From: a virus
Virus record (IMG/VR): IMGVR_UViG_3300044984_000894
Reading direction: 5' to 3' (one strand)
DNA length: 35,813 nucleotides
The translations under genes were made by a program, and so were the position numbers. Under the pieces are notes generated by a model. It saw nothing but the letters and a program-made list of their open reading frames with translations, made no database searches and was not told where the DNA came from. Positions 1 through 35,813 of the stretch are shown piece after piece (within the stretch, counting starts at the first letter, position 1; the number at the start of each line of letters is the position of its first letter).

Positions 1-127
1 TTAACAGAAGATCAGTTAGCTGTTGCCTTGATGGATGAAGATACTGAGATATTAGAATTAACTGAAGATGAAAGTCAATCAGAAAATCCATTAGAGCAAG
101 AACCTGTTACTTATAGTGCAAAGATTA
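1..127. repeat. Terminal overlap, copy 1 (identical to 35687..35813)
   Basis: Base-by-base comparison of ttaacagaagatcagttagctgttgcc...agtgcaaagatta at both window ends shows identity. Confidence 0.95.
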
Positions 128-1722
128 AGGTAACAGAGAAGTGTGGGAAGATTTGTATTGATCCTGTAGCGCCTGAAGAATTTAGAGTCAACACGCAACA
201 TAACAATATCAGTTTAGCTAATGCTAGATTTACATGTCACATTGTAAACAAGACACTTTCTGACCTAAGAGAAGAAGGTTACAAAGATGAAGACATTGAA
301 GATTTAGTTAGTTCTGATTTGCTTAGGTCTGCATATAGATTTAACTATCAGAATGAACCAACACAAGTTCCATCAGTATTAAGTTCAGATGATGCTAACA
401 GATTAGTAGAGGTTACTGAGTGTTATCTAAAGCTTGATGTCAATGGTGATGGAATAGCTGAATTAATGAAAGTAACAGTTGCAGGAGTTGAAACTCCAAC
501 TGTTATTTTAAGCATGGAAGAAATAGATAGTTTACCTTGGATTAGCACCACAGCGATATTAATGTCACACAAGTTCCAAGGATTATCAATCTATGACCGC
601 CTGAAGTCTATCCAAGACAATAAGACCGCAATTATCCGTAATATTATGGATAACATGTACTTGCAAAACAATCAGCGCAATGTTGTTCTTGAAGGTCAAG
701 TAAATCTTGATGACCTATTAGTATCAAGACCTGGTGGTTTAATCCGTGTAAAAAGAACAGATGCAATCATGCCATTGCAAACACCTGCTATAGGTGACGC
801 TGCTTTCACAATGATGCAGTATCTTGATGAAGTTAAGGCAGGTCGTACAGGCGTGTCTGGTGATGGTACTGCTTCACCTGAAAATATTGGCAATGCAGTT
901 GGCTCACAAGGTGTTGAGCGTATGATGAACGCCAAAGAGGAACTGGTTGGTTTAATCATTCGTGTTATCTGTGAAACTGGAATTAAGCCTTTATGTAATA
1001 AGATTCGTGATCTTGTTACCATGCACGTTGATACTATAGAAGATTTTAAGTTTCGTGGTCAATGGGTCAAGGTTAATCCATCTGAGTGGGAAGAAAGAAC
1101 AAGAAGTTCAGTGAGAGTTGGAACTGGAACTGGTGATACTAGAGCAAAGCTTGCAGCCATACAACAGGTTCAGTTACTGCAAGAAAAGATTATGAGTATG
1201 CCAAATCAAACGCTTACTAATCCTAACAAGATATATGCCACTATAGATGACTTCTGTAAGTTCTCAGGACTAGACTCGGCTAATAAATATTTTGTTGATC
1301 CAGCAAGTCCAGAAGGTCAGCAAGCAGCACAACAATCACAGCAAACACAACAGCAACAACAGCAAGAATCGCAACAAGCACAACTTGAACAGATGCGTAT
1401 GCAAGCAGAGCTGGCTAAATCAGCAACTACTACAGCAGAAGCGCAGATGCAGAATGTAGCTATCAAAGGTCAGGTTGAGTTAGGTAAACATCAACGTGAA
1501 ATGGAAAAACAATCATTTCAGATTCAGTTGGAGCAGTTAAAGGCTGAATTAGACAAAGCTAAGGCTGTTCAAATAGCTGAAAAAGATTTAGAAGATATAA
1601 AGTTTAAGTATGACCAGTTGTATGCTCAAACAGCACTTAAATTGACAGAGTTGGAATCATCATCAAATACATTTCAAGATGTTAATTATGAGCAGAACAG
1701 GAACAATATGTATGACGGTTGA
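1..1722 (+). CDS. Portal protein, C-terminal 573 codons (continues from 35252..35813 across the circular junction; 718 aa in total)
   Basis: The frame is open from window position 1 and in phase with the ORF starting at 35252. It lies directly after terL and before scaffold and capsid. The size and the Q-rich coiled-coil tail (QQAAQQSQQTQQQQQQESQQAQLEQMRMQ...) fit a podovirus-type portal. Confidence 0.85.
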   Translation, partial: LTEDQLAVALMDEDTEILELTEDESQSENPLEQEPVTYSAKIKVTEKCGKICIDPVAPEEFRVNTQHNNISLANARFTCHIVNKTLSDLREEGYKDEDIEDLVSSDLLRSAYRFNYQNEPTQVPSVLSSDDANRLVEVTECYLKLDVNGDGIAELMKVTVAGVETPTVILSMEEIDSLPWISTTAILMSHKFQGLSIYDRLKSIQDNKTAIIRNIMDNMYLQNNQRNVVLEGQVNLDDLLVSRPGGLIRVKRTDAIMPLQTPAIGDAAFTMMQYLDEVKAGRTGVSGDGTASPENIGNAVGSQGVERMMNAKEELVGLIIRVICETGIKPLCNKIRDLVTMHVDTIEDFKFRGQWVKVNPSEWEERTRSSVRVGTGTGDTRAKLAAIQQVQLLQEKIMSMPNQTLTNPNKIYATIDDFCKFSGLDSANKYFVDPASPEGQQAAQQSQQTQQQQQQESQQAQLEQMRMQAELAKSATTTAEAQMQNVAIKGQVELGKHQREMEKQSFQIQLEQLKAELDKAKAVQIAEKDLEDIKFKYDQLYAQTALKLTELESSSNTFQDVNYEQNRNNMYDG

Positions 1723-1948
1723 AGATGAGATAGAGTTAGGTAATAGAGCAAACAGAGCTTACTCAAATTACTTGGCTGATTATATTATTAAGAAAAATGC
1801 AGATTTATATAGGCAGTTTTTGTTTACAGATGATATAGAAAGTTTAAAATTAATAAAGGCTCAACAAAAGGCATTACAAATTATTGAAAATGATATAACT
1901 TCAGATATAGAAACTGGGCGATTAGCTCAACTACAAAAAGGAAATTAA
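1712..1948 (+). CDS. Hypothetical 78-aa protein (MTVEDEIELGNRANRAYSNYL...)
   Basis: The ATG at 1712 overlaps the portal stop by 11 nt. The track ORF 1679..1948 begins earlier inside the portal gene. Helical, charged protein with no family recognised. Confidence 0.5.
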   Translation: MTVEDEIELGNRANRAYSNYLADYIIKKNADLYRQFLFTDDIESLKLIKAQQKALQIIENDITSDIETGRLAQLQKGN

Positions 1949-1950
1949 AA

Positions 1951-3036
1951 ATGTCAGACCAAGCTACTACTTCAACGGCTGAACTTTCGAGTGAAGCTGG
2001 AAGCGTAAATATGGTGGATCAAATTGCTAACCTGTTATCAGGTGAACCAGAAAAAGAATCTGTTAAGAAGCCAGAAATTGAAGAATCAGAGGAGGATGAT
2101 ACCCAACCAGACGATTCTACCCAAGAGATGGAAGATGCAGATAATGAGGAAACAGATGATGTTGAAGAAACTGAGTCTGATGAAGATGTCACTTGGGCAA
2201 ATACCCTTGGCATTGATGAAAAAAATGTAGTCCTTGATGAAGAAGGTAACTTAGCTGGGATCAATGTAAAGGTTGATGGAAAAGTAAGTACAGTTGGAGT
2301 TAAAGACTTGATTGCTGGATACCAAAGCAATAAGAGCAATACTAATAAGTCAAAACAACTTGCTGATGATAGGCGAGATTTTGACAATATTAAGAACGCT
2401 GTTGCTAATGAGTATGTAAGCAAGATAGAAACAGTTAATAAACTGACACAGCATCTTAAAGATACCTTAATGGGGAGTTATAAGGATGTTGATTGGAATA
2501 GACTTAGAGTTGATAATCCTGGCGAATACGCTGCAATGGTTCAAGATTTCAATTTACGCAATAGTGAAATAGAACAAATTTCAAGTGCAGTAAATAATGA
2601 AATGCAGGGCATTGGTCAACAAATGACCGCAGAACAACAGGCTATTCAACAAGAGTATATTAAAAGTCAGGCTGATAAGGTCTTAGAGAAAAATCCTTCA
2701 TGGGCAAAGCCTGAAGTATTCAAAAAAGCTTTAACAGATATGACTGATTTTGTAGCAGATGCTTATGGTTTTACGCCAGAAGAGTTTGGTGGAATACAAG
2801 ATGCTAGAATGTTAGAAGTGGTAAAAGATGCCATGAAATATCGTTCAAGTATAAAGAATGTTAAAACTAAACTTGATGTTAATTTACCTAAGTATCAAAA
2901 AAGCTCAGGAAAAACAACCAAATCAGTTACTAAACTTGATAAACTAACAAAGATTGCAAAATCTTCTAATGGTTATCAAAAACGTAACGCTGAAACTGAT
3001 GCCGTAGCAGAGTTGCTCGGTGGATTATATAATTAA
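1951..3036 (+). CDS. Putative scaffolding protein
   Basis: Lies between portal and major capsid. Has a very acidic N-terminus (EESEEDDTQPDDSTQEMEDADNEETDDVEETESDED) followed by long helical Q/K/E-rich segments. Confidence 0.6.
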   Translation: MSDQATTSTAELSSEAGSVNMVDQIANLLSGEPEKESVKKPEIEESEEDDTQPDDSTQEMEDADNEETDDVEETESDEDVTWANTLGIDEKNVVLDEEGNLAGINVKVDGKVSTVGVKDLIAGYQSNKSNTNKSKQLADDRRDFDNIKNAVANEYVSKIETVNKLTQHLKDTLMGSYKDVDWNRLRVDNPGEYAAMVQDFNLRNSEIEQISSAVNNEMQGIGQQMTAEQQAIQQEYIKSQADKVLEKNPSWAKPEVFKKALTDMTDFVADAYGFTPEEFGGIQDARMLEVVKDAMKYRSSIKNVKTKLDVNLPKYQKSSGKTTKSVTKLDKLTKIAKSSNGYQKRNAETDAVAELLGGLYN

Positions 3037-3056
3037 TTTTTTAAAAGGGTATCGAA

Positions 3057-4118
3057 ATGAGTACAGCTAACTTAGATGCAGCAACACTTAAAGGTGTTGT
3101 TCGTGGCGGTTTAATCCGTGAAGATGTAATGAACCAAATCTGGGATATTTCTAAAATCCCATTACCATTTACTGATGCGATTGGCACTGAAACTTCAGGC
3201 AATCCATACAAAGAGTGGACAACTGATGCACTTGCTGCACCAAACTTAACTAACGCTGTTATTGACGGCTCAGATGCTTCAGGTAACAACACTGTTACTG
3301 GCTTAAGAGTTGGTAATCATCACCAAATTTCTACTAAAGTTGTTCGTACATCTTTCAGAGCAGATTCTTCTGATGTGATTGGTCGTACTAAAGAGTTGTC
3401 TTATCAAATGATGCGTAGACAACAAGAGTTGCGTCGTGACGTTGAAGCTATTGCTTTAACTAACCAAGCATCTTTTGCTGATACTGGCTCTGCTGCTGGT
3501 AACGCTGGTGGTTTACCATCTTGGTTGACTACCAACTTCTCAGCTGGTGCAACTGGCGCAATCGGTGGCTTCCAATCTTCAGGTGTAACTCTAAAGCGTA
3601 CTTATGGTACTGCTAGAGCGTTGACTGAAACTCTTGTGCGTGATGCAGTTCAATCTGTTTACTCACAAGGTGGCGATCCAACTATCATGATGTCAGTACC
3701 TGGTGTTATTCGTAGATTCAGCGAGTATTTATTTACTTCTTCTGCTCGTGTAGCAACATTGATGTCAGATCAAGGAAAATCAGCTTCTGCTGCAACTGCA
3801 ATGGGTGCTGTGAATGTATTTGTAACTGACTTTGGTACTTTGAAATTAGTTCCAAACCGTTTGCAAATTCCTTACACTGGCACAGCTGGTTCTACAACTG
3901 GTGTTTATGCTTCTTCTGGCGTATCTGCTGACGTATTTATCCTTGATCCTTCATACTTGGCTATGTCTTATTTAAAAGGCTACAGAACTGAAGAATTGGC
4001 TAAAACTGGTCTTGCAGAAAACCGTCAAATGTCTGTTGATTGGACATTGATATGCAACACTGAGAAGTCACACGCAATCATTGGTGATATTACCATTGCA
4101 TCTGCTGTAACTGCTTAA
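3057..4118 (+). CDS. Major capsid protein (presumably HK97 fold)
   Basis: 353 aa, with RBS aaaggg upstream. Follows the scaffold gene and is followed by a strong hairpin. N-terminal motif NPYKEWTTDAL and overall composition resemble podovirus coat proteins. Confidence 0.8.
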   Translation: MSTANLDAATLKGVVRGGLIREDVMNQIWDISKIPLPFTDAIGTETSGNPYKEWTTDALAAPNLTNAVIDGSDASGNNTVTGLRVGNHHQISTKVVRTSFRADSSDVIGRTKELSYQMMRRQQELRRDVEAIALTNQASFADTGSAAGNAGGLPSWLTTNFSAGATGAIGGFQSSGVTLKRTYGTARALTETLVRDAVQSVYSQGGDPTIMMSVPGVIRRFSEYLFTSSARVATLMSDQGKSASAATAMGAVNVFVTDFGTLKLVPNRLQIPYTGTAGSTTGVYASSGVSADVFILDPSYLAMSYLKGYRTEELAKTGLAENRQMSVDWTLICNTEKSHAIIGDITIASAVTA

Positions 4119-4125
4119 TATTGAT

Positions 4126-4156
4126 AGCCCACTGTAACAGGTGGGCTTTCTTTTAT
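4126..4156 (+). terminator. Rho-independent terminator/attenuator after the capsid gene
   Basis: AGCCCAC-tgtaacag-GTGGGCT followed by ttcttttat. Confidence 0.6.
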
Positions 4157-4169
4157 CTGAGGAATAAAC

Positions 4170-4334
4170 ATGGCTACAACAAAAGAAAAAGAAGTAAAAC
4201 CAAAAACAATTAAAATTAAAAACATTTGGACTGATCCAATTAGTTTTGAAAGTGGTGTTATTGCACCAAACGCTGAAGGTGAAGTATCTTTAGCAGAAGC
4301 AGAAGCATTATCAGAATTTGTACAAAAGGTGTAA
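4170..4334 (+). CDS. Hypothetical 54-aa protein (MATTKEKEVKPKTIKIKNIWTDPISFESG...)
   Basis: Not in the ORF track (<60 aa). RBS ctgaGGAataaac precedes the ATG. Fills the gap between the capsid terminator and the next gene. Confidence 0.5.
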   Translation: MATTKEKEVKPKTIKIKNIWTDPISFESGVIAPNAEGEVSLAEAEALSEFVQKV

Positions 4335-4337
4335 GCA

Positions 4338-4661
4338 ATGGATAGTGTAATTAAAAGTGACATGCACTATGATGCTCAAAGCAATACAGTTACTCATGTT
4401 ACAACACAGCCTACTGAAAAGATTATCCTTGAACGTAATGCTGAGTTAAGAAAGAATCAAGGTGCTTTACATGATTTAGGTAAACAAAGTGGAGAATCTT
4501 TTGGTCGTATGGTAGCATCTATACCATTCATTATGTTTGAGAAAGCATTAAGAGATGGATACGATCTTAACAGTCCAGACAGCCAAATTGCAGGTCAAGA
4601 GATGAACAGATTTCTAAAGTCAACAGAAGGGAAGATGTGCCTAGTTCAAGGTAAGCACTGA
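4338..4661 (+). CDS. Hypothetical head-module protein, 107 aa
   Basis: ORF in the operon; its stop overlaps the next start (ATGA-type junction at 4661). Confidence 0.6.
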   Translation: MDSVIKSDMHYDAQSNTVTHVTTQPTEKIILERNAELRKNQGALHDLGKQSGESFGRMVASIPFIMFEKALRDGYDLNSPDSQIAGQEMNRFLKSTEGKMCLVQGKH

Positions 4662-4933
4662 TGGCTAAGTTCCTTGATTTTGCAAGAAACGTATGGATAG
4701 GAAGTAAAAATCCAGATGAAGGAAGATTAAGCTTAAAAGGATTGGGAAAGCCTCAAATAGTTACACCAACATTAATTGGCATGACATTAGCTCAAGCTAC
4801 CAATGCTTTGGTATCTGCTAGTTTGGAACTAGGAACAGTTACATTAACAACAGGATTAGTAACAGCTCAAAGTGTAGCTGCATACACTAATGTATCACCT
4901 GGTACTATCGTTAATATTACATTAACTTCATGA
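4661..4933 (+). CDS. Small virion-module protein with a PASTA-like C-terminal domain
   Basis: VTPTLIGMTLAQATNALVSASLELGTVTLTTGLVTAQSVAAYTNVSPGTIVNITLTS follows the PASTA pattern (P-x-hhG-x-x-x-x-A-x-x-x-L-x-x-x-G-L ... P-x-x-G-T-x-V-x-h-x-h-S). Confidence 0.5.
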   Translation: MAKFLDFARNVWIGSKNPDEGRLSLKGLGKPQIVTPTLIGMTLAQATNALVSASLELGTVTLTTGLVTAQSVAAYTNVSPGTIVNITLTS

Positions 4934-5169
4934 TTGCTTATATGCCTGACATTAATTGTAGAGTTGCCAAAGTAGAACAGCAAATAGAAGCATTGCTTAA
5001 TGACATACATCATGACCGTGAGGAATCACGTAGACGATCTGATAGAATATTTTTAATATTAGATGAACTTCAAAAAACTACTCATAATAATAAAGGATTT
5101 TTTGGTGGCGTAGTATTTAGTGTTTCAGCTATTTTTGCTTTTATTGTATATTTAACGAGCAAGAATTAA
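4930..5169 (+). CDS. 79-aa protein with coiled-coil N-terminus and single C-terminal TM helix (possible holin or lysis regulator)
   Basis: FFGGVVFSVSAIFAFIVYLTS is hydrophobic. The stop overlaps the endolysin start (TAATG at 5167-5171). Confidence 0.55.
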   Translation: MIAYMPDINCRVAKVEQQIEALLNDIHHDREESRRRSDRIFLILDELQKTTHNNKGFFGGVVFSVSAIFAFIVYLTSKN

Positions 5170-5600
5170 TGAGTGCATTAGAAATATTAATAAAATTAAT
5201 AAAAGATTCAGAAGGTTGCAAATTAAAATCTTATAAATGCCCAGCAGGAATATGGACTATTGGTTATGGACAAACTAAAGGCGTTAAAGAAGGAATGACA
5301 TGGACACAGCAACAAGCTGATGAAGATATAATTAAAACCGCATTACAGGCTTTTAATGAAGCGATTAAGTCTTCACCAATACTATCAACTGCTAACATGG
5401 AGAAACAAGCTGCAATAGCGGATTTTGTTTATAATTTAGGCATAACGAATTACAATAAATCAACATTAAAACTAAGGGTTGATAAAGGTAACTGGGTTTC
5501 TGCATCAACAGAGATCAAGAAATGGAATAAGAGTAATGGAACTATTCTTAATGGTTTAGTTAAAAGAAGGCAATTAGAAGCTGACTTATTATTGATGTAA
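5169..5600 (+). CDS. Endolysin, GH24 (T4-lysozyme-like) muramidase
   Basis: IKDSEGCKLKSYKCPAGIWTIGYGQT gives the E-x8-(D/C)-x5-T catalytic pattern (E15, C24, T30). FVYNLG and LVKRRQLE are also family-typical. There is no N-terminal SAR/TM segment. Confidence 0.9.
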   Translation: MSALEILIKLIKDSEGCKLKSYKCPAGIWTIGYGQTKGVKEGMTWTQQQADEDIIKTALQAFNEAIKSSPILSTANMEKQAAIADFVYNLGITNYNKSTLKLRVDKGNWVSASTEIKKWNKSNGTILNGLVKRRQLEADLLLM

Positions 5601-5609
5601 GGAATTATA

Positions 5610-6026
5610 ATGGCTATATCGGTTTACACAAAATACACTGCTGGAGTTGAGTCACTGGTAGAAGGAACAAATGCAGGAACAGATGTTTGGAAGGTAGCAT
5701 TAGCAAATACTATCAACATTTCTGATACAACATTTGTAGCTGGAACAACAGATTTAGTTACTGCTGGAGGCTATACAGCTGGTGGTAATACTTGTGCTAC
5801 AACATCATCATCTCAGTCTGGTGGAATATTTAAACTTGTGCTTGCAAGTCCAGCTATTTGGACAGCAACAGGCGCAGGATTTACTTATCGCTATGCGATT
5901 CTCTATAATTCAACACTGAATATTCCAATAGGTTTTTGGGATTATGGCTCAAGCCAACTTATTTCAGCTTCTGAAACAGTGCAGACCGTACTTGATTCGG
6001 TCAATGGCGTGTTTCAAATAACTTAA
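5610..6026 (+). CDS. Hypothetical virion/tail-associated protein, 138 aa
   Basis: RBS aaggaattataATG, identical in form to that of the next gene. T/G/A/S-rich beta-type composition. Confidence 0.6.
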   Translation: MAISVYTKYTAGVESLVEGTNAGTDVWKVALANTINISDTTFVAGTTDLVTAGGYTAGGNTCATTSSSQSGGIFKLVLASPAIWTATGAGFTYRYAILYNSTLNIPIGFWDYGSSQLISASETVQTVLDSVNGVFQIT

Positions 6027-6035
6027 GGAATTATA

Positions 6036-7493
6036 ATGGCTCTTGCATTAAAAGATCGTGTTAAAGAAACAACTATTGTTGTAGGCACAGGAACAGCTAC
6101 TTTATTAGGCTCTAGCATTGGGTTTCAACCTTTTTCTGTTGTTGGCAATGGCAATACTACTTATTATTGTATTTCAGATCAGTTTGGCTCTAACTGGGAA
6201 GTTGGTATTGGCACTTATTCAACCTCTGGAAATACACTTGCTAGAACAACGGTATTGGCATCATCAAATGGTGGAGCATTAGTTGTATTTACTGCTGGGA
6301 TTAAAGATGTATTTGTCACTTATCCTGCTGAGAAAGGCGTTTGGCTTGATGCTTCTGGTAATGCTATAGGTTTAGGAACTCCTGCTGCATTTGTAGGCAC
6401 TAATATTACAGGTACTGCTTCTGGATTAACCGCTGGTAATGTTACTACTAACGCCAATCTTACAGGCGCAGTTACTTCTTCAGGCAATGCAACATCTTTA
6501 GGGTCTTTTACTTCTGCTCAACTAGCACTTGCAATAAGCGATGAAACAGGGACTGGTAAAGCCGTATTTGCAACAAATCCAACATTGACATCGCCAACTT
6601 ATGCAGGAACTCTTACAGGCTCTACTGACATACTAAACATAGGCTCAGGTCAAATCTATAAAGATGCTTCAGGCAACGTGGGGATTGGGACTGCTTCACC
6701 AACTCAAAAGTTACAAGTAGCAGGTAATATAGCTCTGCAAGGTAGTACATCAGGAACTGTAACATTACAAGCACCAGCGGTAGCAGGGAGTACGGTCTTA
6801 ACTTTGCCAGCGGTAACAGGAAACGTCTTAACAACTACAAGTGGTGTAGCACACACAGTCCAAGTATTCACATCAGGCTCAGGCACATACACTCTACCGA
6901 CTAACTGTAAAGCTATTAAGGTCACGATGGTTGGTGGTGGAGGTGGTGGCGGTGGTGGTGGTACTGGTAGTTGGGGTATCGGAGGGGCTGGAGGTAATAC
7001 TACTTTTGGAGCTAATACTGCAAATGGCGGAAACGCACCGGCTGCACCTTATGGTACTGGTGGTGGTGGTGGATCGTTTACTTTAGGTGTTGGCTCAGGG
7101 TATGGGATAGTTGGTGGGGCGGCTGGCGATGGTAGCATAACTACAACTGGAGGTACTGCTAGTAATGGCATAGGTTCAGCAGGAGGAGGCACACCATTCG
7201 GTAGTGGTGGGGCTGGTGGGGCTTATGTTACCAGTGGAAGAGCGGCCTCCGGCAATACAGGCGCTGGGGGTGGTGGTGGAGCTGCTGGTAATGCTACGGC
7301 TACTACTCTTTATGGTGGCAATGGTGGTGGAGGGGCTGGGTATTTAATGTCCTTAATAGCTTCTCCTTCTGCTACCTATTCGTATGCTATAGGGGCTGGA
7401 GGTACAGCCGGTGCAGCCGGTGCAGGGGGAAACGCGCAGGCTGGCGGTGCTGGTGGCTCAGGTGTAATTATAGTGGAGGAATATTATGTTTAA
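6036..7493 (+). CDS. Glycine-rich tail fibre / receptor-binding protein
   Basis: 485 aa. N-terminal fibre-like T/S/G/A repeats. The C-terminal 190 aa are dominated by GG-containing repeats starting at KVTMVGGGGGGGGGGTGSWGIGGAGGNTTFG and ending GGAGGSGVIIVEEY. Confidence 0.75.
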   Translation: MALALKDRVKETTIVVGTGTATLLGSSIGFQPFSVVGNGNTTYYCISDQFGSNWEVGIGTYSTSGNTLARTTVLASSNGGALVVFTAGIKDVFVTYPAEKGVWLDASGNAIGLGTPAAFVGTNITGTASGLTAGNVTTNANLTGAVTSSGNATSLGSFTSAQLALAISDETGTGKAVFATNPTLTSPTYAGTLTGSTDILNIGSGQIYKDASGNVGIGTASPTQKLQVAGNIALQGSTSGTVTLQAPAVAGSTVLTLPAVTGNVLTTTSGVAHTVQVFTSGSGTYTLPTNCKAIKVTMVGGGGGGGGGGTGSWGIGGAGGNTTFGANTANGGNAPAAPYGTGGGGGSFTLGVGSGYGIVGGAAGDGSITTTGGTASNGIGSAGGGTPFGSGGAGGAYVTSGRAASGNTGAGGGGGAAGNATATTLYGGNGGGGAGYLMSLIASPSATYSYAIGAGGTAGAAGAGGNAQAGGAGGSGVIIVEEYYV

Positions 7494-7764
7494 TCTAATA
7501 CGTCACGTTATCTTAAAAGACAATGTTGTGGTCAATGTTATTGAGTATGAATCAGCGCAAACTGGCTGCCCTGAAGGTTTAGAAGATGTCATTGCTTTAG
7601 CTTCAGATGAAGGTCAAATAGGTTGGATATATGCTAACAACACATTCACTGATCCTAACCCACCAGTTGCACCTGATCCATTACCAGAACCAACACCTCA
7701 AGAAAAACTAGCAAATGCAGGTCTTTCAGTGGATGAACTTAAAGAATTATTAGGACTAAAATGA
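7486..7764 (+). CDS. Hypothetical 92-aa protein (possible fibre-associated/assembly protein)
   Basis: Overlaps the fibre stop by 8 nt. N-terminus LKDNVVVNVIEYE followed by a proline-rich linker. Confidence 0.55.
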   Translation: MFNLIRHVILKDNVVVNVIEYESAQTGCPEGLEDVIALASDEGQIGWIYANNTFTDPNPPVAPDPLPEPTPQEKLANAGLSVDELKELLGLK

Positions 7765-7916
7765 TAAACTTAAATTTAACAGTACAAGAAATTAACCTTA
7801 TCCTACAAGCACTGGGTCAAGCACCTTATGCTCAAGTAGCTGAAATTGTAGAGAAGATAAAAGCACAAGCTGTGCCTCAAGTTGAGGTATTACCTAAAGA
7901 AGAGGTTGCTGAGTAA
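7761..7916 (+). CDS. Hypothetical 51-aa protein (MINLNLTVQEINLILQALGQAPYAQVAEIVEKIKAQA...)
   Basis: Not in the track. ATGA overlap with the previous stop. Ends 1 nt before the holin ATG. Confidence 0.5.
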   Translation: MINLNLTVQEINLILQALGQAPYAQVAEIVEKIKAQAVPQVEVLPKEEVAE

Positions 7917-7917
7917 T

Positions 7918-8079
7918 ATGAAAATAGAATGGTCTGAAGCTTCTACTAAACGAGGTATCATATGGGTTGCAACTGCTGTAATAGGAAGTGTATTTGTTTT
8001 CCTAGGTAAGCCTGTAGACCAGTTATTATTACTTGCTGGTGGAGTTGCTGGTGGTCTAGGTGTACTGTTGAAAGACTGA
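7918..8079 (+). CDS. Putative holin, 53 aa with two TM helices
   Basis: MKIEWSEASTKRGIIWVATAVIGSVFVFLGKPVDQLLLLAGGVAGGLGVLLKD. Immediately precedes the spanin pair (TGATG junction at 8077-8081). The track ORF 7882 starts at a TTG inside the previous ORF. Confidence 0.6.
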   Translation: MKIEWSEASTKRGIIWVATAVIGSVFVFLGKPVDQLLLLAGGVAGGLGVLLKD

Positions 8080-8558
8080 TGGGATATATAGTTATTGCCA
8101 TAGCAGTTTTATCTGGAGGGTTTGGGTTTACTTTTTCACATATGATTGATAAAGCTGAGATCCAGCACATGTCTGACAGCATTGCTGCACAAAATAGAGA
8201 AGCAGAACTACAGCTTGCGACGCTGACTGAGAAGGCTACCAAAGCTCATGATGAAGCTTTAAAACTTAACAAAGATTTGGAGGATGCCAATGTATCAGCG
8301 ATCAATGCACTCAATAGTCAACGTGATTCTTTTAAGTCTGTGCGGATGTACGACAGCGGTAGGAAAAGTAGTAGTTGCGCCACAACAAAAAGTAATAGTT
8401 CCCAAGTCGTTATTGAATCAGATGAAAATAGATACGAACTTTCAAACGAACTTACGGAATTTCTCAAGTCTGAAGCCTACAGAGCAGACCAAGTAGCAGA
8501 GTATGCTAAAATATGTCAAAAGTTTGTGGTGGATAATAATTGTGGGATAACTAAATAA
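8079..8558 (+). CDS. i-spanin (Rz-like)
   Basis: N-terminal TM helix (IVIAIAVLSGGFGFTF) followed by a coiled-coil periplasmic domain. Contains the embedded lipoprotein ORF in the +1 frame. Confidence 0.75.
   Translation: MGYIVIAIAVLSGGFGFTFSHMIDKAEIQHMSDSIAAQNREAELQLATLTEKATKAHDEALKLNKDLEDANVSAINALNSQRDSFKSVRMYDSGRKSSSCATTKSNSSQVVIESDENRYELSNELTEFLKSEAYRADQVAEYAKICQKFVVDNNCGITK
8290..8496 (+). CDS. o-spanin (Rz1-like), fully embedded in the i-spanin gene
   Basis: MYQRSMHSIVNVILLSLCGCTTAV is a signal peptide with a lipobox (LSLC/LCGC). The short mature part contains prolines. GGAGG lies 6 nt upstream of the ATG at 8290 (alternative ATG at 8284). Confidence 0.7.
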   Translation: MYQRSMHSIVNVILLSLCGCTTAVGKVVVAPQQKVIVPKSLLNQMKIDTNFQTNLRNFSSLKPTEQTK

Positions 8559-9169
8559 TGTTTGGGCTAACCGCTTTTGCGCAATCTTCATTTTCTGATT
8601 TTGAGCATAATACAACATCGTATGGAAATTATTTATACGCAGGATTAGACGCTAATATTCTTAATAATAGAAGCATAACTGCATTAAATGGCGTTTATAA
8701 CTATACAGGCAATAATGCAAGTTTACTTGTTAATAGAAACTTAACAGCAGCCAGCGCAGTAAATAGGACGATTGCTTTTTCAGAATTACCTTTTGCTGGA
8801 CTTGATTTAGTAACACAAAATAAATCCTATACATACATAGGATTAACATCAGATTTGCTTGTTAATAGAAATCTAATTGCACTTAATGGTGTTTATACTT
8901 ATACAGGTAATAACGCTGTATTTTCTCAAACATTAACTGCATTAAATGGTGTTTATAGTTGCACAGGCAATAATGCAAGTTTACTTAAAACTTATAAAGT
9001 ATATGCCATTAACGGTGAATATGGTTATGTAGGCTTTACATCAAGAAGAAAGATATTTATTGGTAACTGGGAAATGGGAGAGGATTTTGTTGATGTATGG
9101 ACTTGTCAGGACGATAATACTTCATCAGTATGGACAAAACAAACACCACCAACTGCAACTTGGAATTAA
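8558..9169 (+). CDS. Virion protein with four tandem 20-22-aa repeats (ALNGVY-Y-TGNNA)
   Basis: Repeat units start near 8681, 8879, 8939 and 9005 and are visible at DNA level (gcattaaatggcgtttata..., gcacttaatggtgtttata..., gcattaaatggtgtttata...). Confidence 0.6.
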   Translation: MFGLTAFAQSSFSDFEHNTTSYGNYLYAGLDANILNNRSITALNGVYNYTGNNASLLVNRNLTAASAVNRTIAFSELPFAGLDLVTQNKSYTYIGLTSDLLVNRNLIALNGVYTYTGNNAVFSQTLTALNGVYSCTGNNASLLKTYKVYAINGEYGYVGFTSRRKIFIGNWEMGEDFVDVWTCQDDNTSSVWTKQTPPTATWN

Positions 9170-9172
9170 AAA

Positions 9173-9793
9173 ATGAATTATGCAGAAATTGTAAGTTTAA
9201 CGCTTGGTTATGCTGATAGGCAAGATACAGAGGTAACATCTCGCATTGATCTATTTATGCGTGTTACTGAGGCTCGCATTAATAGGCTTCTTATGACGCT
9301 TGATATGTCATGCAGAGCTACAACACCAATGAGCAGCACAACTGAATATTATTCATTGCCAATCAACTATTCTGTTATGCGATCTATTAAGGTTATTGAT
9401 AATAATAACTCAAAAAGTAGAGTAACTTTGTTGCAAGTCAATCCAGAACAGATGGCGAACATTATTAACAATGGTGAAACACAATTTCCATGCTATACCG
9501 TTATTTCTGGAGATATTCAAGTACAACCTTTTTATGATAATACTCATTCACTAGAGATTAATTACTTTCAAACATTGCCACCATTATCAACTAGCATAAC
9601 AACCAACTGGCTTTCTGACTCCAATCCAGATGCTTATATTTTTGGATTATTAGTTGAGATTAATAGCTTCATAAAAGATGCAAACTCAGCCACTATGTGG
9701 GACGCTAGATTTAATCAAGCATTAAGTGAAATAACAAACAATGATTCCAAGTCTACTTGGTCAGGCACTTCTTTAACTACTTTCCCAGGGTAA
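9173..9793 (+). CDS. Virion structural protein, 206 aa (possible head-tail adaptor)
   Basis: ORF in the tail module. N-terminus YADRQDTEVTSRIDLFMRVTEARINRLL is helical and adaptor-like. Assignment is positional only. Confidence 0.5.
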   Translation: MNYAEIVSLTLGYADRQDTEVTSRIDLFMRVTEARINRLLMTLDMSCRATTPMSSTTEYYSLPINYSVMRSIKVIDNNNSKSRVTLLQVNPEQMANIINNGETQFPCYTVISGDIQVQPFYDNTHSLEINYFQTLPPLSTSITTNWLSDSNPDAYIFGLLVEINSFIKDANSATMWDARFNQALSEITNNDSKSTWSGTSLTTFPG

Positions 9794-9798
9794 TTATT

Positions 9799-10446
9799 AT
9801 GGGTTTAGAAACAGGCAGTACAATATCAAGTCTTATTACATCAAATCCTACTAGCTCTGATCCTGTAAACCAAGGTGATGACCATTTAAGATTGATTAAA
9901 TCTATATTAAAAGCACAATTTCCTGGTGCTGCTGGATCAGGTTTTGCTATACCGATTACAGCAACTGAGGCAGAGATAAATGCCTTACATGGGTTTACCA
10001 ATATAGGCTTTGCATCTGGTACAAGGATACCATTTGCACAAGCCGCAGCTCCTACAGGGTGGACTCAGGATATTACTGATAATGCTAATAACCGTATGCT
10101 TAGAGTTTCAAACGGCACAGGAGGTGGTGTTGGTGGTACTGATAACCCTACATTTAATAGTACAGTACCATCACATACCCATACATTTACTGGCTCTGTG
10201 ATGGCAACGCATAGTCATGCAGATTTGGGTCATAGTCATAAAGTGAATGCTCTGACTACTGGTGGTGGTGGATATTGGGCGCCAGGTGGGTCTGGACAAA
10301 ACAATCTAGCTGCAGGAACTACAACTGGATATGCAAATATACAGGCAGCATCAGCAGGCACACCATCTGGAACAATTTCAACCAATGCTAGCTCTGCTAA
10401 TTGGGCGCCTCGTTATATTGATATGATTATTTGTTCTAAAAATTAA
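9799..10446 (+). CDS. Tail fibre protein with tail-collar-like C-terminus and three HxH motifs
   Basis: Starts MGLETGSTISSLITSNPTSSDPVNQGDDHLRLIKSILKAQFP (typical fibre N-terminus). Contains PSHTHTFTGSVMATHSHADLGHSHKV. Ends NWAPRYIDMIIC as collar domains do. The track start 9757 lies inside the previous gene. Confidence 0.7.
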   Translation: MGLETGSTISSLITSNPTSSDPVNQGDDHLRLIKSILKAQFPGAAGSGFAIPITATEAEINALHGFTNIGFASGTRIPFAQAAAPTGWTQDITDNANNRMLRVSNGTGGGVGGTDNPTFNSTVPSHTHTFTGSVMATHSHADLGHSHKVNALTTGGGGYWAPGGSGQNNLAAGTTTGYANIQAASAGTPSGTISTNASSANWAPRYIDMIICSKN

Positions 10447-10739
10447 TGGAAATTAAAACAGTATTAACATGCCCATTAGGTGCAAAGTGTGAAGAGATAA
10501 AAGACAATGCAATCCATCGTTGTGCATGGTACACAAAGTTAGCTGGAACTAATCCTAATACAGGCGAAACTGTTGATGAACACGGTTGTGCTATGAGTTG
10601 GTTACCAATGTTAATGATAGAAAACTCTATGCAACAACGCTCTACTAGTGCCGCCGTTGAGTCTTTTAGAAACGAAATGACTTCTGCTAACCAAACAAGC
10701 CAGCAATTATTATTAGCTACTCAAGGTAAACTGTTATGA
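10446..10739 (+). CDS. Hypothetical Cys-containing tail-module protein, 97 aa
   Basis: TAATG junction at both ends of the neighbouring genes. Four Cys residues (CPLGAKC...C...C). Confidence 0.55.
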   Translation: MEIKTVLTCPLGAKCEEIKDNAIHRCAWYTKLAGTNPNTGETVDEHGCAMSWLPMLMIENSMQQRSTSAAVESFRNEMTSANQTSQQLLLATQGKLL

Positions 10740-12298
10740 CATTATTAAAAATTAATAATTTGGGTATGCAAAATGTTAATTTTGATTTAGAACCTTGTGA
10801 CTTACCACCAGAAGTATTTACCTATGGCACAAACTTTAGGTTATTAAATAATAAAATCGTTGGCTTTAACATGTCTAAGACACTAGCCACTCCACCATCT
10901 AACTTTAAAGCAGGTGTAATTCAGCCAATATTGGGTGCTAGTGGTAGTTTTTATGTGCTAATAGGGCAATCATCAGCATGGGCATATAGCGGATCCTCAT
11001 GGACAAATATTACATCTGCTACAGGTTATCCAGGCATTAGTACAAACGGTGAATTATTTTGGCATAGTTGTTTGCTTGGAAGCATACCAATATTTAATAA
11101 CAAACAACATTATCCAGAATATTGGTCGCCACAACAAACTGCACAGATACTTCAACCACTTAACTTTAAAGTTGGTAGCACTTGGCAAGCAATGGGCTAT
11201 AGTGCTGATATTATACGTTCTCATAAAGACTTCTTGTTTGCCTTAAACCTTTCAGAAACTGGAACTATTTTGCCATCAACTTACCGATGGAGTCATCCTG
11301 CTGATGTAAATGGCTTGCCGTACACTTGGGACGAAACAGACTTAGCATCTATAGCTGGAAAGGCATCTATTGGTGGCGATATGGGCGCATTGATTGATGG
11401 AAAGACCTTGCGTGATGCTTTTGTTCTTTATTCAGAGCGAGGCATCAATATATTAAATTATGTTGGCGGTGAATTTGTATGGCAACGGCAGGTATTGTCT
11501 GCAAATCATGGGTTATTAGCTAAGAACTGCCTAGCAGAAGCAAATGGCGTTCATTATTTCTTATCTGATGGCGATATTTTATCGAATGACGGTAACTCTA
11601 TACGGTCTATATTAAATAAACAGTTAAAAATACGCCTAACCACTAATATAGATTCTACTTATTATGCCAACTCGTTTGCCTTAACCAATCCGATTACTAA
11701 AGAGATTTGGTTTTGTGTTCCAGAGGTAGGCAATACATTGCCTAACATTGCCTTCATATTTAATTATGTTGACGGCACTACATCAATTCGCAACATACCA
11801 AACACTACAACAGGTTTAGCATTTGGTGTGAGTCTTGCTGTGCCTTTATTGTGGAGCAATATATCTGACACTTGGGACACATCATCAAGAGTTTGGACGT
11901 ACGATCAAACATCAGTATTCTCTAAAACGATTGTAAGTACAAATAACGTCAATAGCGCAATAGTTTCACTAGAGCTAGACGATAACACTACTGTTCAAAA
12001 TACGTTGCTAGAAAGGCTTAGTTTTGCCTTAGAAGGGCAGGAAGTGGTAACAACAACACAAAGTGTATACCCACACTTAACATCCAACGAATCAGTTAGT
12101 ATTCAACTTGGATCACAAGATTTTGTAGGTGGCGCAGTAAGATGGAAGCCAGAAGTGTTATTTGATCCTAAAACAATGCGTAAAGTAGATATTAGAACGA
12201 CTGGAAAGCTACTGTCATGGCGCATTAAGTCAACTGGTTTATTACCATTTACTTTAAGTGGTTTGGATATAGAATATGTAACTAATGGGGTGAGATAA
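10736..12298 (+). CDS. Large tail structural protein, 520 aa (nozzle/tubular-type, positional call)
   Basis: Largest tail-module ORF. ATGA overlap upstream and TAATG overlap downstream. Beta-rich composition. Confidence 0.6.
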   Translation: MTLLKINNLGMQNVNFDLEPCDLPPEVFTYGTNFRLLNNKIVGFNMSKTLATPPSNFKAGVIQPILGASGSFYVLIGQSSAWAYSGSSWTNITSATGYPGISTNGELFWHSCLLGSIPIFNNKQHYPEYWSPQQTAQILQPLNFKVGSTWQAMGYSADIIRSHKDFLFALNLSETGTILPSTYRWSHPADVNGLPYTWDETDLASIAGKASIGGDMGALIDGKTLRDAFVLYSERGINILNYVGGEFVWQRQVLSANHGLLAKNCLAEANGVHYFLSDGDILSNDGNSIRSILNKQLKIRLTTNIDSTYYANSFALTNPITKEIWFCVPEVGNTLPNIAFIFNYVDGTTSIRNIPNTTTGLAFGVSLAVPLLWSNISDTWDTSSRVWTYDQTSVFSKTIVSTNNVNSAIVSLELDDNTTVQNTLLERLSFALEGQEVVTTTQSVYPHLTSNESVSIQLGSQDFVGGAVRWKPEVLFDPKTMRKVDIRTTGKLLSWRIKSTGLLPFTLSGLDIEYVTNGVR

Positions 12299-12999
12299 TG
12301 GAACAACCTCCTTTTACAACATCACCAGAACTTAAAGAGTATTTAGTAAGACAACTTACTGCTGTTAATTATAAGGCTGATGATCTAGGTAATCTATCAG
12401 CATTAACTGCATTGCCAGCGAAACCGCACATAGGGAAGATTTATTATTTTTCCAATGCGATACTGCCATACATTACTTATGAAGGCGCATGGGTATATAC
12501 TTCATATGGCTGGACATCGTTATCATCAATGTCATCTGCTCCTTATGGTGCATTTGCAGATACTTTAACGCATACGGTAACAGCCAACACAGCTAATGCT
12601 ATGACATTTAATACTACTGATTATAGTAGCAATGTCAGTATGGTTAGTGGATCAAGGATAACAGTTGCATATAGTGGCTTATATAATTTGCAATTTAGTA
12701 CGCAGTTTCAAAATATAGATAATTCATTACAGGACGTTAGTATTTGGTTGCGTATAAATGGCACAGATGTTGTGGGTTCTGCAGGATATATTTCTGTACC
12801 CAATAGTCATGGTGGTATAGCAGGACATAGCATTAATGGCTGGAACTTCTTTGTTAGATTAACTGCAAGTCAATATGTTGAAATCTGGTGGTCTACAACA
12901 AGTGCAAATGTAACTATACAAGCATATACAGCAGGAACTTCACCAACTAAACCATCAACTGCATCTAATGTAGTAACAATGACTTATGTAGCACAATGA
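12298..12999 (+). CDS. Tail fibre/receptor-binding protein with C1q/TNF-like jelly-roll C-terminus (tentative)
   Basis: ITVAYSGLYNLQFSTQFQN...VSIWLRINGTDVVGSAGY...NFFVRLTASQYVEIWW resembles the C1q-type pattern (G-x-Y-x-F-x-F ... V-x-L-x-x-N-G). Confidence 0.5.
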   Translation: MEQPPFTTSPELKEYLVRQLTAVNYKADDLGNLSALTALPAKPHIGKIYYFSNAILPYITYEGAWVYTSYGWTSLSSMSSAPYGAFADTLTHTVTANTANAMTFNTTDYSSNVSMVSGSRITVAYSGLYNLQFSTQFQNIDNSLQDVSIWLRINGTDVVGSAGYISVPNSHGGIAGHSINGWNFFVRLTASQYVEIWWSTTSANVTIQAYTAGTSPTKPSTASNVVTMTYVAQ

Positions 13000-13427
13000 A
13001 TAATTATAATATAGTAGCATTACCACCAACATTAGTAGAAGTATTGTGGGAAAAGATTGTTCCACATCTTAAAAAAGCTATTGAAATATCAAATGGTGAG
13101 CTTACTGAGGAAGGAATAAAAAGAGTCCTATTGTCAGGAAACAATATGGCACTCCTTATTTGTCGTAATGAACACATTGTTGCAGTGCATACTTTAGAAG
13201 TAAGAGAACTTTCAGAAGGATTGCGTGTCCTCCATATTAACGCTATTGGTGGTGAAGAAATGGGCGCATGGTTTGAACAATATGTGCTTGTAATGAGAGC
13301 TATAGCAAAAGACTTAAACTGTACAGAAGTCAGAGGTTGTGCAGTTAGAAATGGTTGGTTAAGGTATCTTAAAGGCTTAGGATTTGAAAAAATATCATCA
13401 ACAGTTAGATTAAAACTAGGGGAATAA
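12996..13427 (+). CDS. GNAT-fold acetyltransferase-like protein (tentative)
   Basis: LHINAIGGEEMGAWFEQYVLVMRAIAKDLNCTEVRGCAVRNGWLRYLKGLGFEKI matches the motif A/B layout of GNATs. Confidence 0.45.
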   Translation: MNNYNIVALPPTLVEVLWEKIVPHLKKAIEISNGELTEEGIKRVLLSGNNMALLICRNEHIVAVHTLEVRELSEGLRVLHINAIGGEEMGAWFEQYVLVMRAIAKDLNCTEVRGCAVRNGWLRYLKGLGFEKISSTVRLKLGE

Positions 13428-13428
13428 C

Positions 13429-13590
13429 ATGTCTGGAAAAATATATAAAAACTCATTTAAACTAAATGAAGCATGGGGAGATGGTCGTAGAGCTGCTCAA
13501 ACAGGTTTGCTTATTGGTACTAACCCATTTTCTGCTGGAGTTCCTGCTTACCAAGCATGGATAGACGGCTTCAACAACACTTTCGCATAA
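13429..13590 (+). CDS. Rmf/CrpP-like small protein, 53 aa
   Basis: Not in the track. RBS AGGGGA lies 6 nt upstream. EAWGDGRRAAQTGLLIGTNPFSAGVPAYQAWIDGF follows the A-x3-G-x2-A-x3-G-x5-(N/C)P(F/Y)-x9-W-x2-G(F/W) pattern of ribosome modulation factor. Confidence 0.45.
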   Translation: MSGKIYKNSFKLNEAWGDGRRAAQTGLLIGTNPFSAGVPAYQAWIDGFNNTFA

Positions 13591-13600
13591 GGAGAAGGTC

Positions 13601-14443
13601 ATGTCAGGTGGTGGAAGCTATAATCAAAGCAACGCAAACAACCAAAGTCAGTTTGCTCAGAAAATACCAAAGTGGCAATCTGATGCGCTTACTCAAATGT
13701 ACAATGCAGCAGCAGGTACTTATGGTAATGTTGGAAATACCATTAATCAACAAATGGGTGGAGCGCAAGATTACATTAACCAAACTAACCAAGCTGCAAT
13801 GCCAGAATGGCAAAACCAGTTAGGTGGTGGTGTATATCAAGGCATGGATAATGCTAATAAACTTTCTGAGTCATTACAACAATCGTTAAATGCTCCAACT
13901 AATACACAAAGCATTTATTCTCAGATGATGGGTGGACAGGGTAATACCTATGCTGATGCAATGAAAGCTGGTTATACTGCTGATGCTAATAGAGCAACTG
14001 CTAATATGCTATCTAATCTTGATGCAAGGGCAACAGCTTCAGGAATGTCTGGCGGTTCAAGACATGGCACTGCTACTTCTCAAGGAATGTATGATATTAA
14101 CAGCAACCTGCAAAAGAATTTAGCAGATGTTGGTTACAATACTTTTGACAAAGACTTACAAAATAAACTTAACATTGCACAACAAGCAGATCAAGGAACA
14201 CTTGCTAGACAACAGTTAATGTCAAACATGTTGGGTCAGCAACAAGGCGTTTCTACTGGTGCTTTAGGTATGGGTCAGAATATGCAAAATCTTGGTATGG
14301 GTTCTTTTGCTCCTGGCATGATGCCTTGGCAAAACATTAGTAACTATGCAAATGCTTTAGGATCACCAACAGTTCTTAATTCAGGTAGCAGTTCTGGAAA
14401 CAGCAATGCTATGGGCATGAGTGGCGGTGGTGGTGCTAAGTAA
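13601..14443 (+). CDS. Low-complexity Q/N/G/M-rich virion internal protein (putative ejection protein)
   Basis: RBS GGAGAAGG. 280 aa with recurrent GG, QQ, NM and MGG motifs. Position after the tail genes. Confidence 0.55.
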   Translation: MSGGGSYNQSNANNQSQFAQKIPKWQSDALTQMYNAAAGTYGNVGNTINQQMGGAQDYINQTNQAAMPEWQNQLGGGVYQGMDNANKLSESLQQSLNAPTNTQSIYSQMMGGQGNTYADAMKAGYTADANRATANMLSNLDARATASGMSGGSRHGTATSQGMYDINSNLQKNLADVGYNTFDKDLQNKLNIAQQADQGTLARQQLMSNMLGQQQGVSTGALGMGQNMQNLGMGSFAPGMMPWQNISNYANALGSPTVLNSGSSSGNSNAMGMSGGGGAK

Positions 14444-14937
14444 TGGGTAGTTTATTGGAGTTATTAAGTGGCGGTGGCAGTCTTGTTGATTTACTAAGAA
14501 AGAATCCTATGGGAGGCTCTGGCAATGCCATGTCTGGACAGGTTGCAGGTGCTGTATTGCCACAAAGTTCATTAAATCAAGCATTAACAGGATCACCAAC
14601 AGCCACTAATCCTATGATGTCACCAACAATAGGATCAACAGCAACCATTCCTGCACAAAAACAAAGTAATCGTAGTTGGGAGAAATGGGCGCAACCACAA
14701 GATGTTTCTGCTGGATTAGTTGCAGGACAAGCCAACGACCCAATGTATAATCAAATGATGCAACAGGTTATGCAACAACAACAGCCTCAACAACAAAGAC
14801 AACCAATGACTTCTGTTGGTGTAGCGCAGCTTCCACAGACAGGTATTCCACAAGCTACTATGCCTCAAATGCCTGGTGCTATTCATCCAAACGAAGATAT
14901 GATGTCATTATTTAGAAGATTAATGGGAGGTGCGTAG
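14443..14937 (+). CDS. Q/P/M-rich virion internal protein
   Basis: TAATG junction. Contains MMQQVMQQQQPQQQRQP. Confidence 0.55.
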   Translation: MGSLLELLSGGGSLVDLLRKNPMGGSGNAMSGQVAGAVLPQSSLNQALTGSPTATNPMMSPTIGSTATIPAQKQSNRSWEKWAQPQDVSAGLVAGQANDPMYNQMMQQVMQQQQPQQQRQPMTSVGVAQLPQTGIPQATMPQMPGAIHPNEDMMSLFRRLMGGA

Positions 14938-16097
14938 TGGCATTTAATATTGTTGATATGTTAAGAGGTGATATTGTCCAGCGACAACAACCTCAACAAA
15001 ATTCAAGCTCAGGTCTTGGTGAGATGCTTTCATACTTAATGCAAAGCACTAACCAACCTGTTGCAAAAGTTCCTGAACAAGCTCAATACTGGAATCCTCC
15101 TAGTTTAAGTGAGATTGCTCAAGTTTCTGCTAATAGACGACAAGAAAAGCAACAGGAAGATTCATTTGCAAAGTTGCGTGAATTGATTGGTACTAAAGGA
15201 ACACCAGGTAATAATATTCCAATACCATTTAGGGGTGCAGTAATGCCAACTAAAGGAACAGGATTGCGTGGTGGTGGAAGTTTAGAAGATTTTGCTATTG
15301 GCCTTGCTGGTCTTCCTGATAAGGCTTTAGCATCTCAAGGTTTTGATATGATGACTAACTTGTCAAAACCAACTCCTCAACCTGCTCTTCATTCTATGGG
15401 TGTTCCTAATAAGCCTGGTTGGAAAGTTAATTTCTATCTTGATGCTAATAACCAACCTGTACCAGTTGGAGACCCATACAAAGCAGATGGAGGAATTAAT
15501 ATTAATACTGGTGCTGGGGCTATGGGTAATATATTGACTAGAGAGCAAAAAATACAAGCTGGAATACCTCCTGAAGATGTTGCACAATTTAGCCAATCTG
15601 GCGGAATAAGCATTATAAAATCTGCTGCCACTCCTACTGATACACAAAGAAAAATTGGTTCAGGGTTAATGCAAGAGCAAGCACTAGAAGGTCAAATAAA
15701 AAACTTAACAAAGAAATATGACCCAACCGAAATAACATTAGATAATACTATATTATCAAATGTTTCTGAAATGCAAGGAGCTGTTGGATCAATGCTTGGT
15801 GCTTATGCAAAACAAAATATGTCACCAGATGCTCAAGATTATTTAAGACTGATGGATACATGGATAGAAAATTATGGTCGTAATGTATCAGGTGGAGCAA
15901 TTACTAAAGAAGAGTATCCAACATGGAGAAGACAATACTTTGCTCAACCTGGAGAAAGCAAAGAACAGATAGCAAAAAAAGAACAATCAAGAAAAGAATA
16001 TATGCAAGGTCTTAAAATGCAATCTGGGAAAACTGTTCCATCATCAACAGAAGGTGGTTTAAAATCTGCTGAACAATATTTACAGGATAACCCATAA
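14937..16097 (+). CDS. Putative internal virion/ejection protein, 386 aa (GTG start)
   Basis: GTG at 14937 overlaps the previous TAG. GGGAGG lies 6 nt upstream. Confidence 0.55.
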   Translation: MAFNIVDMLRGDIVQRQQPQQNSSSGLGEMLSYLMQSTNQPVAKVPEQAQYWNPPSLSEIAQVSANRRQEKQQEDSFAKLRELIGTKGTPGNNIPIPFRGAVMPTKGTGLRGGGSLEDFAIGLAGLPDKALASQGFDMMTNLSKPTPQPALHSMGVPNKPGWKVNFYLDANNQPVPVGDPYKADGGININTGAGAMGNILTREQKIQAGIPPEDVAQFSQSGGISIIKSAATPTDTQRKIGSGLMQEQALEGQIKNLTKKYDPTEITLDNTILSNVSEMQGAVGSMLGAYAKQNMSPDAQDYLRLMDTWIENYGRNVSGGAITKEEYPTWRRQYFAQPGESKEQIAKKEQSRKEYMQGLKMQSGKTVPSSTEGGLKSAEQYLQDNP

Positions 16098-17824
16098 TGA
16101 GTTCTTATAGTGATTTACAAAAAGCATTTTATATAGCACAACAAAAAGGTGACACTGAACATGCCACAAAGTTTGCAAAAGAATTAGCAGCACAAGGAAC
16201 TGATTATAGTGGAAAGCAAGTTGAAGAAGCTAATCTACAGGCTGGTGATACATTAGATGGCAATGTTTGGAATGGTAAAGGATGGGTATATCCTGAAAAG
16301 TATGATCTACCATTAAAAACTGTTGCTAACACACAAACTGTACAAGAAAACAAACCACAGTCATGGTTAAAAGTAGCAACAAGAGGTGTAGCAAATCTTC
16401 CATCATCTATTGCTGGCGTAGCTGGTGACGTTGTGTCTAGCGTTTTACATCCTGTTGATACAGCACAAGGTGTTTTAGATTTAGGCAATGCTGCGCTTCA
16501 GAAAGTGCTTCCTGATGCTATTGTTCAAATGATGCCAGAAAGCACACGCAATAATCCTGCAAAATTAAACGCTGTTGTAGACTTTTATAAATCACGATAT
16601 ACCAATCCTGAAAACTTTAAGGAAGCACTAGCAACTGATCCAGCCAGCGTATTAGCTGATTTTTCAACAGTTCTTACAGGTGGAGGTTCTTTAGCTTCAA
16701 AGATTCCAGCGTTAACTAAGGTTGGTAATGTTGTAGCAGGTGCAGGACGTATTGTTGATCCACTATCAATAGCAGTTAATGCAGCTCCTTCATTTGGTAA
16801 AGGTCTTGCAAATGTAATTGGTGGAGCTGGAACGCATACAGGCGGAGAAAGTTTAAAAACAGCAGCTAGAGCAGGAACTGAAGGTGGAAAGATGGCTGAA
16901 ACATTCTTGGGAAACATGCGTGGAAATGTTCCTATGAAGGATGTTTTGGATATGGCAAAACAAAATGTTGATGATATGGCTGCTACAAAAGCACAAGCAT
17001 ATCAACAAGGAATAGCCGGTATATCTAATGATAAATCAATATTAGATTTTAATAAGATAGACAATACTTTAGCAAATACATATGACAAGATAACATTCAA
17101 AGGAAAACCAAAGAATGATGTTGCATTTACTGCTTTTAGTAAAATAGCTGATGAAATTAATAACTGGAAAAATTTAGATCCTGCTGAATATCATACTCCA
17201 ATAGGTCTTGATTCGCTTAAGCAAAGAATAGGTGGAATACAAGAGTCTATTCCATACGAAGAAAAGACTGCAAGAATGGTAGCTAAAAATCTTTATGATT
17301 CAGTAAAGAATGAAATATCTAATCAAGCACCAACCTATTCAAAAGTGATGAAGGATTATTCACAGGCATCTGATTTAATCAATGAAATAGAACGTACATT
17401 CTCATTAAAACAGTCTGGCAATCCAGATACAGCGATGCGTAAACTACAGTCTTTAATGCGTAATAATGTTAATACAAATTATGGAAATAGACTTGATCTG
17501 TTTAAAACTTTAGAAGATCAAGGACGTAATCAATTAACTTCAGCAATAGCTGGTCAAGCACTTAACTCATGGACTCCAAGAGGTCTTGCAAATGCTGGGT
17601 TGACAGGCATAGGAAGTTATGCGGTTGGTGGCGCACCATTGGCTGTACCTATGCTTATGGCACAATCACCAAGATTAATGGGGTTATCTGCTTATGGTGT
17701 TGGTTTATTATCAAAACCTGTAACAAAAACATCTAAAAAGTTAAAAGGTATGTTTGATTACCTGAATGTTGATCCAACACTTACTGGAAACTTATTGTAT
17801 CAGTCTAGGGAGAATCGCCAATGA
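16097..17824 (+). CDS. Putative internal virion/ejection protein, 575 aa, with glycine-zipper hydrophobic segments
   Basis: TAATG junction. Segments such as VLTGGGSLASKIPAL, VIGGAGTHTGG and GIGSYAVGGAPLAVPMLMA suggest membrane interaction. Confidence 0.55.
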   Translation: MSSYSDLQKAFYIAQQKGDTEHATKFAKELAAQGTDYSGKQVEEANLQAGDTLDGNVWNGKGWVYPEKYDLPLKTVANTQTVQENKPQSWLKVATRGVANLPSSIAGVAGDVVSSVLHPVDTAQGVLDLGNAALQKVLPDAIVQMMPESTRNNPAKLNAVVDFYKSRYTNPENFKEALATDPASVLADFSTVLTGGGSLASKIPALTKVGNVVAGAGRIVDPLSIAVNAAPSFGKGLANVIGGAGTHTGGESLKTAARAGTEGGKMAETFLGNMRGNVPMKDVLDMAKQNVDDMAATKAQAYQQGIAGISNDKSILDFNKIDNTLANTYDKITFKGKPKNDVAFTAFSKIADEINNWKNLDPAEYHTPIGLDSLKQRIGGIQESIPYEEKTARMVAKNLYDSVKNEISNQAPTYSKVMKDYSQASDLINEIERTFSLKQSGNPDTAMRKLQSLMRNNVNTNYGNRLDLFKTLEDQGRNQLTSAIAGQALNSWTPRGLANAGLTGIGSYAVGGAPLAVPMLMAQSPRLMGLSAYGVGLLSKPVTKTSKKLKGMFDYLNVDPTLTGNLLYQSRENRQ

Positions 17825-18762
17825 CATTAGAGGAGATAGTTAATAGCTTAAAATCTGCTGGACAGGATTATGGTCAGTTGCTCAACAACAATCCAAAGTA
17901 CACTGCTGTAGCATCAAATGTTACTAAAGGACTTGAAAATCTTGTACCACCACAGTTTACTAATACTCAAGATGCTAAAAGCCAAGAATACAGCAAAAAA
18001 ATAGCTGAATGGGCTTTAGGAAATGGTATGGGTATGAGTGGTATGGCGTTGTCTACTAAAATACCTAATCCTATTAAAGACAATCTTAACGCTACTTTAT
18101 TGCAAAAATACTTATCAGTAGGAAAGTTATCTCCAAAAGAAATGACGCAATATGAAGCCAATGCTTTAGCTATGGAAACACCACAATTGCAAAGATATAA
18201 TGTGGCTAATGCTATGGCTAATCCTGAAAGAGAGGCGTATAAAAATAGTTTAGACTTTAATTGGGCGCATGGAAGTCCATCTCCTAATATACAAGAGTTA
18301 GTTCCATCCGATATTGGAGCAATGGGGCCAGGTGTGTATGCCACAAATTATTTTCCTGAAGCAGATAGATATGCAACAGAAAACATTGGAGCAACAGTAT
18401 ATCCTTTGGCTGTAAACACATCTAAATCATTTAATCCTAAAAAAATAGGAAATATTTATGACATCTTAGATGCTGATAATGACAGAATGCTTGGGCAACG
18501 GTTAAGTGCAATGGATAAAGATAGCATTATTCAGACTCAGCCACCAGCTAGAGCTTATTACAAGCATTTAACTGGAGATAATTTAGATATGATTCCAGCC
18601 TTACCAGAAAGAAAGCATTATGTAACAGATTATCAAAATAACATACGATCCCGATTTGCCGCCTTTGATCCACTAAGAAAAAACAGTTCTAGTTTGTTAG
18701 CAAGTGGATTATTAGGTGCTTTATTATTTAACAATGAAAACAAAACATCAGAGAAAAGATAA
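17821..18762 (+). CDS. Putative ejected effector with ADP-ribosyltransferase-like core (ART-PolyVal/DUF3990-like, tentative) and C-terminal TM helix
   Basis: NWAHGSPSPNIQELVPSDIGAMGPGVYATNYFPEADRYATENIGATVYPLAV fits the H-G-(S/T) ... G-x-G-x-Y-x-T ... A-x-x-Y-A pattern. C-terminus RSRFAAFDPLRKNSSSLLASGLLGALLF. Confidence 0.45.
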   Translation: MTLEEIVNSLKSAGQDYGQLLNNNPKYTAVASNVTKGLENLVPPQFTNTQDAKSQEYSKKIAEWALGNGMGMSGMALSTKIPNPIKDNLNATLLQKYLSVGKLSPKEMTQYEANALAMETPQLQRYNVANAMANPEREAYKNSLDFNWAHGSPSPNIQELVPSDIGAMGPGVYATNYFPEADRYATENIGATVYPLAVNTSKSFNPKKIGNIYDILDADNDRMLGQRLSAMDKDSIIQTQPPARAYYKHLTGDNLDMIPALPERKHYVTDYQNNIRSRFAAFDPLRKNSSSLLASGLLGALLFNNENKTSEKR

Positions 18763-18899
18763 TGCCATCAAAATCAAAAGCACAAGAAAAGTTAATGCAA
18801 GCAGCAGCCCATAATCCAAAGTTTGCAAAGAAAGTTAAGATACCAGTTGAGGTTGCTCAAGAGTTTGTAAAAGCTGATAAAGCTAAAAGAAAAAAATAG
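18762..18899 (+). CDS. DUF3008-like small basic protein, 45 aa (MPSKSKAQEKLMQAAAHNPKFAKKVKIP...)
   Basis: Not in the track. TAATG junction with the upstream gene. Last gene before the terminator. Confidence 0.5.
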   Translation: MPSKSKAQEKLMQAAAHNPKFAKKVKIPVEVAQEFVKADKAKRKK

Positions 18900-18915
18900 T
18901 TTTCGCTCGTAGCTT

Positions 18916-18942
18916 GGGGATACCTAAGTATCCCCTTTTTTT
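18916..18942 (+). terminator. Rho-independent terminator at the convergence point of the two transcription blocks
   Basis: GGGGATAC-ctaa-GTATCCCC followed by TTTTTTT. Confidence 0.7.
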
Positions 18943-19192
18943 ATTTACGAACAAATTGACCATCAAGTAAGATCATTTGTGTTTGATAAGCGTTGTTTCT
19001 TTCTTGACGTATTTGTCTATCTTGATTAAGTTCATTTATATAAGCATTATAATTAGCATCATTTCGTTGTTGACGTAATTCATTAGTTATCCTACTTGTT
19101 CTTGCTTCTTCTGCCAAATCATAACCAGCATCATCATCGCAAGCTAAAACAATAGTTGGTATTAACAGTAATATTAAAAGTAAGTTTTTCAT
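18941..19192 (-). CDS. Small lipoprotein, 83 aa
   Basis: MKNLLLILLLIPTIVLAC is a signal peptide with lipobox VLAC. Last gene of the leftward block. Confidence 0.65.
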   Translation of the reverse strand: MKNLLLILLLIPTIVLACDDDAGYDLAEEARTSRITNELRQQRNDANYNAYINELNQDRQIRQERNNAYQTQMILLDGQFVRK

Positions 19193-19290
19193 TTCTTTTC
19201 CTCTTTCTTTTTATCTCCAAATATCTTATCCCAATTTTCTTCAAACTTTTTCCTATCATTTATAGGGCGTGGTGCTGAACCTTTACTCAT
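19189..19290 (-). CDS. Hypothetical 33-aa protein (MSKGSAPRPINDRKKFEENWDKIFG...)
   Basis: Not in the track. ATGA overlaps at both ends. The R-P-x-x-x-x-x-F-x-x-N-W-D-x-I-F motif recurs in small phage proteins. Confidence 0.45.
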   Translation of the reverse strand: MSKGSAPRPINDRKKFEENWDKIFGDKKKEEKK

Positions 19291-19430
19291 TGTTTTTCCT
19301 CCAGTTGTTTCTCTGCCCATCGTACACCATCTTCAAAACCTTCTTCCCATTCTTCAGAATAATATTCCTCACTAAATGATGATGAACGTATTGAGTCAAT
19401 GTATTCTTCTATTTCTTTTTCACTAATCAT
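19287..19430 (-). CDS. Hypothetical acidic 47-aa protein (MISEKEIEEYIDS...EEGFEDGVRWAEKQLEEKQ)
   Basis: Not in the track. ATGA overlap downstream and 8-nt overlap upstream. Confidence 0.45.
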   Translation of the reverse strand: MISEKEIEEYIDSIRSSSFSEEYYSEEWEEGFEDGVRWAEKQLEEKQ

Positions 19431-19713
19431 CTTTCTTCCCCCTCTCTGCTAACATTGCGTCTGCCATGGTGTACGACAGTCTTGCTAAAGTTTCCATATC
19501 AGGAATATTTTTTGGTAATGTTTGCATAGCCAAGCCAGCAAAGTGATCTCGGAGGGATATTCCTTCTCGTATATCTTCTCGCATATCTTCTCGTAACTTA
19601 CTATTTTCTTCTGCTAATTTAAGTATGTGCTTATCACGCTCATGTAGTTTTGTTTTAACCCACTTTAATTCCAAATCCATAGGTATTTCTAATCTTTCAT
19701 ATTCAACGCTCAT
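19423..19713 (-). CDS. Hypothetical 96-aa protein
   Basis: Track ORF, with ATGA overlap to the upstream small ORF. Confidence 0.6.
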   Translation of the reverse strand: MSVEYERLEIPMDLELKWVKTKLHERDKHILKLAEENSKLREDMREDIREGISLRDHFAGLAMQTLPKNIPDMETLARLSYTMADAMLAERGKKDD

Positions 19714-19850
19714 TTCTCTCTCCAGTACATACTGTGCATTGCTTTAGTACTTCTTTGTTTATGTGGGATATACTCAAACTTATATGGATTACAGTGTCTT
19801 AGCTCTCGTAAAAAATACGCTATACGACACCAGTTATTTTTAATTTTCAT
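19710..19850 (-). CDS. Hypothetical 46-aa protein (MKIKNNWCRIAYFLRELRHCNPYKF...)
   Basis: Not in the track. Its start is the ATGA embedded in 25-bp repeat copy 1. ATGA overlap downstream as well. Confidence 0.45.
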   Translation of the reverse strand: MKIKNNWCRIAYFLRELRHCNPYKFEYIPHKQRSTKAMHSMYWREK

Positions 19851-19870
19851 CCCCCACCTCCAATGCCGTG
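19846..19870. repeat. 25-bp exact repeat, copy 1 (ttcatcccccacctccaatgccgtg)
   Basis: Identical to 20211..20235. On the coding (minus) strand it reads CACGGCATTGGAGGTGGGGGATGAA, which is HGIGGGG-stop plus SD plus the next ATG. Confidence 0.9.
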
Positions 19871-20215
19871 TTGCTGTTCTGCCCACTTAACCCCTTTTAC
19901 AAACGCTTCTCTCGTAACATTAAACATTGACTGATTACCTTCGCTTATTTGTTGTGGTGTTAAAGGCTCTTGCTTCTTAACATATACGTTACCGTCAAGA
20001 ACTATTGTATTGCCCAGTTCAGGAAAGGTGTCCAATTCATTTAGTTTCATTCCACTACTCTCTTTACATTTTTGATAATCCAAAGTTAAAACACATTCCT
20101 TCACAACCAATTCAGCAAACTTTCTTAACTCTTGCTCACAATCATCACCGGATTCAGAAAACCATGAGTCCATAAACCCCGCACGTTCAGCAAGTTCGGC
20201 AAGTTTATCGTTCAT
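19847..20215 (-). CDS. Hypothetical 122-aa protein ending ...KWAEQQHGIGGGG (paralogue of the upstream gene)
   Basis: Track ORF. Shares the module EPL(T/S)xxxI ... AExxHGIGGGG with 20212..20634. Confidence 0.65.
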   Translation of the reverse strand: MNDKLAELAERAGFMDSWFSESGDDCEQELRKFAELVVKECVLTLDYQKCKESSGMKLNELDTFPELGNTIVLDGNVYVKKQEPLTPQQISEGNQSMFNVTREAFVKGVKWAEQQHGIGGGG

Positions 20216-20235
20216 CCCCCACCTCCAATGCCGTG
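20211..20235. repeat. 25-bp exact repeat, copy 2
   Basis: Identical to 19846..19870. Confidence 0.9.
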
Positions 20236-20634
20236 ATACTTTTCAGCATCTCTAAAACCCAAATAATATCCTGCAATGCCCTCGTCTGTTATATTAGCCT
20301 CAGCAAGTACATCGAGTTTATCTTCGCTTAAAGGCTCACGTTTTTGTGGTGCTGTGTAGAGCGGTATCACTTCAAATATTTCCCTGTTGTACAAAAAGGG
20401 TGTTAAATCAGATACTTGTGTTCTATAGCCTGTTTCTTTATTAACTATTATCCATGCCTCAGGTTGCTGTTCAGACATTAAAGATTTTCTACCTTCTTCA
20501 TAAGCATCATATACATTACTAACGCAAACACCGTTAGGCATAACAGCCATAGGAGTTGCATTTGATATAGAATCTAGCCCAGTCTGCTCAGGTTGGGCAA
20601 GTAACTCTTTTTTTTTACTCATAATACATACCAT
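20212..20634 (-). CDS. Hypothetical protein ending ...RDAEKYHGIGGGG
   Basis: Track ORF. The alternative start at 20622 (MSKKKELLAQ) gives an 8-nt overlap with the upstream gene. Confidence 0.6.
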   Translation of the reverse strand: MVCIMSKKKELLAQPEQTGLDSISNATPMAVMPNGVCVSNVYDAYEEGRKSLMSEQQPEAWIIVNKETGYRTQVSDLTPFLYNREIFEVIPLYTAPQKREPLSEDKLDVLAEANITDEGIAGYYLGFRDAEKYHGIGGGG

Positions 20635-20815
20635 CTCTAAAATCTATAAATAAATCACATTCAAGTTTATTCAGTTCTTTTTTGAAGTCTCCATGCCACA
20701 TGAAGTCCTTAGTATCTACTTCAATAGATAAATATCTTGAACAATTTTCTTTTTTATCGCAGTTACTTCCTAAGCAACGTGCGTTTTCATTCGGCAGTGG
20801 ATACTTCATCTTCAT
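20615..20815 (-). CDS. Cys-rich 66-aa protein (CLGSNCDKKENCSRY...C)
   Basis: Track ORF. The C-x4-C-x5-C-x-R-Y motif suggests metal binding. Confidence 0.5.
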   Translation of the reverse strand: MKMKYPLPNENARCLGSNCDKKENCSRYLSIEVDTKDFMWHGDFKKELNKLECDLFIDFRDGMYYE

Positions 20816-21065
20816 AATAATAATCTCCTAATTCAATGTAATCACCAACACGGGGAGGTGCTTCACCTGTCGCTTTACGATAATACTCTTGCATTGACAA
20901 ACCTTCCCAGCCATCATGCCATGCATCAGGAACATTTTTTAATTCTTGTTTAACATTGCTCAATGTACTTACTGCTGCACCTGTTAATCTGGATATACTA
21001 GCTAAACTATATCCTTTGCTATAAAGAACTTGCAGTAAAAGCGCATAATCAACATCTCTAGCCAT
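20787..21065 (-). CDS. HTH DNA-binding protein, 92 aa
   Basis: GYSLASISRLTGAAVSTLSNVKQ is a helix-turn-helix. Confidence 0.55.
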   Translation of the reverse strand: MARDVDYALLLQVLYSKGYSLASISRLTGAAVSTLSNVKQELKNVPDAWHDGWEGLSMQEYYRKATGEAPPRVGDYIELGDYYYEDEVSTAE

Positions 21066-21513
21066 TTTTACCTCTGCGTCTTAATTCATCGCAATACAAT
21101 TCCATGTCTTTACTGCGACGAATAAACTCAACTATTGATGCTGCCATGCCAGTTAATTTGATTGGTTTAGTTTTTTTAATAAAAGCACAAGCTTCACGGG
21201 CGTATGGCAACCATTCCATTATTTCAGCTCTGTTAAACAACACAGTGCCATCAATATGCGTGGCAACCTGTTTTGGCATACAATACTTCTTATCTTTGCT
21301 AATTCTATCCAACACTAATGCTGTAACACCAATTAATGCCATTATTTCTTTCTTGGTTATGTTTTTTTGATTTATTTTCACAACAACATTTAGTTCTTTC
21401 AATTTATCTGACTTACGTTTTGCAACAACTCTTACATTTATAGCTTTCTTATTCCTGTGATAATATTCCAACATTCTAACTCTTTGCTTTTCTTTGCGTT
21501 CTTCTGGTGTCAT
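21058..21513 (-). CDS. Basic protein with MerR/excisionase-type HTH, 151 aa
   Basis: ITKKEIMALIGVTALVLDRISKD...LFNRAEIMEWL. The start at ATG 21513 is chosen because it forms an ATGA overlap with the upstream mini-ORF. The track start (GTG 21561) is the alternative. Confidence 0.55.
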   Translation of the reverse strand: MTPEERKEKQRVRMLEYYHRNKKAINVRVVAKRKSDKLKELNVVVKINQKNITKKEIMALIGVTALVLDRISKDKKYCMPKQVATHIDGTVLFNRAEIMEWLPYAREACAFIKKTKPIKLTGMAASIVEFIRRSKDMELYCDELRRRGKNG

Positions 21514-21623
21514 TGTAACCATGCCTTTAGAGATAAAATAATTCCTGCTACTAATAAACACCAGATTTGTATTTCTTGATGCTTAGTAAATATATGAACT
21601 GGTTTATTCTTATAGTCTTTCAT
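21510..21623 (-). CDS. Hypothetical 37-aa membrane peptide (MKDYKNKPVHIFTKHQEIQIWCLLVAGIILSLKAWLQ)
   Basis: Not in the track. ATGA overlaps at both ends. Confidence 0.4.
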   Translation of the reverse strand: MKDYKNKPVHIFTKHQEIQIWCLLVAGIILSLKAWLQ

Positions 21624-22066
21624 TTACATGCACTCCAATTTCGTGCGCTATTAGCTTCAAGGTTATCTCTATATTCAATTCTTGCTGCTTTAGCTGCTTT
21701 ATATAATTTCTTTGTAATATTATTTTTATTTGGTTCACTTAAATAATTTTTTGTTTCTTTTGAAACAACAGTTATATTTATATCTGTATTTTTTAACCAT
21801 AATGCAATATCTAAAATATCATCAACTTGTTTTTTATCTAAAATCTTATATAACTTTTCTAATCTAGTAGCTACAAAACAATAAATATCTAATTTTCTTG
21901 GAATAAATCCATTGCTTTTTCTTTTTATTAAATCCATATCATCATTAGTCAACTTATTATTAATTTTAAAAGTATGTTCCAACCTTAAAATTTTATAATT
22001 TGGTTTTTCATAAAAATGATTCATCAAACAAATATCCCATCTCATTTGCAATCTTTCAATATTCAT
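21620..22066 (-). CDS. Hypothetical 148-aa protein in a markedly AT-rich segment
   Basis: ATG at 22066 (MNIERLQMRW...). Very N/K/I-rich. First gene after the minus-strand terminator. Confidence 0.6.
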   Translation of the reverse strand: MNIERLQMRWDICLMNHFYEKPNYKILRLEHTFKINNKLTNDDMDLIKRKSNGFIPRKLDIYCFVATRLEKLYKILDKKQVDDILDIALWLKNTDINITVVSKETKNYLSEPNKNNITKKLYKAAKAARIEYRDNLEANSARNWSACK

Positions 22067-22076
22067 AATATTACCC

Positions 22077-22103
22077 AAAAAAATGCCCAGTCATAAGCTG
22101 GGC
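22077..22103 (-). terminator. Rho-independent terminator (minus strand)
   Basis: The minus strand reads GCCCAG-cttatga-CTGGGC-A-TTTTTTT. Confidence 0.65.
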
Positions 22104-22119
22104 GAGTGGTTGCTTCCCC

Positions 22120-22365
22120 TCAGGAAGTAATTAATTGATTTGCTTTCCAGTCCATTGCTTCACGAACTAGATAATTAATATCTGTATGTTTTGGCGATAA
22201 TGTTGCGTTCTCTAACAATCCAAATAGTTCAGATCCGTCTGTTTCTGCTATTTCAGCGTTAATTATTGCTTGGCAATAGTCTACAAAGGCTTGTGCTATT
22301 AAAATGCCACCAAGCGATTGATCTGTACGCATATCAGTTATTATTTTATCAAATTGCTCTTCCAT
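22120..22365 (-). CDS. Hypothetical 81-aa acidic protein
   Basis: Track ORF, with start-stop overlap to the upstream gene at 22365. Confidence 0.6.
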   Translation of the reverse strand: MEEQFDKIITDMRTDQSLGGILIAQAFVDYCQAIINAEIAETDGSELFGLLENATLSPKHTDINYLVREAMDWKANQLITS

Positions 22366-22589
22366 TAGAAATCACCTTTGTTTGGTGCTACAAATGAAGG
22401 AACATTACTTGGAAGCTCAAGAACTTGGTAAATCTGCTCCTCTCCCTTCAGATTCTTTTGGATAATGAAGCTACCACTTCGAGTTTTGTGGATTACGCTG
22501 GATTGACTATCATTTTTATAATTTGTACCTGCAAAAATACCAATTATAAAAGTTGTTAATGCTATTGTTGCTATTTGTTTATTGTTCAT
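22365..22589 (-). CDS. Hypothetical 74-aa protein with N-terminal TM/signal anchor
   Basis: IATIALTTFIIGIFAG is hydrophobic. Confidence 0.6.
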   Translation of the reverse strand: MNNKQIATIALTTFIIGIFAGTNYKNDSQSSVIHKTRSGSFIIQKNLKGEEQIYQVLELPSNVPSFVAPNKGDF

Positions 22590-22640
22590 AATTTCTCTCT
22601 AGTTGTTGTTAATGCCACATCCTTGTGGCGGTGGTTAATC

Positions 22641-22907
22641 CTATATAACATTTACTGGCAATAAATCATCGCCAGCAAAGAAGCTCCATAAAAGTTCTGG
22701 TTGTTCTGTATACCTAGAGTTTCCCAACTCGTAGATTTTACCAGCGTCTCCCATTACAGCTGTGGTGCGGTTGCCATGCGATATTACAGCACGATGATCA
22801 TCCATGATCTGGATGGTAGTAACCCATCCAAAAGCTGTAAACTTACCTGCGATAATATCGCAGTCTTCGTAACTATACGCTTCGGATTTTAATATTTTAA
22901 TTCTCAT
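22641..22907 (-). CDS. Hypothetical 88-aa protein (MRIKILKSEAYSYEDCD...)
   Basis: The ATG at 22907 is preceded by AAGGGG. The track start 23027 would overlap the VRR-NUC gene. Confidence 0.55.
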   Translation of the reverse strand: MRIKILKSEAYSYEDCDIIAGKFTAFGWVTTIQIMDDHRAVISHGNRTTAVMGDAGKIYELGNSRYTEQPELLWSFFAGDDLLPVNVI

Positions 22908-22956
22908 CTTATTTACCCCTTTGTATTTCTTGTTAAGTTGGGCATAGATTAAATAA

Positions 22957-23379
22957 TTATTTATCAAATTGCAAATATTTTTTATCTTTCCAGAAAATAA
23001 ATGCTTCATATGCTCCAACATAACCAAGAGCTACACAAGCGAAAGCCCCTTGTTTCTTGGCTTCCAAGAGATATTCTTGCTGTCCATCTTGCCATTTTGA
23101 CCGTGTATGATCTTGACGTTTTAATTCACAGACGAACGCAACGCTTGCTGGAATTAAAATATCAGATGCTCCTTTTGTCATGCCTTCACTTTTTTGTTTA
23201 GCAACCTGGTGATAAGTACGCAGTCCTTCATTTCTTATGTGCGTTGCAATCTTTCCATAACTGTCTGGGTATTCTCTTCTAAGTTTTGCAAAGAATGTTA
23301 CTGCTTCAGCAGCTTCAGAAGGACATTCACCTCTAAACTCAATATCACCAAAAACTTTTATATCATTGTGGAACTTCAT
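22957..23379 (-). CDS. VRR-NUC domain nuclease
   Basis: GASDILIPASVAFVCELKRQ gives the PD-(D/E)xK signature, followed by QQEYLLEAKKQGAFACVA. The start is ATG 23379 (AGGA 6 nt upstream) or 23385. It overlaps the helicase stop. Confidence 0.75.
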   Translation of the reverse strand: MKFHNDIKVFGDIEFRGECPSEAAEAVTFFAKLRREYPDSYGKIATHIRNEGLRTYHQVAKQKSEGMTKGASDILIPASVAFVCELKRQDHTRSKWQDGQQEYLLEAKKQGAFACVALGYVGAYEAFIFWKDKKYLQFDK

Positions 23380-25147
23380 CGGCATTCCTGTTGTAGTCGT
23401 ATATCCTAAAAAAATCACCACTTTTTCTATAAGTGATGGTGGTTGGTGTTGTAAAGCCTCCATCAGTAAACGCCATAAAAGCATCGTAGTGCTTCTGCAT
23501 CTTCATGGTAAACCATACTGGAAACGATCTATACTCGGTTACAAAATCAACCCGTAGGCATTCATTTCCTGCCTTGCTTAGTGTGGGAGTTGCTCGCATT
23601 GCAACAACCTTATCAGTTTGTATCTGCGTGGGGTCTTTTTTCTTCATCTGGAAGTCAGAAATTAGCTTGCTGTTTGGGTCAATCAGTTCGTGCTTGCACT
23701 CGCAACAATACCTTGCTGCAATATCGTTTTCAGCTTCACAATGCACACAAGGTTTAAACGTCCATCTATAGCTGCATCTAACCAGTTTCTTTATGGTCTT
23801 GTTAAATACTTCCCCATAACATCTTCTGCCATGATGGGCTGGCATATCTCCATATTCTGTTTCTAGTCGTATTCCTTCAAGATCAATAAAATATCCATTA
23901 ATGTCAATCTCATGTTTTGCTTCATTAATTACTGGTGCAAACTGATTTATTGCTCTGCACTCTGGACATTGTGCTTCTATTGCTTCACCAGCTCCACAAT
24001 TACTTGATGCTTCAATTTCTGGATTAAATAAATCACCATCAGTACAATGACGACTAATATTTTCTGCATAATCAAGAATCAGACAGTCATCTTTGTTGTT
24101 ATCAATTCTAAGTCCTCTACCAATTATTTGTTGGAGTAAACTAACTGACTCGGTAGCTCTTAAAATAGCCACCAAATCAACGTGTGGGGCATCAAATCCT
24201 GTAGTCAACACGCTAACATTAACTAAATATTTAAGCCTTCTAGCTTTAAATAATCGCAGTATTTCAGCACGTTCTTGTTTGGGTGTTTCGCCAGTAACAA
24301 TTGCTGATAACGATGGCGGTAACGACCCCATTACCTCGCCAGCATGTTGCACTGTAGCTGCAAAAATCATTACACCTTGTCTATCTACTGCTTGCGATAC
24401 AATATCGCCCACAATTGAGCTGGTGAGCCTTCCTTGTCCATGAAATGCCCTATCAATGTCAGCAGCATCAAAGTTACCCATGCGATTGGTTTGCAACTCC
24501 AATGTTTCATAATGACCTGTATTGATTCCCCCAATAGTAGGAGCTGTTAAATAACCTTGTTTTATTAAATCTCTCGCATAAACAGTAAACACTCTTGCGC
24601 TAAAGTAAGGATCTTTTGCTTTATCGTCACCATAAGCATTGCCATGCTCGTCCATCCTATATATATAGCCATCACCAAGACGGTATGGCGTTGCTGACAA
24701 ACCTATGACCCTAAGATTAGGATTACAGGCAACCAAAGATTCAATGATGCTTTTAACGGTTGGTGTTATCCTATGTGCTTCATCCAGTACAACCGCACAA
24801 AATTTAGCTCCAAAACGATGAATCTTATTCTTGACGCTAACAGGTGTGCCAAAAACTACTGGATGTTTTAAACATGTTTCACCAACACTTGCACTAAACA
24901 AACTGCATTGATTACCAGTATCTCTATATTTCTCTGCATTTTGTTCTAACAGCTCTTTTGATGGGACAAGACACAATATATGTTTACCACCACTAACTTG
25001 GTGTAGTGTATTTGCTATTGCTGCAACAATTAAAGATTTGCCACTCCCTGTTGGCAGTTCTAATACGCATGGTGATGTACATTTCTTTATCCAGTCTATA
25101 GCAGCATCATGCGCTTGTGATTGGTATGGGCGCAGTTTCATAATCAT
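23363..25147 (-). CDS. SF2 DEAD/DEAH-box helicase with C-terminal zinc-ribbon region
   Basis: Motif I LELPTGSGKS, motif II VVLDEAH, motif III LSATP. C-terminal CPECRAIN and CVHCEAEN...CCECKHEL. Confidence 0.85.
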   Translation of the reverse strand: MIMKLRPYQSQAHDAAIDWIKKCTSPCVLELPTGSGKSLIVAAIANTLHQVSGGKHILCLVPSKELLEQNAEKYRDTGNQCSLFSASVGETCLKHPVVFGTPVSVKNKIHRFGAKFCAVVLDEAHRITPTVKSIIESLVACNPNLRVIGLSATPYRLGDGYIYRMDEHGNAYGDDKAKDPYFSARVFTVYARDLIKQGYLTAPTIGGINTGHYETLELQTNRMGNFDAADIDRAFHGQGRLTSSIVGDIVSQAVDRQGVMIFAATVQHAGEVMGSLPPSLSAIVTGETPKQERAEILRLFKARRLKYLVNVSVLTTGFDAPHVDLVAILRATESVSLLQQIIGRGLRIDNNKDDCLILDYAENISRHCTDGDLFNPEIEASSNCGAGEAIEAQCPECRAINQFAPVINEAKHEIDINGYFIDLEGIRLETEYGDMPAHHGRRCYGEVFNKTIKKLVRCSYRWTFKPCVHCEAENDIAARYCCECKHELIDPNSKLISDFQMKKKDPTQIQTDKVVAMRATPTLSKAGNECLRVDFVTEYRSFPVWFTMKMQKHYDAFMAFTDGGFTTPTTITYRKSGDFFRIYDYNRNADEVPQ

Positions 25148-25374
25148 TAATTACTCAGTTCAATACGTTTAAAAAAAGAATACCATTTTGATGGCTTTGC
25201 TGTATTGCCAAGCGTTAATAAACCATGATCATTCTTTAAAATAGCTATTGCTATAGCTTTGTATGATGGAGCTAAATTATTTTTCATTAACTCAGCAGGA
25301 ACTTCATCAGGGATATCTATTGGATAACCCTGTTCTTTCCATTTATTAATATAATCTTGTATTTTCCCAATCAT
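25147..25374 (-). CDS. Hypothetical 75-aa protein sharing an AIxILKNDH motif with the C-terminus of the PP-loop enzyme
   Basis: KAIAIAILKNDHGLLTLG compared with RFAITILKNDHTCKYMGF. TAATG junction with the helicase start. Confidence 0.55.
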   Translation of the reverse strand: MIGKIQDYINKWKEQGYPIDIPDEVPAELMKNNLAPSYKAIAIAILKNDHGLLTLGNTAKPSKWYSFFKRIELSN

Positions 25375-25729
25375 TTAATTTTATCCTTGCTGCATTGTTT
25401 GCTTCTATTTTTTGATAATCATCTAATAAAAAGAAACCACTTTTAAATGTGCTTGGTATTTTATTTGCCAAACACATTGATGACTGCCCAAGCCAAGCTA
25501 TTCTATTTATACTTGGATTAGATAAAAAATGTTCTGAAGAATATTTCCATGTTTTTATTACTTCATCCATTGAATAATTAAACAACTCAATATCTGATAA
25601 AAAAATTGCATATTCTTCTTTGCACTGTTCTTTTGTTTTTCCATCAGGTGGAATAGTGCTATAAAATCCTGCTTTATAGCACTCCCATAGCCACCAAGGA
25701 TGATAAATCCTAAGCCCATTCTTCTTCAT
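25346..25729 (-). CDS. Hypothetical 127-aa protein (MKKNGLRIYHPWWLWECYKAGFYS...)
   Basis: ATG at 25729 overlaps the ParB-like stop by 20 nt. No family recognised. Confidence 0.5.
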   Translation of the reverse strand: MKKNGLRIYHPWWLWECYKAGFYSTIPPDGKTKEQCKEEYAIFLSDIELFNYSMDEVIKTWKYSSEHFLSNPSINRIAWLGQSSMCLANKIPSTFKSGFFLLDDYQKIEANNAARIKLNDWENTRLY

Positions 25730-26237
25730 CTGCTTCCCAACTATCAGAAAAACTACGATTTTGAAATAAAGCAGCAACACCAGTTATTTGTTTTAATCTC
25801 AATAACTCATCAACACTCATTCCAATATGTTTGCATATCCAAGCATCTCCTTTTCCCATTTCAACAAGCTCAGAAACTATAGTACTCATTAATTCAATAT
25901 TATGAGAACCTCTAGCTCTGTTATGTCTGATAGTAGATGCCATTCTGTCGCCAAGTTCTTTTTTGATTACAACAATTGGCAGCATGTTATTTTCACGCTC
26001 TCTTATGCGCTCACTATTTTTCATTGTTAAATAGCGGTGAAACCCATCTACTACAATGTAAATGTCTTTTGTATCATCGTAATAAGTAACAATTGGCTGC
26101 GTATATCCATCTTCCCATATTGATGTTTCTAATAAAGCCATCTCAGGTGGAGCAACTGCATTAGGGTTGTAATCATTTGCAGTTACTTGGCTAAATGGAA
26201 CGCAAAGTACGTTATAAACTGGAGATTTAAATGTCAT
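25710..26237 (-). CDS. ParB/sulfiredoxin-fold protein (IbrB-like)
   Basis: VPFSQVTANDYNPNAV, IVVDGFHRY, TIRHNRARGSH. The ATG at 26237 is preceded by AAGGA. The track start 26264 is a TTG. Confidence 0.75.
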   Translation of the reverse strand: MTFKSPVYNVLCVPFSQVTANDYNPNAVAPPEMALLETSIWEDGYTQPIVTYYDDTKDIYIVVDGFHRYLTMKNSERIRERENNMLPIVVIKKELGDRMASTIRHNRARGSHNIELMSTIVSELVEMGKGDAWICKHIGMSVDELLRLKQITGVAALFQNRSFSDSWEADEEEWA

Positions 26238-26610
26238 ATGAATTATCCTTATTGTGGACCTCAAGTCCTGTTAATGGTGGGTTAAATACGCATAGCAGCT
26301 CTACTGTAGAAAAAGCTATAAATGAATGCGGATCATTGTTGTCAAGAACGTACATTGTGCCGGGCAATATTCTATGCTTTTCTCCTGTATTTTTATTTGT
26401 AATACATCCATGACCTTTTATGCAATAACAAGCTTCAAGATGATTTTTATAATGCCAATGTTGCTCTCCATTTGGAGGTATTATTGTATTTGTTACAGAA
26501 AATCCCATATTGTCTTTTTCAAGCAAAAACCTTCTGCTTAAAAACCCTCCTTTTGGGCATTTAACTTCTCTTTCTGTTCCTGCTAACTCATGTAATTTAA
26601 TTATTTTCAT
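26227..26610 (-). CDS. Ectoine-synthase (EctC)-type cupin
   Basis: Gap-free collinearity over 125 aa with EctC as I recall it. HWHYKNHLEACYCIKGHG aligns with HIHYKHHFEAVYCIEGEG, PGTMYVLDNNDPH with PGDIYILDQHDEH, and CVFNPPLTGLEVHNKDNSY with CVFTPGLTGNEVHREDGSY. The Glu/Tyr/His metal ligands are conserved. Confidence 0.8.
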   Translation of the reverse strand: MKIIKLHELAGTEREVKCPKGGFLSRRFLLEKDNMGFSVTNTIIPPNGEQHWHYKNHLEACYCIKGHGCITNKNTGEKHRILPGTMYVLDNNDPHSFIAFSTVELLCVFNPPLTGLEVHNKDNSYDI

Positions 26611-27908
26611 AATTTTTTATATTTTTCCATAATATTACGTTGTCTCAATGATTGTTCTTTTGTTGGAGCAAATCCCATGTATTTACAGGTATGGTCATTT
26701 TTTAAAATAGTAATTGCAAATCGTTTCCATGAAGCAATTTCACTATTATTATTTCTTATATCATCAGTATGGTCTGGGTATTTTTTAATTATCACTCTAA
26801 TTTTGTCTTTCCTTCCATGAGGAGTTAATCCGTTTTCTTTTATCTTTATACGGTTACTTTCTCTTAGTTGTTTTAAAGTACTGTCTGATACGGTTTGCCC
26901 AACTCTACCCCAGTATTTTATAGATTGAACAAACCGCATTTTAAAATTTATAGAAACTTCCTCCGGTAAAGTTGCCAATAAAAATTTAACAAATGATTTC
27001 CATGTATGTCCTTCTGGAAGCTTAAAAGTATTGTAATTAAGTTGTTTTCCATAAGTTGCTATAAAGTTAGCACCTTGCACTCTGGCACATAATTTAGCCC
27101 ATGTATGAGGATCAATAACTCGATACAAACCTAAACTAGATTTAGACTCAGACATAAATGGAGACGCAACCCTCATTCTATGAACTGGAATACCTGCTTT
27201 ATAAAAAATATCGTAAAGCTTGTTGTAATCCCAATCATATATATAATTAGCCGTCCAAACATCTTCTGTTCTCCAATCATAAATGGGGTAACAATTATAA
27301 GAATGTTCAGTATTCTTTTTTGTCCACATTTGACCGCCTAATGTTTCCTTGCGTTGATTCATAATTGCTCTAAACCTGTTTAAACTTTCAACAGTTCTAA
27401 TTCCAATTAAATTTGCGCAAGTTTTGCCTTGTGAATACCATTCTGAAAATCCATCCCAGAATTTATCGTATGGCATATCTTCTTCAAAAAATGGAAAATT
27501 ATGATTTTCAAAATTAACAATGTAATCTTGTTTTGGCATAGGGCGTATCCATCTTTCTTTATCTCTATTACCCCAGCATTGCCATTCAACTGCATACGAA
27601 CTTATTGTGCAAGGAAGCGTTATTGGCAAACAACACCAATAAATTTCAAGCAAATCTCTATTTGAATCAAGTATTTTGTGCATAAACTCTACAGACAATT
27701 CATAATTTGCTTCATTGTCTAAAATTTGAATGCCTATTTTTTTTGTTATTCCTTTTTCCCTCATATATTTCAAAACAAAATTAAGCATTACTCCAGAATC
27801 TTTGCCGCCTGAAAATGAAAGATATATTCTTTCAAAATTATTAAATATAAAATCTAATCTTTCTACGCCTGCATCCCAAACATTCTTATTTCTGTTATAA
27901 GTTCTCAT
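26607..27908 (-). CDS. PAPS-reductase-family PP-loop ATP pyrophosphatase with long C-terminal extension (IbrA/DUF3440-like)
   Basis: SFSGGKDSGV is the PP-loop. The ATG at 27908 forms ATGA with the exonuclease stop, and GGAGG lies 5 nt upstream. Confidence 0.85.
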   Translation of the reverse strand: MRTYNRNKNVWDAGVERLDFIFNNFERIYLSFSGGKDSGVMLNFVLKYMREKGITKKIGIQILDNEANYELSVEFMHKILDSNRDLLEIYWCCLPITLPCTISSYAVEWQCWGNRDKERWIRPMPKQDYIVNFENHNFPFFEEDMPYDKFWDGFSEWYSQGKTCANLIGIRTVESLNRFRAIMNQRKETLGGQMWTKKNTEHSYNCYPIYDWRTEDVWTANYIYDWDYNKLYDIFYKAGIPVHRMRVASPFMSESKSSLGLYRVIDPHTWAKLCARVQGANFIATYGKQLNYNTFKLPEGHTWKSFVKFLLATLPEEVSINFKMRFVQSIKYWGRVGQTVSDSTLKQLRESNRIKIKENGLTPHGRKDKIRVIIKKYPDHTDDIRNNNSEIASWKRFAITILKNDHTCKYMGFAPTKEQSLRQRNIMEKYKKL

Positions 27909-28768
27909 GTCAACCTCCAATAACTACTAGGAGGTGATTGATATTTAGTAAGGTCTGCATCAGGCAATAATTCTTTTATGGCTTTAGCGTAGGATATAGC
28001 ACCATCACGGTGTACTTGTGTTAGTTTGTGTCCAGCAATCTCACTATCCTTTCCACCAGCCAATGTAACTATCTCAGCTAATATATCTTTGCGTGTTGCT
28101 TCTAGCTTCTTAATTTCTTCTGTTGCTGCAAGATACAGTTCCAACATTGCTTCACATTGAAGTTGTTGGCGTTTATCTTCCAAATACTTTATACAGACTG
28201 GTGCTTCACGTTCCACAAGATACTTATTATAAAATGTTCTAAGTTCCGGTAAGTATTTATCAATAGCTAAAGGATTAAACCAAACTGTTTCTAGCATCTC
28301 TCCATGTGCAGACCATTGGTAGAAATGACACCATTCCCTACCAGTAACTAACAACTGTATTTGTATTTGCATCCAGTAATGCGTTTGGTAGTCTATGCTT
28401 TTAAACTCTGGTGGGTTTTTGTCACGCAAACCATATGGGCATTTAATTTCAATTAAACCGTCAGTATCGATCAAACCATCTGGTGATGCTCCAAGCCAAT
28501 CTTCATAAGTATGAAAACCAGTTTCTACTACTTTTTTATCAAACTTCAATTCGTAATCAGCTAAAGCATTGGGTTCGTTATACGTTCCATAGCTAGTCGC
28601 TGGATTACCAGTAAACTCACTTGGATAGCCATGATAATCACGAACCATGTTACGCATAACATCTTCACGTTTCATAAATGGCGACAATCCTAGAATTGCA
28701 CCAACATTACTACCAGTTATACGACCTTTGCGTTTTTCAAACCATTCTTCTGTACGTTGTTGTTCCAT
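27905..28768 (-). CDS. YqaJ-type (lambda-Exo-like) recombination exonuclease
   Basis: EEWFEKRKGRITGSNVGAILG and the later IEIKCP (PD-(D/E)xK) motif. Confidence 0.85.
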   Translation of the reverse strand: MEQQRTEEWFEKRKGRITGSNVGAILGLSPFMKREDVMRNMVRDYHGYPSEFTGNPATSYGTYNEPNALADYELKFDKKVVETGFHTYEDWLGASPDGLIDTDGLIEIKCPYGLRDKNPPEFKSIDYQTHYWMQIQIQLLVTGREWCHFYQWSAHGEMLETVWFNPLAIDKYLPELRTFYNKYLVEREAPVCIKYLEDKRQQLQCEAMLELYLAATEEIKKLEATRKDILAEIVTLAGGKDSEIAGHKLTQVHRDGAISYAKAIKELLPDADLTKYQSPPSSYWRLT

Positions 28769-28824
28769 TTTTATTTACTCTTATAGTTATAATTAAAAAT
28801 ACACATCCTTGTGCGTTTGGTTAT

Positions 28825-29337
28825 TTACCAGGGTATAGAATCAATATCAACAACACTGGGTTCAGCAGATACTTCTTCTTTAACTGGTGCAGATGCACCT
28901 TTGCGTGGAGCTACAGAAGCCACCCAATTACCAGTTCTACCTTCTAAATCCCAAACCATTACTTTTATCAACATTGGTTTATGGAGTAATGCTTTAGCCA
29001 TTGCCGTGTCATTTGGGGATTCATCAGACTGTGCTAACTTACCACCGCAGTTTGCATCAATAGCAGCTAACATCTTTTTAGCTTTGTCTGATTTTTTAGT
29101 ATCAGGATCAAATACACGAACCTTTTGGAATATCTTGCGTCCTTTATAAATAGCAGGTTCAGCTATTACCCATCTTAATGAAATGTATTCATCACCTTGA
29201 TATTCAGCTAATCCTGCCTCGTCAATCATAGCTAAACATGTTGTATTGTCTGGTATGTTTTCAATCATGCCACCAGATGTGAACTCACCATTTGTTGTAA
29301 TTTCTTGGTTGTCGCTTGTTGTCCAAAAGTTTGCCAT
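28825..29337 (-). CDS. DUF669-like single-stranded DNA-binding protein
   Basis: Lies directly downstream of the AAA_24 gene. Core GDEYISLRWVIAEPAIYKGRKIFQKVRVF. Acidic tail ending DIDSIPW, analogous to the SSB D-D-D-I-P-F tip. Confidence 0.6.
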   Translation of the reverse strand: MANFWTTSDNQEITTNGEFTSGGMIENIPDNTTCLAMIDEAGLAEYQGDEYISLRWVIAEPAIYKGRKIFQKVRVFDPDTKKSDKAKKMLAAIDANCGGKLAQSDESPNDTAMAKALLHKPMLIKVMVWDLEGRTGNWVASVAPRKGASAPVKEEVSAEPSVVDIDSIPW

Positions 29338-29341
29338 TTGT

Positions 29342-30100
29342 TTATGCTCCGATGCTTGGGATTAAATTTAAAAGTGGATTAGTTCCGTTTACAACCAATA
29401 AGTCCTCGCTAATTCCATAACGGTTTTTAGATACGTTGGCAGCGCTTGCATAAGTAACTAATATGCGAGTTCCATCTGATATAGCTTTTTTACGATCTCC
29501 ATCACCAAAAGTATGTGTTTCCAACTTAAGATAACCACATAAATCAACATTATCTGTATAATGCGAAACGCTCTTTTTCTGCATACGGATGTTATAACGT
29601 GTATACGGGTCTTGGTCAGGAAGTTCTATTGTTTCTGTTTCACTATGTGCTATGAATACAATGTTCATGCCCTTAGTTTCATTAAGTATGCCAGCAGCTT
29701 TGCGAACCCTGCCATGCAAACTTGACAACGCTTGGAAGCCAGCACCATAACCTCCAAGGGCTTGCGCAATGGTTCGTGGTTTTTTAGGATCAGTATCAAC
29801 AATGTGATTTGTGAACAAATTATCAAGCTGAGTGACACTGTCAATAACCAATGTTTTATAATCATGATCTTCCTTGATTAATGCAGTTAGTTGTTCCCAC
29901 AACATATCAACATTAGATAGCAATGGAAAAGCATCAGGTCTTGTTGCTGTTGGTATGGCTTGTAATCCATCTTCAGCTCTGATAAATATAGGTTTTGGAA
30001 ATGTGGCAGCTAAACTTGTTTTTCCAAGTCCTGCATCGCCAGTTATAGTGCAGATAATCGAACGATCATCTGGTTTTGCAATAGAGCTTAATATGCTCAT
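29342..30100 (-). CDS. AAA_24 / Sak4-like RecA-fold recombination ATPase
   Basis: Walker A ITGDAGLGKTSLA followed by PIFIRAEDG. Walker B LVIDSV. RBS AAGGAG. Confidence 0.8.
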   Translation of the reverse strand: MSILSSIAKPDDRSIICTITGDAGLGKTSLAATFPKPIFIRAEDGLQAIPTATRPDAFPLLSNVDMLWEQLTALIKEDHDYKTLVIDSVTQLDNLFTNHIVDTDPKKPRTIAQALGGYGAGFQALSSLHGRVRKAAGILNETKGMNIVFIAHSETETIELPDQDPYTRYNIRMQKKSVSHYTDNVDLCGYLKLETHTFGDGDRKKAISDGTRILVTYASAANVSKNRYGISEDLLVVNGTNPLLNLIPSIGA

Positions 30101-30142
30101 GGTATTTCTCCTTACGGTTAAAAATCTTTTTCTCTAATTCCG

Positions 30143-30171
30143 TTGCACATTTTACCGATATAAATTAGAAT
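30143..30171 (+). promoter_or_regulatory. Sigma70-like rightward promoter (TTGCAC-17-TAGAAT)
   Basis: -35 at 30143-30148 and -10 at 30166-30171, about 45 nt upstream of the HTH gene ATG. Confidence 0.45.
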
Positions 30172-30176
30172 TGCAA
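30149..30176 (-). promoter_or_regulatory. Sigma70-like leftward promoter (TTGCAA-16-TAAAAT), interdigitated with the rightward one
   Basis: -35 at 30176-30171 and -10 at 30154-30149 on the minus strand, about 45 nt upstream of the Sak4-like ATG. Confidence 0.4.
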
Positions 30177-30214
30177 CACCTAAACAAATATTTTTTTAAA
30201 CAAGAGGAAAAACA

Positions 30215-30391
30215 ATGCTAACACCTGAAGAAATCAAAGCTAAATTAATACATCCTTCTTTTAACCTATCTTATTTATCTAGGGAAGTAGGAATCGGATA
30301 TATGACTCTGTGGAAATTAGCTCACGGGAAATTAAAAGTAATTCCTTATGATTTAGTCAAAAAATTAAGTGACTATTTCAATGTTGCCTGA
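30215..30391 (+). CDS. XRE/Cro-like HTH protein, 58 aa
   Basis: Not in the track. RBS AGAGGA. LSYLSREVGIGYMTLWKLAHGK is a helix-turn-helix. Confidence 0.6.
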   Translation: MLTPEEIKAKLIHPSFNLSYLSREVGIGYMTLWKLAHGKLKVIPYDLVKKLSDYFNVA

Positions 30392-32255
30392 GTTATGCGA
30401 TGCAATTAGAGCAGTTGGTTATGAACCACCTTCTAATATAGCAGTTGGTAAAGTTACTCGTTTTTCAACCAACGGCAAAAGAAATGATAGGTCAGGTTGG
30501 GTTCATGTATTCGATGATGGAAAAGGCGCAGTATTTGGTTGTTGGCGCAGTGGAGAGCAACACCAATGGTTTGAAAAACGTGATTATGTTCCAGATATAC
30601 ACGAACAAGAAGCCATGCGTCAGCAGTTTGAAGAAGCTAAACGTAAAGCTATTGCTGAACGTGATGCTGCTTATTCTATAGCTGCAAAGGAAGCGCAGGT
30701 ATTATTTGATAATGCTGTTCCAGTTATAAGTCATGACTACCTTACAAATAAAGGCATACGTCCAAATATGGCTCGTATGTTTGGCGGAAAGTTAATCATA
30801 CCTGTCTATGGTGCAGACGGAGAAATTCAATCTGTACAATCGATATTTAGTGATGGTGCTAAAAGGTTTCATTCTGGTGGAAAGATGCTTGGAGGTCATT
30901 GCTGGATTGGTGATCCTTCTGAGTCTGAAACTCTTTTAATTGCAGAAGGATTTGCAACTGCGGATAGTTTAAACCAAGCCACCAATCTTGCTGTATGTAT
31001 AGCATTTAACGCTGGAAATCTTAAGCCAGTAACACAAATGATTGCAAGCCAGTATATTGGCAAGAAAATAGTTATTTGTGCAGACAATGACAGTTCTGGC
31101 ATTGGTATGAGCAAAGCAAAAGAATGTGGCGTTGATATTGTATTGCCAACTATTGATGGTGACTTCAACGATATGATGTCAGAAAAAGGAATTGATGCAG
31201 TTCGTGACATTGTATTTGGAAAAGTAAAGCAGGAAGGCTTGTTCATCACCATTGAAGATATGATGGCAAGCATCAAGAAGCCTAATTGGTTAATTAAGGG
31301 AATACTTGAGCGTGGCTCAATGAATCTTCTTTTTGGTGAGTCAGGTGCAGGTAAAAGTTTATTTGCAATGGATTGGGCGTTTTGCGCTGCAACAGGTAGA
31401 AACTGGCATGGTCATAAGATAAAAGAAGAGCTTAAAACTTTAATTATTATGGGTGAAGGTTTGCGTGGTGCTTCAATGCGCTTTAAAGCATTATCACAAA
31501 AATATGGAGAACCGCCAAAGAATATTAGATTAAGCAGACGATCCATTAATCTATTAGATAGTAAAGAAGCTGATGAAATATTAAAAATAGTAGCAGAGTT
31601 AGATTTTAAACCTGATATTATTATTATTGATACGTTGCACAGAAACATGGTTGGAGATGAAAATAGCTCTGAAGATATGGCAATGTATTTTAAGTCTATA
31701 GAATTACTTGCCAGACGTTTAGATGCTGCTATTGTAACTGTTCACCATTCTGGACATGGTGATAAGGGAAGATCAAGAGGTTCATCATCTATTAAAGCTG
31801 CAATGGACGCAGAGTTTTGTGTCACCAAGAATGGTGATGGCATTACTTTTTCATGCACCAAGTCAAAAGACTTTGGATTTGGTACTGATATGAGTTTTGT
31901 CATTAAAGAAGTAGAGTTAGAAGGTGAAGTATTTTATGATGAAGATGATGATAAGCAGATCACCAGTGTTTATTTAGAGTATCAAGGTGTTGCTAAGAAG
32001 GAAAAATCATTGCCAAAGAAATTGCAAAAGGCACTTGATAGTTTAGTTTTGGCAGCAGAAACTATTGGAAAAGAGCGTCCAGAACTGTCCATTTTAGGTT
32101 CTGGACAGATAATTGTTTCACTGTCCGAATGGAAACCATTTTTTAATGAGGATAAAGAGCTTGCTTCAAGGCGACAAAACTTTTCAGAGTGCAGAAAAGA
32201 GTTGTTAAAACAAGAGCTTATAGCTGTTGATGGAGATTATAGTTGGATATTATAA
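30381..32255 (+). CDS. Bifunctional DNA primase/helicase (Toprim + RecA-like AAA_25 domain, P4-alpha-like)
   Basis: N-terminus GKVTRFSTNGKRNDRSGWVHVFDDGKGAVFGCWRSGE. Toprim LLIAEGFATADS ... VICADNDSSG. Walker A GESGAGKS and Walker B IIIIDTLHR. The ATG at 30381 is preferred to the track GTG at 30369. Confidence 0.85.
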   Translation: MLPELCDAIRAVGYEPPSNIAVGKVTRFSTNGKRNDRSGWVHVFDDGKGAVFGCWRSGEQHQWFEKRDYVPDIHEQEAMRQQFEEAKRKAIAERDAAYSIAAKEAQVLFDNAVPVISHDYLTNKGIRPNMARMFGGKLIIPVYGADGEIQSVQSIFSDGAKRFHSGGKMLGGHCWIGDPSESETLLIAEGFATADSLNQATNLAVCIAFNAGNLKPVTQMIASQYIGKKIVICADNDSSGIGMSKAKECGVDIVLPTIDGDFNDMMSEKGIDAVRDIVFGKVKQEGLFITIEDMMASIKKPNWLIKGILERGSMNLLFGESGAGKSLFAMDWAFCAATGRNWHGHKIKEELKTLIIMGEGLRGASMRFKALSQKYGEPPKNIRLSRRSINLLDSKEADEILKIVAELDFKPDIIIIDTLHRNMVGDENSSEDMAMYFKSIELLARRLDAAIVTVHHSGHGDKGRSRGSSSIKAAMDAEFCVTKNGDGITFSCTKSKDFGFGTDMSFVIKEVELEGEVFYDEDDDKQITSVYLEYQGVAKKEKSLPKKLQKALDSLVLAAETIGKERPELSILGSGQIIVSLSEWKPFFNEDKELASRRQNFSECRKELLKQELIAVDGDYSWIL

Positions 32256-32257
32256 TC

Positions 32258-32369
32258 TGTCCAAGTGTCCAAATTGGACATTATTGGACATGTTGTACAG
32301 GATTAATAAAAGTGTACGTACTGTCCACACCCCCTTAAGGGGGTGGACAGTGGACACAAATCTCGGACA
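32258..32369. repeat. Cluster of seven TGTCCA/TGGACA hexamers (plus one GGACA) including a 7+5-bp bulged hairpin; candidate iterons/origin
   Basis: TGTCCA at 32258, 32266 and 32322. TGGACA at 32275, 32285, 32344 and 32351. GGACA at 32365. Hairpin CTGTCCACACCCCC-ttaa-GGGGGTGGACAG at 32321-32350. Confidence 0.6.
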
Positions 32370-32413
32370 AGGAATTGTATGGATAAAATTAAAAGACATG
32401 AAGGACTAATTAT

Positions 32414-32436
32414 GTTATATTAATTTTTAATATAAC
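32414..32436. repeat. Perfect AT-rich inverted repeat GTTATATTAA-ttt-TTAATATAAC
   Basis: Read directly from the sequence. Lies 45 nt downstream of the hexamer cluster. Confidence 0.7.
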
Positions 32437-32451
32437 TAAGTGAGTTTTGAA

Positions 32452-32673
32452 ATGGATAATGAAGAAAGATTAAATAAACAAAAATTAGCAAAAAGAATTT
32501 ATCGTTTAAAAAATAAAGAAATTGGAAATGATAGGGATAAAGTTTATGAAGAAAAAAATAAAGAAAAAATAAAAGAAAAAAAATCTTTGTTTTATTTTGC
32601 TAATAAAGAAAGATTAAACAAAGAAAGATGCGAAAGAAGATTACGACAAAAATTGAGAGAATCTATTGAATGA
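32452..32673 (+). CDS. Highly basic K/E/R-rich 73-aa protein
   Basis: ATG at 32452. Internal repeat EERLNKQKL / KERLNKERC. Very AT-rich DNA. Confidence 0.45.
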   Translation: MDNEERLNKQKLAKRIYRLKNKEIGNDRDKVYEEKNKEKIKEKKSLFYFANKERLNKERCERRLRQKLRESIE

Positions 32674-32756
32674 AATTTTAGAGTTTATAAAAGAGCTTGA
32701 AGAAGTTTTTAAAGTACAAGCAAAAGCAATTAAGATTAATGACAAGGTGGTGTTAC

Positions 32757-32882
32757 ATGATGGTAAATTTCAACAAAAAAGAGATGGACTTAAATTATGA
32801 AGAAAGATTACGTTGTATCGTGGTATTTGCTACCGTTTGTATTGGTAGTATATTTTTTTATATTGTTGGTGGGCATTGTTAG
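32757..32882 (+). CDS. Hypothetical 41-aa membrane peptide
   Basis: AAGGTGG lies 6 nt upstream of the ATG at 32757. C-terminus VVFATVCIGSIFFYIVGG is hydrophobic. Confidence 0.4.
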   Translation: MMVNFNKKEMDLNYEERLRCIVVFATVCIGSIFFYIVGGHC

Positions 32883-32897
32883 AATGGTGTTTAACAA

Positions 32898-33035
32898 ATG
32901 ACAGACGAAGAATGGTTTTATAATATGTGTGACCGTATTAATAAAATGCCAATAGAAGCGCAGTTAGAGGCGTTTTTAGAAGAAGTTAAGGATAAGCCTA
33001 GAGTTAAAGCTTTTGTCCTTGTGATGAGGCTGTAA
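32898..33035 (+). CDS. Hypothetical 45-aa protein (MTDEEWFYNMCDRINKMPIEAQLEAFLEEVK...)
   Basis: Not in the track. TAATG junction with the next gene. Confidence 0.45.
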   Translation: MTDEEWFYNMCDRINKMPIEAQLEAFLEEVKDKPRVKAFVLVMRL

Positions 33036-33262
33036 TGAAGCACAATCATTATTTTAAAGATGTACGGCATATTGACGGCATTGACGTTTATCGGGTGTTG
33101 GAATTGTTTAATGTAACAGACCCTTGTCTGCAACATGCGGTAAAAAAGTTGTTGTGTGCAGGGAAAAGAGGTGCAAAGGATGAAGAGCAAGATGTTCAAG
33201 AGGCAATGGATACGTTGGAGCGTTATCAGGATATGAAGGTGGAGGAAGATCTGCATGATTAA
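33035..33262 (+). CDS. DUF3310-like phage protein
   Basis: HYFKDVRHIDGIDVYRVLELF...CLQHAVKKLLCAGKRGAKDEEQDVQEAMDTLERY matches the family pattern (HY...i.vi ... KY..R.G.K ... D..KA..yl). Confidence 0.6.
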   Translation: MKHNHYFKDVRHIDGIDVYRVLELFNVTDPCLQHAVKKLLCAGKRGAKDEEQDVQEAMDTLERYQDMKVEEDLHD

Positions 33263-33383
33263 ACGGACAAAGATTTGCAAACATAAGTACCAGGCAACTT
33301 ATGTTTCATGGCGCAAGAAAGTTTGTGTTGATTGCAATAAAGAGTTTCCATTGTATGATTTAAAGATTGAACACCAAAGGTAA
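33255..33383 (+). CDS. Hypothetical 42-aa Cys-containing protein
   Basis: Not in the track. GGAGGAAG lies 6 nt upstream. Contains C-x18-C-x2-C. Confidence 0.45.
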   Translation: MIKRTKICKHKYQATYVSWRKKVCVDCNKEFPLYDLKIEHQR

Positions 33384-33443
33384 TAATAATGGCGTTAAAG
33401 GTTAGCAACAAGAACAGAAAGAAATTAATAATGTTCAAGGCAA

Positions 33444-33572
33444 ATGAAAAAAGTTATGAAACCAAAGATTAAGTGGGTTGGAAATTACTGGAGGTGTTAT
33501 AGTGCAGACAGAATTGCTTATGGTGAGTCACCAAAGGTGGCGTTTATTAATTGGAAATCGCAGTATTTTTAA
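33444..33572 (+). CDS. Hypothetical 42-aa protein (MKKVMKPKIKWVGNYWRCYSADRIAYGESPKVAFINWKSQYF)
   Basis: Not in the track. Open frame that fills the gap before terS. Confidence 0.35.
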   Translation: MKKVMKPKIKWVGNYWRCYSADRIAYGESPKVAFINWKSQYF

Positions 33573-33619
33573 TAACTAATTTTAAGATAAGGAGTTGTCT
33601 AAAAAAGACAAAATTAGAT

Positions 33620-33916
33620 ATGGCAACATTAGGAAAAGCAGGTGGAGAAAAAACAGGTGGTCGTCAAAAGGGCGTACAAAATGTTGCAACTGTACAAGCA
33701 AGACAAGCTATTGCAGATTTTGTTGATGGAAATGCTCACAGATTAACAGGATGGCTTGACCAAGTTGCTGAAACAAATCCAGAGCGTGCGTTTCAGTTAT
33801 TTCAAAGTGTTATTGAATATCATGTTCCAAAGTTAGCAAGAAGTGACAATACTGTAACTGGCGCAGATGGTGGAGCAATAGTCCACAGGATAGAGGTTTC
33901 ATTTGGCGACGATTAA
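33620..33916 (+). CDS. terS: Terminase small subunit
   Basis: MATLGKAGGEKTGGRQKGVQNVAT is a typical basic G/K-rich terS N-terminus. It overlaps the terL start. Confidence 0.65.
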   Translation: MATLGKAGGEKTGGRQKGVQNVATVQARQAIADFVDGNAHRLTGWLDQVAETNPERAFQLFQSVIEYHVPKLARSDNTVTGADGGAIVHRIEVSFGDD

Positions 33917-35168
33917 GGCAAAGTTTCCTCCAAGTCTTAAAGATATATTTAAGCCAAAACGATATAAAGTCATTTATGGTGGACGTGGCTCAGGAAAAAG
34001 TTGGAGTGTTGCAAGAGCATTAATCATTAAGTCTGTTAATGAACCGATAAGAGTTCTTTGCGCTCGTGAAACACAGAAGTCCATACAAGAATCAGTACAT
34101 AAGTTGCTTAAGGATCAGATTGATATACTTGGTTTACAGCATATGTTTACAGTGCTTGAAACAAAGATAATCGGGATTAATGGTTCTGAGTTTAGTTTTG
34201 CAGGTATTCGTCAACAAGGAATTACAAACCTAAAGTCTTTTGAAGGTGTTGATATATGTTGGGTTGAAGAAGCTCAGGTTTGTACTAAGAAATCATGGGA
34301 TGTTTTAATACCAACTATTAGAAAACCAAATAGTGAAATATGGATAACATTCAATCCAGAACTAGACACTGATGAAACGTATGTTAGATTTGTATTGACA
34401 GATAATGAAGAAGCTGTTGTTATAAAATGCAACTATTCTGATAATCCTTGGTTTCCAGAGGAACTTGAAAAGGAAAGAATAAACTGGTTAAAACGTGATC
34501 CTGAAGGATATAAGACAGTCTGGGATGGAGAATGTCGTCCTGCCGTTGAAGGTGCTATTTACGTTAATGAGATAACTAAACTTCATATTGAAAAAAGACT
34601 AGGCAATGCTCCATACGATCCACTACTAAAAGTTCATACAGTATGGGATTTAGGTTGGAACGATTCAATGTCTATAATGATGGTGCAGAGATCAGGTTCT
34701 GGTGAAGTAAGGATTATTGATTATATTGAAGATTCACATCGTACTTTAGATAGTTACATTGCTGAATTGAATACAAAAGGTTACAATTATGGCACGGACT
34801 ATATTCCTCATGATGGACGTAGTAGAGATTTTAAGTCTGGAAAGTCTACTGAAGAAATATTAATGGCGTTAGGTCGTACTGTTAATGTTCTAGGTCGTGA
34901 AGATATAGAAGAAGGAATTAAGATGGCAAGGATGATGTTTGGTAGAGTTTGGATTGATAACAAAGCATCTGAACTACTTAACCAGATCAAACGATATAGA
35001 CGTACACAAAATCAAAGTACAGGTACATTCGGTGCGCCTTTACATGATGATAGCTCTCATGGTGCAGATTGTTTTAGGTATCTTGCAATGGCTGAACAGA
35101 ATATGACTAATGACTCTTGGAGTTCTGGATCATTAGATTATTCATATATACAAAGCGGTATAATTTAA
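33903..35168 (+). CDS. terL: Terminase large subunit (PBSX/Terminase_3-like)
   Basis: Walker A YGGRGSGKSWS, Walker B DICWVEEA, and a C-terminal nuclease region with HDDSSHGADCFRY. TTG start at 33903 (no in-frame ATG nearby). Confidence 0.9.
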   Translation: MATIKAKFPPSLKDIFKPKRYKVIYGGRGSGKSWSVARALIIKSVNEPIRVLCARETQKSIQESVHKLLKDQIDILGLQHMFTVLETKIIGINGSEFSFAGIRQQGITNLKSFEGVDICWVEEAQVCTKKSWDVLIPTIRKPNSEIWITFNPELDTDETYVRFVLTDNEEAVVIKCNYSDNPWFPEELEKERINWLKRDPEGYKTVWDGECRPAVEGAIYVNEITKLHIEKRLGNAPYDPLLKVHTVWDLGWNDSMSIMMVQRSGSGEVRIIDYIEDSHRTLDSYIAELNTKGYNYGTDYIPHDGRSRDFKSGKSTEEILMALGRTVNVLGREDIEEGIKMARMMFGRVWIDNKASELLNQIKRYRRTQNQSTGTFGAPLHDDSSHGADCFRYLAMAEQNMTNDSWSSGSLDYSYIQSGII

Positions 35169-35184
35169 CAACAGAGGATTAAAA

Positions 35185-35250
35185 ATGGCTAAGTCTAAAT
35201 CAAAAAAAGCTCCATCTCCAATGATGCCTGGTAAGAAAAAAGGCTGCTAA
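35185..35250 (+). CDS. Possible 21-aa lysine-rich peptide (MAKSKSKKAPSPMMPGKKKGC)
   Basis: GAGGA lies 7 nt upstream. Exactly fills the terL-portal gap. Very short, so weakly supported. Confidence 0.3.
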   Translation: MAKSKSKKAPSPMMPGKKKGC

Positions 35251-35251
35251 G

Positions 35252-35813
35252 ATGGCAAAAATGACTGATTCAGAAATATTGGCAATTATCCAAAATGAAA
35301 TGGCTAATGCCGATATTACGACAACTTCATCTTCTGCATTACAAGAACCTTTAAGATATTATCTTGGGCTTCCATTAGGTAATGAACAGGAAGGGCGTAG
35401 CTCATTGGTATCAACAGATGTTGCTGATGCTATTGAGTGGATAATGCCTCAGATTATGAAATCATTTACTCAGAATAATGAGGTGGTGGTTTTTGATCCT
35501 GTTAATGAAGGAGATGAATTACAAGCGCAGATTGAATCAGAATATGTATATGACGTATTGATGAAGCAAAATGATGGGTTTACTTTAATCCATCAATTTG
35601 TGAAAGATGCACTTATGCAACGCAATGGAATGTTAAAAGTTTATTATGAAGATGATGAAAAGATAACCACCTATAATTACTCAGGATTAACAGAAGATCA
35701 GTTAGCTGTTGCCTTGATGGATGAAGATACTGAGATATTAGAATTAACTGAAGATGAAAGTCAATCAGAAAATCCATTAGAGCAAGAACCTGTTACTTAT
35801 AGTGCAAAGATTA
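35252..35813 (+). CDS. Portal protein, N-terminal part (runs off the window end and continues at position 128 via the terminal overlap)
   Basis: MAKMTDSEILAIIQNEMANADI...RYYLGLPLGNEQEGRSSLVSTDVADAIEWIMPQIMKSF. In phase with 1..1722. Confidence 0.85.
   Translation, partial: MAKMTDSEILAIIQNEMANADITTTSSSALQEPLRYYLGLPLGNEQEGRSSLVSTDVADAIEWIMPQIMKSFTQNNEVVVFDPVNEGDELQAQIESEYVYDVLMKQNDGFTLIHQFVKDALMQRNGMLKVYYEDDEKITTYNYSGLTEDQLAVALMDEDTEILELTEDESQSENPLEQEPVTYSAKI
35687..35813. repeat. Terminal overlap, copy 2 (identical to 1..127)
   Basis: Direct comparison of both ends. Confidence 0.95.

Follow-up and report, generated by a model that had tools for sequence, protein, structure and literature searches.

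A conserved five-gene phage module joining IbrA, an EctC-type cupin and IbrB: a possible nucleic-acid modification system

Within a viral window of 35,813 nucleotides (IMG/VR record IMGVR_UViG_3300044984_000894), a block of five minus-strand genes occupies positions 25147-27908, with a YqaJ exonuclease gene (27905-28768, minus strand) on the IbrA side and a helicase gene (23363-25147, minus strand) on the E75 side. The block encodes IbrA (26607-27908, 433 aa), an EctC-family Fe(II) cupin (26227-26610, 127 aa), IbrB (25710-26237, 175 aa), an all-alpha protein of a new family, D127 (25346-25729, 127 aa), and E75 (25147-25374, 75 aa), in which the C-terminal motif of IbrA stands as a protein of its own. 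Stop and start codons overlap throughout: read on the minus strand, ATGA links YqaJ to IbrA (27905-27908) and IbrA to the cupin (26607-26610), overlaps of 11, 20 and 29 nt link the cupin to IbrB (26227-26237), IbrB to D127 (25710-25729) and D127 to E75 (25346-25374), and TAATG (25145-25149) leads from E75 into the helicase gene. The ATG starts used here agree with those of homologues, unlike the longer TTG/GTG starts of a mechanical ORF list, and on re-reading the ORFs all gene and junction coordinates of the original prediction were borne out.

IbrA consists of a PAPS-reductase-fold N-terminal half and a DUF3440 C-terminal half that ends with SWKRFAITILKNDHTCKYMGF (Pfam DUF3440, 5e-60; PAPS_reduct, 1e-9; phrog_2302, 9e-107). 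Its PP-loop, SFSGGKDSG, and six cysteines are invariant across 41 homologues. Four cysteines, C92, C93, C100 and C111, form a CC-x6-C-x10-C motif that is present in 136/139 cupin-linked IbrA proteins and in 0/18 cupin-less ones. The cupin-linked proteins make up a separate, very conserved clade, such that IbrA homologues at least 63% identical all have the cupin and those at most 46% identical never do; a further cysteine of this clade, C274, is not found in the IbrA of two-gene pairs. The earlier description of this protein as DndC-like holds at the level of the superfamily and not beyond it, as IbrA scores 20.7 bits against a DndC cut-off of 290. It likewise falls far below the cut-offs of the CysH (16 bits vs 165) and CysD (24 bits vs 195) models, and the catalytic cysteine motif ECGLH was not found by direct reading of its sequence. 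Both observations argue against IbrA serving as a PAPS reductase for sulfate assimilation, although PHROGs places its family among auxiliary metabolic genes.

In an AlphaFold2 model of medium confidence (pLDDT 73.6), the N-terminal half of IbrA matches PAPS reductase, CysD and FMN adenylyltransferase folds by Foldseek (E ~1e-5); for the DUF3440 half no similar structure was found. The same search places the N-terminal half near TtuA, NcsA and TilS, and the four-cysteine motif is reminiscent of Fe-S-dependent tRNA thiolases. IbrA might therefore resemble TilS, TtcA or TtuA in working on a tRNA position that is conserved universally; the cupin would complete the adduct, and the phage would thereby evade anticodon nucleases or retune translation. 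A universal substrate of this kind could also explain conservation across phyla. We regard this tRNA reading as very unlikely, since the tRNA enzymes match at E 3e-3 or worse, Pfam and NCBIfam searches detected no THUMP, PUA or other RNA-binding domain, and the ParB fold and helix-turn-helix (HTH) of IbrB indicate DNA.

The cupin is a clear member of the EctC family, exceeding the NCBIfam ectoine synthase threshold (154 bits, cut-off 128) and matching Pfam Ectoine_synth (1.8e-44) and the structure of P. lautus EctC (PDB 5ONM, 1.9e-27). Judged by the residue roles established for EctC (PMC6344544), it retains the iron ligands E59, Y87 and H95 and the contacts S25, R27, T42, Y54, H57 and F109, and carries an additional invariant Cys61. 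The position of EctC Trp-21, completely conserved in 437 EctC proteins of ect clusters (PMC6344544), is occupied by Phe, and that of Asn-38 by Thr or His. The phage cupins are monophyletic in a tree with five outgroups and essentially confined to viruses, occurring on 239 IMG/VR contigs versus 6 contigs among 185,579 representative genomes. One alternative is that the block supplies an ordinary ectoine synthase against host osmotic stress, together with a PAPS reductase for sulfate assimilation; viromics papers have read viral "ectoine synthase" in the former way (PMC12647753, PMC13079714), and the scores above both ectoine-synthase thresholds agree with it. We consider such a metabolic role extremely improbable: Trp-21 and Asn-38 are replaced, many loci have the cupin in one polypeptide with a ParB-like protein, and the search for EctA and EctB homologues across the window and 175 fetched loci (1.54 Mb) yielded a single canonical ectB-ectC pair (L003), which lies outside the phage cupin clade.

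IbrB (phrog_2159, 5e-75) has a nucleotide-binding domain of the ParB/Srx fold, as indicated by profile searches against the PDB that recover Noc (6e-5) and ParB (1e-3), with a sub-threshold score against Pfam ParB_N (16.6 vs 26.3 bits). It carries DGFHR, the equivalent of ParB box II, with its arginine invariant, and an invariant STIRHNRARG; an HTH-like match covers residues 121-147 in the C-terminal region. Conservation extends to the two-gene versions, with 60-67% identity even to IbrB of Streptococcus and Lactobacillus phages. Weak profile matches to SbnI and the free serine kinase SerK (E 0.03-0.08) raise the prospect that IbrB is instead a metabolite kinase or NTPase in a small-molecule or nucleotide pathway for anti-defence or takeover, in which IbrA would adenylate the metabolite and the cupin cyclise or open it, so that a signalling or toxic nucleotide derivative is made or destroyed. 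The substrates known for EctC are all free amino-acid derivatives (PMC6344544), PAPS-reductase genes occur in Aca-regulated operons (PMC13551039), and in Streptococcus phage D4276 the anti-CRISPR gene AcrIIA5 is followed, three genes further downstream, by a two-gene IbrA/IbrB pair. The HTH-like region, however, speaks against such a pathway, as do the fact that most loci sit amid replication genes and not in accessory or anti-defence islands of the usual kind, the failure of all five proteins to match any PADLOC model above noise, and the lack of a linked transporter or other metabolic gene; we therefore think it rather unlikely.

The original prediction could assign no family to the last two proteins of the block. 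For D127 this stands: it has no match in Pfam, PHROG, NCBIfam or PADLOC and none in the PDB by sequence, and its confidently modelled all-alpha structure (AlphaFold2, pLDDT 95) finds no match in the PDB by Foldseek (best E 1.7, TM <0.3). The family, with invariant residues W15-E16, W61, N75, A78-W79 and G81, accounts for 788 representative clusters among 1.84 billion proteins. E75, in contrast, proved to be a stand-alone C-terminal part of DUF3440. Its motif IPDE...PSYKAIAIAILKND...LG copies the IbrA C-terminus, it matches positions 138-172 of PF11922, as do 19/19 members of its family, and it aligns with IbrA residues 378-418 by hhalign (probability 90%, E 1.4e-6).

A survey of gene neighbourhoods recovered 127 distinct cupin loci, 62 of which were adequately flanked, having 3.5 kb or more of sequence on each side. 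All five genes occur together in 61 of these 62, an arrangement that is, for this reason, far beyond chance, and the block is genuinely inherited as a unit. The survey thus dispels the concern that the cupin might never accompany the PP-loop/ParB pair elsewhere. The order IbrA-cupin-IbrB-D127-E75 is kept in 98/114 complete loci, and most of the remainder are circular permutations of it. The cupin, proposed from the start to be part of the block, is integral rather than a passenger, as it always lies beside IbrA/IbrB and is fused with IbrB in a single ORF in about half of the loci (60/126). D127, found in 61/62 full loci, and E75, whose gene always follows that of D127, are linked as strictly as the cupin, and rare fusions join D127 to E75 (3 loci) and IbrB to D127 (a single case, P0284). 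The block is consequently a five-component module and not three enzymes with two unrelated proteins. Four loci (L095, L164, L167, L168) hold an intermediate, four-gene form that lacks the cupin.

Phages of at least three bacterial phyla carry the module in nearly the same form. When phages of Actinomycetota, Pseudomonadota and Bacteroidota are compared with one another, IbrA is 65-76% and IbrB 73-84% identical, an extreme conservation that argues for a universal substrate. The neighbouring genes consistently belong to replication and recombination (YqaJ, Sak4, helicase, primase, RecA, DnaB and DNA polymerase), and the surroundings of the module are those of neither ectoine synthesis nor sulfate assimilation.

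Taken together, strict co-inheritance and Rosetta-stone fusions of the five genes, the conditional co-evolution by which the CC-x6-C-x10-C motif and the IbrA clade track the cupin, the intact catalytic motifs of all three enzyme-like proteins (PP-loop, EctC iron triad and ParB box II arginine) and the replication/recombination context lead us to favour, tentatively, a single module specifying a ParB-guided, ATP-dependent complex that modifies nucleic acid, probably DNA. The module may likewise be a derived, cupin-bearing version of the IbrA/IbrB pair. We infer complex formation, the nucleic-acid substrate, the order of chemical steps and the biological benefit as follows. A multi-subunit enzyme complex would be made early, with the replication and recombination proteins. 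IbrB, as a ParB-fold nucleotide switch with an HTH, would bind nucleic acid, with the replicating DNA of the phage itself as the likeliest target, and bring along the cupin, often as part of the same polypeptide. The IbrA PP-loop would adenylate an oxygen, either of the target or of a small-molecule donor, and the EctC-type Fe(II) centre would next carry out an amide/amidine condensation or a hydrolysis at the activated group. The adenylate-then-cyclise route on DNA or a nucleotide, as originally proposed, is a plausible leading idea. D127 and E75 may be non-catalytic adaptors, E75 as a mimic of the IbrA tail probably competing for or duplicating a docking site, and the likely benefit would be the protection or regulation of phage DNA by a covalent mark.

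There are precedents for DNA-modifying enzymes served by ParB-fold partners: ParB activates thymine dioxygenases of phages (PMC13229309), and DndB is paired with DndC (PMC10853773). Dnd restriction, in addition, is defeated by a phage protein with a PAPS-reductase domain (bioRxiv 10.1101/2021.05.05.442762). The modification reading is weakened by the likeness of the IbrB profile to the small-molecule kinases SbnI and SerK, by the medium-confidence IbrA model with its unmatched DUF3440 half, and by the nearest cellular relatives of the cupin, orphan EctC proteins, which as far as known act on small molecules (PMC5924519). The module also lacks the glycosylase-, transferase- or nickase-like partners that occur in known DNA hypermodification or phosphorothioation systems. 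A regulatory phenotype counts against modification as well, since eib expression in E. coli reportedly requires ibrAB (Sandt et al. 2002).

Another alternative is a regulatory switch that leaves no covalent mark on DNA, in which IbrB would be a ParB-type nucleotide-gated DNA clamp or anti-silencer, comparable to VirB and KorB, activating phage genes, the tethered cupin a ligand or metal sensor as in cupin-HTH regulators, and IbrA an ATP-consuming co-activator. Sensors in which a cupin precedes a DNA-binding domain are common, and IbrB combines a ParB fold with an HTH-like region. The family takes its name from "co-activator of prophage gene expression", an annotation in some records; moreover, the ParB-fold protein VirB acts as a transcriptional switch (bioRxiv 10.1101/2023.06.01.543266), and ATP-dependent repression has been attributed to DndB (PMC10853773). 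A pure sensor, however, would not need every EctC catalytic residue, and the iron triad, S25, R27, T42, Y54 and H57 are invariant; the invariant PP-loop of IbrA points to chemistry rather than scaffolding, and phages of three phyla, whose promoters and silencers are unrelated, use near-identical proteins. Regulation without modification thus seems to us fairly improbable.

Of the known systems, the two-gene IbrA/IbrB pairs (E. coli ibrAB, K-12 ybdNM and those of Streptococcus, Lactobacillus and Listeria phages) share with the module a PAPS_reduct-DUF3440 protein beside a short ParB-fold/HTH protein and the IbrA C-terminal motif ILKNDHxCK. The module differs in its three additional obligatory genes and in an IbrA that is at most 46% identical to that of the pairs, with cysteines of its own. 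EctC (PDB 5ONM, 5BXX) and the solitary or orphan EctC-type proteins have the fold and length of the phage cupin, which shares 43-50% identity with EctC proteins of ect clusters, of solved structure and of the orphan type and keeps the Glu/Tyr/His iron site along with most contacts to substrate and product; the phage cupin departs from them at Trp-21, Asn-38 and Cys61 and is never accompanied by ectA/ectB but always by IbrA/IbrB. The DNA phosphorothioation modules with DndB/DndC, like those with SspD and BrxP, pair a PP-loop enzyme of the PAPS-reductase superfamily with a ParB-superfamily protein bearing a DGxHR-type motif, and share conserved cysteines, including the Cys-Cys dyad of the cupin-linked IbrA clade. 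PADLOC matches to DndC and BrxP are nevertheless only local, equivalents of DndA, DndD and DndE are not linked to the module, and Dnd, Ssp and BREX have no counterparts of DUF3440, the cupin, D127 or E75. In the 5mYOX thymine dioxygenase system (PMC13229309), an Fe(II) enzyme encoded among DNA-metabolism genes likewise requires a phage ParB-fold protein as its partner, but that enzyme is a 2-oxoglutarate dioxygenase rather than an EctC-type cupin, its ParB has no DNA-binding domain, and there is no PP-loop enzyme.

We found no paper on the five-gene module or its chemistry, in keeping with the original view of an undescribed system. It has not gone wholly unnoticed, however, as GenBank carries the label "ectoine synthase/ParB multidomain protein" for Mycobacterium phage Gaia and Pseudoalteromonas phage XCL1123. 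The genes, usually annotated as "ectoine" or "sulfur" metabolic genes, look rather like one enzyme machine, and they are present and annotated in cultured phages, namely these two and Mycobacterium phage Nebkiss.

A head-to-tail row of seven minus-strand genes runs from a YqaJ-type exonuclease (27905-28768) to a DEAD/ResIII helicase (23363-25147), and the five between them constitute the module analysed here: the 433-aa PP-loop protein IbrA (26607-27908), a 127-aa EctC-type cupin (26227-26610), the 175-aa ParB-like protein IbrB (25710-26237), and two small proteins designated D127 (127 aa; 25346-25729) and E75 (75 aa; 25147-25374). From the exonuclease to the helicase, the genes meet twice at ATGA, then through overlaps of 11, 20 and 29 nt, and finally at TAATG. 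The ORF list and direct reading of the junctions agree at every coordinate with the original prediction of five overlapping minus-strand genes at 25147-27908, and the ATG starts that it assigned match the homologues, whereas longer TTG or GTG starts do not. The surroundings are those of a phage replication and recombination region, with a Sak4-type AAA_24 protein, a DUF669 SSB, YqaJ, the helicase and a divergent Toprim/AAA_25 primase-helicase as neighbours, and the module is predicted to be expressed from inside the replication/recombination operon. Its G+C content is 30-35%, compared to 36.7% for the whole window, and the neighbouring genes are similarly AT-rich. Megablast of window positions 1-24000 against 50,697 phage records yielded no match and thus no close cultured relative of this uncultured phage.

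Several minor features of the region were also recorded. GC skew is negative along the minus-strand early operon (approximately 19-30 kb) and positive on either side. A divergent promoter region at approximately 30100-30215 separates the Sak4-like gene from a small Cro/C1-type HTH gene (30215-30391); next after this HTH gene comes the Toprim/AAA_25 primase-helicase. An ORF at 22957-23484 overlaps the 3' end of the helicase gene and has no Pfam match over its full length; its true start is probably internal, and a related Caudoviricetes record (H93) has an annotated VRR-NUC-type nuclease at the corresponding place.

The original prediction had named, as its own counter-case, a cupin that never occurs with a PP-loop/ParB pair elsewhere. 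Our surveys found the opposite, as all five genes are present in 61 of the 62 cupin loci having at least 3.5 kb on each side. A cupin-seeded scan detected relatives on 239 IMG/VR contigs; among 185,579 representative genomes they were found on six contigs, every one a MAG contig bearing the same module. The distribution of the module is phage-restricted. An HMM survey of all fetched DNA recovered 127 distinct cupin loci. The order IbrA-cupin-IbrB-D127-E75 is kept in 98 of 114 complete loci, the remainder being mostly circular permutations; IbrB directly follows the cupin in 116 of 126 loci, and E75 is always next after D127 in the surveyed loci. The cupin and IbrB are physically coupled through frequent fusion, being joined in one ORF at 60 of 126 loci, including that of the Mycobacterium phage Gaia, where the product is annotated as an 'ectoine synthase/ParB multidomain protein'. 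Rarer fusions tie in the two small proteins (D127-E75 in three loci, and one IbrB-D127).

A search with IbrA returned at least 7,999 matches at E 1e-10 or better, with matches in 207 cultured phage records, and the IbrA-seeded survey revealed a clean bimodal split of cupin presence against IbrA identity. IbrA proteins of at least 63% identity are always accompanied by the cupin, IbrB, D127 and E75, and those of 46% identity or less are always without the cupin. Most of the latter have IbrB only, as in the classical pair of two genes known from phages of Streptococcus, Lactobacillus and Listeria, while three fetched loci (L164, L167 and L168) and the Microcystis phage Mwe-JY13 possess IbrB, D127 and E75 without the cupin. 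Thus, IbrA-linked genes occur in three architectures of two, four and five genes, and that of the window is the most elaborate. Between the window phage and other module loci, which include Gaia, the Pseudoalteromonas phage XCL1123 and contigs from Bacteroidota bins, identity is 65-76% for IbrA and 73-84% for IbrB. In near-identical relatives the module is better conserved than its flanks (IbrA 97-100%, versus 76-94% for YqaJ and 86-97% for the helicase). By blastn, the Gaia module (4028-7164 of the fetched locus L002) has about 67% nucleotide identity to window positions 25147-27908 over 39% of the query; the Gaia locus is 55% G+C against 30-35% for the window module, an unusually strong DNA-level conservation across phyla.

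IbrA possesses, in one protein, a PAPS_reduct (PP-loop) domain (PF01507, 1e-9) followed by DUF3440 (PF11922, 5e-60 over the full domain), the arrangement of IbrA/IbrB-type proteins, and matches phrog_2302 in PHROGs at 9e-107. The module shares both architecture and sequence with the IbrA/IbrB pair and represents a distinct, derived variant of it. The identification of IbrA as a true DndC or CysH was rejected on curated-model scores: the DndC model TIGR03183 gave 20.7 bits against a cut-off of 290, in a local match confined to residues 167-219, the PADLOC DndC model a local match of 27.5 bits, and the CysH model TIGR00434 16.1 bits against a cut-off of 165. With CysD also far below its cut-off (23.7 bits against 195), and with no ECG[LI]H, the C-terminal catalytic Cys motif (ECGLH), found on direct reading of the IbrA sequence, IbrA is not one of the CysH/CysD genes of sulfur assimilation. 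The earlier interpretation is partly supported. Its likeness to DndC (20.7 versus 290 bits) extends no further than the superfamily, and the module is real, conserved and unstudied, and is probably catalytic.

In an AF2 model of medium confidence (pLDDT 73.6), the N-terminal 240 or so residues of IbrA adopt the PAPS reductase/CysD/FMN adenylyltransferase fold (E about 1e-5). The DUF3440 half gave neither a sequence match nor a fold match in the PDB. Members of this PP-loop superfamily bind adenine nucleotides, and either transfer AMP onto an oxygen nucleophile (CysD, FMN adenylyltransferase, TilS, thiolases) or handle sulfonucleotides. TtuA, NcsA, TilS and LarE were more distant structural matches of the N-terminal half, and a role for the module in tRNA modification is, in our estimate, quite improbable. 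The PP-loop SFSGGKDSG is invariant. The cupin-linked IbrA clade additionally has a private motif, YWCCxPxxLPCTxSxYxxxWQCWG, which contains C92, C93, C100 and C111 and lies in a loop that, like residues 247-282, is modelled at low confidence. Of the IbrA proteins linked to the cupin, 136 of 139 have this motif, as against 0 of the 18 without a cupin, which argues that the cupin and the Cys cluster arrived together.

By its profile matches, the cupin is a genuine EctC homologue (Pfam PF06339, 1.8e-44 and 151.5 bits, cut-off 27; NCBIfam NF009806, 154.2 bits, cut-off 128; PDB 5ONM, 1.9e-27). In the reversible reaction of EctC, Fe(II) serves as the Lewis acid that acts on an amide carbonyl, and a cyclic amidine is formed. 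Residue roles were taken from the P. lautus structures (PMC6344544). The iron ligands Glu-57, Tyr-84 as well as His-92 of that enzyme correspond to E59, Y87 and H95, which are kept in 75, 75 and 70 of 75 cupin clade members, respectively; S25, R27, T42, Y54, H57 and F109 are essentially invariant, and an extra Cys61 is invariant. The substrate-contacting Trp-21, which is needed for activity and completely conserved in 437 EctC proteins of ect clusters, is replaced by Phe in 68 of 75 members, and Asn-38, a carboxylate contact and proton relay among the completely conserved catalytic-core residues (PMC6344544), gives way to Thr in 52 of the 75 and to His in another 16. No EctA or EctB, which would supply N-gamma-acetyl-diaminobutyrate, was detected by tblastn with Vibrio queries in the window or in any IbrA-linked locus (1.54 Mb). 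In a neighbour-joining tree, 74 IbrA-linked cupins are monophyletic with respect to five canonical or orphan EctC proteins, and the nearest plasmid-borne relatives (45-51% identity) are likewise orphan EctC proteins without ectAB. Retention of the iron ligands, replacement of Trp-21 and Asn-38, genomic context and phylogeny together indicate that this EctC homologue has kept its metal centre intact and that its substrate pocket has been remodelled. The cupin lacks two features that define ectoine synthases, and functionally it is not an ectoine synthase.

Viral 'ectoine synthase' has been read as an osmoprotective auxiliary gene in viromics papers (PMC12647753, PMC13079714). We regard the annotated metabolic reading, in which the module would consist of ectoine and sulfur auxiliary genes, as extremely improbable for this clade. 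A record considered as a sixth cupin-bearing phage (L003, MT835761.1) proved to contain a canonical ectB-ectC pair with no IbrA/IbrB; it falls outside the clade and was excluded. Its positions 2-1618, on an 'unverified' human faecal 'Bacteriophage sp.' scaffold, gave the sole EctA/EctB tblastn match, with an EctB 55% identical to the Vibrio protein, and represent a genuine ectoine auxiliary gene or else bacterial DNA that was binned into a virome. A review of ectoine biology places orphan EctC proteins known only from M. abscessus in a basal 'group 1' and questions whether they are true synthases (PMC5924519), and M. abscessus prophages are reported to have an early-expressed protein with a cysteine-dioxygenase (cupin) motif near a PAPS-reductase-like gene (PMC8092301). 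The 'group 1' proteins may be prophage copies of the module, and they and the prophage cupin gene may represent related cupin plus PP-loop modules. Some of the 'solitary EctC' proteins regarded as puzzling by ectoine researchers may be accounted for by the module.

IbrB is a short ParB-fold partner encoded in the same operon as IbrA, one gene away, as in IbrA/IbrB-type pairs. It matches phrog_2159 in PHROGs at 5e-75 and is 60-67% identical to IbrB of phages annotated as having IbrA/IbrB. A fold-level relationship to ParB is supported by profile searches, in which the N-terminal domain aligns to Noc (6e-5) and ParB, its DGFHR being placed opposite GERR, an HTH repeat is matched by residues 121-147, and weak matches are made to the ParB-fold kinases SbnI and SerK. 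IbrB is not a canonical ParB partition protein. Assignment as a partition CTPase was rejected on a Pfam ParB_N score of 16.6 bits, below the cut-off of 26.3, on a divergent box II (DGFHR versus canonical GERRxR, the last Arg alone being aligned), and on the ORF list and Pfam searches, which revealed no ParA-like gene adjoining IbrB. H67 and R68 of box II are invariant, and the catalytic motifs of IbrA, the cupin and the ParB box II of IbrB are intact. ParB-fold proteins act as nucleotide-gated DNA-binding switches and, more rarely, as kinases, and activation of prophage gene (eib) expression is an experimental phenotype of an IbrA/IbrB-type pair. A purely regulatory ParB-type switch, in which the cupin would serve as a sensor, is possible but on the doubtful side.

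The original prediction listed two proteins without a nameable family, a description that holds for D127 and not for E75. All 19 members of the E75 family match the C-terminal part of DUF3440, and E75 aligns to IbrA residues 378-418 (hhalign, probability 90%, E 1.4e-6). D127 has no match in Pfam, PHROGs, NCBIfam or PADLOC, and a PDB profile search gave noise only. Its AF2 model is a high-confidence all-alpha domain (pLDDT 95), for which Foldseek against the PDB returned nothing below E 1.7. The family comprises 788 representative clusters in 1.84 billion proteins, and scanning of its fused relatives yielded only IbrB-D127 and one Terminase_2-D127. In the latter (P0296, 316 aa) the D127 relative is located behind a small-terminase domain, which may be due to an error in gene calling or may hint at contacts of D127 with DNA-packaging or DNA-recognition proteins. 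On the 78.7-kb contig L172, a 373-aa GIY-YIG plus NUMOD3 gene (9070-10423) between IbrB (229 aa) and E75 occupies the usual place of D127, and may represent a homing endonuclease that has entered D127 or been fused to it; that module is flanked by RecA/dCMP deaminase and Toprim primase/DNA pol III alpha.

There is strong evidence that the module is a discrete, widespread enzyme machine. We tentatively favor a model in which the five proteins would form a complex acting on nucleic acid. IbrB would bring the cupin to its target, most likely replicating phage DNA, IbrA would activate target or donor by adenylation, and the cupin would carry out a condensation or hydrolysis, with D127 and E75 as adaptors, the latter imitating the tail of IbrA. 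A more specific version, in which the product is a new covalent mark on phage DNA, we consider unlikely. Here, the target of adenylation by IbrA would be a base carbonyl or an oxygen of the backbone or of a donor, and the IbrB-tethered cupin would form or open, on the attached group, a cyclic amidine resembling the tetrahydropyrimidine ring of ectoine. If true, this would define a new class of DNA hypermodification and the chemistry of the whole IbrA/IbrB (DUF3440) family. ParB-fold proteins partnering DNA-modifying enzymes have precedents, in that DndB partners DndC (PMC10853773) and phage thymine dioxygenases are activated by ParB (PMC13229309).

The module is not a phosphorothioation system of the Dnd, Ssp or BREX kinds, and among the five proteins and the few neighbours scanned there was no dndD/dndE, sspB/sspC or cysteine desulfurase, and PADLOC gave no meaningful defence-system match. 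Genetic evidence indicates that a phage PAPS-reductase-domain protein defeats Dnd restriction (bioRxiv 10.1101/2021.05.05.442762); that protein is fused to Dam, an architecture unlike that of IbrA. An anti-defence pathway acting on a small molecule or nucleotide is conceivable, though rather doubtful. Our literature search found no mechanistic study of IbrA/IbrB, DUF3440 or ybdN/ybdM and no paper describing the five-gene module or an EctC-ParB fusion, and the main text of a recent survey of ParB-fold fusions contains no EctC, PAPS reductase or IbrB. The module's sole prior trace is a product name in the GenBank records of Gaia and XCL1123.

IbrA/IbrB genes, encoding PAPS-reductase/DUF3440 and ParB-like proteins, are very common. 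The five-gene form adds a chemically informative enzyme, and its fusions define a probable complex; together these open the question of IbrA/IbrB function to experiment, and solving the module would assign chemistry to the large DUF3440/IbrA family. The module is present in genetically tractable cultured phages, namely the M. smegmatis phages Gaia and Nebkiss and the Pseudoalteromonas phage XCL1123. These results also correct a recurring annotation error of viromics papers, where viral 'ectoine synthase' and 'PAPS reductase' genes are tallied as auxiliary metabolic genes of osmotic and sulfur function; in the module clade, both are parts of one ParB-linked machine.

A last observation concerns the cupin-less pair. 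In the Streptococcus phage D4276 of S. thermophilus (MF161328, 1484-5265), the two-gene pair lies three genes downstream of AcrIIA5 and is immediately preceded by an overlapping gene for a 411-aa hypothetical protein, suggesting that the pair may occupy an anti-defence region and may have an extra partner.

Follow-up and report, generated by a model that had tools for sequence, protein, structure and literature searches.

An ectoine synthase homologue in a five-gene phage cassette with IbrA-like and ParB-like partners

Ectoine synthases (EctC) are found in ectABC(D) clusters, and their chemistry, in which an amide and an amine are closed to a cyclic amidine, is well understood. In PlEctC, the enzyme of P. 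lautus, the iron is bound by Glu57, Tyr84, and His92, and Trp21 is needed for activity, with the W21A variant keeping 9.7% (PMC6344544). Substrate promiscuity of EctC is documented: glutamine can be converted to ADPC, and homoectoine can be hydrolysed (PMC5924519). Orphan EctCs also occur in bacteria, for instance in P. syringae and in groups 1–3 of Czech et al. 2018 (PMC5924519). Which substrates these orphans use is recognised as an unsettled matter. The solitary EctC of P. syringae was able to stand in for the enzyme missing from an ectC mutant (PMC5924519). In recent virome papers, viral ectC has been read as an auxiliary metabolic gene (AMG) for osmoprotection (PMC12647753, PMC13079714).

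A second point of comparison is the IbrA/IbrB module, a gene pair widespread in phages, in which a protein with PAPS_reduct and DUF3440 domains adjoins a small ParB-like protein. Literature searches on IbrA/IbrB biochemistry turned up a single phenotype, reported in cited work, in which IbrAB is called a 'co-activator of prophage gene expression' (eib genes). In Dnd systems, where the roles of the PP-loop and ParB proteins have been described, DndB and DndC similarly pair a DGxHR-type ParB-superfamily protein with a PAPS-reductase-family PP-loop ATPase that has conserved cysteines, and BrxP of BREX type 4 can be compared in the same way (PMC10853773). No paper on an association or mechanism came from literature searches that combined ectoine synthase with ParB or PAPS reductase, or that addressed DUF3440, IbrA/IbrB, and PP-loop proteins with ParB.

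The window is the whole stretch of viral DNA that was analysed, 35,813 nt in length (IMG/VR record IMGVR_UViG_3300044984_000894). Its first 127 nt are identical to its last 127 nt and a portal ORF spans the junction, so the genome is a complete circular assembly of 35,686 bp. Near-identical DNA was not found among GenBank phages. The circular genome carries no ectA or ectB: a Pfam scan of the 35 other ORFs of at least 90 aa gave phage families only, with no class III aminotransferase or acetyltransferase family (the lone Aminotran_3 match is an added control sequence, not part of the phage genome). This absence had been noted in a first-pass annotation, which judged classical ectoine synthesis unlikely, and both points hold. 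The same annotation called the ectC homologue solitary. That description has to be given up, because the gene is a constant part of a cassette of five translationally coupled genes. The cassette and the genes on either side of it are:

27905–28768, minus strand: YqaJ-type exonuclease, directly upstream of the cassette.
26607–27920, minus strand: IbrA-like PP-loop ATPase, 437 aa; PAPS_reduct (PF01507, 1.3e-09) and DUF3440 (PF11922, 5.3e-60); phrog_2302.
26227–26610, minus strand: EctC-type cupin of a phage-specific clade, 127 aa; iron ligands E59, Y87, and H95; markers F23, W52, and C61.
25710–26237, minus strand: IbrB-like ParB/Srx protein, 175 aa from the ATG at 26237, with an alternative TTG start at 26264; phrog_2159 (2.7e-75).
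25346–25729, minus strand: p144, a conserved cassette protein, 127 aa from the ATG at 25729 (144 aa from the GTG at 25780).
25147–25374, minus strand: p75, 75 aa; DUF3440 positions 138–172 (E 0.0012); phrog_15645.
23363–25147, minus strand: SF2 helicase (ResIII/DEAD), 594 aa, directly downstream of the cassette.

As read from the sequence, the stop codon of ibrA and the start codon of ectC overlap as ATGA, and the 3' end of ectC overlaps the ParB-like gene by 11 nt, counted from its ATG. Since the YqaJ-type exonuclease adjoins it, the cassette lies within a recombination/replication module; the SF2 helicase is a common, though not universal, neighbour. The coupling to DNA-acting enzymes that had been claimed for ectC is indeed tight and involves DNA-related genes, but its immediate neighbours are a specific pair, the PP-loop ATPase and the ParB/Srx protein.

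The ectC ORF runs from 26610 to 26227 and begins with ATG; the first-pass annotation had given the same ORF without its strand. The Pfam profile PF06339 (Ectoine_synth) matches residues 1–126 at profile positions 1–124 of 127 (151.5 bits, E 1.8e-44; Pfam cut-off 27), and the NCBIfam ectoine synthase model NF009806 gives 154.2 bits (curated cut-off 128). The generic Cupin_2 profile scores 31 bits, far below both. The top solved structures are the EctCs of P. lautus (5onm, E 1.9e-27) and S. alaskensis (5bxx, E 1.1e-25). For superposition of the fold, gp104 of mycobacteriophage Gaia, which is 48% identical to the window EctC, was used as a stand-in: its model (pLDDT > 90) fits 5bxx_B with a TM of 0.95 and an rmsd of 1.2 Å (E 6e-13). 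Judged by these scores, the ORF is a genuine and intact member of the EctC family, and its similarity is specific to EctC, being neither chance nor that of a generic cupin. The homology claimed from the letters alone is thus real and the quoted motifs are present, although the alignment described as free of gaps has two small gaps against PlEctC. Among near-identical contigs, ectC shows 17 synonymous and 2–3 nonsynonymous codon changes and is under purifying selection.

Glu57, Tyr84, and His92 of PlEctC align with Glu59, Tyr87, and His95 of the window EctC, in agreement with the intact metal site that had been reported. S25, R27, T42, Y54, H57, E59, and Y87 are identical in all 80 phage-clade EctCs, and H95 and F109 in 79 of the 80. 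Across the clade, nearly all of the residues for catalysis and substrate contact are retained. In the window EctC, of the six N-gamma-ADABA contacts (W21, R25, N38, T40, Y52, and E57 in PlEctC numbering), four are kept as R27, T42, Y54, and E59, and two are changed, Trp21 to Phe23 and Asn38 to Thr40. The Trp21 position is Phe in 74 of the 80 phage sequences and Trp in every ectABC-linked sequence sampled. Two further readings of the pocket were dropped. Thr40 does not signal lost carboxylate binding, since all five ectABC-linked comparators have His at the PlEctC Asn38 position. His53 (PlEctC Trp51) is not a fourth metal ligand peculiar to the clade, since ectABC-linked EctCs of Vibrio, Salinivibrio, and Sphingobium share this His.

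Phage EctC and ectABC(D) EctC (5onm, 5bxx) share the family, the cupin fold, the Glu/Tyr/His iron site, the Ser, Arg, Thr, Tyr, and Phe contacts to substrate or product, and the C-terminal lid. They are about 37–43% identical and form separate clades. The phage proteins have Phe23 for Trp21, Trp52 for Ile/Met/Leu, and Cys61 for Val59, and they differ further in lacking ectA/ectB, in belonging to an IbrA/ParB cassette or fusion, and in their viral distribution. Bacterial orphan EctCs resemble the phage proteins in having no ectA/ectB neighbours and no known substrate, and they are placed basal to the clades linked to ect clusters. Orphans are also the closest plasmid matches (Marinobacter 49%, Aliiroseovarius 51%), and the ATP-grasp genes that adjoin the R. 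etli and S. meliloti orphans can be likened to the ATP-dependent enzyme beside phage ectC. The sampled orphans, however, have no IbrA/ParB neighbours, and their residue at position 23 is Gly or Trp. In an NJ tree with a small cellular sample (6 ect-linked and 4 orphan sequences), the 80 phage EctCs are monophyletic and the orphans fall outside them, so that the phylogenetic comparison proposed earlier sets the phage clade apart from both bona fide and orphan EctCs.

Hundreds of phages have the cassette; about 115 distinct cassettes were distinguished, and IbrA, EctC, ParB, p144, and p75 occur together in about 100 loci. Gene order is permuted in some loci while the gene set is unchanged. With IbrA as the sole query (identity of 64% or more), 79 of the 80 loci obtained contained EctC. 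EctC and IbrA also diverge together (Mantel r = 0.63, 0 of 500 permutations, 115 cassettes). In one cassette a peroxiredoxin stands in place of EctC, so at least one lineage can do without EctC. The clade belongs almost wholly to viruses: 212 IMG/VR contigs carry it, whereas 185,579 species genomes yielded 7 MAG contigs.

In 36 of 80 distinct loci, EctC and the ParB-like protein form one ORF, an example being Gaia gp104. Both Pfam domains are present in at least 115 of 120 protein clusters among the matches listed, and in one locus a methyltransferase-like domain is inserted between the two to give a triple fusion. The model of an EctC-ParB fusion has low inter-domain confidence (pTM 0.46) and therefore lends no geometric support to channelling. 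In a fold search with this model the best 50 matches were all cupins, and thus none among the matches listed was for the ParB half.

Two cassettes, L039 and L032, have an EctD-like hydroxylase between IbrA and EctC, with TIGR02408 scores of 284.5 and 172.8 bits. The hydroxylase shares 42% identity with the thpD of ectABCD clusters and contains the EctD signature motif; such genes are seen in just 2 of about 150 contigs. Together with the conserved residues Ser25, Arg27, and Thr42, which bind an alpha-amino acid, these hydroxylases point to a putative substrate more like a small ectoine-type amino acid than a nucleotide or DNA. Given the ParB fusion, a substrate linked to DNA, which would suit the DNA-linked function that the first-pass annotation had in mind, is a plausible conjecture. 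The EctC barrel and C-terminal lid are nearly unchanged in the phage clade, which likewise argues against a bulky DNA-bound substrate and would be compatible with the plain N-gamma-acetyl-DAB reaction.

This compatibility bears on the published reading of viral ectC. As an osmoprotection AMG, the phage enzyme would convert N-gamma-acetyl-DAB of the host to free ectoine (or hydroxyectoine with EctD) and keep the infected cell osmotically fit. Such a role agrees with the conservation of the iron ligands and most substrate contacts, with the score above the NCBIfam ectoine synthase cut-off, and with the EctD-like genes, and it can draw on the AMG papers and the P. syringae complementation cited above. 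It needs EctA and EctB in the host, however, and the MAG bins that bear the cassette were classified as Flavobacterium, Sediminibacterium, Saprospiraceae, and Gallionella, none of which is known as an ectoine producer. The phage clade also stands apart from all sampled ectABC-linked sequences, with a change at the very Trp21 whose replacement by Ala lowers PlEctC activity so strongly (PMC6344544). Finally, osmoprotection leaves unexplained the linkage to one IbrA subfamily in 79 of 80 loci, the recurrent ParB-like fusion, the co-divergence with IbrA, and the operon position among replication and recombination genes. It is an improbable account of this gene.

The partners of EctC can be described more closely. 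The window IbrA carries a canonical PP-loop (SFSGGKDS) and a conserved Cys pattern and is 40.6% identical to the 'IbrA' of Streptococcus phage CHPC877; the ParB-like protein is 60.5% identical to the 'IbrB' of the same phage. The latter shows NPN and DGFHR motifs, is helical in its C-terminal half, and scores 16.5 bits with ParB_N, which is under the Pfam cut-off; we infer that it binds DNA. PDB sequence searches gave nothing useful for either protein, and a profile search of the PDB with IbrA gave weak PP-loop matches alone (CysD, LarE, and PAPS reductase). With its PAPS_reduct and DUF3440 protein next to a small ParB-like protein, the locus has the makeup of an IbrA/IbrB module. Classical pairs share with the cassette this two-gene core and a location in the phage early region, but they lack EctC, as in phages of Streptococcus, Lactobacillus, Fusobacterium, and Microcystis, whereas the cassette adds EctC, p144, and p75. 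The EctC-linked IbrAs are a tight subfamily (64–76% identity) with extra invariant cysteines relative to classical IbrA (C96, C104, C115, and C278).

The likeness to Dnd is more distant. The DndC equivalog TIGR03183 (cut-off 290.4 bits) gives 20.7 bits and the PADLOC DndC profile 27.5 bits, and the scan of the window's ORFs brought no match to DndA, DndD, or DndE. PADLOC made no defence-system assignment and gave just weak DndC and BrxP similarity for IbrA. On these profile scores, the cassette falls outside the Dnd/Ssp phosphorothioation systems. It also differs from them in being phage-encoded rather than a host defence, and its EctC and EctD have no Dnd counterpart.

The Dnd parallel nevertheless invites a more direct role in DNA chemistry. 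IbrA might adenylate a base or a group appended to it, EctC held by ParB might then close the ring, and the resulting hypermodified base might block restriction. This would account for the EctC-ParB fusions, for the methyltransferase-like domain inserted in one of them, and for the cassette adjoining YqaJ, the SF2 helicase, and recombination genes. Phage DNA methyltransferases likewise begin with ParB_N domains (phrog_498 match), and the pairing of IbrA with IbrB parallels that of DndC with DndB (roles in PMC10853773). The pocket for a free alpha-amino group and carboxylate is invariant, however, and with the unchanged lid it would accommodate a free amino acid of small size more readily than a flipped nucleotide. 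No amino-acid-to-DNA transferase was recognised, the searchable literature reports no modified base for Gaia or XCL1123, and the DndC score is far below its cut-off. Direct hypermodification of a base by EctC is therefore doubtful.

Alternatively, EctC may not be an enzyme at all. A non-catalytic EctC-type cupin could bind a small molecule, such as an ectoine-like compound or an amino-acid amide, and gate a ParB-like regulator that acts with IbrA. The fusions join a cupin to a DNA-binding protein, much as cupin-HTH regulators do, and an HTH_3 regulator with a cupin domain (1y9q) is among the structural neighbours; transcriptional activation is moreover the sole phenotype reported for IbrAB. 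Set against a ligand sensor are the metal ligands and catalytic core, which are invariant across sequences about 54% identical overall, the EctD-like and methyltransferase-like tailoring enzymes, which indicate a pathway, and the cassettes, half of the total, in which EctC is free-standing. A sensor without catalysis seems unlikely.

The preferred reading, to which we give a probability of about one half, is that the phage EctC is an active enzyme that forms cyclic amidines within a DNA-tethered IbrA/IbrB pathway, and that the product is ectoine-like but not a bulk osmolyte. Because the Fe(II) site and the residues for the alpha-amino-acid head group are kept, the most likely reaction is that of the family, an iron-dependent intramolecular condensation of an amide and an amine that yields a cyclic amidine, or else the hydrolysis that runs the other way. 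As substrate we would expect a small molecule resembling an N-acyl-2,4-diaminobutyrate or glutamine. Its acyl side is probably other than acetyl, given the change of Trp21 to Phe and the new Trp52 and Cys61. IbrA would use ATP either to make this substrate or to consume the product by adenylation. The reaction would take place on a complex held to phage DNA by the ParB-like protein, which is fused to EctC in about half of the cassettes, and in some cassettes the pathway would be extended by the EctD-like hydroxylase and the methyltransferase-like domain. What the pathway finally yields is probably a moiety of ectoine type, serving DNA or nucleotide modification or control of the phage replication region.

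A more specific version, to which we give a low probability, is that the enzymes of the cassette work in sequence while anchored on DNA: they would make a cyclic-amidine amino acid akin to ectoine and then join it to phage DNA or a nucleotide, and some variants would hydroxylate and methylate it. If true, this would be a new class of DNA hypermodification or of anti-restriction chemistry, combining EctC/EctD with a PP-loop ATPase and a ParB clamp.

The closest relatives of the window EctC are firmly tied to the IbrA/ParB cassette, often as a fusion with ParB. Many of the AMG calls made for such viral ectC genes may therefore be wrong, and the published osmoprotection reading is poorly supported. 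For IbrA/IbrB, the known chemistry of EctC supplies a chemical handle, and for orphan EctC-type proteins the cassette supplies a natural context. The cassette is carried by cultured phages (mycobacteriophages Gaia and Nebkiss, and Pseudoalteromonas phage XCL1123), and is thus testable.

Some ectC genes were set aside. The EctC of MT835761, labelled 'Bacteriophage sp.', has no IbrA/ParB partner, lies downstream of an ectB (6rl5, E 6e-120), and carries the bona fide signature; it was kept as an ect-linked control. EctC-formyltransferase fusions among representative proteins also have the bona fide signature and lie outside the phage clade.

Of the two small proteins of the cassette, p144 has no sequence match in Pfam, PHROG, or the PDB. 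Its model is all-helical (pLDDT 94.8), and a fold search with it found no PDB match, the sole match being one unnamed BFVD entry. A relationship to the 126-aa ORF that follows IbrB in Fusobacterium phage phiFN37 was considered and dropped, as hhalign gave no relation. H10, W15, E16, C17, S64, N75, W79, G81, and Q82 of p144 are invariant, and C65, R76, and C86 nearly so. p75 is a paralogue of the C-terminal segment of IbrA/DUF3440, with the motif ILKNDH. It is found in nearly all loci, and in locus L037 it matches the C-terminus of IbrA.

The gene at 26227-26610 of the window encodes a real member of the EctC (ectoine synthase) family that is under selection. The ORF starts with ATG and, as the first-pass annotation had claimed, encodes 127 aa; it lies on the minus strand. 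The full length of the protein matches Pfam Ectoine_synth (E 1.8e-44, 151.5 bits), and Cupin_2 reaches 31 bits only. Its NCBIfam ectoine synthase score, 154.2 bits, exceeds the curated cut-off of 128. The closest solved structures are two crystallised ectoine synthases, 5onm from P. lautus (PlEctC; E 1.9e-27) and 5bxx from S. alaskensis (E 1.1e-25). Among near-identical contigs, ectC has 17 synonymous codon changes against 2-3 nonsynonymous ones.

In PlEctC, iron is bound by Glu57, Tyr84 and His92, and N-gamma-ADABA is contacted by Trp21, Arg25, Asn38, Thr40, Tyr52 and Glu57; Ser23 and Phe106 are further contacts of ectoine (Czech et al. 2019, PMC6344544). The corresponding window residues were taken from an alignment with solved EctC. 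The alignment had been supposed to be gap-free, but it contains two small gaps. The Glu, Tyr and His that bind iron are all kept.

Active-site residues of PlEctC and their counterparts in the window protein
Glu57, iron ligand and substrate contact: Glu59
Tyr84, iron ligand: Tyr87
His92, iron ligand: His95
Trp21, substrate contact: Phe23 (changed)
Arg25, substrate contact: Arg27
Asn38, substrate contact: Thr40 (changed)
Thr40, substrate contact: Thr42
Tyr52, substrate contact: Tyr54
Ser23, product contact: Ser25
Phe106, product contact: Phe109

The gene belongs to a cassette of five mutually overlapping genes, all on the minus strand.

Cassette genes of the window
27920-26607, minus: IbrA-like PP-loop ATPase (PAPS_reduct and DUF3440; PP-loop SFSGGKDS)
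26610-26227, minus: ectC
from a probable ATG at 26237, minus: ParB-like protein, an IbrB-like ParB/Srx protein (PHROG 2159 'ParB-like partition protein', 2.7e-75)
25346-25729, minus: p144, a protein without a family match
25147-25374, minus: p75, a 75-aa protein similar to the DUF3440 C-terminus

The IbrA stop and the ectC start overlap in ATGA, and the start of the ParB-like gene overlaps the end of ectC by 11 nt. Against Pfam ParB_N, the ParB-like protein scores below the family threshold. The window IbrA and IbrB are 40.6% and 60.5% identical, respectively, to the annotated IbrA and IbrB of Streptococcus thermophilus phage CHPC877. A YqaJ exonuclease lies upstream of the cassette and an SF2 helicase downstream.

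The genome is complete, as stated in the first-pass annotation. Nucleotides 1-127 are identical to 35687-35813 and the portal ORF spans the junction, which shows that the assembly closes into a circle of 35,686 bp. A Pfam scan of the 35 other window ORFs of at least 90 aa bears out the reported absence of ectA and ectB, returning phage families only: SU10 portal, capsid and adaptor, terminase, lysozyme, AAA_24, AAA_25, Toprim, DUF669 and PASTA. The single Aminotran_3 match came from an added control ORF of another record, an EctB (6rl5, E 6e-120). The structural module of the phage is SU10-like (podovirus).

Across phages, ectC is a fixed component of the IbrA/ParB cassette, often fused to ParB. 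The earlier interpretation is partly supported: it holds for EctC homology, metal ligands and missing ectA/ectB, but the gene is not solitary. Among GenBank phages searched by tblastn, Pseudoalteromonas phage XCL1123 and the mycobacteriophages Gaia and Nebkiss have this PAPS-reductase-EctC-ParB arrangement. Gaia gp104 combines EctC and ParB in one protein, a fusion already noticed by GenBank annotators, who labelled it 'ectoine synthase/ParB multidomain protein'. A protein search with gp104 listed 120 clusters of ~300 aa, nearly all with both PF06339 and PF02195. Relatives of the phage-type EctC occur on 212 IMG/VR contigs. In a survey of 185,579 species, one genome each, its motif was found seven times, always on MAG contigs with the full cassette. 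The clade is essentially viral.

When the fetched loci were searched with the window proteins, essentially all proved to carry IbrA, EctC, ParB, p144 and p75 together; identity to the window is 64-76% for IbrA, 45-65% for EctC and, in most loci, 73-85% for ParB. Of 80 loci fetched by IbrA alone, 79 contain EctC. In 80 distinct loci, EctC and ParB form a single ORF in 36, are separate but adjacent in 38 and are non-adjacent in six. Gene order can be permuted: EctC-ParB-p144-p75-IbrA (loci L034, L036), ParB-p144-p75-IbrA-EctC (L058, L061, L072) or IbrA-EctC-p144-p75-ParB (L088). Pairwise identities of EctC and IbrA co-vary over 115 distinct cassettes (r = 0.63, 0/500 permutations).

IbrA/IbrB pairs without EctC are found in Streptococcus, Lactobacillus, Listeria, Fusobacterium and Microcystis phages. 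Since their IbrA is only ~36-42% identical, EctC marks one tight IbrA subfamily. This subfamily has the extra invariant cysteines C96, C104, C115 and C278; C97, C412 and the PP-loop are universal. IbrA has no close solved relative; in a profile search its PP-loop matches to CysD, LarE and PAPS reductase were all weak, and DndC and BrxP profiles also match weakly.

A neighbour-joining tree was built from 80 distinct phage EctCs, four plasmid orphans (EctCs without ectA/ectB neighbours) and six ect-linked EctCs, of which four have ectA-ectB upstream, one has ectB upstream and one is PlEctC. The phage proteins form one clade. All 80 have S25, R27, T42, Y54, H57, E59 and Y87, and 79 have H95 and F109. 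The clade is marked by Phe23, where all ect-linked proteins have Trp, by Trp52 (elsewhere Ile, Met, Phe or Leu) and by Cys61, whereas ect-linked proteins have Val. His53 and Thr40 failed this comparison and were withdrawn as clade-specific. The acyl side of the phage pocket is probably altered. In an AlphaFold model of gp104, the EctC domain (pLDDT >90) superposes on 5bxx (TM 0.95, rmsd 1.2 A). The model has a disordered linker and low confidence in how the domains are arranged (pTM 0.46).

The metal site and the residues holding the alpha-amino and carboxylate groups are invariant, which argues that the phage EctC probably still performs a cyclocondensation, from amide to cyclic amidine, on a small amino-acid-like substrate. 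Because PP-loop enzymes use adenylation to activate the oxygens of carbonyl or carboxylate groups, IbrA could supply the amide substrate or join the product to a target. Fusion to ParB and a location within a replication/recombination operon would place this chemistry at phage DNA; DNA, a nucleotide or a regulatory ligand are candidate final targets. A substrate independent of EctA/EctB is chemically reasonable given the documented promiscuity of EctC: passages of PMC5924519 citing Witt 2011 report that it converts glutamine to ADPC and hydrolyses homoectoine and DHMICA.

Solitary EctC-type proteins are called unresolved in ectoine-genetics reviews (PMC5924519). In two recent virome papers, viral ectoine synthase is interpreted as an auxiliary metabolic gene for osmoprotection, and one of them states that such genes were previously found only in prokaryotic genomes (PMC12647753, PMC13079714). 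The papers found by literature search do not mention a link of EctC to IbrA/ParB, and the search found none on a biochemical mechanism for IbrA/IbrB. The phage protein is a variant of a known enzyme family within a recurrent, uncharacterised cassette, which is testable in cultured phages.

Some cassettes have additional genes. In two unrelated contigs, a dioxygenase lies between IbrA and EctC (L039, 4030-5004; L032, 4066-4998). It scores far higher against ectoine hydroxylase TIGR02408 than against any other family (284.5 and 172.8 bits, short of the equivalog cut-off of 336.5; second-best family ~31 bits). With thpD of the ectABCD clusters from Sphingobium and Streptomyces it has 42% identity, and the signature stretch (F/W)xWHSDFETWHxEDG(M/L)P, in common; EctD has a strictly conserved 17-aa signature (PMC3979721). 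L032 also encodes a 499-aa triple fusion (5001-6500) of EctC, a 197-aa middle segment and ParB. The segment has no family match and is class-I-methyltransferase-like by its motifs. Such extra EctD-like and methyltransferase-like parts, found occasionally, look as if they tailor an ectoine-like product.

In L127 (3868-4617), a 1-Cys peroxiredoxin replaces EctC between IbrA and the ParB/sulfiredoxin-family protein. Sulfiredoxin has peroxiredoxin as its natural substrate; the replacement may or may not be coincidence. Small GIY-YIG-like ORFs (motif YxITYPNGKIYIG) and one of 250 aa interrupt cassettes at varied junctions and are probably homing-endonuclease-type insertions.

GIY-YIG ORFs in cassettes
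L002 (Gaia), 6890-7264: gp105
L049, 2532-2852
L054, 4666-4983
L148, 1391-1666
L042, 4510-5262

The protein p144, whose true start is probably 25729, has 41 homologues and no Pfam domain; several of its His, Cys, Glu and Asn residues are invariant. Its all-helical model is very confident (pLDDT 94.8) and has no fold neighbour in the PDB and a single one in BFVD. The invariant H10 and C17, with the nearly invariant C65 and C86, could form a metal site. In Microcystis phage Mwe-JY13, a homologue annotated 'ParB/sulfiredoxin' occurs in the absence of EctC.

The free-standing p75 protein is paralogous to the final ~70 residues of IbrA/DUF3440 (26607-26800), with the common motif ILKNDH; in EctC-less phages, a p75 query matches only the IbrA C-terminus. 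The SF2 helicase (23363-25147) has a Cys-rich C-terminal third with several CxxC pairs, and in PADLOC it is most similar to PbeA and type IV restriction helicases. An SF2 helicase adjoins the cassette, before or after, in many loci but not all.

The whole EctC family comprises 583 clusters (50% identity, E <=0.001). Orphan ectC lies beside an ATP-grasp 'biotin carboxylase family' gene on a Rhizobium etli plasmid (L107, 4001-5678), beside such a gene and glnA on an S. meliloti plasmid (L108, 2442-6094), and beside ketosynthase, acyl-CoA dehydrogenase and AMP-binding genes on an Aliiroseovarius plasmid (L103, 4001-8351). It may be a general feature of orphan EctCs that they follow an ATP-dependent enzyme which forms amides. 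Two representative proteins of ~380 aa (P0294, P0396) are EctC-Formyl_trans_N fusions with a bona fide-type pocket signature, which suggests that some organisms have a formyl (2-desmethyl) version of the ectoine reaction. Further fusions are EctC-PhyH, Amdase-EctC, EctC-Glyoxalase_6 and tandem EctC domains. Finally, a human faecal 'Bacteriophage sp.' record (L003, GenBank MT835761, 2-1636) carries bona fide-type ectB-ectC without IbrA/ParB; it is probably a bacterial fragment, or another kind of acquisition, deposited as phage.
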